64,000 nt of DNA from Vezdaea acicularis (taxonomy: Eukaryota). Of the stretch, positions 1-64,000 are shown in pieces. How positions within the stretch are numbered: position 1 is the first letter of the stretch; each line of letters begins with the position of its first letter. Position numbers and translations under genes: made by a program. The notes beneath the pieces are model-generated. The model worked only from the letters and a program-made list of their open reading frames with translations. It was not told where the DNA came from and did no database searches. Location: NCBI GenBank assembly GCA_026025075.1, contig JAPEUI010000017.1, positions 62,001 through 126,000 of the forward strand, given 5' to 3'.

Positions 1-1
1 G

Positions 2-319
2 GTTGACTGCGACATTCCTCAGGTCCTGAGTGTTCGGGATCGTCAGAGCCGTTCGCAGCTGCAAATATCTTCCGTTCCTGGCGTCTTGTCGAAAAGAGAG
101 AAGATGCTTTTTCAACGCTGGGCTCTGCGATGGCCTCAATACACTAAAGTACCACTGATGGAGAACTTCACCATCACGGATGGTCTTGGTAGAGAGACTG
201 GGGGCGAGTATCCTCCTCCTGATGATCTTTTCTGGACCAAGGGAGATGAAGGATCAAATGATGGTCGGGGAGGCTTATGGATCGCTAATCCAGATGATCC
301 GGGTGGGATGTTATTCTGA
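2..319 (+). CDS. 3' end of a hypothetical protein (gene runs off the window start)
   Basis: The frame of ORF 86..319 is open back to base 2 and ends at TGA 317-319; no recognisable domain. Confidence 0.35.
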   Translation, partial: VDCDIPQVLSVRDRQSRSQLQISSVPGVLSKREKMLFQRWALRWPQYTKVPLMENFTITDGLGRETGGEYPPPDDLFWTKGDEGSNDGRGGLWIANPDDPGGMLF

Positions 320-975
320 CCATCTCTGGGGTAGAGTCCTCTAGTCCGTGTGCACATTCGCTCTATGATACACCCTGAGAGAACAATGCATTTTGTCGCC
401 GCTACAGATGTAGACGCAATATTTATATCTCACGGAGAGGAACGGGAAGATGCTCATGATTGCAAGCGTTCCTGGGAATGCCAAATCATGCGCTACACAG
501 ATGCGTAAGCTTATGCAGATTGCAATCTCATATAGAAAATAGAGTGACCATGTTGTGCCTTGTTAACTAACTGTAAGCAACGGATGTATTTCGTGGCTGA
601 TCTAGTGAAATCTGATGACCACAAGCATTTTAAATATTTCTAAGACTATAATCCTACCATGTATTACTTAGCACATAAAATACTCAGCTTTCATCGACGT
701 TCAACAAAGCGAGTTCCATTTAAAGTACTAGAGTATGACGCGTTAGGTTGATACAAATTGCCCACCATCACCCTCGATGTTCTCTCTGGGACGAGCCCTC
801 TTCTCTGAGCAAAGGGACTCGAAGCACATCACAGATATGATAGGATGGAAGGTACCAAGTATAGAATGATCATCTTTTGATCTCAAAAGCACATTATCTC
901 AGACAACGGCAACTCGAAGGGAGGTTGGATCATGATGGACTTGTACAAGGGGCAAATTATTGGAGCTTTGAGATA

Positions 976-2135
976 TCATCTTTGTGGATTTTGATATGCG
1001 ATATCTCTCTTTATGTATTCGCAGCTAGTCTTTAAGCCGTCTACCAGATCCACGACTGGTGCGTATCCAAGAATTTCAACGGCCTTGCTACAATCGTACC
1101 ATCTGTGAGCGCAAGCGTCCCCATCTCTCCCGGGGAGATGCTCGGTACGCCGCCCAATAGGGTATAAAGAGCATCTACCCCTGAAAGCGTCACCCACGCC
1201 AACATGGGAGGGACGTCGATACTCCACTCATCTGATGCGTATCCCAACTCCGCCCAGGCGCCCCTAATGAAGTCACGAAATCTGACAGGCTGCATATTTG
1301 TAATTGTGAAGACCTCCTCATGCGCTGATTTAGACGCAGGAAGTGACGGTTCAAGTAGGTTTTCTGCAGCGAGGATATGGCCAAGGGCAGCGTTGGTAAC
1401 GTGAGTAACGTCGTACATATTCTCGCCTTTACCAAGGAGGAAGTGCTTTACTAGAGGAGTGCGGAGCACCTGTTGAAAGACGGGGAGCATGCTCTCGTCG
1501 CCTGGGCCGAATAGTGCCATGGGTCTGATAACTGCTGTCTTCATGTCTGAGTTTGGATGCTTGCGGAGGACTTCTAGCTCCGCATAGGCCTTAAAAGTTC
1601 TTAGCACATGCTGCTCGCTCACTGGGACTAGTGGATAGAGGATGCTTGCCTTTGATTCGCTATAGAAGGTATCAAAACGCGTTGGAAACGGTAAGGACGC
1701 TTCCATACGGTTGACGTGATCATCCCAGCTATTCCCTTTAGTAGCTTCTACGCTACTCGTGTAGACAAAAGCCTTCACACGCGCTTCCCGTGCTGCTGCA
1801 ACAATATTACGAGTCCCCCGAACATTTATCTTTAGGAACGAGGGGAGGCTGTAAAGACCTGCCCTTCTTGCGGCAGCAGGAATCAGGCCAGCTGTGTGAA
1901 TGACCACAGAGGGCTTCACTTTGAGCAGAATCTCCTGCATTGAGGGTTCATCCGTGATATCTCCGTGGTGATAGACTACGGTATTGTCTATTGCTTTTGC
2001 CTGCGCTGTTGGTTCGCGCATGTCTACAACCGTGATTGCGCATTCAGGGTGTCTCTCTCGTAAGAGCTGTAGGACTGCCCGGCCGACGAAACCTAACCCG
2101 CCAGTTACGAGGACCGAACCGATCTTTGTAGTCAT
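976..2135 (-). CDS. 3-beta-hydroxysteroid dehydrogenase / C-3 sterol dehydrogenase-like extended SDR (ERG26-like), with an apparent 1-nt frameshift near the 3' end
   Basis: ATG at 2135 (MTTKIGSVLVTGGLGFVG, Rossmann TGxxGxxG); VIHTAG, NVRGT, FVYTSS and YSESKA (YxxSK) motifs after removing an in-frame GC-AG intron at 1590-1649; IRPMALFGPGD; the family-type C-terminus (DCSKAVEILGYAPVVDLVDGLK) lies in ORF 976..1227, a different frame. Confidence 0.8.
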
Positions 2136-2454
2136 TGCTGTAGAGCATGCCTCGAATTCAAGCTCTGGTGATCGAGGAGTTCGTAACAACAAGCGTCGTC
2201 GACGTATACGGCCGGCGGCCAACTGCAGTTCCGGAGGTTCTGCGCAAGATGCCGCTTTGGTCACCCTAATCTTGGCACTATAAACGTCCCAGACGTCATG
2301 ACTTACGATAGTTATGACTTCATTTCTTGAAGAGCTTATGATACGCTGCGGCTTCTGGTTGAGCAAATCTTGAACGATTGAAAACTAGTATCTCCCTCAA
2401 CTCGCAAAGATAGCTTCTCAGGCATTGAACCGTCTTTCCAAACTCACGCGCACC

Positions 2455-3365
2455 ATGTCGAGTACCGCTCAGCATGGTGGCGGCTCAGCCCCATGGAAGC
2501 CGCTTTTCCTTACGCACATCTCAAAGATGGAGTCTCCAGAGTTCACAATGGGCTCACTTGCAACAGCGCCGTCCGGCTCCTCGACACCTTACGTGCCCCG
2601 GGTCAGGACCCTTATTTACCGCGGCATGTTTGGGGAGCTACCAGAGAACAAACACAATACAGCTCCGAAGAATCCAAGAGTTTACGAAAGTGATATGCCT
2701 ACATTTACCACGGATGTGCGCATGAGTAAAGTTCCTGAGATATTTGGTAGTTCTGCAGGGCATGGGAAGGTGGAGCAAAGCCAAGGGAGCGGTGGAGGTG
2801 GGCCGATCGAGGCTGTCTGGTGGGACGGAGGGGTAAAAACGCAATGGCGGGTGCGAGGAGAAGCGTATGTCATCGGACCTGATATCGAGGGTCAGGGTGA
2901 AGAGAGCTCTGGAGCAAGGACAGTGAAGAGCGAGCTGGGAAAGCGACTGAGAATAGTTGGAGAGAACACCAAAGAATGGAGCTGGGCAAAAGAGTTGACA
3001 GCTCACTTCGGGAATCTAAGCCCTATGATGCGAGGTAAGCTGATTAGTCCAGCCAGTCCAATAGAGTGCGATTGAGACAGCTGATCTGCTTGGAAGGTTC
3101 ATTCAAAAATCCACCCCCTGGGACCCCCAAATCAAAGCTGCCCCAGAGTCCGGAAATCAAATTGGCCCAAAAGGTGGATAATAATGATGACGTGATAGCT
3201 AGAGAGAACTTTCGCGTGGTGGTCATCAAGCCTACTGAGGTTGAGCAGCTAGATCTGAGTGATCCAGTAGACGCGAAGAGATGGAAGTTCACTTTCGTAG
3301 GTGAAGGCAACGCGAGTGAGGATGAGAAGGCTGGCGAATGGATTAGGGAAGAGCTCTGGCCATGA
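2455..3365 (+). CDS. Pyridoxamine 5'-phosphate oxidase-like FMN-binding split-barrel protein
   Basis: ATG at 2455; PRVRTLIYRG, FTTDVRMSKV, EAVWW...QWRVRG and C-terminal W...ELWP motifs; intron 3035-3096 (GTAAGC...CTGAT...AAG) joins ORFs 2425..3075 and 3066..3365 in frame (MMRG|SFK). Confidence 0.8.
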
Positions 3366-5206
3366 CCGGCAGATCATGATCTTGAAAGCATTACTAGTGC
3401 AGCTAATGCAAGAATTTCTTTGCTCTGATGAAATATCCTTAACAAAAAAGGTTGAAGTTCACCTAGTGTTTTCGTTCATAACTAGATAGATCCTATAAGA
3501 TTCTTGAAACCTACCATGGTGTTGTAGCAATCGTCTCACGTCAAATCCTGGAAAAGCACTAGGGAGCAGTACGTTTGCGCCGCGATGGATCGCTTGCCTG
3601 CGCTTCCTTGGGGTTGCAGCAGGATCGAGCGGCGTGCGCGATAATATTTTGGTTTGTGCGAAGTCGCCGGTTTCCAGCAATCAGCAGCTGTTTTAAGACG
3701 GACCATATGCTGTAGGGACTCCCACTAATTTCAAATGTAAAGGATATGTTGGTCCGAGAAAGCACTGGTTCCGATTGGAAATACTCGATATATTGTTGGA
3801 GTCTTCCAGGTTTTGATTCAATGGGAGCTCACAGGGCGCTTTGGCTGGCTCAAGGATGATGCATTAAAGCAATGACGCACGTAGGTGGTCGGCGCCTGCA
3901 GGCGCAATCGCCAGACGACAAATAAGGACAGGTTATAGCAGAGTCCGATCCCCCATGCGAGCCTTGCCTAAGCCCTTGTTCCCTTGTATGCTGTACACTC
4001 GTCTGCGTAATTCCATGCTCGTACGTGCTGGAAGAAGGAATTAGCAGCATTGAGGCCCAACATTGGCCAATCGTTACCTGATTCGATGTAGAAAGGCGAG
4101 CTGGACTTTCCAGATAATTCTTACCATAGGGGGGGAATTGGGAAGTCCACCGTAGCACGCAATTAGATATCTAAGCATACAAAGATGTCTATTGGCAAAG
4201 CCAGGCCGATTCGAGATAGAGATGTGATAATTTCAGGAATCTGACTTGCCATTCAGAACTGCCCGTATTAATTGGAATAGGCTGAAGGAGGATGCATCTT
4301 CTCTCTAGAGCTAGGATTTGCCCCATTTCCCCGAGACAAGCTCTAAGAGGTGTCACGTTGCACAAGGACAGCTGCACGTCAGTTAGAAAGCGGATATTAA
4401 AAGTAACACTAGAATGGTGGAGTCCATTTTTCACCGCTACATTTATACGCTAGACTCTCGATGCGGTCGAAAAGCGCTCGTAAGTCAACCTTTCCTTTTG
4501 CCATCCCACTTCCTGATCTCTTCCGAAACCCGACAGTCTGGTAAGCCTCACGCACGTAGGCGCCCACTCTTCCCACCGCCAATTGCGGGGCGGCATCACG
4601 GCAATGGCTCGAGCAGCCAAGGGAAAAATAGGAATGGCCGGAATGTCCCTGGAGTATCTCTGATTCGAGAGATGGCTGTGTGGTAAATCATCTCAAGGTT
4701 ATGGCCATTCCCCGGTACTAGCGCTTGCCGCACCTCTCTTGAGACGGGAGAGCGGAAGTACCATTGTGACGGATTTCATCTCATTTGTGCAGACCCCTCT
4801 CCATCCGTCACTCGACTCTTATCTGCTTTTCTTTATATTCAGTTCGTTTGAATCCCATTTTATAGACTTCCGCAGTGTCGAGGAGTTTTCCAGGTCCTTA
4901 TTCCCTTTCCCGTCAACTGGGAACGGATCGATCAACGTGATGCGAACCCACCTGTGTTGTGACATCGTTACTTGTACGTCAGGTTGGGCCCAGGCAAGCA
5001 TCCCCACTTGCACGTGCAAGTAGCTGACATCAAAAGGTATCTAGACCCTGGCTCTCTTATCACTACAGGCGTCCTAATGATCAGACAATGCATGTGCTCT
5101 AGATGAGCTAACAGGACGAAGCGCTCAGCTAAATCAGCAAGCTACTCTTGCTTCGATCACTCACGAATCTTTCTTGCACAACTTTGTCAGCGCCATATTA
5201 TGCATT

Positions 5207-6238
5207 ATGGAAGCGCTCAACAGTGTCACTTTTCTGTCCGAAAACATACCTGCATGGCTGGTCGCGCTCGATGATTTACGGTCGAAGATATTTTCTCGAC
5301 AAGCGGAGCTTGCGCAACTCAATGACATCCACCAATTGAAGACCACGCGACCCAAGGGCTCAACGGAATCCCTCCGTCCCAAGGAAGACAATGATATAGC
5401 CATCAGCACCGAAGACCCAATGGCAGACCACCCGGCCGTGATGCCATTGGCTCCGCCGGGTACAATACCTAAGTCTCAGCCAACTGCGGATAATAGCAAC
5501 CCAGCAAATGCCCTGCAGACACAGCAAATGAGCCAGCAAGGACGGCGAAAGCGTAAACAAGGATCAATGCTATCGGAAGCTAGTGGCCCCTCTAAATACC
5601 GTACTCGGTCTATGATCATTGTTTACTATGACTCTCAGGTGCAAGAAGCGTTTGATAATTTATTCAAAAAGATAGCAATAGCGCGCAACAACATTAGAAA
5701 GGCCAAGATGGCAGCTAAGATGCAGACCATCTCTGCGTCGGTAGGCGCGTACGATCCCAGATCGCCCTTCACTGGGCTAGATGGGTCAATGGCACTGGGG
5801 AGGATGCCGTATAGGCGCATGTCGAGGACAAGGGCAAGCGACGAGAAAACAATTTATGACACGATTGACGCCGGACTGGAGCTCGCGCAAGGCCTGTGCG
5901 AGACAGGCGCGCACCAGTTCCTCAGGGATGGTGACTGCACCAGTGAGATCGAAAGCATCCGGAAGCGTCTGAATGAAGTTCATGCCGAGGCAGAAAAGGA
6001 GGCTGAGAAACTCCGGGAAGCAGAGAGGGTAAAAGTTGAGAAAAAGGAGGCCGCAGCGGACACAGCGGCTGAGGCTCCTGTCGCTCCAGAGGGGAAGGGA
6101 AAGCATAACGATACCAAGCAAGAAAAAACATCGTCAATGCCGGAGCCACCACGAGGGACGGGCATTATTGAAGTGGATTCGGACTCGGGCTCCGAGTACG
6201 AAATACCGCCAGCACTCAGTTGGCAGCGCAGCAGGTAG
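5207..6238 (+). CDS. Conserved fungal hypothetical protein (coiled-coil)
   Basis: Single-exon ORF from ATG 5207 (MEALNSV); the blocks YRTRSMIIVYYDSQVQEAF and LCETGAHQFLRDGDC resemble a Pezizomycotina-conserved family of unknown function, recognised from memory only. Confidence 0.7.
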   Translation: MEALNSVTFLSENIPAWLVALDDLRSKIFSRQAELAQLNDIHQLKTTRPKGSTESLRPKEDNDIAISTEDPMADHPAVMPLAPPGTIPKSQPTADNSNPANALQTQQMSQQGRRKRKQGSMLSEASGPSKYRTRSMIIVYYDSQVQEAFDNLFKKIAIARNNIRKAKMAAKMQTISASVGAYDPRSPFTGLDGSMALGRMPYRRMSRTRASDEKTIYDTIDAGLELAQGLCETGAHQFLRDGDCTSEIESIRKRLNEVHAEAEKEAEKLREAERVKVEKKEAAADTAAEAPVAPEGKGKHNDTKQEKTSSMPEPPRGTGIIEVDSDSGSEYEIPPALSWQRSR

Positions 6239-6714
6239 AAACCTGCACATTTCCCCGGGACGGGCGCAAATTTCTTTTGTATATGTCTAGCGTGGGTAGA
6301 AGCTGGGGTTTAAGAGCGCGGCTTGATTGACCGGCTAGGAGTTTCATGAGGAATTCATCTCACCCATGTACCTCCGTACACACACGCTGAGGAAGTGTTG
6401 ATATCCAACAAGGGGTTTCACGGGACTATTATTGGGGATTCGGCTTATCAGAAGTTTTCTGTGATCGGCGACGCAAGGATCTCGAGCCCGTCAACGACGT
6501 CTCGGAGCATTTAGCTCAGCAACGCCTTTCGTGAAGCTCAAGGCCTCCTTCGTGCTAAAGGCCCTTGTCTTCTCTAAAGAATTGTCTCCTTGTCGAGTGA
6601 GTGGGAATTTTTTTGGCTGCCACGGTGCCTTCCTAATTGAATGAAGCGCTGCCAGAAAGCTTCTAGCTTGCTCTGTTCTTCGAGCATCTTTGCACTGCCG
6701 TAATCCTATGATAT

Positions 6715-6835
6715 GAACCCCCTGTTATTATATGGACTCCCTCTCATTGCCTGAACACCCTCCCATTATCTGAACTGCCTCCCATTATCTGAACCCCCTC
6801 TCATTACCTAGACTCCCTCTCATTATCTGAACCTC
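6715..6835. repeat. Degenerate ~19-bp minisatellite, about 6 units
   Basis: Units of the form GAACyCCCTCyCATTATCT are repeated in tandem (e.g. gaacaccctcccattatct, gaactgcctcccattatct, gactccctctcattatct). Confidence 0.7.
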
Positions 6836-9800
6836 AGCTTAATATCTGTACTTCCTCTCTCTCTCGCGATTTGAACTTCATCTCATTACACCAGCAACAA
6901 TTGATCTTGCTATTCAGCCAGAGATCCAATTCTATAAGCTGGGCTGCCTGGAAAGCCATAGATATCCAGACCCTCAATTCTGTTCGAGAAAAAGAAGGCT
7001 TCTGGGTCGCTTTAAAGTCTTTGGGCTTAAGAGTTCAATGATGGTGGTCTCTCAAGATCTTCACGCTCAATGTCAGAAATCTCTCAGGAGTAGTACGATT
7101 CAGTGCAGAACTTCTCCCAGCCGTGATATCCAAGATCCGACCGACTGGCCATTATACGTGGGAGCTACGGGACCACTCCGCTTGAAGCTGTCATCGCTAA
7201 GTCAAATGTTGAAAGGTAGATGTAGTCCGGGCTCGTCGGAACAGACGCCTCTTGCAGATTCTTTGAGTATTATCATGATGGCCCGTCGCGTTCTGTGGTG
7301 TGGCGGCCGGGTTTAAGTTGGAACAACTGTGTTAAAGCATGTCTCGCTCTCCTAGCTTTCTATCAGCAGCAATGGAAGGCGCGTTAATCCAAGAGGGCGT
7401 GCGGCCACACTCTCTTCGCCCGTTGCGCCCGTCGTACGAGGATGAGTCTTCCGGTCATCCTCCCAATATACGAGCTTCACACTCTCACATAGGCTTGCTT
7501 CCACTACTCGAGTTCCCTTCCTTCATCTGAAGGTTATCTTTCGTTGTTTGAGCTGCCCTTGAAGGAGATACCGCTTTCGCGACCCCACTTCACGTTCAAT
7601 GCTTTCGTCAGTGCTGTGCTGACCGCTCTCGCCGCCGCGCTCCTTTTTGCGCTGTACCCGCTGTTCGGATCTGGTGCTCGCAATCGCGGTTCATGGAAGG
7701 GCGGCTGTGTTCGATGCTGATACGGCGGAGAGAGAGACCCACTACATAGGCGATACCCCTTCAGGAGAGAGGAGAGAGGAGAGATAGATCTCACACCGAG
7801 GTAAAGGTAAGGAAGAGATTAGTTGTCGTAATAGAATGGGAAATAAGGTGAAAGGTATCCTTCTGGGGACGTCACGGTTGCATGGAAAAATCGTGGTATA
7901 GGGGATATCCCGTTGCAGGAACAGCCCTCCAATGCATAGCACAGAGGCTTAATCGGGGGATATTTTTTTCCCTTCGCAATTGAATAGGTACATAATATGC
8001 ATCCACACATTTTTGTGCCGTCTATCACCAGCCTCGAAAACCACAAAGAGCTTAGGCAATGAAAGTTCTAGGTCTTCCGCTCGACGGGAACAACTCATGG
8101 GACAGGATGATGGCAGAGAAGCAAGATGATAGCAAGGCTGCAAGAGCTGAAAACATCTTGCGTTGCAGGCTGCACGGCAGGAATGATAGATCGAAACACC
8201 ATGATAAACTTATCACCAGACTCCGGAAGGAAGGCATTGAGCGCGATGGAAGAGCCTCCCGCCACCGAAGGGCGTGTTACGGCGGTGGATGGGCAACGAC
8301 TTTGGCCTCCCGTTACGCGTCCCGCGCAGCCGGTGAGGAAATGGGAAATATCGAACCTCCAGCTGAGGGCGCCCCGAAAAGGTATTCCGCGGCCAAGTCG
8401 TGGGAGCGGTCTCGCGGAAAGCGGGCTATTGGCGCGGTCGAAACCGACGTGGCTGCCGCTGTCTCGTCACGAGCGCGCCCCGTCCACCGCGCTTGTTCCT
8501 TCTCCGCTTGGCTTGGGCGCATCGATACTTGTCCCTTCTCCACGGCATCCGCGACGGCAAGTTGGGAAAGAGCGATGTTAATTGCCACCGCTGCGAGGCC
8601 GTTGCTCTTGTGTGCGGCGACTGCTCAATCCAGACGGCCATGAGCAAGATGCTGCATTTCAGCAAAACAGACTCGAGCGCGGTCTAGAACGATCCTTTCC
8701 ACCACGCGAGCTGAGGGCGAGTGGCCAGGGCTGAGGCGGTGCACGCGGCCCCCCATTGGCGGTGGCTGCGGCACCCAACCGAGAAGAAGCGAGTGGCCGA
8801 AATGGGAGGGCGCGATGGAGGAGCCGAGAGCAGCGACGTCTATTCTTGCAAACCAATGCAACATCGCGCCAATAGCAGGCCCGCTCTCCCCCTGTTGTTT
8901 GTGTCGCGACGACGTCCAGGGACCATCCTCGGACCTCACCCGCGGGGCGTCGACTTGCACCGGAGATGCACCCACGAGAAGGAGAAGTGGCTTCCCTGCC
9001 CCCTCGACCTCGTGGGGCTTGAGTCTCTTCAGATCTCGACAGGAGGCGATGCCCATGCACACCCCATGCCTCGACGTTCCTCATACTCTCTTCTCCCGAG
9101 CAACGTTGAATAGGTGTCGTCATTCTAGGTGTACAGCCGCAGTCGTGAAGTCAGTGCCGGCACGCGTTGACATGATGGGCGACGGAGAGGGATGACGCTG
9201 CGCGGTGGTGGACGACGCATTGAGACATGGCGAACGACGGACGCTGCACGCACGATCCATAAAAGGACGATCGTCCCTCGTTCGATAGTGGCTCGCGAGC
9301 ACCGGCGCGGAAGAAGCCATCGATCTCGTTGTTCCTCAGTAGGGGATCCCACTCGCGGCCAGCATCTCTATCTCTATCCGGCGGCCCTCGAAGCTCCCTT
9401 CCTCTCTCTCTCTCGTGCTCGCTCGCTCTCTCCCTCCTCGCTCTCGCCGTCGCTCGACGTCCCTTCCTCATCTCGGGTTCGCAGACCCATTCCTGCCCGT
9501 TGGCAGATCACCGACAGGGGCCTCCCACCCGTCGCGCTAGGCCCGAAACAGCGGCGCTGCAATTTCTGCGAGACTCGTTAATCTCGCTCAGTCGCCGTGC
9601 CAGCTCGTGGCATTCGTGCCATTCGCGCCAGTTCGAGCCATTTCGTGGCATTCCTGCGCCATTGGGCATTCGCTCGTGTGCGATCTCTGCAACGCCGCCG
9701 CCCCAATTCATCATCTGGACGCTCGGTCTCGACGCGGGCGTGCATCATAAGAGTCGGAGCGCACCTCGCCCTTGCTCCTCCTGCCGCACCAGCTGCCTTC

Positions 9801-10195
9801 CTTCCGTCTACATCTCGTCGATCGCGCGACCTCCTTCCCCCTCTGCGCGCCTCCAGCAGCAGCGGCCACCTTGTTTCGTGCAATCGTTGGCGGTCACGGT
9901 TGCTTCCTTCGATAGACCTCGGACGAACGTGGAAGGAACCCAACCAGGTGCCTCTCCCTCCCGCAAGCGTCAGAGGCCAAAAGGCAAGAGCTTCCTCGGC
10001 TACCACCCGTTTGTTGTCGCTAGCGCCGATCCTTGCGCCTGTCCCTTGGCCTTTTCCCACCCCAACTCCCTCGACTTTCCTGGACTTTCTGGACCTCATC
10101 TTGATCATTGCGCTCGCTCGACTCTCCTCGACCAAGTTATTCCTAAACGATTTGCATCGTTATCTTGAGAGTCTCTCTCCGACCGCTGAACGGTC

Positions 10196-13105
10196 ATGGC
10201 GTTCAACATGGGGGCTTCCCCGGTTGAGCTCGCGCCCAGAGCGGTACGTGAACCTTGCTTCCGGTCGCTCGTGACGTCGATGACCGAATGCACCTCAACA
10301 TCACTTCCTCAAGGCCTCACGGTCATTCTAGAGACCTTCAGCTAACCTGATGCCCTTCGATCTAGACCGATTCGAATATCGGCTCCGCGCAAAAACCTGT
10401 CACTCTCTCCAACTTCCTGTCGTCGCTGATTCCCGTCGCCCTCGTCGCTGGTATCTTTTTCCTCTTGTTCTTGTTCCTTCGCCGGACCCAGACGCGACAG
10501 TATGCACCGAGGACATTCGTCGGCTCCCTGCGCCCCGAGTAGGTTTCCCTTCTCACAACTCCATCTTGACGCAATGCTAACAAACTTGACAGTCAGAGGT
10601 CACCTAACCTTCCCAATGGCCTGTTCAATTGGTTTAAGGACTTCTTCGCCATTCCCGACAGCTTCGTATTGAATCACCATTCGCTTGACGGATTCCTAAT
10701 GCTACGCTTCCTCAAGATTATCACCGTTATCTGTCTCGTCGGCTGCTTCATTACCTGGCCTGTTCTCTTGCCCGTCAATGCCACCGGTGGGGGCACTGGA
10801 AAGCAATTCGACCTGTTGTCCTTCTCAAACGTCATCAAGGCAAACAAGAACCGATACTACGCCCACGCTCTTATATCATGTATCTTCTTCGCCTTCATCA
10901 TGTACATGATAACCCGGGAACACATTTACTTCATCAATCTCCGTCAAGCTTATCTAGGATCGCCCATGTACGCAAACCGGATTTCCTCACGAACCGTCCT
11001 TTTTGCGTCGGTCCCAGATGAGTTTCTCGATGAAGCAAGAATCCGTCGTCTTTTCGGACCCACGGTCAAAAATATGTGGATTGCGACGGATTGCAAAGAA
11101 TTGGAAGAGCTCGTCAAGGAACGCGAGAAGATTGCGATGAAGCTAGAAGGTGCCGAGACGAAACTCATCCTGCTTGCCAATAAGAATCACACAAAGTCGC
11201 AGAAGAAGGCTGGCGCTAGCCAGGATGCTGAGGCATCTGCGGTCAACCAAACGACCGATGCGGATGCTGAAGGTACCTCGGGCTCCGTCGCCTCTCGTTG
11301 GGTTCCCCAGAAGAAGCGCCCTACTCACCGATTGAAGTTCCTCATCGGTAAGAAGGTGGATACCATCGATTGGTGCCGATCTGAGCTCCAGACCCTCATC
11401 CCAAAGATTGAAGCCTTGCAAGCTACACACAAAGCTGGCGAGCCCAAGTACATCAATTCGGTCTTCGTGGAGTTCATCGATCAGGTGTCCGCACAAGCCG
11501 GGTATCAAGTCTTAACCCATCACCAAGCTCTTCACATGTCGCCTCGCTGGATCGGTGTCACGCCGGAAGAGGTCATCTGGTCAAACTTGAGAATCAAATG
11601 GTGGGAGCGTGTCGTTCGTGTCATTGCAACCATCTCGTTCGTTGTTGCGCTCGTCATATTCTGGTCCATCCCTGTGGCTTTCGTTGGCGCCCTGTCCAAT
11701 CTGCCGGCTCTAGAGGAGAAGTTACCTTTTTTGAAATTCATCAATAAAGCTCCATCGGCTATCCTTGGTCTCATTACTGGTCTACTGCCATCTATCTTGC
11801 TGGCAGTACTAATGGCCTTGCTGCCAATCATCCTTCGACTGATGGCTAAGCTGGGAGGAGCACCTTCTCTATCGCGAGTAGAACTTACCGTTCAAAATTC
11901 GTACTTTTTCTTCCAAGTCATTCAGGTCTTCCTCGTTACGACTCTTAGCTCGGCGGCGGCTGCATCGGTATCGCAGATTATCAAATCGCCCGCTTCAACC
12001 CCAAGTCTTCTCTCGCAAGATCTGCCCAAGGCTTCCAACTTTTATATCGCATATTTCGTCCTTCAAGGTCTAACCTTGAGTTCTGGAGCTTTACTGCAGA
12101 TTGTTGGACTTATCGTCAGCAAGATTCTCGGCAAACTCCTCGACTCTACCCCAAGAAAGATGTACAAACGCTGGACCAATCTTGCAGGTCTTGGTTGGGG
12201 CACCGTCTTACCCATCTATACTAACATGGCCGTCATCGGTAAGTCCTTGCCCTCGACCACAACCGCCTGTTATCTTGCACAAAAGCTGATTTTCTCCTCC
12301 AGCTGTTACCTACTCGTGCATTGCTCCATTGGTCCTCGGTTTTGCCACAGTTGGGCTTTACCTTCTTTACCTCGCCAACCGATACAACCTTCTCTTCGTC
12401 AATAACGCGAATATTGACACCCGTGGACTCATCTATCCTCGTGCTCTTCAGCAAATGACGGTCGGAGTCTACCTGGCTCAGATCTGTCTGATTGGTCTGT
12501 TCGGTATCAACGCTGCTGCCGGCCCCTTGGTTATCCAAGTCATCTTCCTCATCTTCTGTATTCTGTACCATGTCTCACTCAACTCAGCCTTTAACCCCCT
12601 CATGAAATTCCTCCCTCGGACCCTTGATATTGAGGAGGAAGAGAGTAGGCTCCTCATGGAAGGCGGCCATCCTGGTGCAGCTACATCTGCGGGTGCAAAC
12701 GGCGATAAGAGTACCAACGAAAAGGAAGTCGTCAACGAGACTCCAGTACCAGCAACTTCTCGAACTGCTGCTCCTCACGCGAAGCCGAACTTCTTCCTGA
12801 AGTGGCTACGGGCGGACAAATATACTGACTACCGCACTCTTCGCCGCATGGTCCCAGCAGATTACCCAGAGATCGTCTACGATCCGGAGGCTGAACGTCA
12901 TGCCTACTACAACCCTGCCATCAGCACTGCGACGCCCCTCCTCTGGATTCCCCGCGATCCGCTGGGCGTCAGCCGACAGGAAGTCCTACACACCAGCAAA
13001 GCGATCCCCATCTCCGACGAAGGCGCGGTTGTCGACGCGAAGAATAAGATCGTATGGGACCGGGACGTCGAGCCGCCGATCTACGAGCCTCATCAGTCTT
13101 TCTGA
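10196..13105 (+). CDS. OSCA/TMEM63 (CSC1/PHM7, DUF221) calcium-permeable stress-gated channel
   Basis: Exons 10196-10243, 10366-10538, 10593-12238 and 12303-13105 with canonical GT-AG introns in consistent phase; motifs QYAPRTF, SLDGFLMLRFL, SRTVLF, KKVDTIDW, PEEVIWSNL, LPKASNFYIAY and YPRALQQ; multiple TM helices. Confidence 0.93.
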
Positions 13106-13605
13106 TCGCCCTTGGGGGCTGATCTCGCGAGTTCTGTATTATTGTTTCACGCATGGCACGGGTCATACACACATAGCAACGAGAGTTTGTCAGTCTTTTT
13201 ATTCTTGGCTTCCGCGTATGCACACCTTTCATACCTAATGATGAGAACGATCCTTTCATGGTGCCTCGCCGTTAATGCGGCTGGAGGACGGGTCCGCGTA
13301 TCAGATTGAATGACAAGCACGCCCAAGATACCATTACTCGTTGCTTCGTGATTGGGTTTGATTAGGAAATTAGATATCAAAAGCAAAATTCTATTGTCTT
13401 TGATCAATGTGGCCCGTCGGATGAACGACGAATTCTTGTCATGGCGTGATGCGTAAACCAGTTCAACTAATCAACCATCTCGACGGAGACCAAACGCCCG
13501 CCCCAACCCAACCGCCCCTTCTCATCGTAGTCTCACCGCTCACGTCTCATCTCCCCGCCTGGGAACGTCTCGGATGTCATTCCTGAAAACGTCGAGGCGC
13601 GTATC

Positions 13606-16600
13606 TTACATCTCCTCCAACGCACAGTTGGGATGTAGGACGTAGAGCACCCTCTCCGTCTCCATCTCCCCACCCTCCGCATCCGCCAATCCCTCCCCTC
13701 GGATCTGCATGAGCACGTTCTCCTATTTCGATCATCAGCCCCCTCTATCTCGACGCGTGCCCGCACGCCTTCACTCCGAAAACAAACGCGGGGGAAGAAA
13801 AGCACTAACCTTCACCAAGCGCTTCAGCACCTTCCGCACCAACTCCAATTCCCTCTCCCCCTCCTCCTCGTCCGCGAACTGCGCCTCGTTTCGCTCCATA
13901 TACCACATCAGCAGCTCCTGTTGCTCGACCCCGTCCCCGTCCCGGAGCTCATCCTCGTTCACCCGCCTCACCAGCTGGTTCAGGATCGCCTTGTACTGAT
14001 CATGCGTGATCTTCGTCTTCGTCCCCGCGGTCGCCGCCCGCGAATGCCCTTCGTCGTCCGCTTCGGGGGTGCCCCCCATCGCCGCGTCTCCATCATCATC
14101 CCCTCCCCGCCTCCTCCTCCTCACTTCCCCTACTTGCTCGTCCTCGTCCTCAGAGTCCACCTCCACGTCGTCCTTCTCGACCGAGATGATGCTCTGCCGC
14201 AACAGATTGTACGCCTCCCTCACAAACGCCGGGCTGACATCCTCGACACAGTTCGCCTTCGCAATCGCCTCGCTGAGCCGTATCATACTTTCCAGCTGCC
14301 TCACCGTGATGCGATAGCTGTTGCGTCCGATCCCGCCCTGCGCGTCGTCCGCACGTAGCTCCTTGTACTTCTCGACGAGCAGCGCCTTCGCCTCGGGCGT
14401 GAACTCTGGCTTGAACGTCCGCGCGAACCGGATGTAGCGCTGCAGCTGCTCCGTGCTGAACTCAGGCTTGACGGCCTCGTCGCGCAGCGCGTGGATGCTG
14501 ACAATGTGCTCGGCGAGGTGGCGGTCAACCGCCTCGTTACATTCATCCAGAATCACGAAGAACAGGTCGAACCGCGACATGATGGGCGCGGACATGTTGA
14601 TGTTCGTCCGAAGCGTCGCCTTGCGGTTGTAGCGGCCGCCGACCGGGTTCGCGGCCGCCAGGATGGACGTGCGGGCGTTGAGCGTTGCCTGGATGCCGGC
14701 TTTTGCGATGGAGATGGTCTGCTGCTCCATAGCCTCATGAATGGCGACCTGGTCAGCGATGTCCATCTTGTCGAACTCGTCGATCGCACAAATCCCATTA
14801 TCCGCGAGCATGAGGGCGCCGGCCTCGATCGTGAACTCGCCCGTCTCCTCGTCCTTGACGACCGCGGCAGTCAAACCAGCAGCTGAGCTAGCTTTGCCGG
14901 ACGTGTAGACGGCACGCGGAAGGAATGAGCAGATGTATTTGAGGAATTGGGACTTTGATGTGCTGGGGTCACCGACGATGCAGATGTTCAGGTCCCCGCG
15001 CAGTTGCATGCCTTCGGGGGTGACTTTGCTGACACCCCCCATCAACTGGAGGAGAAGCCCCTTTTTGACTATCTCGTGTCCGTACACCATCGGAGCGAGC
15101 GAGTTGACAAGGCGCGAGTAGATGTGGTCGCTGTGCACCATGCGCTTCAGCTCATCAATCTCGGATTGTGTCAGCGAGGCAAGGAAAGCTTCTTGGGCGT
15201 GGTCTCCTGCATCATGTGGATCCGGTGGTGCCGTCTGGTTAAGAGAAGCAAGAAGGTTGTTGGACTGTCCGCTCAACTGCTGCGCGGCGGCTGAGCCGGG
15301 GGTTGAAGTATCAGGCGTAACCATGCATGCGAGGAAAGCAAGACGGTATGTGAGGTCTCTAACACCAAGGGACTTCAGACCAGTAACGCCTGCGCCACCG
15401 GCATCACCCCCTCGAGGGGCATTACGATTGTCACGTGTGGCTTCCGGGCGGACCCCCGGTAGGCCAAGCTGGCTAACGTCTGGAACGACGATGAGAGCCC
15501 CTGTGAAGACGCATTTCTCGCCCGCTTTGGCACGGTCTACAATCTCCCCCCGGAGGATCACGTCCATGGTCCGCGGCATGCTGCCGGTCGGGATTTCCGA
15601 GCTGTTCTCTTGGATGCGCACTTTCTGCCAGTCAACGAAGGTGCTGTGGCGGATGTCTAGGCGCCATCCCTGTCGGTTGCCGCAGGTGAGATTGGGGCAT
15701 TGTGTGGGTTCTGTATAGCGGAAGGTTTGCTCCACGTCTAAGACGGCGGTGCGGCAAGCCTCACATGTGAACGTTGCAAGGGATAGTTCAGGCCGAACTT
15801 CAGAAGTGCGGGTGACGGTTCCAGAGATGGAAAGAAGTTGGCCTATAGCCGTTGTGCGCAGATGCCGGATGCGAGATACTAGGGGGAGGTTGTAAAACGC
15901 AAGGGTAAATAGCTTGTCAGTCTGTTGATTCGTTGTCTTGTCACCCTGGCTGTCTGAACCAGTAGCTACATTGCTTGCAGTTGACGACGTCTGCGTTGAG
16001 GAGCCTGTCGGTTGTCGATGTTCCTTGAAATATCGTGGCTCATGCTTCGCAATCAGGTCGTGAAGACCGCGTGTGAGAAAAGGGAGGAACCGATAGTAGC
16101 CAGCAACGATAGCTTCGGCCAGATTCCCGTTCTGGAATGAGAGGAGGTGCTGGTAGTCAACGTAGAGCGTGGAGAGATTGTAGGCGCGCAGGCCATGGAT
16201 TTGATTGATATAGTATTTATCAGACGAAGACATCCCACTGGATACCGGAGCGCCTGACGAACTAGGTTCTTCGATGTACCTGATACCGGGTTAGATGAGC
16301 ATATCTATTGTGACTTAAGTCGCAATTTACGTAGCTAGGAAGTCCACAAAGTTCCGGCGAACCGTCTCCCCAACGGCATCAACCACGCGGGGTACGTCTC
16401 TATCCATTGGATTCCTCGATTTATTCTTCAGATTGCCCCTTACCCCAACGACCTCGTCATCAGCGAACCCATCCGCATCGCTCAGAGGACCAGCGGCGCT
16501 CTCTGATGGCGGGCCCATTGGCCGCGCCGACGAGCGACGTCTAGAGCGGTCCTGTCTCGATTTGGGAGTAGCTCCATCGCTGCTATTATGTGCTGGGAGG

Positions 16601-16638
16601 TTGTCTGAAGTCAACACCGCATCTACCAGGGATGACAT
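13606..16638 (-). CDS. MCM6: DNA replication licensing factor MCM6
   Basis: Walker A GDPSTSKSQ, IDEFDKM, SRFD arginine finger, zinc motif CEAC...CPNLTC; exons 16638-16331, 16279-13810 and 13722-13606; the last exon encodes the MCM6-type tail ...VLYVLHPNCALEEM*. Confidence 0.97.
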
Positions 16639-16739
16639 TCTGTCTGTATCGTTTGATGCCAATCTTGTCAGAGTGTGATGTAGTGGCTGATTGAAGAAAT
16701 GGTGGGAGAGTTTCTGTTATACGTGGGTTCTATTAAAGG

Positions 16740-16768
16740 ACGCGTCGCGTCGCGAGGTGGACCGCGTA
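16740..16768. promoter_or_regulatory. Cluster of MCB-like (ACGCGT/CGCG) G1/S elements upstream of MCM6
   Basis: ACGCGTCGCGTCGCG at 16740-16754 plus CCGCGT at ~16762, about 100 bp upstream of the MCM6 ATG; MBF-type regulation of replication genes is established in yeasts. Confidence 0.55.
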
Positions 16769-17392
16769 AAGTGGTTGCAGCCGCCCAATCAGATTAAGCT
16801 AGGGTCTACGAAATTACGGCACAGGCCTCAGCTATTGGGAGGGGTATGCTGGCCTGGTTTCTCGGTCAGATCAATAAATAAGACAGTTTATAAACATTTG
16901 TACTTCAGGGAAGAAGAGTAGTTTCGTCAAAAACTCAATATCTCCCAGCACTTCCCGTACCACAGCAGCAGGAAACAGCAGCAGCAAATGGTACGCAGGC
17001 AAAGGCAAAGGACTTCCCACAAATGAGCAGCCCCAGTGCCAGCACAGGTTCCATTGGTAGCCCAGTATGCTCAAAGCTAATCATTAGCTATTCTAGGCCT
17101 CAGGCGAGTTCTCTAAGGTTGCTGTCAAACGAATCATTGTCATGACCACCAACGCCCAGGATTGCAATACTGACAAGCCACATGATGCATCTCCAAAAAA
17201 CAAGTGCCAGACAAACCCCAAACTCCTCCACATATGCTCCCTGAAAGAAGCCCACAAGCGCCAGTAGAAATGCCGCTCTGAAAATATGAATGAGGATGGG
17301 GTATCAAAAAGAAATACAATTGCCCTTGCTTCTTTTCCACCGGCAGCAAAGTCTTCATTTCGTGGACGAAACCCGTCAATGATTCAAATGTG

Positions 17393-20300
17393 TCAGATGG
17401 GGTAATCTTCTAGATCCTCCAACCATTTTCTGATGCCCTCACGAAGAGTGCTTTCCTTCGCTCTAACGTTGCGATCCACGCTGTCCTCCGCAAACACAGT
17501 CCGAATTATACACTCCAGAGCACTTAGCACAGTTGTTTTACACTCTCCTCTAGCTAACTGTCCGTTTGATATTTCCTTTGTTGATTGGTCAGGCGCACCA
17601 AGTTCTCTCTCTATTGCTCGTCCGCGTCTACACGACGACGGCCTTGTAGAAGCTGAAGACGGAGGTCTTGTGTTGTTCCCTGCCGTTGCAAGCACCCGTT
17701 CAATAGCTTCAACGAGGGCATGGTCCATGTTGAAGATGGGTTCAATGATAAACTGTTCCTCTTCCATTGACGTTGTTCCCAAGTCAAGGTGAGGTGTCAA
17801 AGGCTGTGAGATGTAAGGATTCTCATCTGGTGGCGGCTCTGAGGCAGGGGTGTCACTTGATGCAAAATTTTGAGCGCCCCTCCTCACACGACGACGAAGT
17901 CGAAGGCGTTTGATTGTAAACTTATCTGCATCTGCGAGAAGGGCGCTGCATATATCAACCCAATTGCCGGATGTGGTGTGTTGATTGTTGTAGTGATGGA
18001 AGGTGGCTGGGGTTGGCTCCGATCGCATCGCTTCTTTGACATCAGTTTCAAGTTCCTGATATGGACTGACGGCTTGTAAAGCAAAGTCGGGATGAAATCG
18101 CTTAAGCCAGCCCGCAACACTAACTTCAGTTTCGCAGCCAACGTTGGTGAAAGGACAAGAGGAAGCCTGGAAACCCGATTTGTAACGAGAGTTATCTTGC
18201 GTCACAAATGAAGCTAACCCGTGGGATCCAGTGGAGCTGACGGGTGAGCCGAAGCTTGATGACATAAGACTTCCCATACCGACATCAACATCTACCACCC
18301 CGTCCCGTTCGTCAACCGAGACTTTGAGAGGAGAATCTTGCCTTGATGTTCCCACTGGAATTGCCTGAGCTACAGTAGTTCGTGTGGCAGAAATACTTGT
18401 CCTGTTTCCGAGTGCTTCAGAGAGTTTCCCTTCAGAGGGTATCTTATTTACATGAGTATCAGGTCGTTTGGTGTCCAAGCCTGAGACAACTTCACGGAAG
18501 CTCTCTGCTTCAGAGACCATTTGATCCAGTTTACCGCTTGAACGGTTCTCAGCATGTGTGGTGTATTCAGGTCTTGCCCCCAACGCGTCTTCAGCACCAT
18601 TAAAGGGTTCGCTCGCGTCCGTCGATGAATCTCCGCGGCTCCAGAATCCACTTAAAAGACTCCCCCACCGACTGTTGGGGTTCGACTCGGAGCCGTGGTT
18701 GCTAAGATTGTTGCTGTCATTCCTCTGAAGGGAAGTAATGAGATTCATTGAAGCTAAGCTACTGCTGCTGCCACGGCGATGCTCGGACGACATATCTCTT
18801 CGATCGCGAATGTGCGGTGCTACAAAGTGAGGCATTGTCGTGGCTGGAGTTACTGTTGCAGTGGTCGCTGTACTGCTCTTCCTTGGGACGGGCGACCCTA
18901 GCGGGATCGTCATGTTCGCTGATGCAGCTTTTGATGAAGAACCTGAAGATCGCCTAGAGTGTCGGCTTTCTCGGTTCTTGTGGAGACCTTCTTCCTGCAT
19001 GCTCTCTTCAACATGATGAGTTGGGAAACTTGTCGTTCTAAGGTGTCCCTGCGGGTGAATGCGGTTTTGCTTCGCTCTTCGGTTTATAGAGCGTCGCAAA
19101 GACTCCTTCTTATGGAAATGCCCCAAAGGTGGCGATTGAGAGTATTCTCCGACGGACGTCGCAGTTGCCGGCCGACGAGGGGATATGCTCTCGAAAGATG
19201 TATTTCCCGCGGGAAGAAATGCCGAGAGGAGAAAAATGAACCGCCTGGCAGCCATTTTGTCACCCGAAACGATTACAGTGCGACTGCTAAGTGGATGCTC
19301 TTCATTCGCAAGGGCCTTTTGAACCTGTCGATAGCGCTTACGATAAGGCTTTGGAGCTAGGACACCTAGCCATTCCGTATGAGTGCCCAGGAAGGCTGTT
19401 AATATGTTGAAGAAGAAGAAGTTTTGCTCCTTTCCTGTCGCCCACTTACTGAGCCAACGTGCCTCATCTCTCCAAATGCCCCAGCGGCCTTGCCCGGTAA
19501 CTACCCGAGGAATACGTAGCTCAAGGATGGCTCGTTGCCCAATCCGGTCAACGCCTTGTCTAAGAAGCTTACTTTGGCTAAGAGCATCAGCCTTAAGTTG
19601 AATCGTTTGCTGGTTCATCTTCAGAGGCTTCCGGGAAGCTTGAAGTTGAGTCGCCGGTGGCGCTTGGACTAAAGTTCGTGGTATTGCAACATAAACTGAG
19701 GACAATGCCTTCAGTATCTCTCCGTGAGCCAGGGTCTGCAGAGATGCAAGTATCCTAGAAATTGCTTCCCAGTGTTGAACAATGATGTCCATCCCATCAT
19801 CAATGTCTCCGGTAGGGGTAAGGCTGGACAAACCGTCAAAACCAGAAGCATTGAATATCGCACTAGCTCGCACCTCATCATCTAGAGAAGATGGGAACTC
19901 CGCTATGCTTTGGAATGAGCTGGCCATGCGAGATCCTGGGTAAGACGAGGGTCCTGATTGAGAGGCGATGTGCTTAGGGGAAGCGACTGGCAAGCTAAAA
20001 ACCAGCGCAACAGCAAACATTGGGGTTTTCATTTGCTTCAGGACAGATTTCTTCCCGTCACTTGGGCCATGGTTACCATTTTCCCCAGCCATGCGTGGAA
20101 ATGGATAGCTTTTAGTATGCGACTGCGCAACCGGCGGGCTGGGGCTGCCTCCTACATTTTCTTGAACGCCATTGTTTAGTTCGGGCAAATTGACGGAAAA
20201 CATTCTGGTCACAAGAATACTCCGCCTGTTCGAAGTACAAGTAGGGTCACCTGGGTTAAGTTGATCTGAAGATCCGGTGTCGGAGGAAAAATTGCCCGGC

Positions 20301-21121
20301 GTGAATGACTGAGCTAGTTGGCTTCTACGACGACCCTCTGCCCTTTCAGAGGAGCCCGATTCATCCATAGTCAAGGGGCTGGGATTGGTTAGCCGTGATG
20401 GTGTCTTTGGCTCCATTGGCATGACGTGGAGCTTTATGCTAGGACCCTTGTAAGACAGTGGCGCACTGCCGAACATGCAATCTAAGATTGTCCGAAGCTC
20501 ATTTCGCTGTTGAGTTGCAAACCGGCCTTGGTACGTTTCGGCGGTGACACTTTGCGCCCGTCGCTGGCTCCGCTGGAAGACACTCCCACCGTCAATGCCT
20601 CCAATACAAGGAGGGGCAGCATTGCGAGGCATCGACATTCCGGGTTGGTTGGATGCTGTCGAGGAGAGCACATCGGACTCTGAAGAAGTGGGCCGTACGA
20701 TGCTTGATAGCGACGTACGTGGAGTATGGGTTTTGGCGCCGTGGCCACGACTATTCTCCTTACTAGTGCGGCTGATCCCACCCTTCGGAGACTTCGAATC
20801 AAGAAGTACAGTCTTGTCAGGTTGTGAGGCTGTTGAATCTTGCGCAACAAGTACCCGGATATCTTGAGGGTTTTGAAGATCAAGTTCTCCATAGCAATCA
20901 TATCCGTCTACTGCAGCTGATGTTTGCGCAAATGAAGGGTTCGGGAGAGGAAAGGCATAAGATTGTGGTTGATGGAGTAAGCTTGGGTCCGGGTACAGTA
21001 AGCTATGAGTATGTGCTTCCTCCTGGACGGACTCCGGGGACGTTCTAGAACGAGTCGAGGGCGAACTAGGTTCCGACTGCTGAAGCGAAGAAGCTGCCGC
21101 TGAGAAAAGACGTCCGAGCAT
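17393..21121 (-). CDS. LST4: Folliculin-interacting protein (FNIP / Lst4-like), Rag GTPase GAP subunit
   Basis: 1242-aa intronless ORF; FNIP_N-like blocks IRVLVAQD, LDCMFGSAPLSYKGPSIKLH and ILVTRMFSV; central FFFNILTAFL...RTVIVS...ARRFIFLLSAFLP block. Confidence 0.75.
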   Translation of the reverse strand: MLGRLFSAAASSLQQSEPSSPSTRSRTSPESVQEEAHTHSLLYPDPSLLHQPQSYAFPLPNPSFAQTSAAVDGYDCYGELDLQNPQDIRVLVAQDSTASQPDKTVLLDSKSPKGGISRTSKENSRGHGAKTHTPRTSLSSIVRPTSSESDVLSSTASNQPGMSMPRNAAPPCIGGIDGGSVFQRSQRRAQSVTAETYQGRFATQQRNELRTILDCMFGSAPLSYKGPSIKLHVMPMEPKTPSRLTNPSPLTMDESGSSERAEGRRRSQLAQSFTPGNFSSDTGSSDQLNPGDPTCTSNRRSILVTRMFSVNLPELNNGVQENVGGSPSPPVAQSHTKSYPFPRMAGENGNHGPSDGKKSVLKQMKTPMFAVALVFSLPVASPKHIASQSGPSSYPGSRMASSFQSIAEFPSSLDDEVRASAIFNASGFDGLSSLTPTGDIDDGMDIIVQHWEAISRILASLQTLAHGEILKALSSVYVAIPRTLVQAPPATQLQASRKPLKMNQQTIQLKADALSQSKLLRQGVDRIGQRAILELRIPRVVTGQGRWGIWRDEARWLSKWATGKEQNFFFFNILTAFLGTHTEWLGVLAPKPYRKRYRQVQKALANEEHPLSSRTVIVSGDKMAARRFIFLLSAFLPAGNTSFESISPRRPATATSVGEYSQSPPLGHFHKKESLRRSINRRAKQNRIHPQGHLRTTSFPTHHVEESMQEEGLHKNRESRHSRRSSGSSSKAASANMTIPLGSPVPRKSSTATTATVTPATTMPHFVAPHIRDRRDMSSEHRRGSSSSLASMNLITSLQRNDSNNLSNHGSESNPNSRWGSLLSGFWSRGDSSTDASEPFNGAEDALGARPEYTTHAENRSSGKLDQMVSEAESFREVVSGLDTKRPDTHVNKIPSEGKLSEALGNRTSISATRTTVAQAIPVGTSRQDSPLKVSVDERDGVVDVDVGMGSLMSSSFGSPVSSTGSHGLASFVTQDNSRYKSGFQASSCPFTNVGCETEVSVAGWLKRFHPDFALQAVSPYQELETDVKEAMRSEPTPATFHHYNNQHTTSGNWVDICSALLADADKFTIKRLRLRRRVRRGAQNFASSDTPASEPPPDENPYISQPLTPHLDLGTTSMEEEQFIIEPIFNMDHALVEAIERVLATAGNNTRPPSSASTRPSSCRRGRAIERELGAPDQSTKEISNGQLARGECKTTVLSALECIIRTVFAEDSVDRNVRAKESTLREGIRKWLEDLEDYPI

Positions 21122-21574
21122 TGCTTCCGGGACGGTGTATGAATATTAAACGGCCGTGACAATCTTGAGATACTGGGACAACAGTATATCCGCGAGGCAC
21201 GCAATAGAGCGAGGCGTCTGAAGATAATAAGTGAATAAAGTGCCTCTTCAACGTCAGGCCTGCCGGATATCTGACGTTGAGACCATTATTCTCTCAGGCC
21301 AACTTGCCACTCAAGTATAGGCCAGGGACGCGCTCAGCTAGAGCTCAAGACAGAATCAAGACACCGGCGAAAGTGCGGACTTCGTACATCAACAAGTCGT
21401 TCAAAGGGAATGTACTTTGCAGTCTCGCATAAGTAAGCGAGAACCATTGACGGAGGTAGGAAGACGAGAAGATCAACGCTGCTATTGTACAGCCAGTGCA
21501 GATGGCGGAACCGTTATTGAACCACAAATTCGGTCCAAGGCGTTGAGATTGAAGTGAAATGATAAGTCGATTTC

Positions 21575-21995
21575 GTTAGTGTAAATGGTAGGAGGCGCTG
21601 TTGAGGGGACTTTGGGCTTCGGAGGCAGCTATGGCGATGGAAGCAGCGGTGAGAGCCCGAGAGCAACCGGCTGCCGATCCCACCCGGGACCACTCTCATA
21701 AACACCGTTAGCAGAGCACCTTCACCCGAAGCCGGACGGTAGTCCTTCCACCGCCTGTTCGGAAAGGCACGAGCCATCTGCTACCGGCAGGGCAAGAGGC
21801 TGCCTGCGCTTTAAGCGCTCCAAGCCTGACTTGCCCGCCGTCGCACCAGGCCCGCTGGCCCAAAACCACCAGCGCTTAAAGCGCTTAAAGGCCGATGCAC
21901 CCGTCTTTGCGCCGGGCTCGTCAAGCCGCACCCACAATCGGAGCTGTGGACAAAATTGATGGCGCATTAAACGGGGGTTTCCCCATAACTAGTTG
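21575..21995. ncRNA. Candidate structured non-coding RNA, family not identified
   Basis: GC-rich intergenic island with a perfect 14-bp inverted repeat (21806-21819 / 21871-21884) and several smaller hairpins; no credible ORF. Confidence 0.3.
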
Positions 21996-23359
21996 CTTCA
22001 CACTCGAAGGCACAAAACAGCCCTGCCGGGCCGCGGATATATCCTAGGTTGTAAGAATCTGACAAGAGTAATGGCGTAGGACTATTGAGCTAATCTAAGA
22101 ATAATCATCATTGATTACCAACGATCTCGCAACTGCTGAAAGGAGCGCATGCGGATGGATACTGTAGTCATGCCCACTCTTCGCTTGTGCGCCATCAATT
22201 TTGTCCACAGCTTCAAATTGTTTTAAGCGTTTGCTGTCCGGTTTCGATAAAGTTATGCGAGACAGGCTAACTGAATTTAGACCCCTGCCATCTTTGCACA
22301 ACTTTGTCTCGTGGGTATAGGAGTCTTCCTCCCACCCGTATTTTTATCGTACTCCTGTATAATGGAAGTCAAGCGCTAAGAGCCAGAGTGTAAAAGCTTT
22401 AATGGTATCGAATCATTTTATAGCCACAAATAGGCATATTGTACCGTCTTGGTGGCCTTGCTAACAAAAGGTACCTCGTCGAGGGTCTGATCGTCGACAA
22501 CCCATCACTCCTTTCAATTGAACCTTCATCGCCGCCGTCCGTTTCTCCAGCGCCATTGATATGTTAGCTTGATCACCCCAGCACTGACGGTGCTATGATC
22601 TAATGCTAGTGTCAATGTATTGGCTGGAGCTGCCCTCTTTGTCAAGTGGAGCTGCATTGATCCATCCCTCTACTGGTAGCACGCGGAAGTGGCCTTGGTG
22701 CGGGGAGACTGATCTCCCTCACAGCGCCTCACTAAGATTTTTCGATTACACTTGCTATTTCATCGTAGTTGCCATATTCAGCTCCACAAAGGCCTCAATA
22801 TTTGCAATTGTGGAGTTTAATTACAGCCATATCCATGAGTTGTGAAGCTGATTGAAGGGCATGCAGATCTGGCGTTGGGCGGACGGTTGTCTACGTGCAA
22901 CGATGTAACTATGTAACGCTATCATCTCTGCAAGCTTTCCCGCCATCTGCCATGGCTAGCTGAACCCAAGGAGAGATTATCAGCTGAGAAATATTGGCAC
23001 GGGATGCGATCTTGTGCTCTGCTGTCGACTATCCAAGAAGAGTAGCGACTAACTCGAGATTCATGGGTGGGTTACATTTCAGCTTCCGCCTCATCCCTTC
23101 ACGGATACTTTTGATAGCTGTGCCCGAATTCAGCTCCATCGCGCACAATTTGGCGCCCGGCGAGGCATTAACAATGTTACATTAGAGATGGCCACGAGGC
23201 GAGATGCTCTGCGCTTTGCCGTCCTATCATGTTCAATGATAATATGGTCTGGAAATCTATATAAACCTTCACATATCCTTTGGAGTCAATCCTTAGAGAC
23301 ACCCAAATTTCAATTCATCTCACTTCAGAACAAGCATTAGCAAGCTCCGGTTTGACAAA

Positions 23360-24432
23360 ATGAGTGACAAGAAACGGGAAACCACGGGGGAGACCTCTGT
23401 CCCAACAGTGGTTGGAGAACTGGAAAACTTTCCCGGCGAGACTTTGAAGGCAGTCAAAAGCCTTGGAAGTTGGTATGGTTACAAATACATCATACTTCTT
23501 TGGTATGTATCATTGCGACGAAGACAAAAGGTGACTGACAAAAAGTAAAGGCCCAAAGCATTCACCCACATTAATAAAGCCACGAAACCATCAGGCGAAA
23601 CCTTCAATGGTATTAGTCTTCAAGAATTTGCCCCGGCCGAACAAATACTTCACTATGTCTTCTGTTTCAAGGAAACCAAAGAGGCTGTTAGCTACCGAAT
23701 TTGTGAATTCCCAGTCAATAAAGAACATCTGCCAACCGAAGAAGTCAAGCGTACTTTATCCCGCGAAGGGGTACCTCCAGGCCAGGGTCCACCTGCAAGC
23801 TCACTATTTCTTCTGGAAGAAACGCAGACACACCATATTAGTCCTGCGCAAGGTCCGATTGAGGTCGACAGCTATGTTTACTCTAATATGATGGTAGGAT
23901 GGCCGTTAGCGAAAGCATATGCTATGGCCGTTGGTATTGCTATCGCTCAGTGGAAGAAGGGCATACCTTTTCAATATGCCATCATCCGGTACGCCTTACC
24001 TTGTAACCTAAAAACATTATACATAGCTCTTAAACAGCCTCGCTGACAAGCAGTAGGAGTGTGTTGCATCCTGAGAAGGGTAAAAATCATGGAGATGAAT
24101 CCACTCATATGACCATGTTCTACGGGGCAACGAGACCTGATCACCTTGGTGACGCGTTTGAGACCGCGCCCGCACATATCTACACGACAGCTCTGTTTGA
24201 CAAGGTTGATGACAAGATCAAGCTTGTGGTTGATTCTTGGTCATATGGCTATATTAAATGGTATCCACAGGCCGCAACACCGGAAAAAGCTGCGGAAGTA
24301 CTGAAATCCCCAGCAGAGGATAAAAGAGAAAGGAAGAGAAAAGAGGAAAAAGGGAAGGTAAAAGCAGATGAGGCAAGAGTAGCGGAAATAGATTGGCTGT
24401 ATGGTAATGACGACATGGATATTTTAACATAG
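23360..24432 (+). CDS. Orphan five-exon hypothetical protein (~274 aa)
   Basis: TATA (CTATATAAA) at ~23257; predicted exons 23360-23472, 23546-23609, 23672-23852, 23898-23988 and 24057-24432 splice GT-AG into one open frame; the first acceptor choice is uncertain. Confidence 0.6.
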
Positions 24433-24857
24433 TTTTTGTTGAAAGAAGAGTTGTATTTGGTGTTTGTGAAAGGTTGTTAACACCCAGGCACTGTTCAACT
24501 CAAACTTACTTCAGATGTCTGGGTTTACAGATAGTTTGAGAATAAAGGCACATTTTGATCCATTTTTTTCCCTCTCAGGACTGTGATGTACAATAAGGTT
24601 TTAATTGATTGAATATCCTGATACTTACTGTTGAAAAGGGGCTGTCTCCTTTGTACAGATGTAGTTTTTTTTTTCTGATATACGTGTAACTTGGACATGA
24701 GGAGAAACTCCAGGATATATCCCTTGAAGTACTACTACTTTCCTCTAGCTTCGAGGAGTAGTCTGACCTAAGCAAAGGATTCCGCTACCGTTGAGCTTAC
24801 TGTCTCTGTATGGTCGCGCGAGGCAATTTGCACGGCGCATGCGTATCGCAGATTCAC

Positions 24858-25114
24858 TGTAAGAACGCGATGGCATCTGTCTTGGGCGCGCCGGCGCGCC
24901 CTAGACGGCTGCTCTCGCTTAGACGCCGACGGCGCTCAGGGGGCGCTTAGTCAGCGCGCCCCTTACATATATATCAAGTCGGTCCCGCTGGGGACGCGGT
25001 ATCCAATAGTCTTGACTCATAGCTAGTTCTTGGAATCTATTCATGTAATTGCAGTCCATTCATTATATCGCTATATCACTATATCTATATAGCCCTGCAA
25101 CACTGCTAGCTATC
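24858..25114 (+). mobile_element. Older LTR of the same family, 5' part (interrupted by the intact element)
   Basis: Begins TGTAAGAACGCG and aligns, mostly with transition mismatches, to the reverse complement of LTR 25236-25492; 257 bp plus the 121 bp at 33346-33466 gives a full 378-bp LTR. Confidence 0.92.
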
Positions 25115-25492
25115 TGTAAGGACGGGCACGATAGCTGCCCCTGATTCTGAGAGCGTGGTAGGCCGGCGCCGTCTGCGGCCCGCCTGCGGTGTCACTGCGT
25201 GTTTAATAGGCTATGGGGATAGGCGGGCCACCGGCGATAGCTAGCAATGTCACAGGGCTATATAGATGTAGCGGTATAGTGATATAATGAATAGACTGCG
25301 GTTATATGAATAGATTCCAAGAACTAGCTATAGATCAAGACTATTCGATGCCGCGCCCCTAGCGGGCCCGACTTGATATATATATAAGGGGCGCGCTGAC
25401 TAAGCGTCCCCTGAGCGCCGCCGGCGTCTAAGCGAGAACAGCCGTCTAGAGCGCGCCGGCGCGCTCTAGGCGGATGCCAGCGCGTTCTTACA
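25115..25492 (-). repeat. 3' LTR (378 bp)
   Basis: TGTAAG...CTTACA termini; appears identical to 32963-33340. Confidence 0.97.
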
Positions 25493-25505
25493 ACTGCCTC
25501 CCCCC
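25493..25505 (-). other. Polypurine tract (plus-strand priming site)
   Basis: The minus strand reads GGGGGGAGGCAGT immediately before the 3' LTR TGTAAG. Confidence 0.85.
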
Positions 25506-26018
25506 ATACGAAGGCTCGTCCTCGAGCCTTGTCCCGACGTCTTGCCCTTACCCTAAGCTAGGGTCCTTCTAGGGGACGTCTCTCTGTCGTCGGCTCGTCG
25601 TCTGCGGCGCTCTGCTCTCTTAATTGAAGTGACGAAGTGAGGTGAGATATAGAAGTGAGGTGAGGCGACGTAGTGGGGTGAGTTGAGCGGCTATTCTTAG
25701 CTGATCTCACCGGGCAAGGAGTTCTTCTCCTTCTAGCTATCATTAGCTTACTTCTTAGGAATAGATTCATACGCCGTAGGCGTCTTGGTTGGCCTGCGCC
25801 GTCTCTATAAGACGAGATTCTCCCGCCTATTCGAACCATCCTTCCTACATATACGCTCCCCACGCCTACGACGTCTTTCTTCTTGCCTTTGGCCCCGTCC
25901 TCTGCCCCCCGCGTCTAGTATACGTGTATCTAATACACGTATACCGTCTTCTTCTCTCCTCTCGGCGTGGCAAGGGCTCGCTCTTGTCACTTCTTTTCTT
26001 CTCGCCGGCCTAGCAGCC

Positions 26019-27446
26019 ATGCCTGCGGACCGTAACGTCTCTCGCCCCGCTGACGCTCAGCCGGCGCATCCCTATCGGCCTTCAAAGGAGACTGCGAAGA
26101 TACTGGACCAGGCTGCCTCTCTTGGTGCCGTCGAGGGAGGCAAGAAGCCCTCAAAGAAACGAGCTCCGTCGTCTGCGGCCGCCCCCTGGGCTCGTTCGAG
26201 CAACCATCCGTCTCTTCGCGTCTCTGCTGAGCCTTCTTCTCGTGGTCCTTCTCTTCCGGCTGGTCAAGACACCGTGGTTCCCCCTATCGTCGCTGCCCCT
26301 ACGTCGGCGGCTCTTGATCCTCCTGCTCCCTCTGGTTTTGTCGTCCCGGCGTCCCCTGAGCTTGGCTCGAACTCTTTCGAGGACAGCGTAATGGATGAGC
26401 TGTATCCCGCCAACGAGCCGTCGACGACCCTTGCTGCCCCGTCTCTCTCTGGTCCGTCTGCGTCTCTCCCTCAAGGGCAGACCAATGGCGATGGTCTTGC
26501 CTCTACGGTTCAGCCTGGTTACTTCGACCCGTCTTCGGATCTCTTGCGGCCTTGTTGTAAGCGCTGTGCGAAGCACTACTACGACGATCCGACTCAAATC
26601 TGCGCTCCGCCGGTGGGTTCTAGGTCTCGCTCCTGTACTCGCTGTGTGAATGGTCATAGACAATGCGAAGAGGTAAGGTTCTATCTTCTTCTCCCCCAGA
26701 GTCCCGCTGACGGTCCTAGGTTCCCGACTTTCTTGTGCCCTGGCTGCGAGACATCCAGATCCACGTCGATACTATGAAGAAGGATGACATCGTGGCAGAG
26801 AGGCTCTTGGGCCGTCTCATGAATCGTTTTGAGAAGGCCTTGCTTGAATATGAAATATTCAACAAGAAGAACCCCCTGGATCAATGTGTCGGGCTCCTTC
26901 GCGACATCCGGGACTTCGCCGCTCAACGTCTTGCCTTGGAGCGAAAGAGGGTGAGTGCTCCCCCCCTTTGACCCGCTAGGTCTGCGCTGACGTCTCTTTC
27001 TTCTCGTATAGTCGGGCCTTGTGCCTTATCTGACGCCCCGTGAGCGGGCCATACGCCGTCACCTTACCAACCTGACTTCGACTGTTATCCCCCGGTTCCA
27101 TGACATGAAGGGTGTCCTTCATGTAGGTCGCGCCCCTCCTCGCAAGAAGAAGACTGTCGTCCGCGGCGAATGCTTGGAGCTTCCGGATGCTGAAGAAGAT
27201 GATGGGCCCGCTGTCGCTCCTCCTGCGGTCAAGCGTCGCGCAAAGAAGGGTCCGGCGGTGCGTCCCGACACCTTCAGTCGCAAGACAGGTTCCGACATTC
27301 CCCATGCCCAGCTCCGGAAAGGTAAGGGTAAGGGTAAGGCCCCGCCAGCGCCGCGCCGCCGTGCTGCCAGTCCCCCCTCTCCCGAGGTCAGCCATGGTTC
27401 CGCTGATGAGGATGAGGACGAGGCTGGGTGGAGGGATGAGGATTAG
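26019..27446 (+). CDS. Antisense accessory gene inside the retrotransposon; ~439-aa protein with a variant Zn2Cys6-like motif, coiled-coil and basic/acidic tail
   Basis: ATG 26019; exons 26019-26672, 26720-26950 and 27012-27446; introns GTAAGG...GCTGAC...TAG (47 nt) and GTGAGT...GCTGAC...TAG (61 nt), both phase 0, fuse ORFs 25785.., 26735.. and 27021..; motif C-x2-C-x11-C-x10-C-x2-C-x6-C. Confidence 0.8.
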
Positions 27447-27742
27447 GGGTTCGTGGAGGAGTCGCCCGCGGGTAGGTGGTGGGGGTTATAAATTGACACG
27501 GATCGACTTGATCGGGGGGTGCTGGATGGATAGCGTTGCTGCTTTGGAGCTTTAGCTCATTCAAAAGCATTGCTTTCTTCTGCTCTTCGGAGCTTTAGCT
27601 CCGCCTTAATACGATTGCCTTTCCTCCTGCTCTTCTTTGTCTTGTCGCCAGTGACGTGTTGATGTCTTGCCTGAAGCTTCTTTGGGCTTGTTGTTGTCCC
27701 CCCTTCTTGGGGGATCCCCGCCGTCGTATCTCCTGCGGTGTG

Positions 27743-30700
27743 TCACCGTTGACGTTGTCTTCTCCTCTCCCTTTCATACGCCTCTAACGCCTCCTTCGCG
27801 TTATCCAGGTTGGCTTTAGGCTCCCACGTGTCTTCCGCCGGTGGGTAGCCTTCCCATCGTACTAGGTATTGCTTATCCCTACCGGATCCTCGCTCAGCGA
27901 GGATCTTCTCTACAACCCATTCTTCTTCCCCTTCCACTAGCTGGGCTGGCTGTCCCTGCGGTGCTCTGGCGGAGCCCTGGTAGGGCTCTAGGCAGGAGAC
28001 GTGAAACACCGGGTGGATAGCCTTGTATGATGTTGGCAGCTTCAGTCGGTAGGCTTGCTTGCCTATGATTGCTTCTACCTCGAACGGCCCTAGCCAGCGG
28101 TGGTCCAGCTTCTTGTTGGGACGCCTTGTCCTTATGTTTCGTGCCGATAGTAGGACGAGTTGTCCTATAGAGAACTCTTGTGGCTTATGGCGAGCGTTGT
28201 AGTAGGTTGCCTGCGCCTCTTTGGCGGCCTCCCATCGGGCCGCCATCTCTCCCCTGATCTCTATGAGCCTCTCAATTCTCTCGCGTGCTGCCGGCGCCTC
28301 CCCCTTAGGGGCATCGTCCTCGATGTCCTGTGGTGCCAGTGGTAGATATCCCATCAGGGCCTCGAACGGCGTCTCGCCCGTGGCTGAGTGCTTACTTCTA
28401 TTGTAGGCAAACTCTGCTGTGGCTAGAAGCGATACCCAGTCATCCTGGTGGTAGTTGGCGTAACATCGCAAGTATTGCTCCAGCGTCTGGTTCTGTCTTT
28501 CCGTCTGGCCATCCGTCTGCGGATGGAATGCGGTGCTCAGCCGTCGTTTTACCTTCAGGTGGTAGCATAGGGTAGACCAGTATTGGCTGGTGAAGATGCT
28601 CCCTCTGTCCGTGACGATTGACGCAGGTGTGCCGTAGGTTCTGATTACCTTTTCAAAGATAATGTCAGCAAGGCCTACAGCGTCAAGAGTCTTACGGATA
28701 GGGATATATTTAGCCATCTTTGTATAGCGATCGACTATCACGAGGATAGCGTCGTAAGCCTTTGATCCCCCTTCGCCATCCGCTGCTTCGCCTGCGGTGG
28801 CTAGGCTGGGTGGCAGTCCTGTGATGAGATCCATGGTGATTGATTCCCATGGCCCACTGGGTGGGGGCAACGCTTGCATCTCCCCGTAGGGCTTATGCCG
28901 TGGTGCCTTAGTTCGTTGGCATATGTCACATTCGCGGACATAGTCGGCGACCTCCTTTCTGAGGGTCTGCCAATAGTATTTTCGACTAAGTAGAGCCGTC
29001 GTCCTGGCGGCTCCAAAGTGCCCCGCGTACGGGTCGTCGTGATGGACCTTCATGATCTCTGCCCTTAGGGCTGCGTCTTTTGGCACGTATACCTTTCCCT
29101 CAAATCGCAGTAGTCCCCTGTTGTCTACACGCCACTTTTCAGGGTGCGATCCGGCTACGGTTCCCTCGCCATCTCTCAAGCTCCTCTTGATGTCTGCAGT
29201 CAGGGTGTCCCTGCGCTGCGTCTGTGATATCAGCTCGAGCAGGGAGGGGCTCGGGTCCCCATATGCCGTTTCAGTCTTGGCAGCAGTCACTGCCATAAAC
29301 CGTGGTACGAGGTGCGTCGGCGCACCAGTACCAGCCATCCGTATTCCCGGGTGGCCTATCGAGATGGAGTCCCCGTCATGGGGGCTTCCACTTCTCTCCT
29401 CTGCGTCAGGGTTGCGGCCCTTCGGCGACTGGGGTGCGGCCCAGTCCTTAGTAGTGACTGCTACCGCGAGTTCTGATTGTCTTGGGTCAATGTCCATAGG
29501 GTCCCCCCTTAGGCGTTGCCCTTCAGTATCCTGCTGATCCCGCAGGTTGTTCATAACACTCTCGGCAAGAGAGATTTCAAATTGGTACGTTGTACCGTCG
29601 GTGGTAGTCCCACGTACAACGCGTACGTAGGCCTCGATACCATCCTCGGCCTCAGCCAGATAGGCTAGTTTCCTTTGTAGGGTGGGTAGCATTGACGCTC
29701 CCAATTCCTTGTCTTCTACCCCGTAGTCGGGTCGTCTGCTAGGCCCATCGGCGGGGTTGTTCTTGCCCGGCCGGTATTCAATTTCAAAGTCGTAGGCGGC
29801 CAGCATCTCGGCCCACCGGCCCTGCCGGTTGTTGAGCGACTTCGTGCTCATAAAGTATTTCAGATTGTTGTGGTCTGTCAGGACCCTGATTGTATGAAGG
29901 CTACCTTCTAAGTAGTGTCTCCAATGCTTAAATGCCTTGACTATGGCAAGGAGTTCGGCGTCGTGCGTTTCGTAGCGGGTCTCTGCGTCTTCCATCTTCT
30001 TTGACCAGAAGGCGACTGGATGCCAGTGGCGCTGCGTGCTATCCACTGGCGTGCCGTCCGCGGGCTGGGAGAGGATTCCCGCAATGGCAAAGCCGGAGGC
30101 GTCCGTTTCTATAAGGATCCTCTTTTTGGGGTCGAAGTGTTGTAGCACAGGGGCGGTAGTAAACGCCGTCTTCAGTTCTTCAAAGGACCTCAGCCCCTGA
30201 GCCGTCATTTCAAAGGGGCCGGTCTTCCTCCCGTTCTTGCTCCCCCGCAGCATCGTCGTGAGGCCGCTTGCGACCTTCGCATAGCCCTTCACAAATCGTC
30301 TATAGAAGTTGGCAAAGCCTAAGAAAACCTGCAGTTCCCTGAAGCTCTTAGGAACGGGCCAGCTCCGGATAGACTCGATTCGGTCCTCTTCCATAGAGAC
30401 GCCCGTAGGTGATACAACGTATCCCAGGAAGCCAACCTTGGTCGTGTGGAACTCGCATTTGGACAGTTTTGCAAATAAACTATACTTGCGCAGCCTGTGG
30501 AGCACGCTGGCGACATCCTGGTGGTGCTGCTGGAGGTCGGTCGAATACACCAGTATATCGTCCATATAGACGACACAGCAGACGTCCAGGAGGTCCGACA
30601 GCGCCTCATTGATGTACGCTTGGAATGTTGCTGGAGCATTCGCTAGGCCGAAGGGCATGACCTGGTATTCCCAGTGTCCGTACCGTGTGCGGAACGCTGT

Positions 30701-31696
30701 CTTCCACTCGTCTCCCTCCTTGATCCGTATCCTATGATATGCGTCTCGGAGGTCTAGTTTGGTGAATATGGTCGCCCCCGACAATCGGTCCAAGGTTTCG
30801 CTGATAAGGGGTAAGGGGTGTCGGTTTTTTACCGTCACCTTGTTCAACCCCCTGTAGTCGACGCAGAGCCGCAGGCTACCGTCCTTCTTTGGGACGAAGA
30901 GTATCGGGGCCCCAGCGGGGCTAGTGGATCTCCTAATCCACCCCTTTGCCTCTGCGTCCTGGAGGTAATCCCGTAGGACTTCTAGTTCCCTCTCGGAGAG
31001 GTTGTAGACGGGCATCCATGGTGGGTCCCCCTGCGTTACGATGGCGTGTTCTCGGGCGTGGTGGAGGGGCAGCTCGCCAGCCTCCCGTTCAGAGAAGACG
31101 TCTTCGTATTTTTCATATTCTTTGGGGACCCCTTCCCCTGCTTTCACGTTCCCCAGGCGCGCCCCCTGGGGGTTCGTCCATTCCCCTTGGAAGACAGCGT
31201 ACGCTCGATCTCCTTGAGCTACTCGTACTGCCAGGGATTCTGGGCTGATGAGCTGGACCGACCCGGGTCCGTTGGCGTACCGCCATGTGCCCCCCTGCCA
31301 GTCTATCTTGGGGTTGGCGTGCTCTAGCCATGGGTATCCTAATATAAGCTCGTATTCCTCAATGTCGGAGGCCCAGAAGATCTGTGTAGTCGTCCTCTTG
31401 GTTCCGTTCTTGTCGGTGACTCTGATCTCCACCTGAGGTTTGCCGTATACGGGGACTTTCGTTCCGTTGACTCCCTTCGCAGTCGTAGGGGGTTCGTCGG
31501 GGGTGTCCCATCCTGCCTCCTTGACCAGGAGCTGGGATGCAAGGTTCATTTCCGCCCCTGAGTCGATGAGGGCGGTTACCGTCTGCCACCCCTTTGCGGT
31601 CTTAACGTCTGCGTAGGTGGTGAGCTTTGATCTCATGCCTCGTGTTCCTAGGCTCAGCGCGTTTGAGGCGCTTGCTACTGAGCCCCCTTGTTTTTT
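27743..31696 (-). CDS. pol: Pol polyprotein (aspartic protease, reverse transcriptase, RNase H, integrase, chromodomain)
   Basis: ALIDSGA protease; LRLCVDYRGLN, MPFGL and YMDD RT motifs; ETDASG and DAELLA RNase H; HH..H...CDIC zinc finger, MDLI/TDRG/QTER integrase core; C-terminal chromodomain VEKILAERG...YLVRWEGYPPAEDTWEP; no internal stops. Confidence 0.97.
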   Translation of the reverse strand, partial: KKQGGSVASASNALSLGTRGMRSKLTTYADVKTAKGWQTVTALIDSGAEMNLASQLLVKEAGWDTPDEPPTTAKGVNGTKVPVYGKPQVEIRVTDKNGTKRTTTQIFWASDIEEYELILGYPWLEHANPKIDWQGGTWRYANGPGSVQLISPESLAVRVAQGDRAYAVFQGEWTNPQGARLGNVKAGEGVPKEYEKYEDVFSEREAGELPLHHAREHAIVTQGDPPWMPVYNLSERELEVLRDYLQDAEAKGWIRRSTSPAGAPILFVPKKDGSLRLCVDYRGLNKVTVKNRHPLPLISETLDRLSGATIFTKLDLRDAYHRIRIKEGDEWKTAFRTRYGHWEYQVMPFGLANAPATFQAYINEALSDLLDVCCVVYMDDILVYSTDLQQHHQDVASVLHRLRKYSLFAKLSKCEFHTTKVGFLGYVVSPTGVSMEEDRIESIRSWPVPKSFRELQVFLGFANFYRRFVKGYAKVASGLTTMLRGSKNGRKTGPFEMTAQGLRSFEELKTAFTTAPVLQHFDPKKRILIETDASGFAIAGILSQPADGTPVDSTQRHWHPVAFWSKKMEDAETRYETHDAELLAIVKAFKHWRHYLEGSLHTIRVLTDHNNLKYFMSTKSLNNRQGRWAEMLAAYDFEIEYRPGKNNPADGPSRRPDYGVEDKELGASMLPTLQRKLAYLAEAEDGIEAYVRVVRGTTTDGTTYQFEISLAESVMNNLRDQQDTEGQRLRGDPMDIDPRQSELAVAVTTKDWAAPQSPKGRNPDAEERSGSPHDGDSISIGHPGIRMAGTGAPTHLVPRFMAVTAAKTETAYGDPSPSLLELISQTQRRDTLTADIKRSLRDGEGTVAGSHPEKWRVDNRGLLRFEGKVYVPKDAALRAEIMKVHHDDPYAGHFGAARTTALLSRKYYWQTLRKEVADYVRECDICQRTKAPRHKPYGEMQALPPPSGPWESITMDLITGLPPSLATAGEAADGEGGSKAYDAILVIVDRYTKMAKYIPIRKTLDAVGLADIIFEKVIRTYGTPASIVTDRGSIFTSQYWSTLCYHLKVKRRLSTAFHPQTDGQTERQNQTLEQYLRCYANYHQDDWVSLLATAEFAYNRSKHSATGETPFEALMGYLPLAPQDIEDDAPKGEAPAARERIERLIEIRGEMAARWEAAKEAQATYYNARHKPQEFSIGQLVLLSARNIRTRRPNKKLDHRWLGPFEVEAIIGKQAYRLKLPTSYKAIHPVFHVSCLEPYQGSARAPQGQPAQLVEGEEEWVVEKILAERGSGRDKQYLVRWEGYPPAEDTWEPKANLDNAKEALEAYERERRRQRQR
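31636..31696 (-). promoter_or_regulatory. Programmed -1 ribosomal frameshift signal (A AAA AAC plus pseudoknot)
   Basis: Heptamer AAAAAAC at 31696-31690 in the correct gag phase, a 5-nt spacer, stem 1 GGCTCAG/CTGAGCC, and stem 2 GCCTC/GAGGC. Confidence 0.8.
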
Positions 31697-32907
31697 GGGC
31701 TGGATTCTCGTGGTCTGGTTGGACACTCGGGCGCGTAGTGTCCCTTCTTATTGCACAAGTAGCAGACCACATCCCTAGGGGGTCTGCGAGCCGTAGGTGG
31801 TCTCTCTGGTCCCCGTGGGAGACCTGCAGCTATGGGTCTCCCCTCTGGCGGCCCTCTCTGGGGCAAACCCTTGTTGAAACGGGGGCGTAGGCGGTCCTGA
31901 AGACCCTCCCTTGGTTTATACTTGTCGGCCTTTGCTTTCATGTTCTCCTCGAACTGGCTCAGCAGCCTAATCAGTTCTGGCCTGTCGGTCATCGGAGACG
32001 GATACTCTGTGACCTTCTCGCGCAGTTCTGGTCGCACTTTTGCAAGGAGATGCTGCATCCTCTGTTTCTCGGTGTAGGGTTCTAGTTCGCTCTCCAGCTG
32101 ATCCATGTATGCTACAAACGACTGGACCGTCTGCGTAGCGCCCTGCTTTGCTTCTTCATACTTGAGAATCGAGGAGTGATATCGATTAGCTGGGCTCTGT
32201 ATGAGGTCTAGTAGGAACGTCGCGAACTGGTCCCAGCTATACGACTTGCCGTCTTCGAACCGTAGGCATCGATCCCATGCGTCTCCCGCTTCACCCTTCA
32301 CCGCCTTCGAGGCGTATGTGATGCGTACGAAGTCGGATCTGAAAGTCTTTGGATCTAGGTCAAATATTTGGTTGCACTCCCGGATGAAGTCTGTATGTTG
32401 ACGCACAGTCTTTCCTAGATATTCAGGGGGCTTTGAGGGCGCCTTGACGTTAGTTTCTGCGTGCTCGTCAACGTTTCTCCGCCGTCTCTTTGACGAGCTC
32501 GAGGCAGCGTCGTCGTCGTCTTCCGTATAGCTGGCGTCATCCTCAATGACCCCCCTGCGATACGCTCTGTCCGCCGCAGCCATGGCGGCTTTCTTTCGTT
32601 CCAGAGCGTCAAGAACCCTCTGTCTTTCTAATAGAGCGTCTTGGCGCCTTATCTCTTCGATATCGTCTTGTATCTCTTGGTAGGTTAGCTGCTGGGGGTC
32701 GACGCTCCCCTGCCTCTGGCCTCGAGGGGTCTTCCTTTCGCGCCGTCGCCGCTCTGACGACGGAGCGATGGGGTCGTCCGAGCCTGATGACCCTCTGTCT
32801 TCAGGGGGTTGGTCGATCGGATCGTCCCCTATGGTGCTGTTGCTTCTATTGGTTGTCTCCATCGTAAGGGGCGATTTCGACGTTCGTGTGCCCCTGCGTG
32901 TTTTCAT
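31675..32907 (-). CDS. gag: Gag with CCHC zinc knuckle
   Basis: 410-aa ORF just inside the 5' LTR; retrotrans-gag-like core (KQGATQTVQSF) and CYLCNKKGHYAPEC knuckle; overlaps pol in the -1 frame. Confidence 0.93.
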   Translation of the reverse strand: MKTRRGTRTSKSPLTMETTNRSNSTIGDDPIDQPPEDRGSSGSDDPIAPSSERRRRERKTPRGQRQGSVDPQQLTYQEIQDDIEEIRRQDALLERQRVLDALERKKAAMAAADRAYRRGVIEDDASYTEDDDDAASSSSKRRRRNVDEHAETNVKAPSKPPEYLGKTVRQHTDFIRECNQIFDLDPKTFRSDFVRITYASKAVKGEAGDAWDRCLRFEDGKSYSWDQFATFLLDLIQSPANRYHSSILKYEEAKQGATQTVQSFVAYMDQLESELEPYTEKQRMQHLLAKVRPELREKVTEYPSPMTDRPELIRLLSQFEENMKAKADKYKPREGLQDRLRPRFNKGLPQRGPPEGRPIAAGLPRGPERPPTARRPPRDVVCYLCNKKGHYAPECPTRPRESSPKNKGAQ

Positions 32908-32950
32908 CTGATGTCCGTCGGCGGCTACCGGGCTCTCTCCCTGAGGGTAG

Positions 32951-32959
32951 ATCGAATAG
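32951..32959 (-). promoter_or_regulatory. Self-priming (Tf1-type) primer binding site
   Basis: Element-sense CTATTCGAT lies 3 nt inside the 5' LTR and is the exact complement of ATCGAATAG (33197-33189) just downstream of the LTR TATA box; there is no TGG tRNA-type PBS. Confidence 0.75.
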
Positions 32960-32962
32960 AAT

Positions 32963-33340
32963 TGTAAGGACGGGCACGATAGCTGCCCCTGATTCTGAGA
33001 GCGTGGTAGGCCGGCGCCGTCTGCGGCCCGCCTGCGGTGTCACTGCGTGTTTAATAGGCTATGGGGATAGGCGGGCCACCGGCGATAGCTAGCAATGTCA
33101 CAGGGCTATATAGATGTAGCGGTATAGTGATATAATGAATAGACTGCGGTTATATGAATAGATTCCAAGAACTAGCTATAGATCAAGACTATTCGATGCC
33201 GCGCCCCTAGCGGGCCCGACTTGATATATATATAAGGGGCGCGCTGACTAAGCGTCCCCTGAGCGCCGCCGGCGTCTAAGCGAGAACAGCCGTCTAGAGC
33301 GCGCCGGCGCGCTCTAGGCGGATGCCAGCGCGTTCTTACA
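32963..33340 (-). repeat. 5' LTR (378 bp) with TATA box at ~33224-33235
   Basis: TG...CA termini; appears identical to 25115-25492. Confidence 0.97.
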
Positions 33341-33345
33341 CTATC

Positions 33346-33466
33346 GCCGGCGAGCCGCCTACTCTTATAGTCTATTAAACACGCAGCGACACTGCAGGCG
33401 GACCGCAGACGGCGCCGGCCTACCACGCTCTCAGAATCAGAGGCAGCTATTGTGTCTATCCTTACA
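33346..33466 (+). mobile_element. Older LTR of the same family, 3' part
   Basis: Continues the alignment from 25114 after the TSD and ends ...TCCTTACA; it is a diverged reverse complement of 32963-33083. Confidence 0.92.
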
Positions 33467-33699
33467 GCTATATATTAACAGAAGCAGCGTCCTTACAGCG
33501 CTTGCCCATAGAGGTAGCGCTATAAGGCATGCGATTGCCCCGCAACAAACAACGCTTATCGCGCTGTCCTGACTGGGCAGTTGTGATTAGGCACATGATG
33601 ACTTGTATATATAGCGTATCCCCTTAAATAGAAACAATACAATTCTTTCATCATAAACTTGTATTAGGACGCCTTGTCCTTGAAATGTCTGGATACCTC

Positions 33700-35570
33700 G
33701 TATCCTGACAGATGCCGGCGTTTTGTTTGCGGCAAGAAGGCGTACGCTCAATGAGACGTATACAGCTTATGAGGCTACAGTGGCTAGATTTAATAATATA
33801 TGACAGATATAATAATAGTCGTCCAATTAAATGAAACAATATGAAGATAATGAGTTTATATAAATATAATAAAATCATCATGGAGTCTCAAATATTCTAA
33901 CTATAATATTTTAATAAGATTATTCAAATGATGAACTACTGAGGTAGCGCCATCAAGCATATATAAAAAAGGAATTCAATCATTCTTTCTCTAAACTAGG
34001 TCCTCAATGGCAATTATCTTATTTAGCTGCCATAATTCTGCTGGCAAGCCTCCAAAAAAGACACAGCAGCGTCTTATACAATATAAGACGCCGTTGTAGC
34101 TTTCTCAGTGGCTTGCCAGCGGAGTTATGACGGGCTAAGCAAAATGAGCGCCACTTAAGGCCTAATCTAAGGAAAACAATAATTGAACCTTTTATCTATT
34201 ATAAATTGCCGCGGTAATTTTCTCGGTGGCCAGCCAGCAGAGCTATAGCAGGCTAAACAAAACAAACACTGCTTAGGGCTAGCTCAAGAGCAGCGCTAAT
34301 TGAGCCTCTTACTTATATATGTCAATGGCGCTATCCCGATAGCTTGTCATTGAATAGTTTCCTACTGTAATGACTGTACTAGCCCCTAGCTTCTATCAAG
34401 TCTTTTGGGATGAATAAGGGGTAAGGAGGCTAGCTTTGCTTCAGCTTTGCTTCTGCTTCGCCTAGCTCCCTAGCACCTAGCATAAGGCCAGGTGGTTCTT
34501 AGATCACCTGACATAGACAAGCGTAGCTATTAGAGCTGCCGCTTTCCTTAGGATAGCTCTTCAGCAATCGACTCATCTATTCATCTGAATAACTAGTAGG
34601 AAGGCATCCTCGCTTTGCTTCGTCTGACCTTTTTCCTATCTTGCCTTGCCTCGTCTTGCCTCGCCCCAGTACTATCACTGCACTTAGTCTTTGTCTACAA
34701 GTTCTTGAGTCCTTGAGAGTTAGTTCACACGCCTACAGACCCTCGCTCCCTGACGAAGCACTGGCCTGTCCTTACACCTACTATATACTATAGTTAGATC
34801 TTATAGGACTTCATTATATTTATATGATCTCATTGTCTATATATTGCCCCATTTAATCGGGCAATTATCATTATATCTGCAGCATATCATTATATCTAGC
34901 TATCATAGCCTGTGTACGCCTCATTGAGCGTATGTTTTCTTGCCGCAGGCAGGATGCAGACGTTGTATGCCTGTCACGCTCTCAGAAAAAAGGCAAAGAT
35001 TATGCCCATCCTTACATCATTGTCTCCATATTGCTCCATTTAATTAGGCAATTATTATTATATCCGCCGCATATCATTATATCTAGCTACTATAGCCTCA
35101 TTGCTTGCGTACGTCTCGTTGAGCGTATGTTCCCTTGCCATAGGCAGGACGCAGACGTTGTATGCCTGCCACGCTCTCAGAAAAGAAACAGAGCTTGTGC
35201 TCATGTTTACATTATAGCATATAAATAAAATTATTTGATGACGACTCGTCAAGATAGCGCCATCAGGCATATATAAGAAAAAAATTTGATCATCATTTCT
35301 TCTGAACTAGGCTCTAAGCGGCGTTAATCTTGCTTAACCTGCCATAGCTTCCCCGGCAAGCCACTAAAAAAGTCACAGTAGCGTCTTACAATAGTATATG
35401 AAGAAGATTATTTAATAACAAGCCCACAGGACAGCGTCATCGGGCATATATAAGAAAGAGGCTCAATTAGCGCTTTTTTTAAACTAAATTCTAAGCAGCG
35501 CTCACCTTATTTAGCTGTTATAGCTCTGCTGGCAAGCAACTGCAAAAGCCAAAACAGCTTTTTACATAAG
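33700..35570. repeat. Decayed array of two repeat units in direct and inverted orientation (probable transposon relic)
   Basis: Unit A (~170-200 bp): ~34825-34990, ~35015-35185 and inverted ~33715-33860. Unit B (~140 bp, TAGCGCCATCAGGCATATATAAG...GCTGGCAAGCC...GCGTCTTACA): ~33941-34080, ~35252-35390, ~35430-35567 and inverted ~34082-34195, ~34205-34340. Confidence 0.7.
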
Positions 35571-36550
35571 TTTAGCAGTTTTGATATTATTGATAATTAA
35601 CAATGATTATTTTTAGTAATAGCTCAATAATATTATGATATTGCTTTTGTTAGATTCTTATTATGTATTATATCTTTAACCTTTTAGGATCATTTTATGT
35701 GTAAAATATTTACTTATAAAAAAGCTCCATTTGATGCATTATCAATTTTATCTACAGGTTTGTATTAATTTTAGTCATTTATTATTAAAAAATAATCTAT
35801 CCTAGTCATCTCATACAAAAAATATTAATTCAAGTCATTTTGCAAAAGAAAACATTGATCCTTGTCATTAACTTTTTAAGTAATATATCAAATGATAATG
35901 ATAATGATGATGATAATGATAATGATGATGATAATGATAATGATAATAAATATTAATATAATATTTAGTATTAATATAAACTATTATAATCAAAATATAT
36001 ATCATATTTACTATTATTCTATTTTTATGCACTTATCTGTTTCAAATTTCAAATATAGCCAACTAACAAAGTTGAGTGATAGAATAGTCATTTGAGATAT
36101 ATGAGATTATTATTTTATTATACATTATTTTAATATATCTAATTAACTATACTTATTTAATACATAAAAATGAAAATATTTCACATATTTTGATAATAGT
36201 CATTTCTGCATAGCTGATTGCTTAATTTATAAAAAATGAAATATTAGAGCCTACATCACTAACATATGCTGGATATTATATATTTAATAATGTTCAGATA
36301 TTTATTTTAAATCCAATAAATTATCAATCAAAACAATAGTTAAGTGGTGCAATCAAATAACCTTGTTATACATGTAAAATCGCTATCATTAAAATGTTCA
36401 GAATGTTAACTTTTAAATTGTTATCTATGGCAATATCGACATAATGTTGATTTCTATTGCTGGTTAATTCTTTGAAATTTATTGCATGTATGAGCATTAT
36501 CTTTCATAATCAAACATATTACAATATTTCTTTCTCATGTCCTCTAGATG
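35570..36550. repeat. Very AT-rich block containing an (ATGATA)n microsatellite at 35892-35948
   Basis: Abrupt drop in GC content with TpA-rich sequence; the tandem ATGATA/ATG units are directly visible. Confidence 0.75.
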
Positions 36551-36943
36551 TACTTCTAATCACTATGAATGCCATCTTGCCATCGTTTAAGGCCTGCCGG
36601 ATCTCTTTGCGCCCAGAGCACTGATAAATTTCGCATTCGAGTGAACCTTTTTGGAATTCATTAGAAATGCTACTCTCTTGACAGATTTTCTCTCAAGCTC
36701 TTTTCAAATCTTGAGATTGCGTTCTCACTTGGAATTTCTGCGGCTTATGCCTTACGGGACGCAATATGAGCTTCAACCTCGTTCATACATATTGGAGGTT
36801 TGGAGGAATTGCATAAGCTGGCGACAATAGTCTGTTCGCATGCTCCGTCATAGCCAGTCACACTTATCTCATATCCATGACATATCTGAACCAACAGCCT
36901 GCCAACCCAGTTCGCCATGCCCCTTAAAATCATAAACCTGCCC

Positions 36944-39900
36944 TCATCGCCCTTCTCCTAGACTGCTGCGAGGGCTCTCTTTATTAGCCGGCTTCTCCGA
37001 GCTTTCGGAGAGGCTCGGCGGTGGACTGAAGCCGGGAGACAAAGAGACATTGCTGCCCAAGCCAGGCGGTAGCCCAAATGCCGGAATGCTGCCGTCCAAG
37101 GTTGTTGATCCGTCAGGTTCTGGAGATATTGGTTGCTTCAGCAGATCATCATAGAACTCTTTCAACGCTTTCGAATCCCCGCAAAACTCCTCAAGTTCAT
37201 TCTTGATCCGCTCCGGGGTGGTCCAGTAGTTTGAAGGAATTGACTTGGCAAGGTCTGATGACCCTAGCGTGTCCACGGTGGCTCGTACCCGTGGTGACGA
37301 GTAAGGTGAAAGTCGTTCTGATGCGCCGCTCGCGCTCTCGGGGCCGTTCACAGCAGGGCTTGGAAGAGCAAGCCCCATTCGGCGGTCCAAACTATCCTTC
37401 TTATCGAACTTTTTGGCATCTTTAGATGCACGGCTGTTGTGTAACCGGTTCGCTAAAAGTAGAAAATTCCCCTCATCGGTGATTTGTGCCAACACAATTC
37501 CAGAACGGTGTATGTACTGAGTGTATAAGTACTCAGGCTTCCCCCAAGAGAAGGTAACATCAACATTTTCGGGGAAATTCCTTGCAGCTTCGATATCCAA
37601 TACGAAGTTGAATTTCTTCATAATTGCCTTCTGATAACAATAGCGATCAGGCCGAACCTGAGCGCCCAGACATGCAGGCTCAAAGGAGGTCGGTGGCTGC
37701 TGTGATGGCGTAGGGACAGCTAGACGAATGAGAGAGGGTGCGCGGAAGGGATGCTTGCTCGTTATTGCACAAGCTTCACTGATCGGGACTTCCACCAGCC
37801 TTAGTCCATATTTCTCAGAGACGGTAGCCCATGAAAGAATACAATCTTCAATGAGCTTCGCAGTAACATTCATCCAATCAACTCTAATGTGATAGCAGTT
37901 GTCTGGGTTATGGAGGCGGTCGTAATGCAAGTTGATAATCTCGGGGCGATAGGACTTTTTGCGATGGTCGACGTCATACCTCATAGCTTTGCTGAGGACG
38001 ACCTTAAGCTTTTTGCCATTGTCCACGGTCGGCGTAGAGGCCGTCGAGGGCCCAACAATAGCCACCGTCGACTTTGGTCGCTCACCCTTTGGAGAGTTCT
38101 TGGACACTTCGGAGATAGGAGTCGAGGGGACGGATTTATCGGATCTCAACGTTCCAAACCAGCCCCCCCTTGACTCTGGTCTTGAAAGTCGGTATTCTGC
38201 CGCTAACTGATAGAAATAATTGCCGTCTCGAAGTTGATGTCTTCCCTGAACATGCTTGAATAGACCCTGTTCCATCAACTCGTTCCCCAATTCAACAGCT
38301 TCGTCTCGCGTATCAACGTCTTTGAAGTTCTCCAATACCCATGTCACAAAGTCATGTCCGATAAAACAATTCCAATGAAGTCGCCAATGCCATCTTCGAT
38401 CCTGCATTTGCACGCCCCTTTCGCTCTGTAGTGCTTGTGCAAGAATGCTAAGGTTAACGTTCGAGCGTTGAAATTGTTCGCTGTCCGAAAAAATATAGCT
38501 TCTTCGGCCATCTTTATCATTCTCAATGAGCGGAAGCCTGTCGAGCTCTGCATTTATTACAACCGAAGGGTCACGCGTTTGATATACAATGTCAAGCGGA
38601 TTCGGATCTTTCTTCTTCTTACGCACTGACTGAAAGTGACGTTCCGATGGTGGTAGATAGCGATGACGCTGCCATATCTGATTCAGCTTGCGTATACCTT
38701 CCAAACGGGTCTCTTCCTCGTTATCTTCATTCGCTGGATACAACGCCCGTCTATTACTCGTAGGCTGTGCCACTGGGATGAGGACGAATCTCGCACACCA
38801 GAAATTCAAATGATCCGTGAAATTTTCTTCGTAGCCAGCAATGAATGAGTCTACATAGTTCCAATTGTATTTAATTCGCGGTGTGCATAGCTCAAGTTCG
38901 CGAAGCTCAAACTCTTGAGCTAGAGTCGTCCGAATAGCTGGTCGGTAAGGCCTACCAAAATTAAAATCCTCAGTAACAGCTGGCGAGTTCCTGACTAGTT
39001 TCTTAATTTCGACCTCTCCACTCTCAGCACAAACAAGCTGATGTATGGTGTTGCCCATGGACATGAAGATAGTAGCACCATCGTGTGCAATTGGTCTAGA
39101 ACTGAGTGCAACGATCAACTTGTCAGCTGAGGGACCAAGAGCTTCCGCGACTGATTGGCCGACAACAATTTGGTAGCCTTGAGAGAGTCGAATTGCAATC
39201 AACTCTTTGAAAAGCTTCTCTCGACTTCTTGGTGCTTCATTGAGAGCTTCTTCTTCATCCTGCGAAATTTTATAGAAGCTTTCTTGGTACTCGGTCGCCA
39301 ACTGTTCTGCCGTGGGGAAATACTCGGTAGTCAAGGGCACCGCTGCAGGAGAACAAAGTGACTTCCACTTCACAGTAGAGACTTGGAGTGGCCTGGGGAA
39401 TACGTGCTGCCATCGACGAAATTGATTCCCAATATTAACATCGTTCTTCCTGGGATTTGAAGGATTCAGTAAACTAAGCCACGGTGCCATCGCACGACTA
39501 GGCGAAACTGTTGCGGGAGTTTTGGGGAAACTGGAAGAAAGGTCGATCTTTGGGCCAGCTTGCTTCGTAACAGAAGCCATCTGCAACACATCCAGCTTCT
39601 CCGATTCCATGCGATCTTTCGCAGCTGCCTGGTAGGAGAAGGGCACATTGAGCGAGGTTCCCGCCGCTCTGCTACTGTGCAGTGCACCGGCTGCACTCCT
39701 GATAGCTATCGGTTTAGTAGGTAGGCCTTTCGAGTCTTCATCACCTACAGAACGCCCAGAAACCGGCTCTGATTCGCGGTCAGTCCGAACATGGTAAGCC
39801 GCAGTCAAGTCGGTGCTTTTCGCAGCAGTCGATGAAGACCGAATAGACTTAGTCCGGCCCAATGGCTTCCGAAGCGGGTCCAGAGTCTCTCCCGCCGTAG

Positions 39901-42580
39901 CATGATCAGTATCGGTCTTCGTTGCTGCTTTAGATGGCAAGATCCCAAACCCTTTTAACCCAAAACTTATGTGCCTTGACTGCTTTTTAGACTTTGGCCC
40001 TGACGTGAAACCGCTGTCCTGAGCAATCCTTACCTTCTCCTTCTGGTGTGTAGGCGACGCCATTCCACGGCGCTCCAGCATCTGACGATCGAAGAATCCT
40101 ATAACAGCTGGAGTGTTTTGTCCATTTGGCGATCTCCCACCTTCGCTGTAAGAAGTCCCAAGAAGGAACGATTCATCATCCTTGGTGCGGAAGCCGTCAG
40201 GCCTTGTCACCTTGTGAGTACCTTTGTCATTGATATCTTGATGAATAGCCTTTCGGAAGTTCCCGAACGAAAATACGCAATCGTCGTATGAATCCATGCG
40301 CTTAGACGCGTCTCTGTCTTGATTAGAGCTCACGGTCTCAGCTCTAACAAGACCGGCAAGGACTCCTGTTGTCCTAGTCTTCTGTTTTGGCCTTGTCGGA
40401 GTGCTCTCGCCGGAAAACGTAGCTATCGCCAAGCCCTCCTTAGCATCATGTTCCATTTGCTGGGCGAGGTTATTTTGAGGGTAGTGCGGGCTTTCGTGCA
40501 TGTAAGGTATAGAAATGTTGCTCAGGGCATTCTCCATAACACCCATCATTTGGATTTCATACATACGGCACCGTGGAATGAAACGAGATGGATCCATATA
40601 GGATAGAAGGGAATAGTGGCTAGTTCTGACACCTTTCAGCTTTCCAATGCTAGCTGGGTATGGGCCCCCTGTCCAAAATGAGACATCGATCCACTGAGGT
40701 ACAGCGTATATCCAGTCACTTCTTCTCATGAGCGGTGAAGCCATTATCTTCGGGCTGCTTCCAGCCTCGGTAAATTTTGATGGAGAAATTCTTGCGTCTC
40801 GACTCGAAAAACTTCCTAGCATCAAAGGATTGGCTTGCACAGCAGGTTTCTTGTCAGACGTGTCGAGCGAGGAAAGCGCACGTTCATCTGCATCAATGTC
40901 TCCGCTTCTGTATTTGAAAAGAGGGACTGAATGTAGCGGCATCCTCGATAAACACACAAGATCAATGCCGATACCGTTGTTAATCAGAATCTCTGTCGTC
41001 CGTTCTAGCACTTTGCTGTCGACCTCGAAAACTGCAGTACTGGGAGTCAAGATTACGATTGATATGCCCGTGCGAACGAGATCCCTATCAATGTAGTCTG
41101 AGGAGAATTGCGAAGAAGCAAGATGAATTGCCTCAAGTATGTTTCCGTGTACGGCAGCCGAGGGACCACCCGTGATCCGCGGGATCCATGCCTCTGCAGC
41201 CTCTTGGACAAGCTTGGTGGTCGCCCCTTGCTTGTTACTCTTACGGAGCTTGATTGTCTGAGTCGATACATCGCGACGAAAGACCAGGAACTCCCTTTTC
41301 AATTGGTACAGAATCGTAGCCCATTCTCCACTCTCCACTTCACTGACAACCACTCGATAGAAATCCTTATATGGTGGCCTTTCTCCTGTCGGCTGACCGT
41401 CCTGATCGACACCATAGAATCCCAAATCGGGGGTTAAAGCGATGGGCGAGTCCTCGTCGTATTCCACTCTAGTGAACAGAATGATACTGACAAGGTGTTT
41501 CACATCCATCAGTTGCCACCTTTGGAAGAGATCCGGGAGAAAACCATTGGTTACTTTATCGAACATAATCTCTCCACTGCCATCCGAATCGAAATCCCAC
41601 ATCTCCTTGGACATCTGAATGAAGAGCATGAAACGGGCAGATTCGCTTCGAAAGACTGGTTTGGTATCCGCCGTAAATAGAGCAGATGTCACCCTCTTCC
41701 CCCGCACGTAGATGTTCTTGACAACGGTCTTGATCGTCCCCATGTAAAGGATCCTCTGGTTCTTGTAAATCGCCTTGTCGCTAAGCTCAGAGAGGGTCAG
41801 CCTCCACATATCGGCTCGTGAAAGATATGAATCTCTGAATGACAGCTCAATATGCGAGGCTTCATATTTACCCCTGTCAGCCTAGTCGGGGTGGAAAAAG
41901 TAAGCCGCCCATCGATCGATGCTGGCATTTGGTTGATATGGTAGGCTCACCAATGAAAGAAGGACCTGCATACGGTGCTTGAAGCCAAAAGATCTGGCCA
42001 CATGCGCTGCAACGGAGACCTATATAAGGGAATCAACAGCATGCGTGAACGGTACAGCGTTTTATCATACCTCCAACTTTGGTTGCTTCGACCGTTGTGC
42101 ACTGGTCAGATCCTTGACTACGAAACAGCAGGATTTTCCCATGTCAAGATGAAACCTCTCATCGACACCATCTTGCGATCCAGAAGTCCGCCGCGGGTCA
42201 CGGCGGGGTCGTCCTACACGGCGAGCATGACGTGCGGAATGATAGTGGTCCTGGAAATCTCGCACGGCGACTTGCGACCTTAAGGCAGCGATCTCTGCTA
42301 AATCGCCGATTCCTAAAGTCCCGTCAGGAAGCAGGCTGAGGTTCACGAGCACATCTTCTCTGGAGAAAGTGTCGTCGTGCACCAGCAGCGAGCAAAGCCT
42401 CTCGAAGGGCCGCAGGTGCGAGTCATCTTGATCCGGCCCAGGGCTGCCTGGGCGACTGGCCTGGGGATGTATTGCGGTGACTTCAGAATCTATGGTATCG
42501 GCCGAGCTGCTACCTGTGCTCACTTGCCTCAGGTGGGACACTCCCGGGCCCCGCACAGGGACCTTGCCACTGACGCTCAT
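36944..42580 (-). CDS. IML1: Vacuolar membrane-associated protein Iml1 (SEACIT/GATOR1 subunit, DEPDC5 homologue)
   Basis: Exons 42580-42071, 42019-41951 and 41881-36944; YLSRADMWRL, VFRSESARF..FIQMSKEMWDFD, KWKSLCSPAAVPLTTEYFP; DEP domain (DRRWHWRLHWNCFIGHDFVTW); HYDRLHNPDNCYHI. Confidence 0.96.
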
Positions 42581-43963
42581 TATTTATCACGATACGTCTC
42601 ATCGTTGTTGTGTGGAAGTCTCTAGATCGTTGCAGGTCCGGAGGCATACATGGTAGACAGGCCGGGTTGAAGCTCTGCATTTAAGCTTGAGGAAGCGGAT
42701 TGGCTGCAGCGAATTAAGCTCAAAGCTGCACGGTTGGTCTGATCGGATGGCGTAATCTGCGTTACGGTCAAGCAAGACAACCATCAACGTCACCAAGAAG
42801 GACAGCCACACCTAAAGCGATATGAAGGATCTTTGTCAAGGGACCGGAGGCTCAGCTGGCATGGAGTCCCGAGAAACGACCCATGTCGCCACAGGCGAAA
42901 GGCCGGGCAATGACCGGATTGTGGCGGTGCATTCACGAACACAAATGTCATGGCAGGACGGACGTCAGCACTCGCTATCTGATCGGAAGTTCGAGCAGGA
43001 AAGCTGGCAGATCGGATCGACGGTGACTACTGTGGGTGAGAAGGCCGGAGAGGAGCAGTGAAGGCCAAAAGCAAGCGGTTCGAGTGGTTGGATCAGGGAA
43101 AATTAGAGGCTTGGCACAAAGGGCTTGAATGGACTGCTGCACGCCACTGGGTTCACCGCTAAGAGCCAACTGCATGGGGCCCTACGGAGGCCCCAGACGG
43201 CATTCCGGGGCGGCGGTGACGATTGCCCTGCTTTGACGGGGCAAGGTGGAGACAAGAATACAGTAAGAGAGCGTACACGTACTATCACCGTACCTCGGGG
43301 CGGAAGAGCGCCTCTTAACAGTTTGCGCCTGCGTATATACATGTGCATTGTATTCACGGGTGTCCTCGCTGTGCCGGGTCTCTTGTCACCCGTTATCGTT
43401 GGCTGCGTAGCTAAAGGTATAAGCGTTCAGGCTACAGAGGAGAGATCCTTCAGCTGCTGTCGTGTTCGCTGTTCGCTGCACGATGCGCGAAGGTTTCAGT
43501 TAGCGTTCAGGCGCCCATAAGGTTATTTCATCACACCCTCCCACCCGGGCAGAGATTCGGGAGCGCAGCTACGCTCTCTGTGCGTGTAGTTGTGCGTGTA
43601 GTTGTACGTGCACGAGCCCTTACTGTTGCGAGGCTGGTGGCTCCCCGTAATCTCAATTTCGTCACCACGAATTTTTCTGGCTTTTCGCCAGAACTAAACC
43701 GCTTGGCGCGCCAAGTCTCTGGCGAAAGGAGCGGGTGTTTAAAGACAAACAATCCCATGCGCTGGACCTTGCTAGGACTGACAACCACCGTACCGTCCTG
43801 CCCAATTCACCAATTCCTCACTGCTTCATCATCCTCTACAGGCCCTACCTCGTAACCGAACAGAGAAGGGACAGTACTCAAGGGCGTGATCAGGAAGTTG
43901 TTGACGACCCTTGCGATCTCACAGGAGACAAAGGTCACCGATGAGGTGAGGAGGACACCAACA

Positions 43964-46056
43964 ATGCGTATGTTCAATCCGCACTACTCGCGAGGTCGCG
44001 TTGCGCTTTCTGCATCGCAAGCGGCTAGAATAGGTAGTAGAAGCATAACTCACACTTGGTAGACAAATTTCGATCTCAAGCTCGGAGGAATGCATGGTAC
44101 AACCATGAAGGTGATCCACCAACCTACAATCCCTTCGGCCGCGTACGGTCGAGAGCGACAGGGCTCTCAGACGATCTAGAGACGGGGAGGGCGGGAGGTG
44201 CGGGTTCGACGCCCTCAGAACCCTTCGTCTCATCGCCCAGCGCCGGCAACGGAGAAAAGAATGAAAGCGAGGAGAATGGCGGCGTTGGTCACCCGAGCGC
44301 TTTCCCACCTGAGACCGCAAGATCAATGGAGCCATCGTCGTCATTGTCAAAGGAGAAAAATCCCGAAACGAGCACCGACTCAGAAGCCACGGCTTTCAAT
44401 AATTCGCCCCCCCCGGCCTTCAACGAAGTCAACAGGACGGATGGCCCAAGGCATCGCCTTTTCGGAAGAATGTTCAAAAAAGGGAAGGAATCAGCCACGG
44501 ATGACAACATCAATCGAACCGAGACAACCGAGTCGACGAAGAAGAGGAGGCAAAGGTTTACTCTCAAGGGACAATTGCAGGCTACGTTGTTCAGCTCATG
44601 GATCAACGTTCTCTTGATTTTTGTCCCGATTGGCATTGCGGTCAACTACGCGCATCTGCCCCCGGCAGCTATTTTCATAACCAACTTTATCGCAATCATT
44701 CCGTTAGCGGCCATGCTGAGCTATGCGACGGAGGAAATCGCGCTGAGGATTGGGGAAACGCTCGGTGGCTTGCTAAATGCAACGTTTGGGTATGTCACTC
44801 TTGCCTGGCGATCAGAGCTTTGAAAGCTGATCTTGCATGCAGCAATGCCGTTGAGCTCATCGTCTCCATCTTGGCTCTCGTGAAAAAGGAGGTTTTGATC
44901 GTACAGACGTCTCTGATTGGCAGCATCCTCTCCAACTTACTGCTCGTAATGGGCATGTGCTTTTTCTTTGGTGGCCTCCGTCGAAATGAGCAACATTTCA
45001 ACGTGGTCGTTGCTCAAACAGCATCCAGTCTGCTCGCGTTAGCCGTCGGAAGCTTACTCATACCCACGGCCTTCCACTCTTTCTCAAATGGTGAGTACAA
45101 GATTCTTCCTGTCCGGCAACGGTGGCTAATGTCGGTATTCAGCTGGTGATAGCGGTATAACCCAAATCTCGAGAGGCACCTCAATAATTCTTCTCGTTGT
45201 TTACGGATGTTATCTCTTCTTCCAGCTCTCAACACATTCGCACATATACAATGCACCGAGCGAGAAAGTGGCTCCACGCAAGAAAGAGAAAGGGGCCGTG
45301 CAATCTGCATTCGGGCAAATGGGAAACATGGGCGCTAATGCAGGTGCCCCAGCTCAAGCAGAGAATCTTCGGAAGCCTGAAGAAGACGAGAAAGAAGACC
45401 CCCAGCTCAGCATGACTACCGCGTTGGTAACGCTGACAATATCAACTGTACTTGTTGCGCTTTGCGCGGAATACTTGGTCGGCAGCATGTAAGTATTTGA
45501 TAGACTTCATCTTACGGCTTAGTACATTTTCCTCAAGGGCACGTGCTGACGAAACCAGTGATGCCATAACAGCTAGTGGAGCGCTTTCAAAGACATTCGT
45601 TGGGTTGATTCTTTTACCAATCGTAGGCAACGCTGCAGAGCACGCCACAGCTGTGACGGTCGCAATTAAGGACAAGATGGACCTTGCCATCGGTGTTGCT
45701 GTGGGTTCGAGCATGCAAATCGCCTTACTCGTCATCCCCTTCGTCGTTGTGCTGGGATGGATTATTGGTATTGACAATATGACTCTTTACTTTGATGGCT
45801 TCCAGATAACAGTGTTATTTGTCGCCGTCTTGTTGGTGAATTACCTTATCCAAGATGGAAAAAGCCACTGGTAAGATTCAGTCTTTCCAATTAGAACAGA
45901 GTCGGACTAATTCTTTCGCAGGCTGGAGGGCGTCCTCCTTCAAGCAACCTATATTATAATTGCGGTGGCGGCTTGGTTCGTAAATTTACAGATACTTCCC
46001 ATAACTTTATCGCTAACTAGCATAGGTTCTATCCGGCAAATGGGAATGTTGCATAG
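43964..46056 (+). CDS. VCX1: Vacuolar Ca2+/H+ exchanger (CAX family)
   Basis: [40 protein letters not shown] and GSSMQIAL motifs; multi-intron; a 4-nt first exon ATGC (43964-43967) splices in phase to 44063; stop at 46056. Confidence 0.92.
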
Positions 46057-49000
46057 GCACTGTGAAATGCCCTGCACCTATTCGGTGCAACACATGCTCT
46101 TCAGTCTACAAAATGCACAAATTTATCTTTACCACCCAAAATAAATGTCTAATAATAGCACTCACCTTCGAGTGGGGTCGGGACGCTACGGAAAGCTACA
46201 AGTTGTTTTCTGAACCTGATATCTGGCTCATGCTGGAGAATTCCTTTGCTGCGGAGGTAGAGGGAGATCTTGCATCTTTTTCACATATGAAAGCATCACT
46301 GGACATGTAATGCATTGGCTGGCGTCGGACTTTGTGCTTAGCGAATGGTGAGGTAAATTCTCAACGTGAAGGTGGGTTTTACAGGTTTCGATGCATCTGC
46401 ACACTCTCTCAAACCTGGCCTTAACTTTGCTCGAGCTTCACGCGCTGCGATCTTCTTCAGTCTGATCGAGGTGAATCCATAGCTCTAGATCTTGAGCAGA
46501 TATAATATTTGCGGCTTACTTGGCTTTTAAAGAACGGTAGAGCCAATCTGATTCAGATGCAACATCATCTATGCGCTGGCTAAATTGACAACGAAGTATT
46601 TTAGTGAGCTTTCAGGGTATAGCCGGTCTTATCAAACTGTACAGCACATATTGAAAGGCGCCGCCATGCTGTAGCTACACGCGGCTATCATGGAATACGA
46701 ACACGCCTGGCTGCAAGAGGAGCAGGGGGTCCTGCAATACTTGATAGACCGCGGTCGTCCCCATGTTCGGTCCAATTTCCTTAGACATCCGCTGGTAACA
46801 AGGGTCTTTTCTCAGCTGCTTACACGACTGAGGGGTACTGCTGATAGCATGTACTAAACGCGTCCAGAATGTTTGAGCTCGATGCTAGGAAAAGCTGGGT
46901 CATATCGAACGTGATGATCACCATAGTGCAAATCTCGTCTTGAGACGATGCTCGGCTTTCGGGATTGCTTATATTTCAACCGAACACGTACTAGAATATA
47001 GATATCTCTCAACTTCCGTGGAAGGTACCCCGGCACTAACTCATACTTTATTTTAACCTAATTGAGTAACACGGCCCGTGCAAGTTATGGTACCTTTCTA
47101 CCCAAGTCCTCGACAGACTTGCACGAGAAGAGCCTGTGGATGGAAAGACGCTCATCATACAAGGAGAAGCCGCTAACCCATATACAATCGAAGCATCCTA
47201 AGTCAGGGCCGACCTCTAAAAGACAACCTACACCACATCCAGTTCCTCAATCATACCAACTTACTATACCCCATAAGCTCAAACAAAGCTTCCGGGTGAT
47301 CTGTGAGGTGATGTCTTCTGGCGAAACTCATCGGCCTATTTATCAATCTCAAGTTCAATTCCAACTTCGGACTACTTTACTCCGCCACCAATGTTTTGAG
47401 TTTTCAGTTCTGCGATCCGCGGAATCAATAAGCATGACTTGTCTGTGTCCGGATCGCTCTTTCTTCCCCTCCGGAAGCTCTTTGGATTTCAACTCCAACA
47501 AGCCCTCCTCTGCCCCTCTCTTCCTTCTTTCCCATTTCTTCTCTTTAAATCAAGTAATTGATACTTACCTATCAACCCAGGTCTTTCCATTCCTACTTTT
47601 CTAAGGGCAAAAGAGCCATCTAATCCTTCATATCATCGGGTCGTTCATTTGTCCTGAGAGTTTTTCGGCAAGTCCAGAGAGGTACTAAGCCCGAGAGTAC
47701 GCGCGCCCAACGAACATGACGCGGTCAAGGCCACAAGCAAAAGGTATGCTTCTTTTCGTTTTCTTTTGCCTTCTCTTCCCACTTCTCTTTCTCAAGTATG
47801 TATACACCTCTCTACCCACAGTTCTTCCCTTTCCCCACTCCGCTCTCCTTTTTCATATCCACCCACTTGAAATTTCAAATCCCTAATTATTTCTGGATCG
47901 TCGCGATTAAAAGATCCCCAGGAAGCGAAGCTTATTGGACTAACGGTATTATTCTCTTTCACCAACCTCTAAACCTTGGACATATACTAAGTCTCTCTCT
48001 CGGTCCTACTCCTTCAGTATCCTTAGGTGTGCAAGTTTACTCAAGCTCGTAAGACAAGTTTCAAGAGGGCACCAAATCACCATTCTCTCATTTCAAAATA
48101 CTCTTACTCGATCAATGAGTTCCCCAGCCGTCACAATCGATTGACTCACTTCACTCGCAGCTTAAGCTTACAAGCGACTTGATTTTGGCGACTCACTCGA
48201 GCCGCTTAAATTGAACCTGATCCCGAAGTTCGTGAGGTAAGCTTCCTTATTCACCTGGCCGATTTCCTTCCTTAATTAAACTCTCATCCCTTTGACACAT
48301 CTATTGGACACCCCATCATTCATCCTCTTCAAACTCGGTCCGCTTCCTTTGCCTCATCATATTCTTCCATATCATCCAATTCTGCAGACTAAATCGAGTT
48401 CTTTGCATCACCGCAAATCAAGTATGATCTTTCTCTAGCGCGTCTGCAAAAGCTTTCTATCAAATCAGATTTCTTTCCCCTTCTAGACCTTCTCCTTACT
48501 CGGTATAGATCCTGCTTCCTCGGACACCTTCTCTTCCTCTCTACCCTTCTTCCATCGCAACATGCTTCATAGATCTCCACATACCTCCGCAACTATCTTG
48601 GTATACTCTAACAAGTTTTCACTATCATAGACATAACTGAGCACCCTACTTCACTCTGGGTTGACTTCACCAGCTCTCTAGTTGCGAGAAATCGTATAAA
48701 TAAGGGGACTGAATCCTTCGGTACCTTAATCCAAGGTACTAATGAAATACTCAGCTCTTCATATCCAAACGGTCACCTCATCTGACTTTCACTTGACTAG
48801 ATTATCTTACTTGAGTCTTTCAACAGATTCTCAACTGCTGCGCCTCGAGGTAAGAATCGGCTTTGAATGGACTTTATCCTCTCGCACTGTATCAAGTCGC
48901 TCCTCGTCATTCCTCAGTCTTACTTCCTCTATCAAGCTCCTCTTCAGTCTACATGACTTTCTCTTTCACTAACCGCCTTGTTATATTGGCTTAATCTAAT

Positions 49001-49426
49001 ATATCACTAAAGAGGATAGATTTTGCCGATAAAGCCAGCTCAGCATCGCCTTTAGTTAGTCCGACCCATGTGGGATATCCTTGAGCTATTAACCTGACTA
49101 TACTAGCTTTATATTGAGGTAAGCTTTCTCGGTTAACTCAACATATCCTGCTTCAGCGGGGTACCTTCCTCTTGAAGTACCGCTTTTTCCTTACTCAACC
49201 CATTTTCCCCCTTCACATGTTCTTCGAATATCTTTACCATTATACTAATTCCGTGGGAGCTGGTATGCTATCATCTTTGTGATCTTCACGCCTTCAAACA
49301 CTTAAGACCCCTTTCGAGCCTTGAGTGTAGTCCCTGCTCTCTATGGATTACTTTTTGGTCAGGTCTCTAATAGAGTATTGCCTCGCAGGTATACATTAAA
49401 GCAGTCGGAAGAATAATCAATCAAAC

Positions 49427-52400
49427 ATGTCTTATCATGAGTACGATATTTTAGGCTCTCAAATGGTTGCTGAAGATCGATCTCGAGAGCCAACACCCTC
49501 TGATGTTTCTGATGGCACGGATGAAGCCCTCGAAGATCACATCGTTAAAACTTCTACCCCTTCTACCTTGCCCCAAACTCGAGCATACTATTCCCAGCAT
49601 TCGGTTAATGGTGGAACAGGGCATTACTCTACACATTGTGAGTGGAATCATAGTTGTGATGTTCTTCCTGCTAAACATCGTTTTGAGCGAAAAGCAAACT
49701 CAAAAGGTGGTATTGCGACAATGCTGTCTGAAATTGGGAAGGGTTCCGTAGGAACTGGGACGAATGTGCATCTACCATCGGTCCATGCTCAGCCAGTGGC
49801 ACTTTGCCTGGAAGGGCGACCTTCCGAATACGTGGCTCACGGTTTACCGCTATCAGGGATGGAATACATCGACCTTGATACTTATGAAGATGATTATTTT
49901 GCGAATAGATTAGCTGAAATACATGATCATCAGCAAACGATTGCCAGTTTGATCAAGGAGGAACCGGCCGATGGAGAAGACGACTGCGTGATTACTAGTA
50001 TCAAGGAACGCCGCGTAGATACACTTATTAAAACCGAAGAAATTGAACAAGACATCAGGCATGAGCAGCACAGGTTAAGGCAATCTTCTCACAATCTAGA
50101 TGATACTAGCTGTACATACAGTAATATTTCCAACATCAGCAGCCCGACAAATGCACCTTCGGATATATCTCATCCAAAAACGGGAGTTACACCGAAGACC
50201 ATAAAGTTAAAACAGATGTTCTCCGACATTGAGAAGGCGAACTGTGGAGGAGCTGAGAGCCGCGAAGTTCAGATAGAGCACCCATGTCCAATACGGACGG
50301 TAGATACAGCACAGCCACTACAAGCTGTCCCCAAATACCGAAGAGGTCTTTTTTCAGGATTTGACCAATGCCAACCGGACAACAGTGGTTCAAAATTGTC
50401 TCCATCTGCGCAGCTTAACATTCCTCCAAAACTTCAAATTGCCTCGAACACCTCTAAATCTAGTTCTGCTCAGCCGACTCAGACGAATGGCAATTCTGAT
50501 GGATCAGGCACAAACCATAGAAGCAAGCTCTTTCTTCCGAAGCTATCGCTGTTGGATCTACCAGTTTCAGGTCCTAAGCCATCAACTCGGGCAAGCGAGA
50601 CTTTTAATGAGTCGGATATAAATATCAGGAGCAGCCTCAGCCTTCCTAGAGCACTGTCTCTCGCTGAAGCTGCCATGGTGACAGATCATGAAATCCAAAG
50701 GAATTATGCAGCCGGAGATCTAGACGCCAACATGCTTGACTTAGAGGAGATGGATTGGAACCATCAAGGCGAGGATGAGGGAGAGGACTCCGATTGGGAG
50801 GCAGAGTGCGTATGATCCTCTAGACTTTTGATAGGTTATTAATTTTCTTGCAGATGCTCTCGATTATCTGCCCGCAACAACAAGTTAGCCTCATCTGGGA
50901 CTATTCGACTTTGCGACGAAGTAGAATTGAGGTATGCTAAGAGGCGCCGAGCAGAGGCAGCACGTCGAGTTCACGGAGATAGAATGTTAGTGATCTTATG
51001 GTTAAGGCTGAATATGCGCAGTAACTGATTTCTTTCTAGCCCACAGGACCTCGTTCTTCCCGATGCGGACCCATTATTTATACCAGAAAGCAGCAGCTCA
51101 CGTGGCAGGTTGAAGAAGCCTACCGATCGCGAAATCCACATGAGAATGCGCTCTCCTAGCCGCCCTCCGCCATTGCCTTCTTCGTTAATCGAGGATGGCA
51201 TAGATGAAGCTGGAATGGCAGAGGCTCTCGACTGTAGGAATCACCAACAATCACAAGTCCAAGGAAGACACCCTGATGGCAACAGGGCTTCTGATCATGA
51301 TGACTTTGACGAGAACCTTATTCAGTCTATGGCAAGGGATATCACGGCAGCATCGAAGACCAAGAGAATTGGAGGGAAATCTGCAAAAGAACTACATCAA
51401 AGGGTGAAAAGACGAGCGAATGGAGGTCAAATAACCGCTACAAATGTTACGAAAGTCTCAAAGGGTCCAGTCGCCACTAAAGGAGTAGGGCGCGGTAATA
51501 TTCCTGCGAATAATAGTAATAAGGGGAAAGGCAAAGTTAAAGGCAAAGCAGCTCAAGCTATCGCCCCAAAAAATACAAAAGCGTCCAGAAAATCGTCCAA
51601 GAAGCAAGCTCCCACGCAAAAGGCGAGACTAAAACGAAACGTCATCGCCGACGATAAGACAGTCAACGATTTACTCATTGACCTCGTCACAAATGATGCC
51701 ATTGCGGACCGGATCGCCCAAGGGGCCCTAGGGGAGGAGCCTGAAGTGACCACTCGTAATAAGGATCGAATGCTCAAAGACCTAATAGCCAGCGTGCCCA
51801 GGGAGCTCCAGGATAAGTCTGACAAGAAAGAGCTCCTGAGAGCTAGCAAAGCGTTTGGCCGTAGAGTATGTCAACTCTCAACAAATCTCCCAAATTCAAG
51901 TCCTAATCTTTTTTGAAGAAAGTCAAGGTTGTAAACGGAAAATGGCTTTTGAGCGGTATGAGGACGCCTCTCTATCATCATCAGCTACTCGGAGCAGATT
52001 GGATGGTGCGAAGAGAGCGTAAGGCCCAAGTCCTCGATAATATATGAATAAATACTAATGATTTTTCAGTGAGCGAAAGTCGTCCATATGGGGGCATACT
52101 TGCCGACTCGATGGGACTTGGAAAGACATTACGTAGGCTCACCTTTCTCTACATCTCCTGCTATAGCCTCTGAAGACATTTAGAAATTTTGGCCCTCATG
52201 TGTGGGAACCTTCCGAAACTTGAGAACGGGTGCGACAGAAGACCGACGTTGCTAGTTCTTCCGAGCGCAATCATATCACAATGGCAAGAGGAAATTAGCC
52301 GTCACCTGAACGAGGATGTCTTCCCGAGAGTCTTGCACTACAGGGCATCAACAGAGTTGAAGAAAGACTTTCTTGAACTTTCGGACATCATCGTTACCTC

Positions 52401-54683
52401 GTATGGAGAAGTCTGCAAATCATTTCCTTTCCCAAAGAAAGAAGAACTGAAGGCGCTGAGCTTCGATATGCTTCAATTGTGGATCAAAAAGTATTGGCCC
52501 GAACGAGGCACATTGCACAGATTGAAGTACTATAGAGTTAGGGTGGCTTTATTCTAAGTGGATTAGTTAATTTGCTAATTATCTATGACCAGGTCGTTCT
52601 CGATGAAGCACACGCTATTAAAAACTATAAAAGTCAGACCTCATTAGCCTGCCAAGCTTTGAAGTCACAGTATCGATGGGCTGTTACGGGTACTCCGATC
52701 CAGAACAATCTCGAGGAGCTTTATCCCTACTTCAAATTCCTCAACATCGAACAAGCCCGAGCATTCCACGAATTTAAGGACAGATTTTGTAACCCTTATT
52801 CTGATGACTGCCTCAACCGCGCTGTTGCGTTCCTGTCTTTTATCATGATGAGGAGGACGATCGCCAATACAAGTAGGTGATTGTTATGATCTTTCACGAA
52901 GGTGAGGTGCTGATCAATATGTGGTGTAGTGTTTAACAGACCTATTGTTTCACTACCTCCGGTGCATGCAGAGACAATCCGTCTCGACTTCAGCAAGGGC
53001 GAAAGAGCTCTATACTCTATACTCGAGGAGAGGTTCCGTAGGGACTTAAACAAGCACTTAGGGCTGGGCACCGCTGCAAAGAATTATGCCACCATAATGG
53101 TCATGCTGCTAAGGTTGCGCCAGTGCACTTCGCATCCTTTTCTCCTCAAGCAAACCATCAAAGATACCTTCTCTCTGGAAGACTTACGGCGTCTCGAGGA
53201 GCAATCAAGGAACAATGGTGATCTTCGACCGTTATTTGAACAGATCGGCCAGTGGCGGAATGACGCTGAAAACCTATCTAGAGCCTCCGAAGAAACCGAA
53301 AATGCCGACCCACCCCCTCAGAATAACTTTGGTCGCGGGTCCTACGGAAATAGCTTCGATCTAAAGAAATATCTGGATACCCTGGACGAGACTGATATGC
53401 TAGCAAGATGTATCTGCCGGCTATGCCTCGATATCGCAGATAAGGCGATCATAACAAGCTGCAACCACGTCTTCTGCCACCAATGTCTCGAGGGTGAGAG
53501 TAACAGACGGGCAAGAGAGGCTGTGGACGAATTTCACCTTGTCTGCCCGTACTGCGAGAGTCTATTAAACAGCGTTGAACCTTGCAGGAAGTTGGAACCT
53601 CGTAAATCTGACGATGCTGTTGACTTCTCAGATGAAGACGCAGGAGAGGGTGAGCCTGGTCTATCCCAGAGAAGTCGTAGGCCTAAATCCAAGCGCGAGT
53701 CATGGGTCAACATGATTGGAGAGATGCTTCCTTCCGCCAAAACCATTGCTGTCAAGAGCAAGCTCTTGTCCTGGTTCCATGCAGATCCAACAACTAAAGT
53801 CGTGATTTTCGTCCAGTTTCGTCTCATGTTAGTCTTCAATCCACCTATTACCTCGGATCAGTCTATTAACAAAACATGCAGGATCGATATCTTACGAAAG
53901 ATCCTTCAAGATGAAAAGATAGGCAGTTGTACATATCACGGCGACATGAACCAGAAGACCCGTCACGCGAACGTTAAGAAGTTCCACGAAGACCCGAATG
54001 TGAAAGTGATGATTGCTGGTCTGAAGTGTGGCGTAAGTTGTCTTCACTCTCTCTCAGTAATTCCATCATATTGACCGTATATCAGGGCCAAGGGTTGAAC
54101 TTGACATGCGCGAACAAGGTCATTTCGCTGGATCTTTGGTGGAATCATAGTGTGGTGAGTGGTCTATGTCTCGCTGGAGGTCTCCCTGCATATATCCTTC
54201 ATTTTGAAGGAGACAAGCTATATGGACCCTCGATCTTTGTAACACCCTCCAAGTTTTTGAAGACCTCCCATTACACAAAATTTGACGTTTTGAGAAGGAG
54301 CTCGCGAAACGGGAGACCTCACATAACATGACATCACTAAAGTAATTAATATAATAGGAACAACAAGCCTTTGGACGAATTTTCCGCATAGGGCAACAGC
54401 GCGAAACGGAATTTATTCGGTTCGCGGTGAAAGGCACGGTAGATAATCGGCTCCTTAGTATGCAAGCAGAGAAGATCCGTGTTATAAATAATGCGATGGT
54501 ATGTCCTATTTTCATTGTGTATAAGATCTTCCATCTAATCTACGATAGGGCGACAATCCTAACCAACCCCGTCCGCGACTCTCAATTGAAGAGCTTGCAA
54601 AGCTATTCGGTTACTTGACGGAAGGTCCTGAGGGTGAACCGGTAGTCCTGAGCGATAGTGATGATACGGAAGATGGCGAATAG
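49427..54683 (+). CDS. SNF2-family helicase/ATPase with RING finger (Rad5/Rad16/Uls1-like subfamily)
   Basis: GGILADSMGLGKT, DEAH, TGTPIQN and LLRLRQ motifs; RING CRLC...CNHVFCHQC...CPYC; helicase-C GLNLTCAN, DLWWN and QAFGRIFRIGQ; long disordered N-terminus; many GT-AG introns; the 5' exon structure is less certain. Confidence 0.88.
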
Positions 54684-54910
54684 GGAGATTTTCTGACTGG
54701 ATCAAAGACCAAATATCCAGCTTTTGAGCACCTGAGTTAACATATTGAACTATGATATAATGGGAGGTCTCCAAGGGCTTAGACCACTAGATTGAATCTT
54801 AGGGATGGTGAAAGGAGCAGGCGTTACAAGACTTATTCCAGCGATTGGCTTAACATAATCTAATCATTTTCTCGGGGGCGGGTCCATGGCAAGATATTTC
54901 GTGATATAAC

Positions 54911-56531
54911 CTACACAGGGACGCTACTGAAGAGAGAATCCAGATGCTTTACCGCCTTGCATGACAACCTCAGCTCCGACATGAAATCAATATGCTTAGG
55001 AACTGAAGCACGGACTACTTTGAAAGCGTCTGACAGAGCCTTTTCGAGTATCAAACGCTCTTGCTTACCGATGTCTATACCATCTAGCAGAGTCCAGCAG
55101 ACAAGAATACCTCGCATCGCTTCCCCTCGATGGTAATAGGCTCGCGGCCAGCCATTAAGAAAGACAGATTGAAGAGCACCAGCTGCTGATATCAAAAGTA
55201 AAGGGTAGGTGTTGCCGAAGGGAGCACTGAGCGTATCAGCCAGTAGGGGGATCAAGACCTTCTGATGCGTCAGGCATGGAATCTCGTCTATACTAGGAGC
55301 CTACCTTCAAGTGTTTCACAGACCAAATGCCCATCTCGTGTGTAAGAGAAGCAATCTGGCGAACCAAGAGCTCAGCTATCTTTACATCATCTCCTGCGTA
55401 CTGAAGCCCTTTCAAGACTCCATCCCTCAAAACTCGGTCAAAGAATTCCCTCCTCTCTAGCCAGTCTGTAGCTTCTTGATGCATCAGGTTACCCAAAATT
55501 GTGAGAGCCGGATAGGCACGTTCGAGTAAGTATACTGATTCTTCTCGAGGGGTAAGGCTTGGGAGACACAGCAGGCTCGGCATTATCGCATCAAATATAA
55601 CTTCCCCCAATCCTGTCCGTTTAAGCAACGCGTATGGCGTCTTTTGGAGAAACGCGCTCAGTAACTCACACCCAATTGCCTTAAAACGTGGGGTAGAATC
55701 ATCAACCATATTCAGAACTGGAGGCACGATCAGGGGCCAGGTATCCTCATCCACCCCATCCTAGGAACTGTCAATCTGCCGGATTCATGAATCATAACCT
55801 TTCAATGTACCTTTAGAGTTTTTATAGCCCAGCGGATCACAGGAATGATCCAGGCGTTCTGGTGCTTCCAGGGTTTTGTCTCTTCCTTGAAGTCTGTATA
55901 TCCAGGTCCCTTCTGCAGAGGGTGCCTTACTCTGCGGCCAAGCGCTGTCACATTGGGATTTGTGGTTTGTGCAAAGATTGGTTTGATAATTTTTTGCAGG
56001 ATGTCTCTGACATGTGCTTGGCCGTACGCTTCATGTCTTGAAAGTAACGCGATGGCCTCTTGAAAGTTATTTTTCGTAGTCCACGGATCTGATTGGTCTG
56101 TGAAAATCGCAATACTAGCTGTGATTTGCACGCCCTCTTGGACCCCATTGAAAGGTATCATTGCATCGAGCAGGCTTATAACTCTGAGGCCCAATTCAGA
56201 CACCTCTATGAATAACTTTGCATTAGGGTTCTTGCGGGTTTCGCTCGCTCCTAATCAAATTCAATTGAACTTTCATGCCTTGGATCATAGTCTTCCTCTT
56301 ACCATCGCTAAACACTTGAGGGAAAAGATCAGCGGAAGGTCGTATCGCCCGAAAGATCCATCCATAATGCTGTGCATGCTCTTCGATATGTTTTAAATCA
56401 TGCTCAGTCTTCGTTGATGTGTTTAACAAAGCCTCTACCTGCTCAAGCTGGATACGGGTCTTCAAAGGGTCAGTAATAAACCCAAATTACCTGCGGAATC
56501 AGCCTACATCATTTAGTTCGGTGCTTTCCAT
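54911..56531 (-). CDS. TTI2: TEL2-interacting protein 2 (TTT complex) homologue
   Basis: KPWK, WPLIVPPVLNMVDD, LLKRTGLGEV, LPSLTP and NGWPR motifs typical of fungal Tti2; multi-exon; the start codon is tentative. Confidence 0.75.
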
Positions 56532-57157
56532 CACCTAGAGTTTCTTATGAGGAAGTACCAAAGCGAACCAGCTTAGTAGCTAAGTACGCCGTTCGCTTGA
56601 ACTTGCGGAAAGTCCAAATAGGGACAGTATGCAGGGCGTATATGCAATGCTGAATAATCTTAAACCTTTGGCGACCTTCCTGTAATATCTTGTCGGCGAA
56701 TGCCCCCAAACGCACGATACGTAACTCGCCTTTTTACCGATCTGCCCCTTTCACTCTTACTATCATCAATCACGACCTGAAGTCCCATAATGTCCGCTTC
56801 TTGATCGTTCCTGGAGATTCAAGCAAGTAATCTACGCCCCTCGGATACCTCCCATTATATCATCATTCAATCTGTCTACTTTAGTGCTCACAATTCAGAA
56901 CGCTGACATTGATCCATGAATATCTTATATTTGACATGAATGACAACATCGAGAATCAACATAGAACATTTACTGACGCTGCAAAATAGTTGTGATATAT
57001 CTATTATCAGCAGCGTTTTTACGAAAAGAGTACATGCGTCGCTCGTGCGCCACCAAGCTGCATTCAGGACGGAGCACACGCCCTATTGGGCAGCAGTCAG
57101 TTCGTTGTCAATTCTGTTCTGTATGAAAAGTTGTGACTAACATCGATCTGGCGCGTT

Positions 57158-59168
57158 CTACGACTTCTGCTTCTCATAGCGAAATTTATGTATCTGGCTA
57201 AGCACCATATCAAGAGCTTCCCTACAATGTACGGAGTCCTTGTGGTCTTTATGCGGATGCCGGAGCTGCCAGGCCATGACCATATCTAGAGCCTGCTTTA
57301 ACCACGGACCGGGCTTCCATCCTAACTCGTTCACAAGAACGTTGCCCTTAAGTATCGGCGCGAGAGCATAAGCCTCCGATAAGCCCAAATCATCAATTCT
57401 CTGAGTGAATTTGACGTAATCTTGGAAAATGGCGCCTCGTTCTATTTCCGTCAGCTGAATATCGTCAATTTCCCAGAGGGCTCACCATTTTTCGACGCAG
57501 ATTCGTCGGATCTTAAAGCAGCAGTTTCTGCCAGTAAGGAGAACAAGACCTGCAGTCTCCATGTCGATCCCCATTTTCGAATTGCCATACCTAATATATC
57601 GCGACCCACTAATTCCTCATCTAAGTCCATTGCCGCAGCAGGCGGAACATCATCTTCCAGCACCTTCCTTTTCATGCAAATAATATGAGTGTTGTTCTCA
57701 AAAGCCTGTGTAATGATGGTGCATATTTCGTTGCTAGCATCTATCCCCTTCCTTGCAGCAACTTTTGCTATACAACCCTGAGATTTGTCACTAGTCATTG
57801 GCGATGCTTGTATCGAAGAATCCAACCACGGAGCCACTGATACAAGGATCCAGGCCATATATTGCTCTTTTGCGGTCCGAACAAGGGTGCTTCCCAATCT
57901 CAAGGGCGCTTCAGCTTCGTTAACGGTTCCCGCTTGCGGAAGGAGATCGTGGAGACTATCATACGCCACATTCCAGCCATCCAAAGACGGCTTAGGAGAA
58001 GATTCCCCGAGTGGGTCTGTGGTAAAAATAGTGTGATAAAGACCAAGCCTATTGATCAGAGACAATGACAGGTGAGGATTAGGTCCTGTCTCAGGAATTA
58101 GATGCATGCTGGATATTACATGTAAGGGGAGCAACCACCTGTTAACATCTTCTTAATTTCCTCACCTACCCTTTCCCGACTAATTTTTCTCCTAAGAGCT
58201 TCTTGAATTTCCTTGCTTTCCATTGAGACTTCCGCTACCGGATCAATTGTATAATTGAGTCTAGAAGCAAATCTAATCAGGCGGAGAATGCGCAAAGGGT
58301 CATCCATGAATGTCGTGTAAGGGTTCAAGGGCGTCCGGAGTATCTTGTTTCTCATATCTGAAAGACCTCGGCCTGTGAAATCTTCTATTGATGAGCTATG
58401 TAGGTTGTAGAAAAGGGCGTTGATAGTCGCATCGCGACGTAAGGCGTCCTCTTCGGGAGTCGCGGCTTGCATTTGTGGAGTCCGGCTATCTTCCGCATAT
58501 GTCTCTTTCCTCAAGTTCACCAAATCTATACTCAAGCCCATCATATGAGTAGTGATAGTTTCAAGATGTTTGGATTTCTCTGGGTTGGCCTTGATTTTGT
58601 GGAGCTCCCCAAAAAGGGCATCAAAGTCATCCTCAGACTCTGGCAAATAGTCAGGGCCCTTGCCATTCTTCCTCAAGCCCCTCAGCTCCTCAACATATTC
58701 CTTCATGGCATCTCCAAATTCCTCGCCTGTACGATTGATTGCCACATCAATATCGTGACTTACAACGCCCAAGAGCTTGTCCCTCACCCAACCACCTGCA
58801 AATCGAAGCTCAACAGTGTTTTGCAGGTGAGGGCCCGTTGAGCGGTTGATATACTCCCCAACATCCAGCAAGAATTCTCGGAGGTTTGCTTCACTTGACG
58901 TGAGACTGATTTGGGGTCGTCCGGGCTTCTCGTAGGCCTCCTCCATTGAAAACCTCCGTTCTGCTCTTTTGGGAAGGCCTGCGACGGGTTTTTGGGGATA
59001 TTCGAGGAATACCAATGATCGCGGCTGTCGGTAAGGCGTTATGCTTCTTACCTTTCGGTATGTTGTGAATAGCTTTGCATGACTTCGAGGTGTTTTGCAA
59101 CCAGGAGGAAGGTTGGATTGAACATTACGAGTCTGTACGAGGACGGATCCCAGCAATTTTGAATTCAT
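57158..59168 (-). CDS. CCA1: CCA tRNA nucleotidyltransferase (class II NTase / poly(A) polymerase family)
   Basis: GGWVRDKLLG..SHDIDVA, PEKSKHLET, DLVNLRKETY, RRDATINALFYN, DDPLRILRLIRFASR and KISRERVG motifs; C-terminal PILKG...PGPW; two in-frame ATGs (59168 and 58946). Confidence 0.92.
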
Positions 59169-59649
59169 ACATGTAAACGAGAGAAAGAACACTTATCCTC
59201 AACAGCATAACACGGCTGCAGTGAGGGTCTTCCACTGTGCCGTGTGAATACATGTACTAAGAGGATCATTTAGAGCCTTCAATGATAGTCAGGTTTGTTG
59301 TGTTCTACCACAGTACAAAGTTTCGCCTCAACTTTGTCTTGTTTGCATCAAATTTTGCGCGCAGTTCTTGAGTTGAAAATCAGGTCAGTCAGGAACTCGC
59401 TACGGTATCACCAAACTTCTCTCCACCGAGCCCTTTTACCATTCACTCTATATCAAAAACGGAGGACTTATGTGCTGAGTCAAGTCTTCATATGCTGTAC
59501 ACAGTGCAGAGGATTCTGTCAACCGCTGTGCCTGATATCCTGCTCTGTCTTACTTAGCCTTTTTGGATCCTCATTACATGAAATCATCAGGCATCGCGAA
59601 ACATCACGACTAAACTTGGTCGCTCCCTCTCAACTCCTAGCTGGCTTTG

Positions 59650-62072
59650 ATGAACACCCAGAACAATGCGCCACCTCCAAATTCACCGGCATTTACTACG
59701 ACAGCGCTGCCCGCCTTGAACGTCCGTAAGATCAGGTCACCTCTCGGCCCGAGAGGGCAGTCAGTCGCAGCTTCGACCTCAACCTTATCGTATAGACAAC
59801 CCAGTGCTTCCTTGTCGTCCTTATTTGCTTCTACCTCTAGCTTCAAAACATTATATCCGAGATTACCTAGTGAAGTTGGTCTTTCAGCCCAGCCTTCTAT
59901 CAATGGAGTATCGACTCCTGCTCTCCCCACCTCTTCTGATCATTTTGACAATGGATCTGCGCCAAGTGCGATTGTGATGGAGGCGTTTGCTCCGCATATT
60001 GCTATATATGCATCTGAAGACACCGAAGAGCTTGTGAAGTCTAAAGGATTTCCTGGGGGGCTCCTACAACTACTGAGACCTTACGGAGACACTGTGCATG
60101 GAAAGGTGACTGTGCGAGACAGCACAGGCCTTAGTCGTCCTTGGGATGATTTTTCTGTGCGATTTGTTGCGCTAGGTGATGGCCTTGGAGACCCCCAGGA
60201 GGCGATACGTCGTAGTCAAGATTTACAAGCAATGACAACAAACGGCGAGAAAGTATCGGCGGACGCTCTTCGTTCCCGGATTTCCTCTGCTATTCGAACC
60301 GGAGGAGATATTGGCCAAATTGAAGACCTAATCGAGCGCCACTTAAACTTCGCTCAGGACACTATATCCAGTCAATCTGAGAGCCTTTGGAGCCACAAAG
60401 CCACTAGGCGCCTAAACGCATCGTCAAGATCACCTTTTTTTGCTCTCTATTTACGTAGACTCTTATCTGGCATACCTCTAAGTCCTCACGAAACGTTCAC
60501 ACATCCAGTCTGCTGCGTTATCGCAATAAGCTCACGGAATTCGTCACCAATAGAGACGCTCAGGCAACTCTTTCATGATACGAACCGTGGCGATAGGAGA
60601 CTGCCTTCTTGGGTGAACAATGAATATCTTCGATATTATTTACTCATTCATGATGAAGATCGAGACGACTTCGCTAAATCCAGTCTGCTTTTCGATCAAA
60701 TGCGGCGACATTTTGGTCTACAATGTCATCTCCTACGCTTAAAGAGCAGCCAATGTATGCCAACGGATGATGATAGCCGCCACGCCTCTACCACAAAGTG
60801 GCTTTCTGCCGCAGAGGAACTTGCAGAAATAAGCGCGATAGGTGAGTACGCATATTATATTGAAGGACATCGCGCTAAGCAGTTCTAGAAAGCAGCGATG
60901 ATATCGAAGACCGAACACCTTGCCTTTTTGAATCAGATCATACAGCGCTTAGGAGCTTCGTCCGAGATATGGTGACTCAGTCCGTTATACCTAGCATGGA
61001 ACGCAATGTAGCTTCCTGGAATGACCAGGTAGCTTCTCGAAGACGAGGGATCAGTGGACGTTTCATGTCCCTTTCCAAAAAGTGGACAGGCTTTGGCAGT
61101 TCTTCTCGGATCGGATCGGGTGGAAATCTTGCAGGAGGTTCCAGCGGTTCAAACAGCAATTACGACGCCTTGCAAGGCTTCTATCGACCGGATACTCCAG
61201 AGGCATTGATGAGAAAACTAGCAGACTACGCCTTCATGCTGAGGGACTGGAGATTCGCTTATGGAGTGTACGATTTACTAAGATCGGATTTCAACAATGA
61301 CAAGGCATGGAAGTACCATGCCGGAGTAAACGAGATGGCCGCAATCAGTGCCCTATTATCACCTGGAGCAGCTTTTCTAAAGGCTCGTGCAGATAATGTT
61401 GACACCATGCTCGAGACAGCGTGCTACTCCTATATTACTCGATGCAGCTTACCGTACGAGGCCCTGAGGTGTTTATGCCTCGGTATTGAGCTTTTTCCTT
61501 CCGGTGGAGGCTTTGGCCCCGAAAATGCTGCGAATTGGGCAACGCGCGTCCTTGAGCTCAAACTTTCGCGGTCGATTGGGAACGCTTTGTTTATCGAAAA
61601 GGTGGCGGAATGCTATGGTGCACGCACCAAATACTCCGGGCCGACTCCTTGGAAGATGAGGCGACGAAAGTCTGCCTTTTGGAATATACTCGCCGCGGAC
61701 GCGTGGCTAAAACTTGGGAAGCATCTGCAGGCAGAACTTTGTCTCGAGGATGCCATAGAGACGTACGGCAGAATGTCCAACATAGATAATTTTCTAAAGT
61801 TTGATGAGGCCCAAGCATTCATCGGTCAACTACGTCATGAGCTTCGCATACAGGTAGCAGAGGCTCAAGGAGTTGAACCTGATGAGGCTGATCCCAAGGA
61901 CGGGGAAACCCTGCTTATACAGGAGGAGAGCGAGACTTTAGATCGTCGGGGTCATCGAAAGAGCCTAATTGGAATCAATGGTGCACCTTTTGCAGGGTAC
62001 GATGGAGGCACTTTGAATCCGGCACATGCTACGCATTCGGCGAATTCCTCGCGAGATGAAAGCTTTCAATAG
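59650..62072 (+). CDS. TRS85: TRAPP III-specific subunit Trs85 (Gsg1 / TRAPPC8-like)
   Basis: PHETFTHPVCCVIAISS, FVRDMVTQSVIPSMER, MRKLADYAFMLRDW and DKAWKYHAG motifs; intron 60842-60888 joins the two ORFs in phase. Confidence 0.9.
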
Positions 62073-63250
62073 GACATATTTGGGTCTAGTAGGATTTTCG
62101 GGATTTGTGGGTCATTCGGCATAGCAACTGGTGTTTGGCTGCTCCAGCGTTCCTATACATTGGCATAAGCTGGCGCATAAGTTGTGTAATGTCAACGCGC
62201 AAAGAACGAAATTATTAGAGGATAATCATTTGAAGGGGAAACATTGAGAGGTACTGACTGATATGAACAATCGCTTGGTTAAAGCCGCTGGCCTTTGTTA
62301 TCAAACCAGTCGAAGGCTAGCGCAGTATCATTCTATATTCTTATATTGATGCCGCTCGAATCAAGTCTCAGGAGGTGATATCGACTTATATATAGAATTT
62401 AAGAGACCGTAAATGCTCCATGGGTACTGGATTAACAACTCGTAGGCGTCAACATCAAGTGGGGGCATAAAAGATACCAGATCTCAGGCTTGCAAGGCCA
62501 GCGATAATCTTCCAAAGCATGACTAGCCCAAATTCAGCTTTTACAGGAGGAGATCAACAGTATATCAGTGTCAGTGTCAACTGAGCACTCCATCAATCCG
62601 CGCCAGCAATGCGCCTCTCCGGTGCTAGACACCGTCCGACGGACAGGATTGTCTTCCCTCTTGTTAACGGCAATTGATATGAATAATTACTTGACCGGCA
62701 ACCAAAAAATGGCTAGCGAGGCTGGTCGCTGACACGAAGCTCACACAACTCTGCAGGACGCAAGTGCAATTGGCCGATTTGGCGTGGCAGAACTGGAACC
62801 AGCCCAGATCGGCAATGCCAACTCTGTGTTTACGGATAGCTTGACTCCGACAGTATTCTAAGAATATTCGGGAAACATTAATATATATATTATATATTAT
62901 TTATCGATATAGAACAGATATGTGCTTTGTAGCTTTTTGAAAACTAAAGTAGAGGTAATGATTAAGGACTAAACTAGTAGTGACAAATCCAGAACAAGTT
63001 TTGGGGTAAAATATCACTTAAACCCACGGGATTAAAACTTAGTCTCAAAGGTACAGAGTTAATTTTCTTTTAAAATCTAATATTAAATTGATTCTATCAA
63101 TCTATATAAAATATATTATAAAAATATTCATTTAATAAAAGACTTCGTCCTAATGCTCCCAAACGTGGGCTTTTTCCGTCTTAATACAAAATCGAGCCGG
63201 TAACAAAGTAAAGCCACTGTCAGTCACTTACCCCTGAAATGCAGCGCGTA

Positions 63251-64000
63251 TTATTGCTCGACTCGCTGCTGCTTGAAAAGTGATTTGCCCTTCAGCCATT
63301 GTCGATAGGCTTTATACCTTTTCTTGGGCGCATCCGCTTCGGTGACGGTCAAAGGGTCGTCTGATATAGTAAGAAATTCAGTATAGTCAGCTAGATCATC
63401 CTCTGTGTAATGAACCGATGCCATTGCGTCCGGTGAGATTCCTCTAACATAATCCAAAAATTCCAGGTTTGGGTTTGGTGGCGTCTCTGTTGATGCAACA
63501 AGTGGAAGACTGAGTGGATGACTTATATATCGCCGGTACTCTTCTGCTTCCGTAGCGGTGATTGCCGGATCTAAGGATTGTTTAACAAATTGGTCTAAAG
63601 TCCATTGCGACGCTGGCCCCTTATCAGAAGGCAGCAGGCCCTTCTCTTGCGAGGTCTCTTTCATGATACTAGGAAAGTTCGAATTCTTCTCGTTTCCTTG
63701 CGGATGCAGCCATCGGTGAGCAGGGCCTCGAGAGTTGACTGACAAATGAGATGTTGTGGCATCACTATCACCATCCTGCGGTTCAACGATTGTGACACCT
63801 TTCCGACCTTTCTTTTTCTCGACCATCTCGGGCTCTGCGCCAACACGCACTCGAAAAGGACTTAGATCATACTTCCCCTCTTGAGTGGATTTGAAAGGGA
63901 TATAACGCCAAGGGGAATTCATTCTGAAGGAAAATATTTTTTGAAAAGATGACACTGCAAGAGGTCGGTAGTACTCGAGCCAAAAGTCATCAAAGTAATT
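63251..64000 (-). CDS. FIG4: C-terminal part of a probable Sac-domain polyphosphoinositide phosphatase Fig4 (runs off the window end)
   Basis: The frame is open to the window end (NYFDDFWLEYYRP...DLSPFRVR); the tail KKRYKAYRQWLKGKSLFKQ resembles filamentous-fungal Fig4 from memory; the catalytic domain is outside the window. Confidence 0.6.
   Translation of the reverse strand, partial: NYFDDFWLEYYRPLAVSSFQKIFSFRMNSPWRYIPFKSTQEGKYDLSPFRVRVGAEPEMVEKKKGRKGVTIVEPQDGDSDATTSHLSVNSRGPAHRWLHPQGNEKNSNFPSIMKETSQEKGLLPSDKGPASQWTLDQFVKQSLDPAITATEAEEYRRYISHPLSLPLVASTETPPNPNLEFLDYVRGISPDAMASVHYTEDDLADYTEFLTISDDPLTVTEADAPKKRYKAYRQWLKGKSLFKQQRVEQ

Follow-up and report, generated by a model that had tools for sequence, protein, structure and literature searches.

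A spliced antisense gene with a Zn2Cys6-like domain in a family of ascomycete-type chromoviruses

What is a spliced gene doing on the opposite strand of an intact retrotransposon, and might its product work for the element that carries it? Extra genes in antisense orientation have been known in LTR retrotransposons for decades, and we know of none with an established function. The gene considered here lies in a window of 64,000 nucleotides, by which we mean the whole stretch of DNA that was analysed and to which all positions given below refer.

The carrier, at 25115-33340 on the minus strand, is an intact Ty3/gypsy chromovirus. Its LTRs (5′ LTR at 32963-33340 and 3′ LTR at 25115-25492, both on the minus strand) are 378 bp each, with TG..CA ends, and are 100% identical to one another. 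A target-site duplication, CTATC, flanks the element at 25110-25114 and 33341-33345, and a polypurine tract, GGGGGGAGGCAG in the minus-strand reading, adjoins the 3′ LTR at 25494-25505. On the same strand, gag (31675-32907, with its first ATG at 32907) encodes a zinc knuckle, and pol (27743-31747) encodes PR, RT, RNase H, integrase, SH3, and a C-terminal chromodomain; the two frames overlap by 73 nt. Everything by which we would recognize a chromovirus is present, from the LTR ends, the duplication, and the polypurine tract to the gag knuckle and the order of the pol domains with their chromodomain, and the description of an intact gypsy element in the initial annotation of this DNA stands. 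There is no second copy of the element within the 64-kb window, and a pol search of the protein collection returned no pol from the Vezdaea acicularis genome. The site of insertion is itself an older, related LTR in the opposite direction (24858-25114 and 33341-33470; 87 to 89% identity), and the flanking genes are ordinary fungal housekeeping genes (MCM6, Iml1/DEPDC5, an FNIP-like gene, and TRAPP Trs85).

The antisense gene sits between the pol stop and the polypurine tract and 3′ LTR, on the strand opposite gag-pol, which is the position that characterizes the aORF-3R class of antisense ORFs. From an ATG at 26019 on the plus strand, three exons of 218, 77, and 144 codons give a protein of 439 amino acids. 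Exon 1 (26019-26672) encodes a Pro/Ser-rich N-terminus, kept in a paralogue (P0009) discussed below, and then a six-cysteine (Cys6) domain; exon 2 (26720-26950) is predicted to be helical and is conserved with the same paralogue; exon 3 (27012-27446, including the stop codon) carries a conserved block, IPRFHD..GVLHVGRAP, followed by Lys/Arg tracts and an acidic tail. Both introns are in phase 0, intron 1 (26673-26719, 47 nt) reading GTAAGG...GCTGAC...CCTAG and intron 2 (26951-27011, 61 nt) reading GTGAGT...GCTGAC...TATAG. The joining of three plus-strand pieces into one 439-amino-acid protein, as originally proposed, holds in its coordinates, its intron phases, and its GCTGAC branch sites, and the cysteine motif, the basic tracts (PRKKK, KRRAKK, and PRRR), and the acidic C-terminus are all where they were said to be. 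Introns that are antisense to the genomic RNA are not introns on it and hence survive retrotransposition; given the antisense orientation, these two short introns would therefore persist through each round of reverse transcription.

Upstream of the gene, a spacer of 526 nt (25493-26018), with TATAA at 25806 on the plus strand, presumably houses its promoter. A perfect palindrome of 12+3+12 nt at 25918-25944, 75 nt 5′ of the ATG, is a candidate control site. At the other end the gene and pol are convergent, with 296 nt between their stop codons. Contigs from four DNA runs were compared with the locus, and the region of the antisense gene is covered in parts by metagenome contigs of three studies: one of them spans the spacer beyond the stop of the antisense gene into pol, and another runs from the end of the 3′ LTR into the spacer that precedes the gene. 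Among the variants listed, a soil contig lacks 1 nt at 26124.

A public gene model exists for this locus and differs from ours at intron 1. NCBI protein P0004 (419 amino acids), labelled as a hypothetical protein from a metagenome-assembled genome of the lichen-forming fungus Vezdaea acicularis, corresponds to 26019-26612, 26720-26950, and 27012-27443. Its intron 1 donor, GTGGGT at 26613, lies 60 nt upstream of the donor at 26673, and the second half of the cysteine motif is spliced out. Some splice across 26613-26719 is required in either case, since exons 1 and 2 are in different frames and both are conserved with P0009. The gene structures of related elements favor the donor at 26673 over the public one, and here the initial annotation appears to have been right.

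The length of the open frame is by itself suggestive rather than decisive as evidence of a real gene. The plus strand of the spacer is poor in A (16%), so stop codons are rare and chance open frames are long; in 2,000 shuffles of the spacer, the longest open run averaged 155 codons. The observed run of 346 codons was reached in 2 of the 2,000. Further evidence comes from related elements. Scanning metagenome contigs with a pol alignment gave 80 loci whose pol is 38 to 64% identical in the best segment. A tblastn search with exon 1 found a match over the cysteine motif on the antisense strand of one of them (L003; E = 0.004), independently of any cysteine pattern. The six-cysteine pattern itself gave 13 antisense matches in 302,692 translated residues, compared to a single sense match in 369,261. 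Two antisense matches were dropped, one (L056) being a zinc-knuckle-like stretch far from pol and the other (L069) a Cys/Val/Leu repeat.

The elements that we take to carry the Cys6 gene are the one in the window and 10 relatives (L001, L003, L007, L008, L009, L019, L021, L047, L052, and L060). In all of them the cysteine exon is on the strand opposite pol, 0.4 to 1.3 kb past its stop. The gene was thus found in 10 of the 52 loci that include the 3′ end of pol, many of the others being too short downstream to judge. L001 and L003 are circularly permuted contigs, the ends of the latter overlapping by 154 nt.

In an unrooted tree of the RT core (68 rows, built with FastTree by a quick method), the window and seven of the Cys6 loci fall into one clade of 16 rows with a support of 95. 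Among the remaining eight rows of this clade, four have no pol end and two have less than 1.3 kb downstream; the two that could be evaluated, L004 and L006, have no Cys6 ORF. L047 and L052 lie outside the clade, and L060 has no placement on the tree. Because the tree is unrooted and quickly made, gain and loss of the gene look the same on it. On sequence comparison, the antisense family is one that resides in a clade of ascomycete-type chromoviruses, in the same place in each, and it agrees with the aORF-3R class in being present in related elements with a conservation comparable to that of other element proteins.

The family has a common layout, in which the six-cysteine domain is mostly followed by a phase-0 intron and then by a helical region, basic tracts, and an acidic C-terminus. 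The order in the intronless L047 is as in the window, with the cysteine domain, Lys/Arg tracts, helices, KGKGKAKP, and an acidic tail. BLAST detected no similarity between the window protein and the later exons of the relatives, beyond the cysteine domain.

The position of intron 1 is of particular use here. Eight of the 11 elements have a GT donor (GTGAGT, GTAAGT, GTGAGC, GTAGGT, or GTAAGG) exactly two codons past the last cysteine, and a matching AG 44 to 57 nt downstream opens a frame of 76 to 190 codons, the next exon tending to begin with [VI]P or a similar pair. In the other three (L019, L047, and L052), the frame runs on for 128 to 200 codons with no intron. The search pattern for the cysteines is silent on what follows them, and the intron position is therefore independent evidence, which argues for homology, for splicing, and for a start of the window's intron 1 at 26673.

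Selection could be measured in a pair of relatives, L007 and L008, which come from different metagenomes and are 87% identical in DNA over the whole element; the Nei-Gojobori dN/dS values that follow are those of this pair rather than of the window's own family. For pol (1,478 codons) dN/dS was 0.15, and for gag (555 codons) it was 0.215. Antisense exon 1 (88 codons; 30.5 synonymous and 6.5 nonsynonymous changes) gave 0.036, and exon 2 (104 codons; 27 synonymous and 5 nonsynonymous changes) gave 0.039, while a third antisense piece of 95 codons gave 0.345. The two off-frames of the same antisense DNA (75 to 98 codons) gave values from 3 to 11, and conserved antisense open frames without the cysteine domain in another clade (L035, L039, and L056), which served as a negative control, gave 0.5 to 0.9. 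At about 0.04 for the antisense exons, against 0.15 for pol and 0.22 for gag, the selection test suggested with the initial annotation came out in favor of the gene: in the L007/L008 lineage at least, the antisense protein is more constrained than the enzymes. Purifying selection at the level of amino acids, stronger than that on pol, implies that the protein and not just the transcript is under selection, and selection of this strength on a gene borne by an element suggests that its product serves the propagation of the element.

With P0004 as the query, 1.84 billion representative proteins were searched exhaustively by HMMER (cutoff, E ≤ 0.001), which returned four proteins. P0005 is a 91%-identical copy from the same species; P0006 is a 96%-identical environmental ORF in which intron 1 is read straight through; P0007 is a diverged protein whose cluster includes P0009 (508 amino acids), from the same species as the window. 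The fourth, P0008, is a repetitive protein with a weak match (30% identity, E = 2.7e-4) and was treated as unrelated. P0009 aligns with P0004 over its length at 31% identity; the conserved blocks are collinear and consist of residues 1 to ~66, the helical part of exon 2, and, in exon 3, GL.P..T.RER and IPRFHD..GVLHVGRAP. P0007, a contiguous ORF, ends in ...DYT-VSVSSSCR at the place where P0009 continues with ...DYT-YGLPPC. This ending resembles read-through into an intron beginning with GT, which would put an intron at the alignment column of the window's intron 2.

The paralogue family represented by P0009 (family B) lacks ~75 residues, including the whole cysteine motif and intron 1, so the domain is dispensable in at least one lineage. 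As to the ORF and splice-site conservation that the original proposal asked about in related families, the 10 relatives have the ORF and 8 of the 11 elements the intron, and the paralogue family has neither the motif nor intron 1. Further copies do exist, in the same species and on environmental contigs, and some of them are degraded: P0005 differs at 30 of 374 aligned residues, 17 of which a single C>T or G>A change would explain, and is without 44 residues at the start of exon 3, and the soil contig has its 1-nt deletion. Decayed copies are expected in any transposon family and tell us little of how the active lineage is selected. A profile search with the joint alignment of families A and B recovered only the family's own members, a metagenome scan with patterns from the family N-terminus gave 133 pattern matches, none of which was confirmed, and no copy of the antisense protein was found as a host gene.

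What kind of domain do the cysteines form? In the window, the domain (26553-26666, plus strand) has the form CC-x2-C-x11-C-x10-C-x2-C-x6-C. In an alignment of the 11 domains (A4), which are 24 to 41% identical to that of the window, the six cysteines are invariant, an invariance that is partly circular in that the relatives were picked by a cysteine pattern. The canonical spacing of Zn2Cys6 domains is C-x2-C-x6-C-x5-12-C-x2-C-x6-8-C. In the window (C-x2-C-x11-C-x10-C-x2-C-x6-C), the loop between the second and third cysteines has 11 residues and not 6; across the family this loop ranges from 6 to 31 residues, and the second half is always C-x2-C-x6-7-C. Only one member of the 11, L052, has the canonical spacing (C-x2-C-x6-C-x8-C-x2-C-x6-C), and there it is followed by a long helical stretch with a weak coiled-coil match.

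Profile searches did not recognize the domain. None of the 11 isolated domains matched the Pfam Zn_clus profile (PF00172) at E ≤ 10, and no Pfam family matched any exon, relative, or antisense ORF piece at the same cutoff. A search of PDB sequences with the domain profile gave no Gal4-type chain, and one with L052 gave nothing meaningful. DUF3716 was suggested by an ESM Atlas cluster (28% of its members, with leads below 0.9) and was rejected, being unconfirmed by the Pfam scans.

Predicted structures give some hints. The model of the cysteine domain (pLDDT 61.5) has a short helix directly after each CxxC. In a structural search of 48,161 chains, GAL4 (1aw6) was the only one with Z of at least 2 (Z 2.0, rmsd 4.1 Å over 40 residues), and among seven weak Foldseek rows the same structure had the top TM-score (0.37/0.41, E 9.7), both hints being below any threshold of significance. 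Modelling of the whole protein gave a poor result (pLDDT 38.2), largely disordered, in which helices are confined to residues 204 to 300 of P0004, and the ESM Atlas gave no usable match. The structural hints fall short of proof, and we file the domain as Zn2Cys6-like and not as a member of the Zn2Cys6 family. The variant Zn2Cys6-like motif of the initial annotation thus survives as a conserved domain of similar spacing, without recognition by Zn_clus.

How might such a gene work? We imagine that the gene is driven by a promoter of its own, in antisense to the genomic RNA, and that the Cys6 domain takes up zinc in a fold resembling a loosened version of the Gal4-type binuclear cluster. The basic tracts would bring the protein to the nucleus, where it would recognize specific DNA sequences and regulate the expression of its own element, possibly by activating the LTR promoter or by protecting the element from silencing. 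The layout of cysteine cluster, helices, basic tracts, and acidic end matches that of a small Gal4-type activator. We regard the reality of the antisense gene and its family as highly probable. That the product is a zinc-dependent nuclear regulator, binding DNA and setting the expression or the silencing state of the element, seems plausible to us at slightly under an even chance, and to the account as a whole, an accessory gene with a zinc-cluster-like regulator as its product, we would give an even chance as the best explanation. A bolder version, in which the whole fungal chromovirus clade consists of "complex" retrotransposons, each with a Gal4-derived zinc-cluster factor that activates or shields its own LTR and is under tighter constraint than RT, is offered only tentatively and would more probably fail than hold.

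These proposals have to be weighed against other ways of accounting for the gene. A protein just as real and just as selected might act on RNA or on particles, as a zinc-knuckle-like chaperone, as a factor for export or packaging of the genomic RNA, or as a cofactor in integration targeting. A Cys-rich module with basic tracts and long disorder would suit nucleic-acid chaperones equally well, the Zn_clus profile is unmatched, and family B works without the cysteine domain. The LTR is also without notable CGG pairs; for the CGG/CCG-rich targets envisaged in the initial annotation, a count made without a chance control gave at most two CGG-N-CCG pairs at any spacing. The spacing of the six cysteines, its canonical form in L052, and GAL4 as the sole, weak structural neighbor nevertheless indicate a binuclear cluster rather than CCHC knuckles, and the recurrent acidic tails are typical of activators. 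We therefore consider a role on RNA or particles unlikely, while granting it appreciable weight. It is also conceivable that the gene is a brake, its product repressing the element for copy-number control or its antisense transcript feeding silencing through double-stranded RNA and siRNA. The convergence with pol at so short a distance would favor such an arrangement, and a review raises regulation mediated by double-stranded RNA for the plant antisense ORFs (PMC7264820). Amino-acid-level selection stronger than that on pol in L007/L008 points to the protein, however, and a pure brake would be hard to maintain in a lineage of elements unless it also aided persistence. A brake thus appears improbable.

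A further explanation would be that a fragment of a host gene was captured once and neutrally, or that the frame is open by chance on an A-poor strand. The base composition and the long open runs in shuffled spacers lend themselves to this, and very large protein sets gave relatives only in the same species and on a few environmental contigs. Against it, the same kind of gene is found in the same place in 10 related elements, the position of its intron is conserved, dN/dS in relatives is 0.04, a paralogue has been kept at 31% identity, and no host copy was found. Taken together, the 10 relatives, the shared intron position, and the dN/dS in our view refute capture and chance alike, leaving them almost no probability; the one-off neutral capture that had been considered from the beginning is not what this gene is.

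This fungal family makes the function of antisense genes in LTR retrotransposons directly testable, through a compact domain of six cysteines spaced much as in Gal4, a conserved intron by which the frame can be recognized, and, in one related pair, selection stronger than that on pol. At this locus the public model is mis-spliced and presents the product as a hypothetical host protein; genes of this kind have therefore probably gone unnoticed in many fungal annotations or been masked out of them. Were zinc-cluster regulators to prove clade-wide, they would be a fungal counterpart of the retroviral transactivators, and the class of DNA-binding domain most typical of fungi would be found aboard a transposon.

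The category to which the gene belongs is a known one. Antisense ORFs between pol and the 3′ LTR have been reviewed for plants (Grande, RIRE2, Retand, and PvRetro13), and the review names Boty of Botrytis and Sclerotinia as a nonplant case (PMC7264820). With plant and Boty antisense ORFs already on record, the premise of the initial annotation that gypsy elements normally encode gag and pol only was too strict. The plant aORF-3R genes (Grande gene23, RIRE2, and Retand TRP28) resemble the window gene in their antisense orientation and their position between pol and the 3′ LTR, and they are described as being present in most copies, with an own promoter and a nuclear product in the case of Grande (PMC7264820, PMC11963269). 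The antisense ORFs of Retand have a TRP28 domain that is predicted to bind DNA (PMC11963269). Clear similarity of antisense ORF products to other proteins had never been described, according to the 2020 review (PMC7264820), and the word "intron" is absent from the text of both PMC7264820 and PMC11963269. Unlike the window's element, the plant elements with aORF-3R genes belong to nonchromovirus lineages, and the Cys6 domain is a different one; TRP28 (Transposase_28, PF04195) had no Pfam match in the antisense ORFs at E ≤ 10.

Among fungi, the gene to compare is brtn, an antisense gene of Boty-like Ty3/gypsy chromoviruses in Botrytis cinerea and Sclerotinia that reportedly goes back to Zhao et al. 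2011 (Virology 417:248). As described, brtn is like the window gene in belonging to an ascomycete chromovirus with a chromodomain integrase and in lying antisense between pol and the 3′ LTR. The presence of brtn in Boty-like chromoviruses, and of a BRTN protein in databases, is confirmed (PMC8365987, PMC4227169, PMC5987419). Protein searches with the window protein, made with a query model that is without half of the cysteine motif, returned none named BRTN. It is at roughly even odds that the Cys6 family is brtn under another name, the two being compared by description only. Full-text literature searches turned up no description of a cysteine-cluster domain, a conserved intron, or selection stronger than that on pol in such genes, nor of a Cys-rich or zinc-cluster antisense gene in a fungal retrotransposon, although subscription journals or supplements may hold one. 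The Cys6 family and its features thus appear to be new within a known category.

In its domain, the family is to be set beside the Zn2Cys6 factors (PF00172), with which it shares six cysteines arranged in two CxxC...C halves, helices after the cluster, and an acidic C-terminus. It differs from them in that the window protein is far below the usual size of the members and has its gene in a mobile element, and in its first loop (11 residues in the window and 6 to 31 in the family) and the missing profile match.

In its logic, the gene recalls HBZ of HTLV-1, which is spliced, lies antisense between pol and the 3′ LTR, and codes for a nuclear regulator that has both basic and activation regions. 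HBZ belongs to a vertebrate retrovirus, is a bZIP protein, and has its first exon within the 3′ LTR. The two are unrelated in sequence and in domain, and the likeness is one of logic only. HBZ and/or antisense or regulatory genes of complex retroviruses are also mentioned in the review of plant antisense ORFs (PMC7264820). It is to the regulatory genes of complex retroviruses that we would liken the antisense gene in function.

The antisense gene, a three-exon plus-strand ORF at 26019-27446, has a public gene model of 419 aa (P0004) that joins position 26612 to 26720. The stretch spliced out in that model at 26613-26672 corresponds to 20 codons, which include three of the conserved cysteines. 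Comparison with relatives indicates that the donor of intron 1 instead lies at 26673. A diverged paralogue from the same species, P0009 (508 aa), has neither the Cys domain nor intron 1, and toward its C terminus Ser/acidic repeats, each about 21 residues long, are arrayed one after another. P0009 may belong to a retrotransposon or be a domesticated copy in the host.

Upstream of the antisense gene, a perfect palindrome at 25918-25944, GTATACGTGTAT-CTA-ATACACGTATAC, lies 75 nt from the ATG and occurs once in the window; a TATAA motif is present at 25806. The palindrome may be a control site of the putative antisense promoter.

An older related LTR in the opposite orientation surrounds the element (24858-25114 and 33341-33470) and is 87-89% identical to the LTR of the element itself. 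Its two halves overlap by the 5-bp target duplication, and thus the element is a nested insertion, either into a solo LTR or into an older copy. The surroundings (1-24000 and 34000-64000) are gene rich, with Pfam matches that include a 3-beta-HSD-like protein, a PNPOx-like protein, an RSN1/PHM7 channel, MCM6, an FNIP-like protein, Iml1/DEPDC5, a RING/helicase protein, a CCA-adding-type polymerase, and TRAPP Trs85. The 25 long ORFs scanned yielded no host Zn2Cys6 gene.

Diverged copies of the element are found in moss, soil, and biocrust metagenomes, in contigs from four DNA runs (X1, X2, X5, and X6) that match 24800-33500. Transitions predominate among their differences, with counts in X1 of 72 for C>T, 67 for G>A, 54 for T>C, and 39 for A>G. 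Similarly, of the 30 residue changes in P0005, a copy of the antisense gene from the same species, 17 are compatible with one C>T or G>A transition each. This bias could be RIP-like or deamination decay. One soil contig, from X5, matches the window as far as 27439, seven bases short of the stop of the antisense gene, beyond which its sequence is unrelated; this contig may represent a rearranged copy or a variant with a different C terminus.

Among related chromovirus loci on metagenome contigs, long ORFs antisense to pol that adjoin the chromoviruses of L017 (5171-6100) and L006 (6544-7062) were rejected as accessory genes. They are DNA transposase fragments, with Tc1/mariner-type HTH and piggyBac-like DDE types, of neighboring or nested elements. 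Directly after pol, conserved antisense open frames are found in L035 (3850-4200), L039 (9188-9469), and L056 (9514-9864), which belong to a chromovirus clade other than that of the window's element. With dN/dS values of 0.5-0.9, these frames look noncoding, and they served as the negative control for dN/dS.
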